Virus record (IMG/VR): IMGVR_UViG_3300010357_000155
Source of the DNA: an uncultured virus (IMG/VR IMGVR_UViG_3300010357_000155)
Taxonomy: Duplodnaviria > Heunggongvirae > Uroviricota > Caudoviricetes
Length of the DNA: 20,000 nt
Reading direction: 5' to 3' (one strand)
Below are positions 1-20,000 of this stretch, piece by piece. The notes beneath the pieces were generated by a model, which did not search any database, was not told the DNA's origin, and worked only from the letters and a program-made list of their open reading frames with translations. The position numbers were made by a program, and so were the translations under genes. Position 1 is the first letter of the stretch. Each line of letters begins with the position of its first letter.

Positions 1-269
1 ATAGTTTTTAAATAGCTATAGATATTATTATGTAAAAAAATAGCTTTTTCTATAAATGTTTGTGTCGTATATGGAAATTGCCCTGAACATTTAGGACAAC
101 CTTGACCATTTAAATGGTTAAATAATAACTGTTTAAATTCACCATGATCAGGACATATAATTGTGATAGGTGTTTTGGCGTTCACATATTTTATAAATGA
201 ATAATCATACAACTCACCATGAATTGCTTTTAATCTTTTTACAATTTCAGTTTCTGAAAGTTTTTTCAT
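1..269 (-). CDS. DUF723-like Zn-ribbon repeat protein, probable free-standing homing endonuclease (5' part only; runs off the window start)
   Basis: Manual translation from ATG at 269 is open to base 1: MKKLSETEIVKRLKAIHGELYDYSFIKYVNAKTPITIICPDHGEFKQLLFNHLNGQGCPKCSGQFPYTTQTFIEKAIFLHNNIYSYLKT. HGxxYDYS...IICPxHGxFxQ...HLxGxGCPKC is the DUF723-type repeat and a second repeat begins at FIEKA. No nuclease domain is visible within the window. Confidence 0.8.
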   Translation of the reverse strand, partial: MKKLSETEIVKRLKAIHGELYDYSFIKYVNAKTPITIICPDHGEFKQLLFNHLNGQGCPKCSGQFPYTTQTFIEKAIFLHNNIYSYLKT

Positions 270-301
270 CTAAATATCTTATCTATGACAGGTCTAGACA
301 T
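266..301 (-). CDS. 11-aa leader ORF (MSRPVIDKIFR) coupled to the DUF723 gene
   Basis: AAAGGA SD 6 nt upstream of ATG 301; its TGA overlaps the downstream ATG (ATGA, 269-266); the downstream ATG has no SD of its own. Confidence 0.45.
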   Translation of the reverse strand: MSRPVIDKIFR

Positions 302-354
302 GTGAAGTCCTTTATTGAATAGTCAGAAAATTTGTTTATAAAATAAAAAAGAAA

Positions 355-380
355 CATCCAGAGAGTTTCCTCTCTGGATG
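355..380 (-). terminator. Intrinsic terminator after the tail fibre gene
   Basis: Perfect 11-bp stem CATCCAGAGAG/CTCTCTGGATG, 4-nt loop, followed on the minus strand by TTTCTTTTTTATTTT. Confidence 0.85.
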
Positions 381-391
381 CTCTTATTACA

Positions 392-3223
392 TTAGTACTT
401 GATATAGCTATAAGAACCAAACGGCTCATCAGCTGAAAAATCAGGAAGAACAAATTTAGAAGTATTGATAACTAGGTCATTAGGAACAATAGTTCCGTCG
501 AAGTAAGGAGAGTAATCATTAATATCTGAAGAAAATGAAGCGGTATAAACGGTAGAAACAGTTACAGTACCATTCCAACCGCCTAACAAATAAATTCTAT
601 TTTTAAGTATAATTGCTTGTGACCAATCTAGAATAGAAGGTATGGAAGTACCAGTTGTCCAGGTTCCCAACGTACCATCTGAACTAATCGGTGCAGTATA
701 CACTGTAGTTGTCCAGCTAGTGCCGTTATAACCACCTAATAAATATGCACGATTAGATGTTACAACAGCCTGGGAACCATACAAAGCACCAGGTAATGAA
801 TTAGCAGTTGACCATACACCAATTACGCCATCGCTATTAATGGTAGCTGTATAAACAGTTGAAACAAATGTTGATGTACTACTACTTTGTCCGCTACAAA
901 TATAAACACGATTTTTAGTAATAATCACAGATGATGAATACAAAGGACCTGGTAACGAAGTGTCTATTACCCAAGCACCAATGGTACCGTCAGCATTAAT
1001 TGGTGCTGTATAAACAGTGGAAAGAATAGTAGTGGCGTTACTACCTCCTAACAGATAAACACGGTTCTTAGTAACAACAGCCTGAGAACCAAATATACCC
1101 CCAGGTAATGGAAGATCAGCAACCCAAGTACCGATAGTACCATCCAAATTAATCGGAGCAGTATAAACATTGGAAACAGCAGCAGTTCCATTGTAACCAC
1201 CTAACAAATATACACGATTCTTAGTGACAATGGATTGTGATTGAGCTAATACAATAGGTAGGGCTGTGCCTGCAGTCCAAGTTCCTAATGTACCGTCTGA
1301 ATTTATAGCTGCAGTATAAACTGCAGCGGTAGGTGGCATACCAGCACCAACACCACCACCTAAAAGATAAACACGATTAGAGGTTACAATAACCTGACCC
1401 GCACCTATCGCGGCAGGTAAAGCTGTACCTGCAGTCCAACCTGTGATATCAGTAGACTGAGTCGTATTGATCTGATACTGTTTTTGCCAAGGTTTACCAG
1501 AACCAGGCATCATGTAGTTAGTTAAATTGTCATCTTGATAATAACCGGAATAATCATTTAAACCACCGTTAATAGATGCGGAATAAATTGTAGCCAGTGC
1601 GGAGGTTCCATTCCAACCACCTAATAGATAGACACGATTATTAGTAACGATGGTTTGTGAATGCCCTAAAGCACTAGGTAACGGTGTCGTGACTGTCCAT
1701 GTTCCTAACGTACCATCACTATTAATCTTAGTTTTATAACATGTTGTTATATATGTAGCAGAAGCAGTTGCTCCGCCAAATAAATAAACAGTATTTTTGG
1801 TAACTAAAACTTGAGCTGCCGCCATAGCGTTAGGTAACGGAAGATCAGCAACCCAACTACCTAATGTACCGTCACTATTAATTGCAGCAGTGTATACAGT
1901 CGATAAAAATGTTGTTGTGTTCCGGCCACCTAACAGATAAACACGGTTCTTAGTAACAACAAATTGTGATTGCGCAATGGCCTCAGGTAACGCAGTTCCA
2001 GTAGTCCAAGCGCCTAACGTACCATCACTATTAATAGGAGCAGTATACACCGTACCAATATAAGCACTAGCATTGACCCCACCTAACAGATAAACACGAT
2101 TCTTTGTGATAACTGCTTGCGACATAGCTAACACACCAGGTAACGATGTATCTGTTACCCAAGTGCCGAGTGTACCGTCATCATTAATAACTGCAGTATA
2201 AACTACGTTAGTAGAGACGGTAGATGCATTTTCCCCACCTAACAGATAAACACGGTTCTTAGTAACGATAGCTTGCGATACTCCTAAAACACCAGGAAGA
2301 GGTGATCCAGTAGTCCAAACACCTAACGTACCGTCAGCATTAATTGGAGCAGTGTAAACAGCAGAACTATATGCAGATCCATTTGTTCCACCACAAAAAT
2401 ACACACGGTTCTTTGTCACAATAGCTGACGATGTGTATCGTGCAGAAGGTAATGCTGTTTCGGTTACCCAACCAATAATCTCTATAGACTGTGTCGCATT
2501 GATGTCATACTGCTGCTGCCAAGGGCGGCCTGCACCAGGAATAGAATTTTGAACAAAGTTATCACCAATCACGGCATATAAATTAGCGTATGTTGTTTTA
2601 TTGACTTCAGCGCCATTACACTTTAAGAAACCAGCAGGTGTGGTGCTATAAGGTTTACGAAGAATATCACCAACAGCAATTCCGCCACCACTAACAAGTG
2701 AATCAACATACTGTTTAGTAGCAGCATGTGTGGATAAAGTAGGGTTTTGACTTAACGTCAAGAATCCAGTTAATGTTCCTCCTGCTGATGAAACACCATC
2801 CAAAATACCATAACCACTTAAGGTTGTTGGTAATGTGTTGCTATTGATCTTTGACCAATCAACACCAAAAGGAATGTCTGCATCTGTAAGATTACCACCA
2901 CTTGTAACAATACCTTTAGCATTAACAGTAACTTTACCATAGCTACCTGGTATGACACCACTATTCGCAAGTGTAAATACACTCCCACCTTCAACTGTTT
3001 GTAAATCACCAGTTAAAGCAGGAAGTCTTGCAGCTGATAAAGTTCCACCAGTTAAATTACTGGCACTAACGCTATTAAAATATGCGTCGACATATTGCTT
3101 AGGAACAGCTTCTAATGTCTGACTAGGGTTGCCAGCCAATAATAACGGACCAGAAATATTACCACCGTTTTCTGAAATGCCGCCACCAGCATATCCACCC
3201 TGTTCGTAAAGATCAAGTCTCAT
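392..3223 (-). CDS. Tail fibre / receptor-binding protein with a split tail-collar domain and 12 Kelch-like repeats
   Basis: AAGGAG SD; two fibre repeats GG(N/T)(I/L)(S/T)GxLxLxxNP...KQYVD; GSYGKVTVNAKGIVT fibre motif; collar motif PAGFLKCNGAEVNKTTYANLYAVIG; 12 repeats of ~52 aa (KNRVYLLGG...VYTAPINxDGTLGxW...LP); C-terminal FVLPDF...YIKY. Confidence 0.85.
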   Translation of the reverse strand: MRLDLYEQGGYAGGGISENGGNISGPLLLAGNPSQTLEAVPKQYVDAYFNSVSASNLTGGTLSAARLPALTGDLQTVEGGSVFTLANSGVIPGSYGKVTVNAKGIVTSGGNLTDADIPFGVDWSKINSNTLPTTLSGYGILDGVSSAGGTLTGFLTLSQNPTLSTHAATKQYVDSLVSGGGIAVGDILRKPYSTTPAGFLKCNGAEVNKTTYANLYAVIGDNFVQNSIPGAGRPWQQQYDINATQSIEIIGWVTETALPSARYTSSAIVTKNRVYFCGGTNGSAYSSAVYTAPINADGTLGVWTTGSPLPGVLGVSQAIVTKNRVYLLGGENASTVSTNVVYTAVINDDGTLGTWVTDTSLPGVLAMSQAVITKNRVYLLGGVNASAYIGTVYTAPINSDGTLGAWTTGTALPEAIAQSQFVVTKNRVYLLGGRNTTTFLSTVYTAAINSDGTLGSWVADLPLPNAMAAAQVLVTKNTVYLFGGATASATYITTCYKTKINSDGTLGTWTVTTPLPSALGHSQTIVTNNRVYLLGGWNGTSALATIYSASINGGLNDYSGYYQDDNLTNYMMPGSGKPWQKQYQINTTQSTDITGWTAGTALPAAIGAGQVIVTSNRVYLLGGGVGAGMPPTAAVYTAAINSDGTLGTWTAGTALPIVLAQSQSIVTKNRVYLLGGYNGTAAVSNVYTAPINLDGTIGTWVADLPLPGGIFGSQAVVTKNRVYLLGGSNATTILSTVYTAPINADGTIGAWVIDTSLPGPLYSSSVIITKNRVYICSGQSSSTSTFVSTVYTATINSDGVIGVWSTANSLPGALYGSQAVVTSNRAYLLGGYNGTSWTTTVYTAPISSDGTLGTWTTGTSIPSILDWSQAIILKNRIYLLGGWNGTVTVSTVYTASFSSDINDYSPYFDGTIVPNDLVINTSKFVLPDFSADEPFGSYSYIKY
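476..2539 (-). repeat. Tandem duplication of a 344-codon propeller module (1508-2539 and ~476-1507), each with six ~156-nt blade repeats
   Basis: Module starts PGAGRPWQQQYDINATQS and PGSGKPWQKQYQINTTQS are 1032 nt apart; module ends LNDYSGYY and INDYSPYF. Confidence 0.9.
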
Positions 3224-3254
3224 GTTAACTCCTTAAGTTAGCCTTAAATATGGT

Positions 3255-3265
3255 TCACAGAATTC
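3255..3265 (-). promoter_or_regulatory. Candidate late promoter motif GAATTCTGTGA upstream of the tail fibre gene
   Basis: Matches the RAATTYTNTGA motif also seen at 323-333(-), 3302-3312(+) and 13942-13952(-). Confidence 0.45.
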
Positions 3266-3301
3266 TTTTAATCAATTAGCTGTATTAAAAAAATAAAGGC
3301 A

Positions 3302-3312
3302 GAATTTTGTGA
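3302..3312 (+). promoter_or_regulatory. Candidate late promoter motif GAATTTTGTGA upstream of the portal gene
   Basis: Same motif, 20 nt before the portal ATG, divergent from the tail fibre copy. Confidence 0.45.
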
Positions 3313-3332
3313 CTATATAAAGAGGAATTGCT

Positions 3333-5927
3333 ATGCCCGTCAATCCAAGTAGTTTAGTATCTATTATTAAACAAAATAAAGATAAGAAGATGGTCGCTAC
3401 CAAGATCATCGAAACCAATCCTAAGGTTCTTCCAGTACTTCCAAAGTTGATCTCTGATCCTGAGACTTCTAGAAGTATGATGACCAAAGATGATCGTTTA
3501 AATATCAATCGTAACTTGTTAGAAAATATATATCATAAAATCAAATCTGTTAAACAGAACAATAAAAACATTATTAAACTATTCCCGGATATCGAACTTG
3601 CTATTCAGATTCTCGTAAGTTCTATTTTGTCCCCTAAAAAGATGACAGATATTCAGCTTAACTATAAACTGGATAAAAATTTTAATATTAACACAGTTGC
3701 GTTGGCAACCATTATTGAAAAGGTAAAGACCTATATTAACGATGAATATGAACTTGAAGAGAAGCTTCCTGAAATTCTTCGTGAAGCTTTGTTTAGCTCA
3801 GGTGCATATGCGCTAGCAATTATTCCTGAGTCTTCTGTTGACGAAGTCATCAACACAGATCTTCTGCCGTCTTATTCCACGGAAGATTTTAAACAACGTG
3901 CAGATATTCTCATTCATAACCTAAGTAAACCAATTAATATTCTTGGAACAACAAATAGAGCTGTCGCACTAGAAACAACAGCTAAACCGGATAACTTTAT
4001 CCAACACCTTGCTTCTGAAGCATTTGTTAACATCACTGATAATATCGGTGTATTGAAATTCAATTCTATCCGTGAAAAGATTAATAAGTCTATTGTTAAT
4101 AACGCTATTAAGAAAAACATTGCTATTTCTACAGAGTCTCGGGAAAAGCTCGACTACCTAGATATCTTTAGACAGAAAACATCTATATCTGCTAATAAAG
4201 ATATTGAATTTCTTAAAACTAAAACTGAGACAAAACGTAAGTCTATCGGTAAACCGATGGTTATTAAAATTCCGACTGAGTCAGTTATTCCTATTTTTAT
4301 TCCCGGTGATGAAACGGAACACATTGGTTACTTCATCTTGTTAGATGAAACTGGTAAACCTTTAAACACTGAGATCAAAGATAACGACGTTAGCCAGCTT
4401 AATTCTATCATTAATCAATCTAGTTCAAGTAGTCAGCTGTCGCCGGTCCAGAAGGCTTACAATAGCCTTGTAGGGGATACTAACACTAATGTTGATATCA
4501 ATCAGTTATTTGGCATGTATAAAGATGTTCTTGAACGTCAAATTTATCAGTCTGTTAAGAATAGTCTTTATGGATCAAATATTGAAATTGCAAATAAGAA
4601 CGACATCTACTTCTTGATGTTTACTCGTGCTCTTGCTGATCAGAGAACCAGTGTTCTTTATGTTCCTAGGAACTTACTTATCTATTTTGCTTTCTACTAC
4701 AGTGAACTAGGTATCGGTAAATCTCTTCTTGAAAACTTATCTGTATTGTGTAGTCTTCGTGCTATTCTCTTGTTCTCCAAGGTTATGGCATATGCTAAAC
4801 AATCTATCGATGTTACCAAGGTAAATATTTCTCTTGATCCGAATGATCCTGATCCTGAGAAAACGATTGAGCAAGTTCAAGACTCTGTTCTTAAGCTTCG
4901 ACAGAACTATTTCCCATTGGGTATTAATAACCCTGTTGATCTGGTTAACTGGATTCAACGTGCTGGTTTACAATTTAGTTATAGTAACAATCCCTTGTTA
5001 CCTAATATTCAAATTGACTTTGAAAACGCCAATATTCAACATACCATCCCAAGTTCTGAACTTGAGGAAGATCTTCGTAAACAAACTATCCTTGCACTTG
5101 GTTTGACACCAGAAACAATTGATAACGGATTTACACCTGAGTTTGCAACCACCGTTGTAAATAATAACATTCTGTTATCTAAGCGTATATCTATTTATCA
5201 AAAAGCTTTGATTAAACATTTGTCAAACATGCTTTCAACAATTATCTATAACGATGAAGATCTTCGTAGTCAACTTCGTAAAGAAATCCTTGAAAATCTG
5301 GATTCTCTAAATGAACAACTAGACGATGAAGAAAAACAATTACTTACTAAGAGTAAAGATGAATTTGTAGAATATTTCTTAAACAAGTTCGGTGAAAGTT
5401 TGTATATTGAATTACCGAAACCTGAAAATACAAATCTGACCAATTTGTCAGCTGAATACGATATCTATAAAGATAACCTTGATAAGGTTCTTGACTCTGT
5501 TATGTCTAGCGAAATCTTCAGTGAGAATATTGCTGGTGAACTTTCCAACCATATTGATACGATTAAGAATATCTATAAACATCATTTGCTTCGTGCTTGG
5601 ATGGCCAATAATAACTTCTATCCAGAGGTTCTTGAATTTGGTAAACAGAACAATGAAACAGATGATGCTGACAAATTGCTTGATCTTATTAAAGAGCATT
5701 TGGTAGGTACGTCTAGAAATGCTGACAAGTTACTTAACCTTCTTCAGACTTATAAAGAAGCGCTTAATAAAGATCTTGAAATAGTTGCTGGTGACGCTGG
5801 TGCTGATTCTTCCTCATCTTCTTCGTCATTTGACGAAAATGGTGGTGATAATGAAGATGAGTCTGGTGGCGGAACAGGCGGCGATGATTTCGGTATCTCT
5901 GATGCTGACTTAGATTTGAAACTGTAA
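3333..5927 (+). CDS. Portal protein, phiKZ gp129-like
   Basis: 864 aa; GAGGA SD; PDIELAIQILVSSILSP, ALFxxGAY, GYFILLDETGKP and FATTVVNNNILLSKR motifs recalled from the phiKZ gp129 family; convergent orientation to the capsid/RNAP block as in phiKZ-like phages; acidic low-complexity C-tail. Confidence 0.75.
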   Translation: MPVNPSSLVSIIKQNKDKKMVATKIIETNPKVLPVLPKLISDPETSRSMMTKDDRLNINRNLLENIYHKIKSVKQNNKNIIKLFPDIELAIQILVSSILSPKKMTDIQLNYKLDKNFNINTVALATIIEKVKTYINDEYELEEKLPEILREALFSSGAYALAIIPESSVDEVINTDLLPSYSTEDFKQRADILIHNLSKPINILGTTNRAVALETTAKPDNFIQHLASEAFVNITDNIGVLKFNSIREKINKSIVNNAIKKNIAISTESREKLDYLDIFRQKTSISANKDIEFLKTKTETKRKSIGKPMVIKIPTESVIPIFIPGDETEHIGYFILLDETGKPLNTEIKDNDVSQLNSIINQSSSSSQLSPVQKAYNSLVGDTNTNVDINQLFGMYKDVLERQIYQSVKNSLYGSNIEIANKNDIYFLMFTRALADQRTSVLYVPRNLLIYFAFYYSELGIGKSLLENLSVLCSLRAILLFSKVMAYAKQSIDVTKVNISLDPNDPDPEKTIEQVQDSVLKLRQNYFPLGINNPVDLVNWIQRAGLQFSYSNNPLLPNIQIDFENANIQHTIPSSELEEDLRKQTILALGLTPETIDNGFTPEFATTVVNNNILLSKRISIYQKALIKHLSNMLSTIIYNDEDLRSQLRKEILENLDSLNEQLDDEEKQLLTKSKDEFVEYFLNKFGESLYIELPKPENTNLTNLSAEYDIYKDNLDKVLDSVMSSEIFSENIAGELSNHIDTIKNIYKHHLLRAWMANNNFYPEVLEFGKQNNETDDADKLLDLIKEHLVGTSRNADKLLNLLQTYKEALNKDLEIVAGDAGADSSSSSSSFDENGGDNEDESGGGTGGDDFGISDADLDLKL

Positions 5928-5941
5928 AAAAAAAAAATAAG

Positions 5942-5969
5942 CCTAGAGAGGGATCACTCCCTCTCTAGG
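5942..5969. terminator. Bidirectional terminator between convergent genes
   Basis: 12-bp perfect stem CCTAGAGAGGGA/TCCCTCTCTAGG, with an A12 run on the left and TCTTTT on the right. Confidence 0.85.
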
Positions 5970-5978
5970 TCTTTTATG

Positions 5979-7286
5979 TTACACCTTCTTAATAAAGATA
6001 TCGCCGTTCAAAGCCATGGCGAATTGCAGAACAATCTTATCGATTGTAACCATATAGAATGTAAAGGTCTTTTGCTTGCTAAGAATAGTCTTGGCTGCAG
6101 ACATGATAAACACATTAATCAGATTATCTTCGATCTTGGTTAATTTGGTAGGTGCTTCAAGAACACCAAGTTCATGTGAGTATTTATCAACAAACGAGAT
6201 AACATGCTTTTCAGGAACATAAGTAACTTTCTTACCTTCCTGTTGATCGATACCACCGAGATCATTAAGACTGTTCTTAACCTGGGTGATGAAGGCATTC
6301 ATATAGTTAATCAGTTCGTCTTCAAGATCTTCTTCAGTATCTTCCAGATTACGGAGGAACTTCAGAAGCTCATTGAAATCAGCCATGAAAGAATCGATAT
6401 GAACTTCAACCGGAGAATTAACGGCAATAAAGTCATTGATCGTATCAGTCATGATCGTATCAAATGCATCAAGCATGTGAATATCATACTTATTAGTCAG
6501 AGTAGGCCAGGCTGCTTTGACTGCTTTATACATATTCTTGATATCATTGTCAAGAATAAGTTCATTGAATTTTGCTTGGTCAGCAGCCTTATAGAAGCTA
6601 TTTTCAACCAGGTAATGGCCGACCGAAATAAGTTTGTTAACACCCTCATCATGAGCATGATCGATACAGCTTTCGACAGCTTCTTCGAAACAATCAGTCA
6701 GCGTCAGTTTATCTTTTTGTTCATAAATTTGATTTGCTTTCACTTCGTCACAAAAGGTAGTCAGTGTAACTTTGTTATTACCGTTGAACTTAATACCTTT
6801 TGTCACGGTGATGCTAAATTCTTTACTCACTGGAGGAGTTTCAACTACTTCTTCCATAGGTTGCACCATATTTGTATTCGTTGATTGGAAACGAGAATCC
6901 ATTGTATAATCCCCGTCAGGAAATGCTGTCCCACTGACACCACCAGTGATCGCTTGGTTTTGATTACCAAAACGACCAGTGTTCATCGGCATACCACCCA
7001 TCACAGGCATACCACCGTTCATCGGCATCATATTCATATTCATAGGCATGCCAGTGTTCATTGGCATGTTAGGATTCATATTGGAAGGCATCATACCACC
7101 GCCTCCAGACAAAGCCTGAGCTTGCTGAGGAGTGACTACCATTCCATTCGGTAGCATAATCATACCGTTAGGAAGCTGAATAACATTACCTGCATTCTGC
7201 GGTTGTTGCATTTGCTGTTGCTGCTGTTGTGGCTGCATACTACGCATATGACCTCCCGCAGGATGTGGGTTATTGAAACGATGCAT
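5979..7286 (-). CDS. Hypothetical protein in the phiKZ gp124 position, with a Met/Gln/Pro/Gly/Asn-rich disordered N-terminus
   Basis: AAGGAG SD; 435 aa; lies directly downstream of the gp123-like gene. Homology inferred from position only. Confidence 0.7.
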   Translation of the reverse strand: MHRFNNPHPAGGHMRSMQPQQQQQQMQQPQNAGNVIQLPNGMIMLPNGMVVTPQQAQALSGGGGMMPSNMNPNMPMNTGMPMNMNMMPMNGGMPVMGGMPMNTGRFGNQNQAITGGVSGTAFPDGDYTMDSRFQSTNTNMVQPMEEVVETPPVSKEFSITVTKGIKFNGNNKVTLTTFCDEVKANQIYEQKDKLTLTDCFEEAVESCIDHAHDEGVNKLISVGHYLVENSFYKAADQAKFNELILDNDIKNMYKAVKAAWPTLTNKYDIHMLDAFDTIMTDTINDFIAVNSPVEVHIDSFMADFNELLKFLRNLEDTEEDLEDELINYMNAFITQVKNSLNDLGGIDQQEGKKVTYVPEKHVISFVDKYSHELGVLEAPTKLTKIEDNLINVFIMSAAKTILSKQKTFTFYMVTIDKIVLQFAMALNGDIFIKKV

Positions 7287-7298
7287 TTATTTTTCTCC

Positions 7299-9038
7299 TT
7301 AATCTGTGTCGATTTGTTCCATCAGTTCAAAATCGTCCGACTCTATATCATCGTCGTCGACTCCGCCAACCTCAATCAATAGCTCTGGAATAATATCATC
7401 ATTATCCTCAATGGTGTCAGAGGTAACAATGTTAGCCAGAAGTTTATCTGTTTCTTCGATAATGTTATTGTAAATAGGATGCGGTAGTACAGAACCTGTT
7501 GCAGGATCAATGTTAACATATGGGTTGAGTCGAACAACTGGAACAGGGTTCTTTTTACTCAAACCAAGAATACTACCAACTGTAGCCATACTAGCCACAA
7601 TCTTTTTCTTTTCAGACGTGTTTACGTCTGCGTTATTAATATTAACAAAATCAGATTCCTGCTGAACAACCATAGCCGTGTTTTTCGGATACAGATGATC
7701 GCCTGAATATTCAATACTTGTAACGTACTGCTTATCCTTTTTCAAAGAGAAGATAGCACGTGTAACAAAATACTTCTTAAAGATCTTATCAACAATTTTA
7801 CTTTCAAGCTTATCGTTACCAATACGAAGCTCTTCTTTATTAATATCAAGAACAATACGAGTAATACGAGAAGTCAAGTGCGACAAAATAAACGACTCAA
7901 TCTCATAAGTCTTGTTATGATATAGACTACGAACTTCTGCGTTCATAATCCAATTATTAAAGTTCTTAAAGATAACTGCTAGCAACCTTATTAGATTACC
8001 AGAGTCAACACCAATGTCACGAAGTTTGTTAATCGTGATAGTGTCGAAATTAGAATTCAGATCGTTAAAGTGTGCGTTGATCTTTTCGCTCAAGTAAGCA
8101 AGTCCATGGTTACCTGAGTGGATAATTTCACCAAGCAAACGCTTCCAGATCAACGTGTTATCTAACTCATCAATACTGATAGCTTCAGGGAAGTTATCGA
8201 TGATATAGAACATGTTCCCAATGACATAAAGAACATCTTCATTATACTTATCTTCATCCACCAGGAACTTAATGTTCGTAGTTTGATAAAGTGTTTTATT
8301 CCGAATATAACCATGAGGAGCATTACCTGTGCTCGACATAATTACTTTGTCGTTTTTGCTGTAATCATAAACCGGAGTAGGAACAAACCCAAGTAAGATT
8401 TGCATAGCCTTGGTATAACCATAGTTAGCAAGCAAGTAGTGCATAACTGTAGTATTAGCCTTAGTCGTGTCTTCTAGCTTTTTAACTTGATTCTTATACA
8501 ACTCTGTGTTAACAATGGACACACGGTTAAACACACCACTGGACTGTCCAGCTTGTTGAACTTGAATACTGAAGTAAGTACGAGTAAAACTATACTTAGC
8601 AGTCAGAATGTTAATAAAGATAATTTTATCACCGATACTAATAACCTTATCCGATAGGACAGGCATCACAAGAAAGTTATTACCACTCAGATGAATGATA
8701 TTACCCTTGTTCATGTACGGAATATAGAACTGATGATGACGAATATTTTCTTCATCACCATACTTAAACATAAAGTCAACAAGATAGATATCATTTTCAG
8801 CGATATCATAAACAACCTTGCTGGTTTTGTTAAAAAGAAACTTAATCTCTTCCTTGGGCAACAGTTCCCTGTAACCCAAGTATTCTAAATGCGTGTTCGT
8901 CTTACTGTTACAGCTATATTTAATAAAGTTATCGATATAGTTAATTGCGTAGTTCAGTCGATGATAACAAAGACCTTCTACTGCATGCTTATTAAATTTA
9001 GGAGTTTTATCCGCTATAAATCCGGCTAGTGTTTTCAA
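7299..9038 (-). CDS. Non-virion RNA polymerase subunit, phiKZ gp123-like (N-terminal beta-like fragment)
   Basis: 579 aa; TTG start with GAGGAG SD; TPKFN..VEGL, YIPY..KGN...LSG...VMPVLSDKVIS, HYLLA.YG and RLNPYV motifs recalled from gp123 homologs; two genes downstream of the capsid gene as in phiKZ-like phages. Confidence 0.75.
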   Translation of the reverse strand: MKTLAGFIADKTPKFNKHAVEGLCYHRLNYAINYIDNFIKYSCNSKTNTHLEYLGYRELLPKEEIKFLFNKTSKVVYDIAENDIYLVDFMFKYGDEENIRHHQFYIPYMNKGNIIHLSGNNFLVMPVLSDKVISIGDKIIFINILTAKYSFTRTYFSIQVQQAGQSSGVFNRVSIVNTELYKNQVKKLEDTTKANTTVMHYLLANYGYTKAMQILLGFVPTPVYDYSKNDKVIMSSTGNAPHGYIRNKTLYQTTNIKFLVDEDKYNEDVLYVIGNMFYIIDNFPEAISIDELDNTLIWKRLLGEIIHSGNHGLAYLSEKINAHFNDLNSNFDTITINKLRDIGVDSGNLIRLLAVIFKNFNNWIMNAEVRSLYHNKTYEIESFILSHLTSRITRIVLDINKEELRIGNDKLESKIVDKIFKKYFVTRAIFSLKKDKQYVTSIEYSGDHLYPKNTAMVVQQESDFVNINNADVNTSEKKKIVASMATVGSILGLSKKNPVPVVRLNPYVNIDPATGSVLPHPIYNNIIEETDKLLANIVTSDTIEDNDDIIPELLIEVGGVDDDDIESDDFELMEQIDTD

Positions 9039-9105
9039 GTGATCTTCTCCTCAGTGATGACAAACTATTGTGCAATAATTATTAAAATATTAAATAAAAA
9101 TAACG

Positions 9106-9130
9106 CACACCTACAAGCTATGTAGGTGTG
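9106..9130 (-). terminator. Intrinsic terminator hairpin
   Basis: 10-bp stem CACACCTACA/TGTAGGTGTG, followed on the minus strand by CGTTATTTTTATTT. Confidence 0.75.
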
Positions 9131-9135
9131 TTATC

Positions 9136-9157
9136 CAGATACTATATATGCGACTAA
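9136..9157 (-). promoter_or_regulatory. Candidate early/virion-RNAP promoter TTAGTCGCATATATAGTATCTG
   Basis: 15 nt identical to the intergenic site 10692-10706; fits TYARTNNCATATWTARTAYYTG. Confidence 0.55.
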
Positions 9158-9168
9158 TTTATAACCCA

Positions 9169-10668
9169 TTACGATGCTTTACTTAGTTGTTTATAGATCA
9201 TAAAACCAGTAGCCAAAACACCGGCTGTGGCTGCAACAGTTTTGATTGTCTCAATAAAAGACTCATGTTCATATCTAGCGTCATCATGACGATACTTACG
9301 TTCTTCGAAATAATGACGCATACCATAACCATTTGTTTCATATTCAGTTTTTTCTTTAAGGCCTCTGCTTTCTAATTCACGTTTCAAACTAAGCAGACTT
9401 GCCTCTTGCCGTTGACCTTCTTGCTTAAGTCTAGCAATTTCAATTTCACGAACGTGACCTTCACTTTCATACCGGACACGGTCTTCTTCATTTTTACGTC
9501 TAGCTTCTTCTGCTAAACGTTTACTTTCAAGAATACTGTTATTTAATTCAAGTTCCCTGTGACGTAAACCAGCTTCTTTGTCACGAAGTTGTTGGTTATA
9601 TAGTTCAGATTTATCAGCGCCTTGTTTTGCTTCTTCCATAGTTTTATAAATAAAATCAAGTTTATCAATCTCATCTAAAGGTATAGGTGCATCAGGTTGT
9701 GTACCCGCAACACTATCATAATAACCTGTGTAAAGACCATCAGGTTGATGAAGACTAGCTTCCATAGAGAGTCTAGGAATTTTAGTAACTTCACTATGAA
9801 TATTATAATAACGATCACCGAGTCTATTTTCTCGGTCAATTAAATAAATGTACTTGGTTCCTTGCAGTACAACATCCTTTAAAATTTTAGAATCAATATT
9901 ACGTGTAATAGCAGGATTATTCTTATATTGAAATACAGATTCACGACTCAATACAAGATCATATTCATTAATATAAAGATCTTGGAATTGTTGTGAACTA
10001 TGAGTTCTATTCTTATGATTAAATGCATCTTGATGAATAATACTAAAAGTTGTAACTTTAATAGAGTTTGCTTTAAACTCATTATCCATATAGCTTAACT
10101 GTTGCCAGCTTTCATTTGCAAACTGTATAACTTTTAAGAAGTTAGTAAGTTTAATATTGGTGTTGCTAAGACCTTGGTTATTCTGAAGAATAAAATCTAG
10201 ATAGTTTTTATCTATACCTGTAACAGAGGTAACATTCGACGGTGTAGGTAAACGATACACTGTCATAATAACAATATTTCCACGATACATGTCTTTTAAA
10301 GTTTTGGATTCAAGACGTGGAAGAACACTAGGGAAATTAAGATGGTCATAACAAACAATATCAAAATCTGTAAAATTGAATAGATATTGAGTAGGAACAA
10401 TTGAGATATCACCAGAAGTAACATCTATCTTTTTTTGTTCTTTTATAAACTGATTAAGTTTTTTATTAGATGCATTAGCATCGTATGTTTCGATATTGTT
10501 GCAAACATCACCACCGTGTATCATTTTTATATCAGTCGTGGGTTTAAATTCCATTTCAGATATAAGTGGAAAAAAATCCTTATATCCAACCCCTTGGAAT
10601 ACACGACCGTTGTCTGTCATAAAACATGAACTGACAAGACATTTTGTATTGACATACTCTAGGTTCAC
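9169..10668 (-). CDS. phiKZ gp122-position protein: globular N-part, charged coiled coil, C-terminal hydrophobic helix
   Basis: 499 aa; GTG start with GGGAG SD; E/R/K-rich region over roughly the last 130 aa; terminal TVAATAGVLATGFMIY followed by KQLSK; between the capsid and gp123-like genes. Confidence 0.7.
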   Translation of the reverse strand: MNLEYVNTKCLVSSCFMTDNGRVFQGVGYKDFFPLISEMEFKPTTDIKMIHGGDVCNNIETYDANASNKKLNQFIKEQKKIDVTSGDISIVPTQYLFNFTDFDIVCYDHLNFPSVLPRLESKTLKDMYRGNIVIMTVYRLPTPSNVTSVTGIDKNYLDFILQNNQGLSNTNIKLTNFLKVIQFANESWQQLSYMDNEFKANSIKVTTFSIIHQDAFNHKNRTHSSQQFQDLYINEYDLVLSRESVFQYKNNPAITRNIDSKILKDVVLQGTKYIYLIDRENRLGDRYYNIHSEVTKIPRLSMEASLHQPDGLYTGYYDSVAGTQPDAPIPLDEIDKLDFIYKTMEEAKQGADKSELYNQQLRDKEAGLRHRELELNNSILESKRLAEEARRKNEEDRVRYESEGHVREIEIARLKQEGQRQEASLLSLKRELESRGLKEKTEYETNGYGMRHYFEERKYRHDDARYEHESFIETIKTVAATAGVLATGFMIYKQLSKAS

Positions 10669-10691
10669 AACATCACTCCCAGTTATTTATA

Positions 10692-10713
10692 CAGATACTA
10701 TATATGATATTAA
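10692..10713 (-). promoter_or_regulatory. Candidate early/virion-RNAP promoter TTAATATCATATATAGTATCTG
   Basis: Lies between the capsid terminator and the SD of the 499-aa gene; shared motif. Confidence 0.6.
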
Positions 10714-10738
10714 TAATACTTCCGAAGCGAAGGTAAAA

Positions 10739-10768
10739 ATACCAAGAGGACCGAAGTCCTCTTGGTAT
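10739..10768 (-). terminator. Strong terminator after the major capsid gene (cUUCGg loop)
   Basis: 13-bp perfect stem ATACCAAGAGGAC/GTCCTCTTGGTAT; loop reads TTCG on the minus strand; T run follows. Confidence 0.9.
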
Positions 10769-10782
10769 CTATATTACCCAGA

Positions 10783-12939
10783 TTACACTGAGTGCATATT
10801 GACAGAAATCTTACCAGTAACTTCCGGAAGACCAGAAACGGTCAGCATGGTCATGATCGGCAGATTAACGTTGTGCAGGAAGCGCGGAGCAACGATCAGT
10901 TCCTTAGAAACTTGACCATCACGGGAAACCGGCATAACGACGGTCAGTTCCGGCGACCAGAGCATGTTACCGAAGTTCAGCGGATTGATACCCGTGTTAC
11001 GAGCAGAATCAAACACACCAAACGACAGGAAGATCTTACCAGAGACGCGATGGTCAAGGGTAGAGACAACACGAACGTCGAAGGTTTCACCCAGTGTACG
11101 CAGATCGCCATCGGCCATCAGGTAGTTGTAAATAACCGGGTCAGTACCAACCACAACAGTCGGCTTGAAACCAGTATTGCCAGTCAGAACAGCGGCAGCA
11201 GCCTTGTATTCAGACGAACGATACATTTCGTTAGCGTAGTAACGGATCTTTTCGACCAGAGCAGCGCGAATGTCCTTGATCTTCTCGTGGGACTTCAGGC
11301 TGTCAACGGTAACCGGCAGACTGATTGATTCCTGGAAGTAGACCGGCTTGACATACAGATGACCGAAGGCATTGATTTCCGGCAGATCGCCGTTAGCATC
11401 AGCAACCGGAGAGTACGAAGCCAGAGACACTTGAGCACGCAGCAGTGAAGAAACAGCTTCGTTCGAGACACGGATACCAGTGGTGGTGATCAGGGTCTGG
11501 AGAGCGGAGTTGTCATCACCAGTAGCGTTAACAACCGGCATGATGATCGACAGCGGTGAACGGTACGGAACCGGAATCACACGGTATTCGACTTGTGAGT
11601 CGAGCAGTTGACCACGTTGACGGATGTTGCTGTTAGCACGGAAAGCCGTGATAGAGTAACCGATAACTTCAGCGGCAGAGATCTTACCAGCCAGTGTATT
11701 GAACGTTGCACCAGAAACCAGCATGTCGCCAGCATTACGCAGAGCAACCAGACCCAGCGTGCCACCAGAAACCAGGCAGTCGCCCTTGTCCAGAGAAACA
11801 TTGCCAGAGATCGACAGTTGGATACGAGCCTTGTGCGTGGTGAGTTCCGGCAGGGAAGCAGGAGCAGCACCAGTAACGTCCAGGGTCGAAGCATCCAGAA
11901 CCAGCGCATCGGAGTCCATCGCCAACAGCATACGGCGATAGTTACCTTGCGGAGCGTACGTAAACGTAGAACCCGGCTTTTCGTCAACTTGAACGCGGAT
12001 CACATCAGTGTTGGTACCATCGGTAACCTTGATGAAGACAGCTTCCAGCTTGATATAGGTATCCAGAGCATCTGAAGGACCCATGATGCCGCTGTTCAGC
12101 AGTTCATTGGTTTGCGAAATACCGATCAGATCGATCTTGGTGTCAACCTTAACAGCAGCAGTTTGCACTGTGATGCTGTTACCGATAGCAACGTTCCAAG
12201 CCGGAACATCAGCAACCGGAACGAACTTGTCGGTGTTGTCATCAGAACCACCACCATTACGGAGAACCGGAATAGCACGGGTCAGTTCGTTCTTCAGGAT
12301 TTCTGCATCGGCGTAGGCACGGATAACACTCTTACGAGCATAGTTGGCCAGGGAACCGGTAACAGAACGCTTGAAGTCATTGAAAACGTAGAACAGCTTG
12401 GCAGACAGAGTCACGCCAACTTCGTTCGGGTTAACAACGATGGTCGGGAAGAAGGTTTCGCCGAATTCATCTTGACGCGAGGCCAGCAGGTTGTAGATGA
12501 TCGAATACAATTGTGCATTGCGATTATCACGCTCGTCATAGGCTTCGGTAGCGATCTGCGGACGTTCCATGAAACCGTCAGACACACCAGCAACCATAAC
12601 GATAGCATCGTTACCCATAGACTTCAGCTTTGAGCCCAGAACTTGCTTCGGGTTGGTAGCCAGCATACCGGCGAGCGTTGCGGCTTCCAGTTGTTGACCT
12701 TCAACAGCGATGTTAAATTCTTGAGCGATCGTCTTCAACGAAGTTTCGATGTTGTTGTAGACGTTGGTCAGCATGGTTTCTGCATTGGCATCCATGCTCT
12801 CGGTAGAGATAGCATATTGACCAATCTTCTCGTCATTGAAACCACGGGAAGCGGTAATCTGACCAACCTTTTCAGTCAGGCCACCGATCGGGTCAACGAC
12901 GACTGATTTACGACCAGAAAGCAGTTTTTGAATAGACAT
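10783..12939 (-). CDS. Major capsid protein precursor, phiKZ gp120-like
   Basis: 718 aa; AGGAG SD; E-AYDER...YSIIYNLLASRQDEFGETFFPTIVV, NSNIRQRGQLLD, VVGTDP and PRFLHNVNLPI motifs typical of phiKZ-type capsid proteins; strongly biased codon usage. Confidence 0.9.
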   Translation of the reverse strand: MSIQKLLSGRKSVVVDPIGGLTEKVGQITASRGFNDEKIGQYAISTESMDANAETMLTNVYNNIETSLKTIAQEFNIAVEGQQLEAATLAGMLATNPKQVLGSKLKSMGNDAIVMVAGVSDGFMERPQIATEAYDERDNRNAQLYSIIYNLLASRQDEFGETFFPTIVVNPNEVGVTLSAKLFYVFNDFKRSVTGSLANYARKSVIRAYADAEILKNELTRAIPVLRNGGGSDDNTDKFVPVADVPAWNVAIGNSITVQTAAVKVDTKIDLIGISQTNELLNSGIMGPSDALDTYIKLEAVFIKVTDGTNTDVIRVQVDEKPGSTFTYAPQGNYRRMLLAMDSDALVLDASTLDVTGAAPASLPELTTHKARIQLSISGNVSLDKGDCLVSGGTLGLVALRNAGDMLVSGATFNTLAGKISAAEVIGYSITAFRANSNIRQRGQLLDSQVEYRVIPVPYRSPLSIIMPVVNATGDDNSALQTLITTTGIRVSNEAVSSLLRAQVSLASYSPVADANGDLPEINAFGHLYVKPVYFQESISLPVTVDSLKSHEKIKDIRAALVEKIRYYANEMYRSSEYKAAAAVLTGNTGFKPTVVVGTDPVIYNYLMADGDLRTLGETFDVRVVSTLDHRVSGKIFLSFGVFDSARNTGINPLNFGNMLWSPELTVVMPVSRDGQVSKELIVAPRFLHNVNLPIMTMLTVSGLPEVTGKISVNMHSV

Positions 12940-12982
12940 GTTTACTCCTGTTTACAAAAAGGGAAAGTTGATAAAACCTGTT

Positions 12983-13516
12983 TCAATTGAAACGAGACTT
13001 GATGAGATTAAAGTACGTATCATTCAGCTTAAGGCTGATATAGGTCTTGAACAGATAACTGTTCAAGTTAAACTTATACTGGTAGCAGAGACAATCTAGA
13101 ATAAACTTCAGGAAGTTATCCTTAGACTCTGTTACAAATGTTAGAAATCCTTCTTCGGCAACAATCAGAAGAGTGCTATCTGGAAGGACAACAATTTCAT
13201 AGTATTTTTTATCAGAGTAAATCTCAGGTGCAACAGCGCAACAGAAATTAGCTTTGAAACTATCTTTTACATACTGACGTTCTTGTGTACTCAGTAAAAT
13301 AATTGAATCGTAATAGTCATCTGACAACGATGAAAAATACATTAACTTATTGAGTTCACGATTCATGTTAACGATAGATGCTCTTGTCAACAATGAAATA
13401 TTCGGAAAATCTTTGTAGGGGATCTTAGAGACATCTTCATTGTTAAACGAAGCGTCTTGTAAACTTTCATAATTGTTTCGGTCTACAAAAACCAAAGACG
13501 TAAATTTTTTTTCCAT
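12983..13516 (-). CDS. Hypothetical protein upstream of the capsid gene (phiKZ gp119 position; possible virion protein)
   Basis: 177 aa, AGGAG SD; function suggested by synteny only. Confidence 0.65.
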   Translation of the reverse strand: MEKKFTSLVFVDRNNYESLQDASFNNEDVSKIPYKDFPNISLLTRASIVNMNRELNKLMYFSSLSDDYYDSIILLSTQERQYVKDSFKANFCCAVAPEIYSDKKYYEIVVLPDSTLLIVAEEGFLTFVTESKDNFLKFILDCLCYQYKFNLNSYLFKTYISLKLNDTYFNLIKSRFN

Positions 13517-13534
13517 AGTTTAATCTCCTATAGC

Positions 13535-13918
13535 TCAAAGAATATCAAACCCAATACCTAGTAATCTAAGTTGATCACGAACAGCATTGTATTGAGCAGA
13601 AGAAATGTTGTTTAAACGTATGGTATAGTTAAGACCATTTGACTCTTCGACACTTGACTGAATGATCCAAGCATCAGCAATAACAACATCTTTATCGTTA
13701 TGCTTAAATAAGTAGTAGGTGTAGTCTACGTGATTAGGATTAGAACCAGGAGGAAGATAAGGATAAATTTGTTTCTGCAACAGTTCGATATTAGAAAACT
13801 TTAACGCAATGTTGTAATCTAAAATTGAAACAAGTTTAGCGTTTTGATAAACAGTTCCAAGAACTGAGTTTGGGTAAAGAGAAAAATTAAAATGTTTATT
13901 TAAGTTTAACGTAGGCAT
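13535..13918 (-). CDS. Conserved small jumbo-phage protein (127 aa)
   Basis: Start reassigned to ATG 13918 (CAGGA SD). FSLYPNSVLG...YQNAK...ILDY...IYPYLPPG...YTY...AWI...SVE resembles a family I recall near the capsid gene of phiKZ-like phages. Confidence 0.65.
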   Translation of the reverse strand: MPTLNLNKHFNFSLYPNSVLGTVYQNAKLVSILDYNIALKFSNIELLQKQIYPYLPPGSNPNHVDYTYYLFKHNDKDVVIADAWIIQSSVEESNGLNYTIRLNNISSAQYNAVRDQLRLLGIGFDIL

Positions 13919-13941
13919 TTGTTTGTCCTGTTTGTAATTAA

Positions 13942-13952
13942 TCAAAAAATTC
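13942..13952 (-). promoter_or_regulatory. Candidate late promoter GAATTTTTTGA heading the capsid operon
   Basis: RAATTYTNTGA motif between a terminator and the SD of the first gene of the 13918-10783 run. Confidence 0.45.
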
Positions 13953-13969
13953 ACTAGAAACAAAAAAAA

Positions 13970-13998
13970 AAAGAACAGAGAATTTAACTCTGTTCTTT
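13970..13998 (-). terminator. Intrinsic terminator
   Basis: Stem AAAGAACAGAG/CTCTGTTCTTT with an A11 run (U tract on the minus strand). Confidence 0.85.
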
Positions 13999-14003
13999 AT
14001 TGC

Positions 14004-14279
14004 TTACTTCTTTTTGTTATGTTCCAACATACATTCAGAGGTAACGACCTTTAAACTACCTTCTTCACAAATGTCAATATACCAAACAGCTTTGCTAAAT
14101 TCAACAAACTCAGCAATAAAGGTATGAACATGTTCTTTTGCTTCAGACATTAGATAACCAATTTGATCATCAACATCTTCGCTCGAAGACTCATTAATTA
14201 TAGCGGATACAACAGGACGATTATCCTGCAAGTGGCGAATAACAACAGCAATCAATTTACCGTAATTTTTAATACCCAT
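14004..14279 (-). CDS. Hypothetical protein (91 aa), stand-alone unit
   Basis: Start reassigned to ATG 14279 (GGGAG SD); has its own promoter motif and terminator. Confidence 0.7.
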   Translation of the reverse strand: MGIKNYGKLIAVVIRHLQDNRPVVSAIINESSSEDVDDQIGYLMSEAKEHVHTFIAEFVEFSKAVWYIDICEEGSLKVVTSECMLEHNKKK

Positions 14280-14300
14280 GACTTTCTCCCTAGTTAATAT

Positions 14301-14322
14301 CAAGTATTAAATATGTAATTGA
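14301..14322 (-). promoter_or_regulatory. Candidate early promoter TCAATTACATATTTAATACTTG
   Basis: Fits TYARTNNCATATWTARTAYYTG; immediately after a terminator and before an SD. Confidence 0.55.
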
Positions 14323-14328
14323 AAAAGA

Positions 14329-14356
14329 AACAGAGACCGGAAACCCAGTCTCTGTT
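14329..14356 (-). terminator. Intrinsic terminator
   Basis: Stem AACAGAGAC/GTCTCTGTT, extendable with a G-U pair on the minus-strand RNA, followed by TCTTTTT. Confidence 0.8.
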
Positions 14357-14359
14357 ATT

Positions 14360-14641
14360 TTAGTCAAGTTTCAAATCACCAGAAACAATCTTACCACCCT
14401 TTCGTTTTAATTTGGCTTCTGTATCTAATGGAATAGCACCATATCGAAACACATAAGCTTTATGAATACGATTGAGTTTATCAATGTCGTTTTCGCTATA
14501 AACAAGTACATTTAGTCTTCTAGCTGAACGAGAAATAGTAGTAAGTTCGTGGTCTGTTCCTAAAGATCGAAACAATGAATTTTCAATAAAGACAATCGGT
14601 TTAAAACCCTGAGCTTGAACTTCTTGAATTTGTTCTAACAT
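14360..14641 (-). CDS. Hypothetical protein (93 aa)
   Basis: ATG with AGGTG SD, in operon, ends at a terminator. Confidence 0.7.
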   Translation of the reverse strand: MLEQIQEVQAQGFKPIVFIENSLFRSLGTDHELTTISRSARRLNVLVYSENDIDKLNRIHKAYVFRYGAIPLDTEAKLKRKGGKIVSGDLKLD

Positions 14642-14662
14642 TGCAACACCTATAAGGGTTGG

Positions 14663-15106
14663 TTATTTTTGTCCAATCAGACGAATTTCAAAGATCTTCA
14701 AAGGAAGAACCGAGTCTCCATCTGACAGATAGTTGATAAGCAACAGAATGTTTTTGTTTTCACGACCAAACATATTGAAGTAAATAGCATCTTCTTCACT
14801 ATGTTCATCAAAAACAGCAATGAAGTTTGATAAGTTGACAGCAGTCGGATGAATGCGATCACCAGACATCTTATCACTGTAATAGAAATAATCGGACGAT
14901 AAAGAGTTAGCGTCCAATTTAGCAATAAGATCATCAAGACTTGTTACAAAGGTATTAGTGATTTTATCTTTAATGCGGTACTGAAGAATGCCATCACCAT
15001 ACTTTTTACGTTCAATCAAACGACTCAGAAAAGATTGAATAGAATAAATACGTGGATCGGTCAAGTTCTGTGCTATGATGTCTTTGAGATCAGCGCTGGT
15101 CAACAT
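14663..15106 (-). CDS. Hypothetical protein (147 aa)
   Basis: AAGGAG SD, in operon. Confidence 0.75.
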   Translation of the reverse strand: MLTSADLKDIIAQNLTDPRIYSIQSFLSRLIERKKYGDGILQYRIKDKITNTFVTSLDDLIAKLDANSLSSDYFYYSDKMSGDRIHPTAVNLSNFIAVFDEHSEEDAIYFNMFGRENKNILLLINYLSDGDSVLPLKIFEIRLIGQK

Positions 15107-15120
15107 TTAAAACTCCTTAC

Positions 15121-15537
15121 TTAGGTTTCTTGGGAAATTGGCGATAAGAACTCGTGGAAGTCTTTCACAGAGATTCTCATTGTAATATCTACATTGTAAA
15201 CAATTTCTTTCATAGAAAGATGTATGCTAACAATGTCATTCACTTCATTAATAGATGTATCAACACCTTCAATTTCAAATGTCATACCTTCTTGAAAACT
15301 AGGGTTGAATTTATAATAAGAATTAGGTATGGCACCAACACCAAAATAGAACTGGGCTAATTGATTTAGTTGAACATTATTAATTTGTTCACCTTTTTTT
15401 AATAAATCAATAAGACTACCTATACTTGGATCAAGATCTCGTTTAGCATCACTGCCTTCAGTGGCAGGTGTCGTCGTACTACTAAACTGTTTAATTGGTT
15501 TTTCTTTACTAAAAAACCTTTTAATAAAATTTATCAT
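15121..15537 (-). CDS. Hypothetical protein (138 aa)
   Basis: AGGAG SD overlapping the upstream stop; N-terminal MINFIKRFFSK amphipathic segment. Confidence 0.75.
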   Translation of the reverse strand: MINFIKRFFSKEKPIKQFSSTTTPATEGSDAKRDLDPSIGSLIDLLKKGEQINNVQLNQLAQFYFGVGAIPNSYYKFNPSFQEGMTFEIEGVDTSINEVNDIVSIHLSMKEIVYNVDITMRISVKDFHEFLSPISQET

Positions 15538-15545
15538 GTTAACTC

Positions 15546-16958
15546 CTATTTGCTATTTACAAAGATTTGTAAAGAAGCGTGAGCTGTTAAGCTAATTGTT
15601 TTACTACGTTGGTTCATGACCGGATTAGAATTTGAGTTAGAATAAGTTATTACCGCTAAATGAACAACACCAAAAACTTCGGTAATTGTTTTCTCTTTAT
15701 TCTCGTAAAGAATTTTACATTTAGCAGCTGGGTAAATAAAGTCATGATCCATATTGCTAATTTCAACAGTAACATAGTTACCATTCTTTTTTAGCAGTTC
15801 AGCAGTTAGTTTAAACTGATTACCGGAAATGTTTCTATTCGGAGCAAAGTTTAAACCATCAGCTCTATCTTTAAATATAACTTCAGAACTAAGTTCATTA
15901 CGTTTAAACTTAGGACCATCAGCAGTCATCTCAACAGGTTTCTTCATAAAGCTATTCGCGTTAGAAGTTCTAAAACCACCACCTGACGACATTACTGAAG
16001 TTTCTTTATTGTCATTGATCTTAGTGATACCGTGAGGTAAAACTTTTAAAATCTTATCTTTATATTTATAAGTGTTTTCACTACTCGAATGACTAGAAGA
16101 CATAGGAGAGAAAATCATTAATTTGTATTCAGCTTTCTGATATTTGTCTCCGTTATACAGAGAATAGATAAACATGTTCTTTTTATAAGTGAAAGGATCT
16201 GTTCCAAATTTCTGAACATAACACCCTATACCACCATTATAAACACCAATATTCTTTTCCTGAATAAGTTCAGGTAGTTCTATAATTCTTGTAAACGAAG
16301 GAATTGTAACAGCCTTTAGTTTGTCTTGGTTGTCAGGTTCTTCAATATCAAATCCATCAAGTACAGGTTTATTCTCAATCAGAATTTTATTACATTGTTC
16401 AGAGATAAGACTCTTAAAAAATGTAGCAATACTCATATCCTTATTCTTATTGATTCCCATATCAAAATTACCTTGGGTAGTCTTGATACGAATTGTCTCA
16501 ACAGAACGATCTAAAAGTTGTAACGTTACAATTAAAGGCATCTGATTATTCAGATCTTCTTTAGATTGACTAATTGTATTTGGTGCTGACATGTTCTTTT
16601 CTAATAGATAAACTGCTTTATATCTTTCTACAACTGTTAAAGGTTCATCGTTTTGATGCATCTGTTTAGTTGTGATAACAGTAAATTCAATATTATCTAA
16701 CTCATCATAAACATCATAAAGAAAAGTTCCAACAGGAATACTAACCTTTACTTCGATGTAATCAGAGATATTTTCAATATAGTTTCTTAGAATATAAATA
16801 TCAACCAAAACTACACCATCTGTATAGTCAAGATCTTTTTCTACAGTGTGTAATTTAGATTCAAAACTAAACACTGGATTATAATTTTCGTCTGGATTCT
16901 TTAGTATATCCTGGATATCAGGATACAGCAATGAATTTTCCATTGACATTGAGGTCAT
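15546..16958 (-). CDS. Virion structural protein, probably phiKZ gp101-like baseplate hub
   Basis: ~470 aa, beta-rich; R.Y..NISDYIEV, YKAV, LQLLD, IP..TRIIELPE.IQ...GVY.GGIG.Y.Q resemble the gp101 family from memory. Start set at ATG 16958 (GGGA SD) rather than TTG 16970. Confidence 0.55.
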   Translation of the reverse strand: MTSMSMENSLLYPDIQDILKNPDENYNPVFSFESKLHTVEKDLDYTDGVVLVDIYILRNYIENISDYIEVKVSIPVGTFLYDVYDELDNIEFTVITTKQMHQNDEPLTVVERYKAVYLLEKNMSAPNTISQSKEDLNNQMPLIVTLQLLDRSVETIRIKTTQGNFDMGINKNKDMSIATFFKSLISEQCNKILIENKPVLDGFDIEEPDNQDKLKAVTIPSFTRIIELPELIQEKNIGVYNGGIGCYVQKFGTDPFTYKKNMFIYSLYNGDKYQKAEYKLMIFSPMSSSHSSSENTYKYKDKILKVLPHGITKINDNKETSVMSSGGGFRTSNANSFMKKPVEMTADGPKFKRNELSSEVIFKDRADGLNFAPNRNISGNQFKLTAELLKKNGNYVTVEISNMDHDFIYPAAKCKILYENKEKTITEVFGVVHLAVITYSNSNSNPVMNQRSKTISLTAHASLQIFVNSK

Positions 16959-17017
16959 AACTAATCCCAAAAATATAGGTCAAATCATGACCTTATAAAT
17001 AAATAAAAAAAAAAAAT

Positions 17018-17041
17018 ACCAGAGAGTGTTACCTCTCTGGT
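17018..17041 (-). terminator. Intrinsic terminator
   Basis: Stem ACCAGAGAG/CTCTCTGGT adjacent to an A12 run. Confidence 0.85.
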
Positions 17042-17080
17042 TGTTGTTATGAAATATTCTTTTTATAAAGATCGTCACTT

Positions 17081-17314
17081 TTATCTATAAAAAATATATT
17101 TTTTATCATAATCACCAATAGGATTAGCTTTATTCAGTTTATCACAATCCTGTTGAGCTTCTTTGAAATCTTCATATTTGGGTTTAATTTCTAATGTCAT
17201 AGCAGTAAAACTTTCATGACATGAATAACTAGGATGTACTGCATCGAGTTTAGGATCTTCTAAAAAATAATGTTCCCAAGAAGGTCCAGCATTTTTAACA
17301 ATGATATAAGACAC
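17081..17314 (-). CDS. Hypothetical protein (77 aa), stand-alone unit
   Basis: GTG start with AGGGAG SD; flanked by terminators on both sides. Confidence 0.65.
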   Translation of the reverse strand: MSYIIVKNAGPSWEHYFLEDPKLDAVHPSYSCHESFTAMTLEIKPKYEDFKEAQQDCDKLNKANPIGDYDKKYIFYR

Positions 17315-17371
17315 TATTTTTCTCCCTAAATAAAACTATCAATATATCTATTTTATATTTATAAGATAATA

Positions 17372-17403
17372 AGACAACTACTGGAGTTACCCAGTAGTTG
17401 TCT
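17372..17403 (-). terminator. Terminator after nrdJ
   Basis: 13-bp perfect stem AGACAACTACTGG/CCAGTAGTTGTCT; T-rich tail on the minus strand is imperfect. Confidence 0.8.
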
Positions 17404-17413
17404 ATATTTTTAA

Positions 17414-19927
17414 TCAACCACAAGTACCATCATACCCACATGACTCACATTTCGAACAACCGTCACGTTTAACTAGATTAGGTGCGCCACACTCAGGACA
17501 CTTTTTTCCAGTAGGTGGTAATGGTTCTTGTTTGGTTTCAATAGCAATAACTTCTGCTTGAATATTAATAGGAGCTTCTATATCAATAGGTTCATTGTTA
17601 TCCGCACTTATTTTGTATTTCTTAGCTAACTTACCTTCCTTGGTCAGGAAACCGTCTTCGATAAGCGATGCTTCAATGATATAACCAATCGCAGAAGCAT
17701 CAGAACCATGCCACAATGGAATTGGATTACCTTCCTTGAGCTTAGTACCATGTCGAACAGAACCATGTTCCCAAGTGATCTCACGAAGGTTTTCAATAAG
17801 TTTTGTAACCGGAACACCGTAACGTGCACCAACACTCATCATACGGAACGCAGAATCCCAAGAAGAACTACTAACACCAAAGTTAGCTTCCAAGATAAAT
17901 TCTACAGGACGACGAATGGTAATCGTACCGAAACGTGTCTTACGAACAATCTTCATGAAACTAATAATGATAAGGAACTTCTGTTCACCTTCATTGGTAC
18001 GGAAACGTTCTTTAATAGTAATACTAGGTAGCATACCGTCTTTACGAGATTCAAACGGTTGTGAATACATTTCATCGATAATCTGATCCAATGTTTTACC
18101 ATTGTCGATATTGGTGGTTTCTTCTTCAACAACAGGTGCGACCGTTGTCTTTTCTTCTTTAACAGAAAGAACAGATCCAAGAATAGCATTAGGACGATAT
18201 GTCGCTAGACCTTTCAACCCACTCTTCCAAGCATACATGTAAAGATCTTTAAACTTTTCATACGGATAGTCAGCAGGAATATTAACTGTCTTAGAAATAG
18301 CAGTATCGATATAAGGTTGAACAGCTTTCATAATGTCGGTGTGTGCTTCAACCGTCATTTCAAGCGCAGTCACAAAGTTATCAGGAAGCTTAGTTACATC
18401 ATGACCCATGGCACGATATAGACGCCAGCAGTGATCTGCAACTTCAAATGTCTTCTTAGATCCATCAGCCATACGTTTCTTACGATCATAAACCCACGAG
18501 AACGGAGGTTCAATACCGTTAGAAGTGTTATCAGCAAATGCAATAGCAATCGTACCAGTAGGCGCAATTGAAAGCAGATGTGAGTTACGAAGACCGTAGA
18601 TGGCAATATCTTCACGAATGTCTTGCGGTAAACGAGAGATGTATTTACCTGCAAGATATTTATCTTTGTCAAAGAACGGGAATGCGCCCTTTTCTTTAGC
18701 AAGATCAATAGAAGTTCTGTAAGCAGTGTCACGCATCATACGTGAAACATAACTAGCAAATTCAACACCATCTTGTTTGTTATACCATTTACCAAGCATG
18801 ATGATTGCGTCACCGATGCCCATAAATCCAAGACCAATACGACGTTTATTCTTAGCTTCTTGCTGTTGCTTTGCCAAAGGCCAAGCTGTAACATCAAGAA
18901 CATTGTCTAGCATTCGAATCGCAACACGAACAACATTGTTAAATGCTTCTGTATCGAAGTAAGCGTCTTTAGTAAATGGATTACGAATAAACTTAGTCAG
19001 ATTAATAGAACCAAGATCACAGCAACCGTAAGGCGGAAGAGGTTGTTCGGCACAAGGATTAGTTGCTTCAATGACTTCGCAATAGTAAAGATTGTTTTCT
19101 TCATTCATGCGATCCAGGAACAAGATACCAGGTTCAGCAAAGTCGTATGTCGACTTCATGACCAGATCCCATAGGTCCTGAGCAGCGATAGACTTCCAAA
19201 TCCACTTACCAGATTCTTCATCAAAGTAACTGTTGTTTTCTTTTACATAGTCTTGAGAAGGTTTAGATTTGTGAACAAGTTGCCACATACCCTTTTCTTC
19301 GACAGTCTTCATAAACTTATCAGTTACACCAATAGACAAGTTAAAGTTATTAAATTCACCTTCAGTACGTTTAGCCGTAATGAAATTAAAGATGTCTGGA
19401 TGATCACAACGAAGAACACCCATTTGTGCACCACGACGACCACCTGCTGATTCAACTGTTTCACATGAGCGATCAAACACACGCATGTAAGACAAAGGAC
19501 CAGATGCACGAGATTGAGTGCCTTTAACATAAGCTTCGATAGGACGGATACGACTAAAGTCATAACCAACACCACCACCACGTCGCATTGTTTCAGCAGC
19601 TTCACCGAGTGCAATATAGATAGATGGATAACCATCATCATCATAACCACTAACCGAATCACCCACTGGTTGGATAAAACAATTAATCAGGGTTGACTGT
19701 GATTCCATACCAGCAGCAGAGTTAATACGTCCACCAGCGATAAAACCATTAACCTGAGCATCATAAAAAACAGTTGCCCAATATTCTTTATCCTGTTCAT
19801 TAGAAGCAAGTGCTAACGCAACTCGTCTCTGTAGTACCGGAATTTCTTGTTCATTGCCCTTTGCGTATTTTTCCAGAAAGGTGTCTACGCTAATATCTTG
19901 CGGTTCAAGGCTTGGAACGGTGTTCAT
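17414..19927 (-). CDS. nrdJ: Adenosylcobalamin-dependent (class II) ribonucleotide reductase
   Basis: TLINCF, GGGVGYDFS.IRP, RRGAQMG...DHPDI, active-site TNPCAEQPL...CCDLGSINL, RRIGLG, SIAPTGTI, AISKTVN; no N-terminal ATP cone; C-terminal TSCPD-like region plus CPECG...DGCSKCESCGYDGTCG; AAGGA SD; no beta-subunit gene downstream. Confidence 0.92.
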   Translation of the reverse strand: MNTVPSLEPQDISVDTFLEKYAKGNEQEIPVLQRRVALALASNEQDKEYWATVFYDAQVNGFIAGGRINSAAGMESQSTLINCFIQPVGDSVSGYDDDGYPSIYIALGEAAETMRRGGGVGYDFSRIRPIEAYVKGTQSRASGPLSYMRVFDRSCETVESAGGRRGAQMGVLRCDHPDIFNFITAKRTEGEFNNFNLSIGVTDKFMKTVEEKGMWQLVHKSKPSQDYVKENNSYFDEESGKWIWKSIAAQDLWDLVMKSTYDFAEPGILFLDRMNEENNLYYCEVIEATNPCAEQPLPPYGCCDLGSINLTKFIRNPFTKDAYFDTEAFNNVVRVAIRMLDNVLDVTAWPLAKQQQEAKNKRRIGLGFMGIGDAIIMLGKWYNKQDGVEFASYVSRMMRDTAYRTSIDLAKEKGAFPFFDKDKYLAGKYISRLPQDIREDIAIYGLRNSHLLSIAPTGTIAIAFADNTSNGIEPPFSWVYDRKKRMADGSKKTFEVADHCWRLYRAMGHDVTKLPDNFVTALEMTVEAHTDIMKAVQPYIDTAISKTVNIPADYPYEKFKDLYMYAWKSGLKGLATYRPNAILGSVLSVKEEKTTVAPVVEEETTNIDNGKTLDQIIDEMYSQPFESRKDGMLPSITIKERFRTNEGEQKFLIIISFMKIVRKTRFGTITIRRPVEFILEANFGVSSSSWDSAFRMMSVGARYGVPVTKLIENLREITWEHGSVRHGTKLKEGNPIPLWHGSDASAIGYIIEASLIEDGFLTKEGKLAKKYKISADNNEPIDIEAPINIQAEVIAIETKQEPLPPTGKKCPECGAPNLVKRDGCSKCESCGYDGTCG

Positions 19928-20000
19928 TGGTATTCCTTTTCTTTTTTGGAAGAGTGAAGTTGTTTTTCAAGTGATGAATGATAAAATAAAAAATCATATT

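Follow-up and report, generated by a model that had tools for sequence, protein, structure and literature searches.

In T4 gp37, domain D10 is composed of residues 811-881 and 1010-1026, and the D11 binding domain is an insertion in D10, as described in the accessible part of the source (PMC6957217), so a split collar is in itself a known design. Kelch-like proteins have been reported from the jumbo phages CBB (550, 552, and 554), EL, and phiR1-37, where the available portion of the report leaves their function unassigned and names one CBB Kelch protein as a virion component of the hairy particle (PMC5259590). Our searches yielded no Collar match in CBB and EL, and phiR1-37 has one uninterrupted collar (positions 1-57 of 57) on a frame separate from its Kelch frames. 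To our knowledge, host recognition by nucleus-forming jumbo phages is poorly known.

Here, we describe a gene at positions 392 to 3223 of a window of 20,000 nucleotides, by which we mean the whole stretch of DNA that was analysed. As far as the architecture alone is concerned, its product almost certainly carries two propeller cassettes within a split collar.

Source genome and genomic setting

The window is the end of an uncultured virus record (IMGVR_UViG_3300010357_000155) of 128,752 bases, which is estimated to be 64% complete. The record codes for RNA polymerase subunits and for a major capsid protein of the phiKZ type, and elsewhere in it there are a chimallin gene (PF25677, 76 bits vs a cut-off of 27) and a gene for a tubulin-like protein (E 3e-7, though just under its cut-off). 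A match to PF25620 was also counted toward the class, and on these matches the source genome is that of a chimallin-encoding jumbo phage. The nearest cultured phage is Bacillus phage vB_BspM_AgentSmith (MW749006; capsid 62%, chimallin 61%). The sole paper that we found naming AgentSmith concerns endolysins in the part accessible to us.

At least half of the gene's sampled words are present in nine sequencing runs. After setting aside two possible sources, seven runs from three studies remain, which are digester, sludge, and wastewater metagenomes, a habitat statement made without the small-share sequencing runs.

The divergent neighbor (positions 3333 to 5927, plus strand) encodes a phiKZ-type virion structural protein according to phrog_3004 and its annotation, which we take to be the portal. 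In a tblastn search over the loci, a homolog of this neighbor was also found to flank the related gene in AgentSmith and in one further locus (L015). The gene described here adjoins a virion structural gene and lies outside any tail-fibre cluster, a setting that counts against the fibre reading favored below.

Domain layout and propeller fold

The whole ORF is on the minus strand, as are all the features named in this section, and encodes a collar-Kelch fibre protein of 943 residues, recognized by Pfam and PHROG matches. The N-terminal fibre shaft or attachment region (residues 1-181, positions 2681 to 3223) matches the PHROG tail-fibre families 7389 and 523 and is poorly modelled as a monomer, with pLDDT values of about 36 to 63 in blocks of ten. 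The first part of the collar follows (residues 182-227, positions 2543 to 2680). Cassette 1 (residues 232-575, positions 1499 to 2530) begins with a GxPWQ motif, contains six Kelch-like blades (about residues 246-555), and finishes with an NDYS end motif and a linker, and cassette 2 (residues 576-919, positions 467 to 1498) holds six further Kelch-like blades (about residues 591-899) and again an NDYS end motif. Between them lies the inter-cassette junction (NDYS...PGSGKPWQ, positions 1438 to 1561). The last part of the collar (residues 921-943 and the stop codon, positions 392 to 463) is composed of the FxLP strand and the terminal YIK strand, with no head between them, and makes modelled contacts to residues 182-226.

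The twelve blades are spaced 51 to 53 residues apart, with a single 87-residue gap after the sixth, and the cassette start motifs at residues 232 and 576 place the cassettes 344 residues apart. The two cassettes are 56% identical (191/339), and the gap from the collar helix to FxLP is 703 residues. The motif positions given in the initial annotation are all correct, the collar stretch being residues 196-220 (window positions 2564-2638), FVLPDF residues 924-929 (437-454), and YIKY residues 940-943 (395-406).

The AlphaFold2 model of the whole protein, predicted with 52 sequences, has a mean pLDDT of 76.6 and a pTM of 0.46, with per-block pLDDT values of mostly 82 to 94 for the propellers and 69 to 82 for the last 23 residues. 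VIA-align superposes cassette 1 with the LZTR1 Kelch domain (Z 31.8, rmsd 2.6, 288 aligned) and cassette 2 with the KLHL12 Kelch domain (Z 29.9, rmsd 2.4, 265 aligned), and by Foldseek, too, both match six-bladed Kelch propellers. The Kelch match to PF24681 reaches 122 bits against a cut-off of 50, and the sequence has the features of the Kelch class, namely six four-stranded blades of about 50 residues with GG and the conserved Tyr and Trp. The earlier proposal of two six-bladed Kelch-like propellers is thus borne out by the model and by both structure comparisons. In the viral fold library, the best matches come from PhiPA3, PS119XW, and Noxifer, all of them proteins predicted to be propellers.

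The nearest solved folds are intracellular Kelch adaptors, which would fit a non-virion protein acting as a Kelch-type protein-binding adaptor or decoy in the infected cell or lysate. This is an unlikely reading, because the shaft and the collar are fibre modules and because in other phages (L018, L033, L042, and L059) the collar-Kelch unit follows different N-termini that are likewise fibre-like.

NanM and galactose oxidase have a conserved catalytic Glu or metal-binding His/Cys. Propellers of either enzyme type, modifying surface sugars, would account for the Pfam NANM match (E 1.7e-19), the similarity to YjhT/NanM (Z 30.3), and the name "N-acetylneuraminic acid mutarotase" of some database entries. 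However, a column with His, Cys, or Glu at or above 25% is absent from the 224 cassettes, evidence against catalysis of the NanM or galactose oxidase kind, and the strongly conserved polar residues all recur per blade or fall in the junction. Some propellers of the family, moreover, consist of blades 80 to 90% identical to one another, so that an enzymatic function appears very improbable. Near-identical blades are described, in the accessible part of PMC9218822, as a mark of recent amplification in propellers generally.

A collar domain in two parts

The Pfam Collar match (PF07484) at residues 185-226 covers only model positions 1-42 of 57, with 37.4 bits against a cut-off of 24. Four relatives of 247 to 260 residues have the same shaft and an empty collar loop of 8 to 13 residues, and these match Pfam Collar continuously over positions 1-53/55 of 57 with 41.6 to 54.3 bits, which is the nearly full-length match that the initial annotation had expected from a collar with the insert deleted. 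We built a collar profile from these four natural uninterrupted relatives, which matches the query protein in two pieces, with positions 2-47 at residues 182-227 and positions 49-71 at residues 921-943. For the AgentSmith proteins and those with four cassettes, the match of the second piece, which covers the FxLP part, is weak.

The split might be unreal, the C-terminal motif being a chance look-alike and the cassette counts a product of repeat assembly. The C-terminal 42 residues on their own have no Pfam match, as this would lead one to expect, and exact repeats as long as 33 bp recur between blades, with one contig skipping two blades at a repeat of this kind. Yet the two-piece profile match, together with the presence of both the collar start and the FxLP...YxK end in 112 of the 120 listed relatives (neither in seven, the start only in one), all but excludes a chance look-alike. 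Each empty-loop relative has a loop sequence of its own, and they come from contigs of up to 45 and 88 kb, one of them in a viral contig next to a propeller-filled paralog (L056), and the complete genome of a cultured phage, AgentSmith, carries the one-cassette form three times. Taken with the modelled closure described next, where the controls scored 0.00, this makes an unreal split extremely improbable.

An empty collar was modelled with a pLDDT of 86.6, and its strands and main helix follow one another in the order found for the two collar parts of the whole-protein model. With VIA-align, the empty-collar model superposes end to end with T4 gp12 340..525 (PDB ID 1ocy; Z 7.5, rmsd 2.3, 65 aligned) and also matches gp37 812..1025 (Z 7.3), the best five rows all being fibre collars, where a VIA Z below 8 can reflect a common arrangement. 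Foldseek indicates the same fibre collar entries (E 0.006-0.75).

When the collar halves were modelled three plus three, the docking score was 0.76, versus 0.00 for the best of three controls. The mark used for docking was reached by 116 of 157 solved pairs and 2 of 215 mismatched pairs in a calibration whose jobs differ from the three-plus-three job, and a pass may also stem from likeness to solved collars. The runs show at least 91% contact agreement, with a partner pLDDT of at least 73. The N-terminal part of this collar-region model has a pLDDT of 85 to 86, the score itself covering the partner only. The docked contacts connect residues 185-187 and 199-202 to residues 940-942, and residues 204-207 to residues 924-926, so that the C-terminal FVLPDF segment packs on the N-terminal collar half in the model, as had been anticipated. 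The complete collar fold, including the FxLP and terminal strands, is seen in the prediction only. With continuous empty relatives, a profile matching in two pieces, and halves that dock, the split tail-collar domain is well founded, and the collar is predicted to close round the propeller string, with its two parts folding together.

Cassette number and other payloads of the loop

The insert lengths were collected from 120 members, namely 112 two-ended proteins and eight from other searches, of which 107 were measurable. They cluster near 10, 350, 700, 1040, and 1390 residues, corresponding to 0 to 4 cassettes, with about nine lying between, so relatives with none, one, two, or other numbers of cassettes at the same loop exist as had been foreseen. 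The part from FxLP to the end measures 18 to 23 residues across the family (the pattern allowed up to about 29). Proteins with 1, 3, 4, 5, or 9 blades (P0181, P0344, L073, P0115, and P0093) were left out as they may be collapsed assemblies. Eight proteins have a further domain nested in a blade loop, of about 170 residues in most of them, for which there is no Atlas match; for the cassette itself, the Atlas gave only leads below 0.9.

The genome of the query encodes four paralogs with 1, 2, 2, and 3 cassettes, which are scattered, none being located within a fibre cluster. The same blade type is found in large proteins of Saccharibacteria, Elusimicrobia, and others, with a collar in only 2 of 82 such ORFs. 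By eye, many of these large bacterial proteins have signal-peptide-like starts.

Both the scattered paralogs and the blades of the bacterial proteins would suit a different role on the particle, in which the proteins would be borne as virion appendages on the tail sheath, neck, or head, adhering to the biofilm or sludge matrix or decorating the particle, with no role in host range. The CBB Kelch protein in the virion of the hairy particle (PMC5259590, available part) points in the same direction. Against this, T4 collar domains sit on receptor-binding fibres, according to the accessible part of PMC6957217, and the quick turnover of a presumed binding face on a near-constant scaffold, documented below, is what host-driven selection would be expected to produce. 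We consider such appendages improbable, though they deserve more weight than the adaptor or enzyme readings.

The collar loop had also been proposed as a plug-in site for host-range modules. A 402-residue protein, unrelated to the query, appears to have Asp-box-type repeats in the same collar loop and has a headless-collar-like end, and a 506-residue protein of a podovirus record (UOF79773.1), likewise unrelated, appears to share this Asp-box-in-loop layout, the C-terminal half being recognized mostly by eye in both (only one of the two has a profile match, at E 0.003). Judging from these two apparent inserts, propellers of more than one type seem able to occupy the loop as a socket, which upholds the plug-in part of the proposal.

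Such splits are uncommon in the collections that we surveyed. A single phylum, sampled with 301 genomes, has 139 Collar matches, of which 137 extend at least to position 52, the two split exceptions being the Kelch type that seeded the sample and the 402-residue Asp-box protein. A list biased to multi-collar proteins has 414 of 415 collar copies uninterrupted, and the sole split one is a three-blade Kelch protein. All 11 collar matches in a survey of 251 small genomes are uninterrupted. When longer proteins were searched by word index, a weak method, with the empty collar as query, no other payloads turned up in the close family. Scanning metagenomes with the Asp-box protein resulted in one locus, without a collar, and the PDB sequence search gave only a weak collar match (E 0.019) and none for the Asp-box protein.

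Probable exchange of cassettes

The insert had been proposed to have arisen by insertion of one cassette followed by its duplication. The relationships between cassettes speak against this: in a ranking of 223 matches, cassettes 1 and 2 place each other only 36th and 39th, and the sibling is the best match for only 10 of 208 cassettes of multi-cassette proteins. Since sibling cassettes are not nearest relatives, they are unlikely to stem from a recent duplication in place.

Twelve close pairs have scaffolds that are 91 to 99%, inserts that are 45 to 63%, and tails that are 85 to 100% identical; these pairs were hand-picked from the tree, and the 90% clustering hides equal-insert pairs, which biases them to differing inserts. 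The query and its closest relative are 98% identical in the scaffold, 63% in the insert, and 100% in the tail. Members of the same 90% cluster differ little, by 0.6% in the scaffold, 1.3% in the insert, and 2.1% in the variable loops, and in one such pair, 74 of 109 differences are confined to one of four cassettes. The contigs point to the same borders, as those of two studies match the tail at 91 to 92% up to position 520, in the NDYS motif, and then diverge, and one contig matches the scaffold at 96.5% over positions 2498-3274 and diverges at the cassette border.

Exact DNA matches of at least 22 bp between the paralogs of the genome number three (27, 37, and 41 bp), and all fall in the cassette junction, which holds the longest such matches. 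The 37- and 27-bp matches are with the three-cassette paralog, at residues 581 and 572, and exact matches of this length connect only two of the six paralog pairs. The one-cassette differences, the contig breakpoints at the borders, and the junction-confined exact matches together point to block exchange, and the junction is likely a recombination handle. Inserts of only 45 to 63% identity sit on scaffolds of 91 to 99% identity, and the breakpoints coincide with the borders of cassettes, which makes exchange between strains and paralogs a likelier origin than simple in-place duplication.

On a FastTree tree of the N-terminal scaffold (108 rows), the cassette number changes at least 37 times, a count made without a shuffled control and in which gain and loss are not distinguishable. 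By eye, the C-terminal tail types group with their scaffold clades. Silent sites of six gene pairs are near saturation, differing at about 33 to 63% of four-fold sites, and because this holds everywhere, the comparison cannot split exchange from selection; positive selection may contribute to the divergence of the inserts. Some contig features were rejected as evidence. The only clean skip, of 309 bp and two blades in one contig, has an exact repeat of 32 bp on its flanks and could stem from a jump in the assembly, and the other contig joints are mostly short matches between blades.

Variable face and proposed function

In Kelch structures, the loops after LP and after GG form the ligand-binding face. 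These are the most variable loops of the family, with entropies of 3.28 bits after LP and 2.87 bits after GG, compared with 1.10 and 0.96 bits in the conserved turns on the opposite side, so the variation is concentrated on the presumed binding face. Directly after GG, Tyr (27%) and Trp (8%) are found, and Tyr makes up 18% at a position of the other variable loop. Taken as a whole, the variable loops show no enrichment of aromatics (0.10-0.11 vs 0.09), and because only single positions stand out, the suggestion of a lectin is left without direct support, and the ligand may be either a sugar or a protein.

The protein is probably a virion fibre protein, and its propellers are probably variable, exchangeable, non-enzymatic grips on the bacterial surface. 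We infer that it is located on the virion, binds the bacterial surface, and forms a trimer, in which the N-terminal shaft would anchor and trimerize the fibre and the collar parts would fold back together, clamping the propeller string as a side loop. With the string as a side loop of a closed collar, a trimer would display six propellers, replacing the central head of T4. Paralogs and strains appear to acquire, lose, and substitute cassettes, with recombination at the conserved junction as the most likely route.

A broader proposal, which we put forward tentatively and consider rather less likely than not to hold in full, is that collars serve generally as sockets and have a second site for a payload, and that in this lineage at least three fibre genes per genome swap whole cassettes via a conserved junction of 30 to 40 bp. 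The fibre would then be a multi-specific string of one to four binders, some with nested domains, that sets the host range without a reverse transcriptase. A search for a diversity-generating retroelement gave no PF00078 reverse transcriptase match in the genome, estimated at 64% completeness.

The family is thus a candidate host-recognition device, in which a constant fibre scaffold would carry countable, exchangeable binding domains. It is directly testable, since the cultured Bacillus phage AgentSmith has three one-cassette versions.

Comparison with known systems

The AgentSmith genes 3, 64, and 123 have the same shaft, split collar, and Kelch cassette as the query, with one cassette each, and two of them are syntenic with two- and three-cassette genes here. 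Gene 64 has the same divergent neighbor as the query, and gene 123 lies beside SbcD, as does a paralog here. These homologs are annotated only as "putative tail fiber".

The propellers share the six-bladed fold of eukaryotic Kelch proteins (KLHL12, LZTR1, and Keap1) and of bacterial NanM/YjhT (Z about 30, rmsd 2.2-2.6). The identity is only 15 to 20%, however, and the query differs in having a conserved INxDGTLG hairpin per blade, a fibre context, and no conserved catalytic set.

In a literature search covering few subscription journals, and including PMC3004832, PMC10607447, PMC10743442, PMC7760394, and PMC6950378, we found no description of propellers inside a collar. The initial annotation knew of no description of the arrangement for jumbo phages, and this stands for the propellers inside the collar as far as those sources go, whereas Kelch proteins in jumbo phages (PMC5259590) and a binding domain inserted in a collar (PMC6957217) are known from the available parts of these papers. 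Virophage collar proteins form heterotrimers, as stated in the accessible part of PMC12724248, and by this precedent mixed trimers among the paralogs here are possible.

The collars of T4 gp12 and gp37 (PDB IDs 1ocy, 5lye, and 2xgf) and of the cyanophage A-1(L) fibre (PDB ID 8kec) have the same fold, with an N-terminal part and a terminal strand and the payload between them. The T4 tips carry an intertwined metal-binding head, whereas the query family has one to four propellers per chain, in variable number. In seven canonical collar proteins, the loop measures 11 to 33 residues and the payload follows FxLP, with 85 to 106 residues to the end. The query, in contrast, has a 703-residue loop before FxLP and only 20 residues after it, the head site being empty. 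In headless collar repeats (uncharacterized proteins such as P0248, P0251, and P0333), FxLP and the terminal strand are likewise joined by a short stretch only, but the loops are empty. A fibre tip of collar plus payload is therefore already known, and what is new here is the payload at the loop before FxLP. A common collar domain can, it appears, accept a payload of as many as 1,400 residues at this second loop and still close around it, which is relevant to the interpretation of split Pfam matches and to fibre-tip evolution.

Apparent alternative insertions in the collar loop

The collar loop that accommodates the two Kelch cassettes in the query fibre protein appears to carry a different payload in two other Collar proteins, encoded at loci L171 (804-2012, minus strand) and L172 (856-2376, plus strand). 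Both seem to be split at the same site as the query, and their inserts appear to be composed of Asp-box/BNR-type repeats rather than Kelch repeats. The L172 protein also has about 80 extra residues in an earlier collar loop.

Insertion is also found within the propellers themselves, with eight proteins (P0056, P0082, P0095, P0096, P0007, P0078, L039:2950-6390, and L047:2980-6213) carrying a Gly/Thr-rich domain inside a blade loop, which results in three levels of insertion. The nested domain is about 170 residues long in most of these proteins and exceeds 400 residues in L047; Pfam and Atlas searches returned no name for it.

Related repeats and arrays

Tandem copies of headless collar domains, three to six in number, make up P0248, P0251, P0254, P0256, P0285, P0333, and P0375, and tandem arrays of three or four collar-Kelch genes are found in other phages (L030, L031, L032, L035, and L013). 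Kelch blades of the query's INxDGTLG hairpin type also occur in bacterial proteins of very large size from Elusimicrobia, Saccharibacteria, and unnamed bacteria (loci including L071, L085, L096, and L108), in which as many as 38 blades were detected.

The shaft repeat of the query (residues 144-175) recurs in about 19 copies on a fibre-like protein of 1,780 residues without a collar, encoded at G000:C1:51775-57117 (minus strand).

Other genes in the window

A gene adjoining an RNA polymerase subunit gene (window 5979-7286, minus strand) encodes a 435-residue protein with a long low-complexity N-terminus rich in Gln, Met, Pro, and Asn, for which the Pfam and PHROG searches gave no match. The major capsid gene (window 10783-12939, minus strand) has a GC content of 48-53%, versus about 35% in the remaining window. 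At 51995-54844 in the record of Bacillus phage AgentSmith (MW749006), the closest cultured phage, the capsid match corresponds to gene 57, which is labelled hypothetical, while gene 56 bears the major capsid protein label.

Directly downstream of the fibre gene lies the start portion (window 3-269, minus strand) of an endonuclease-like gene of 316 residues with two zinc-finger-like repeats. AgentSmith lacks such a gene at the corresponding place.
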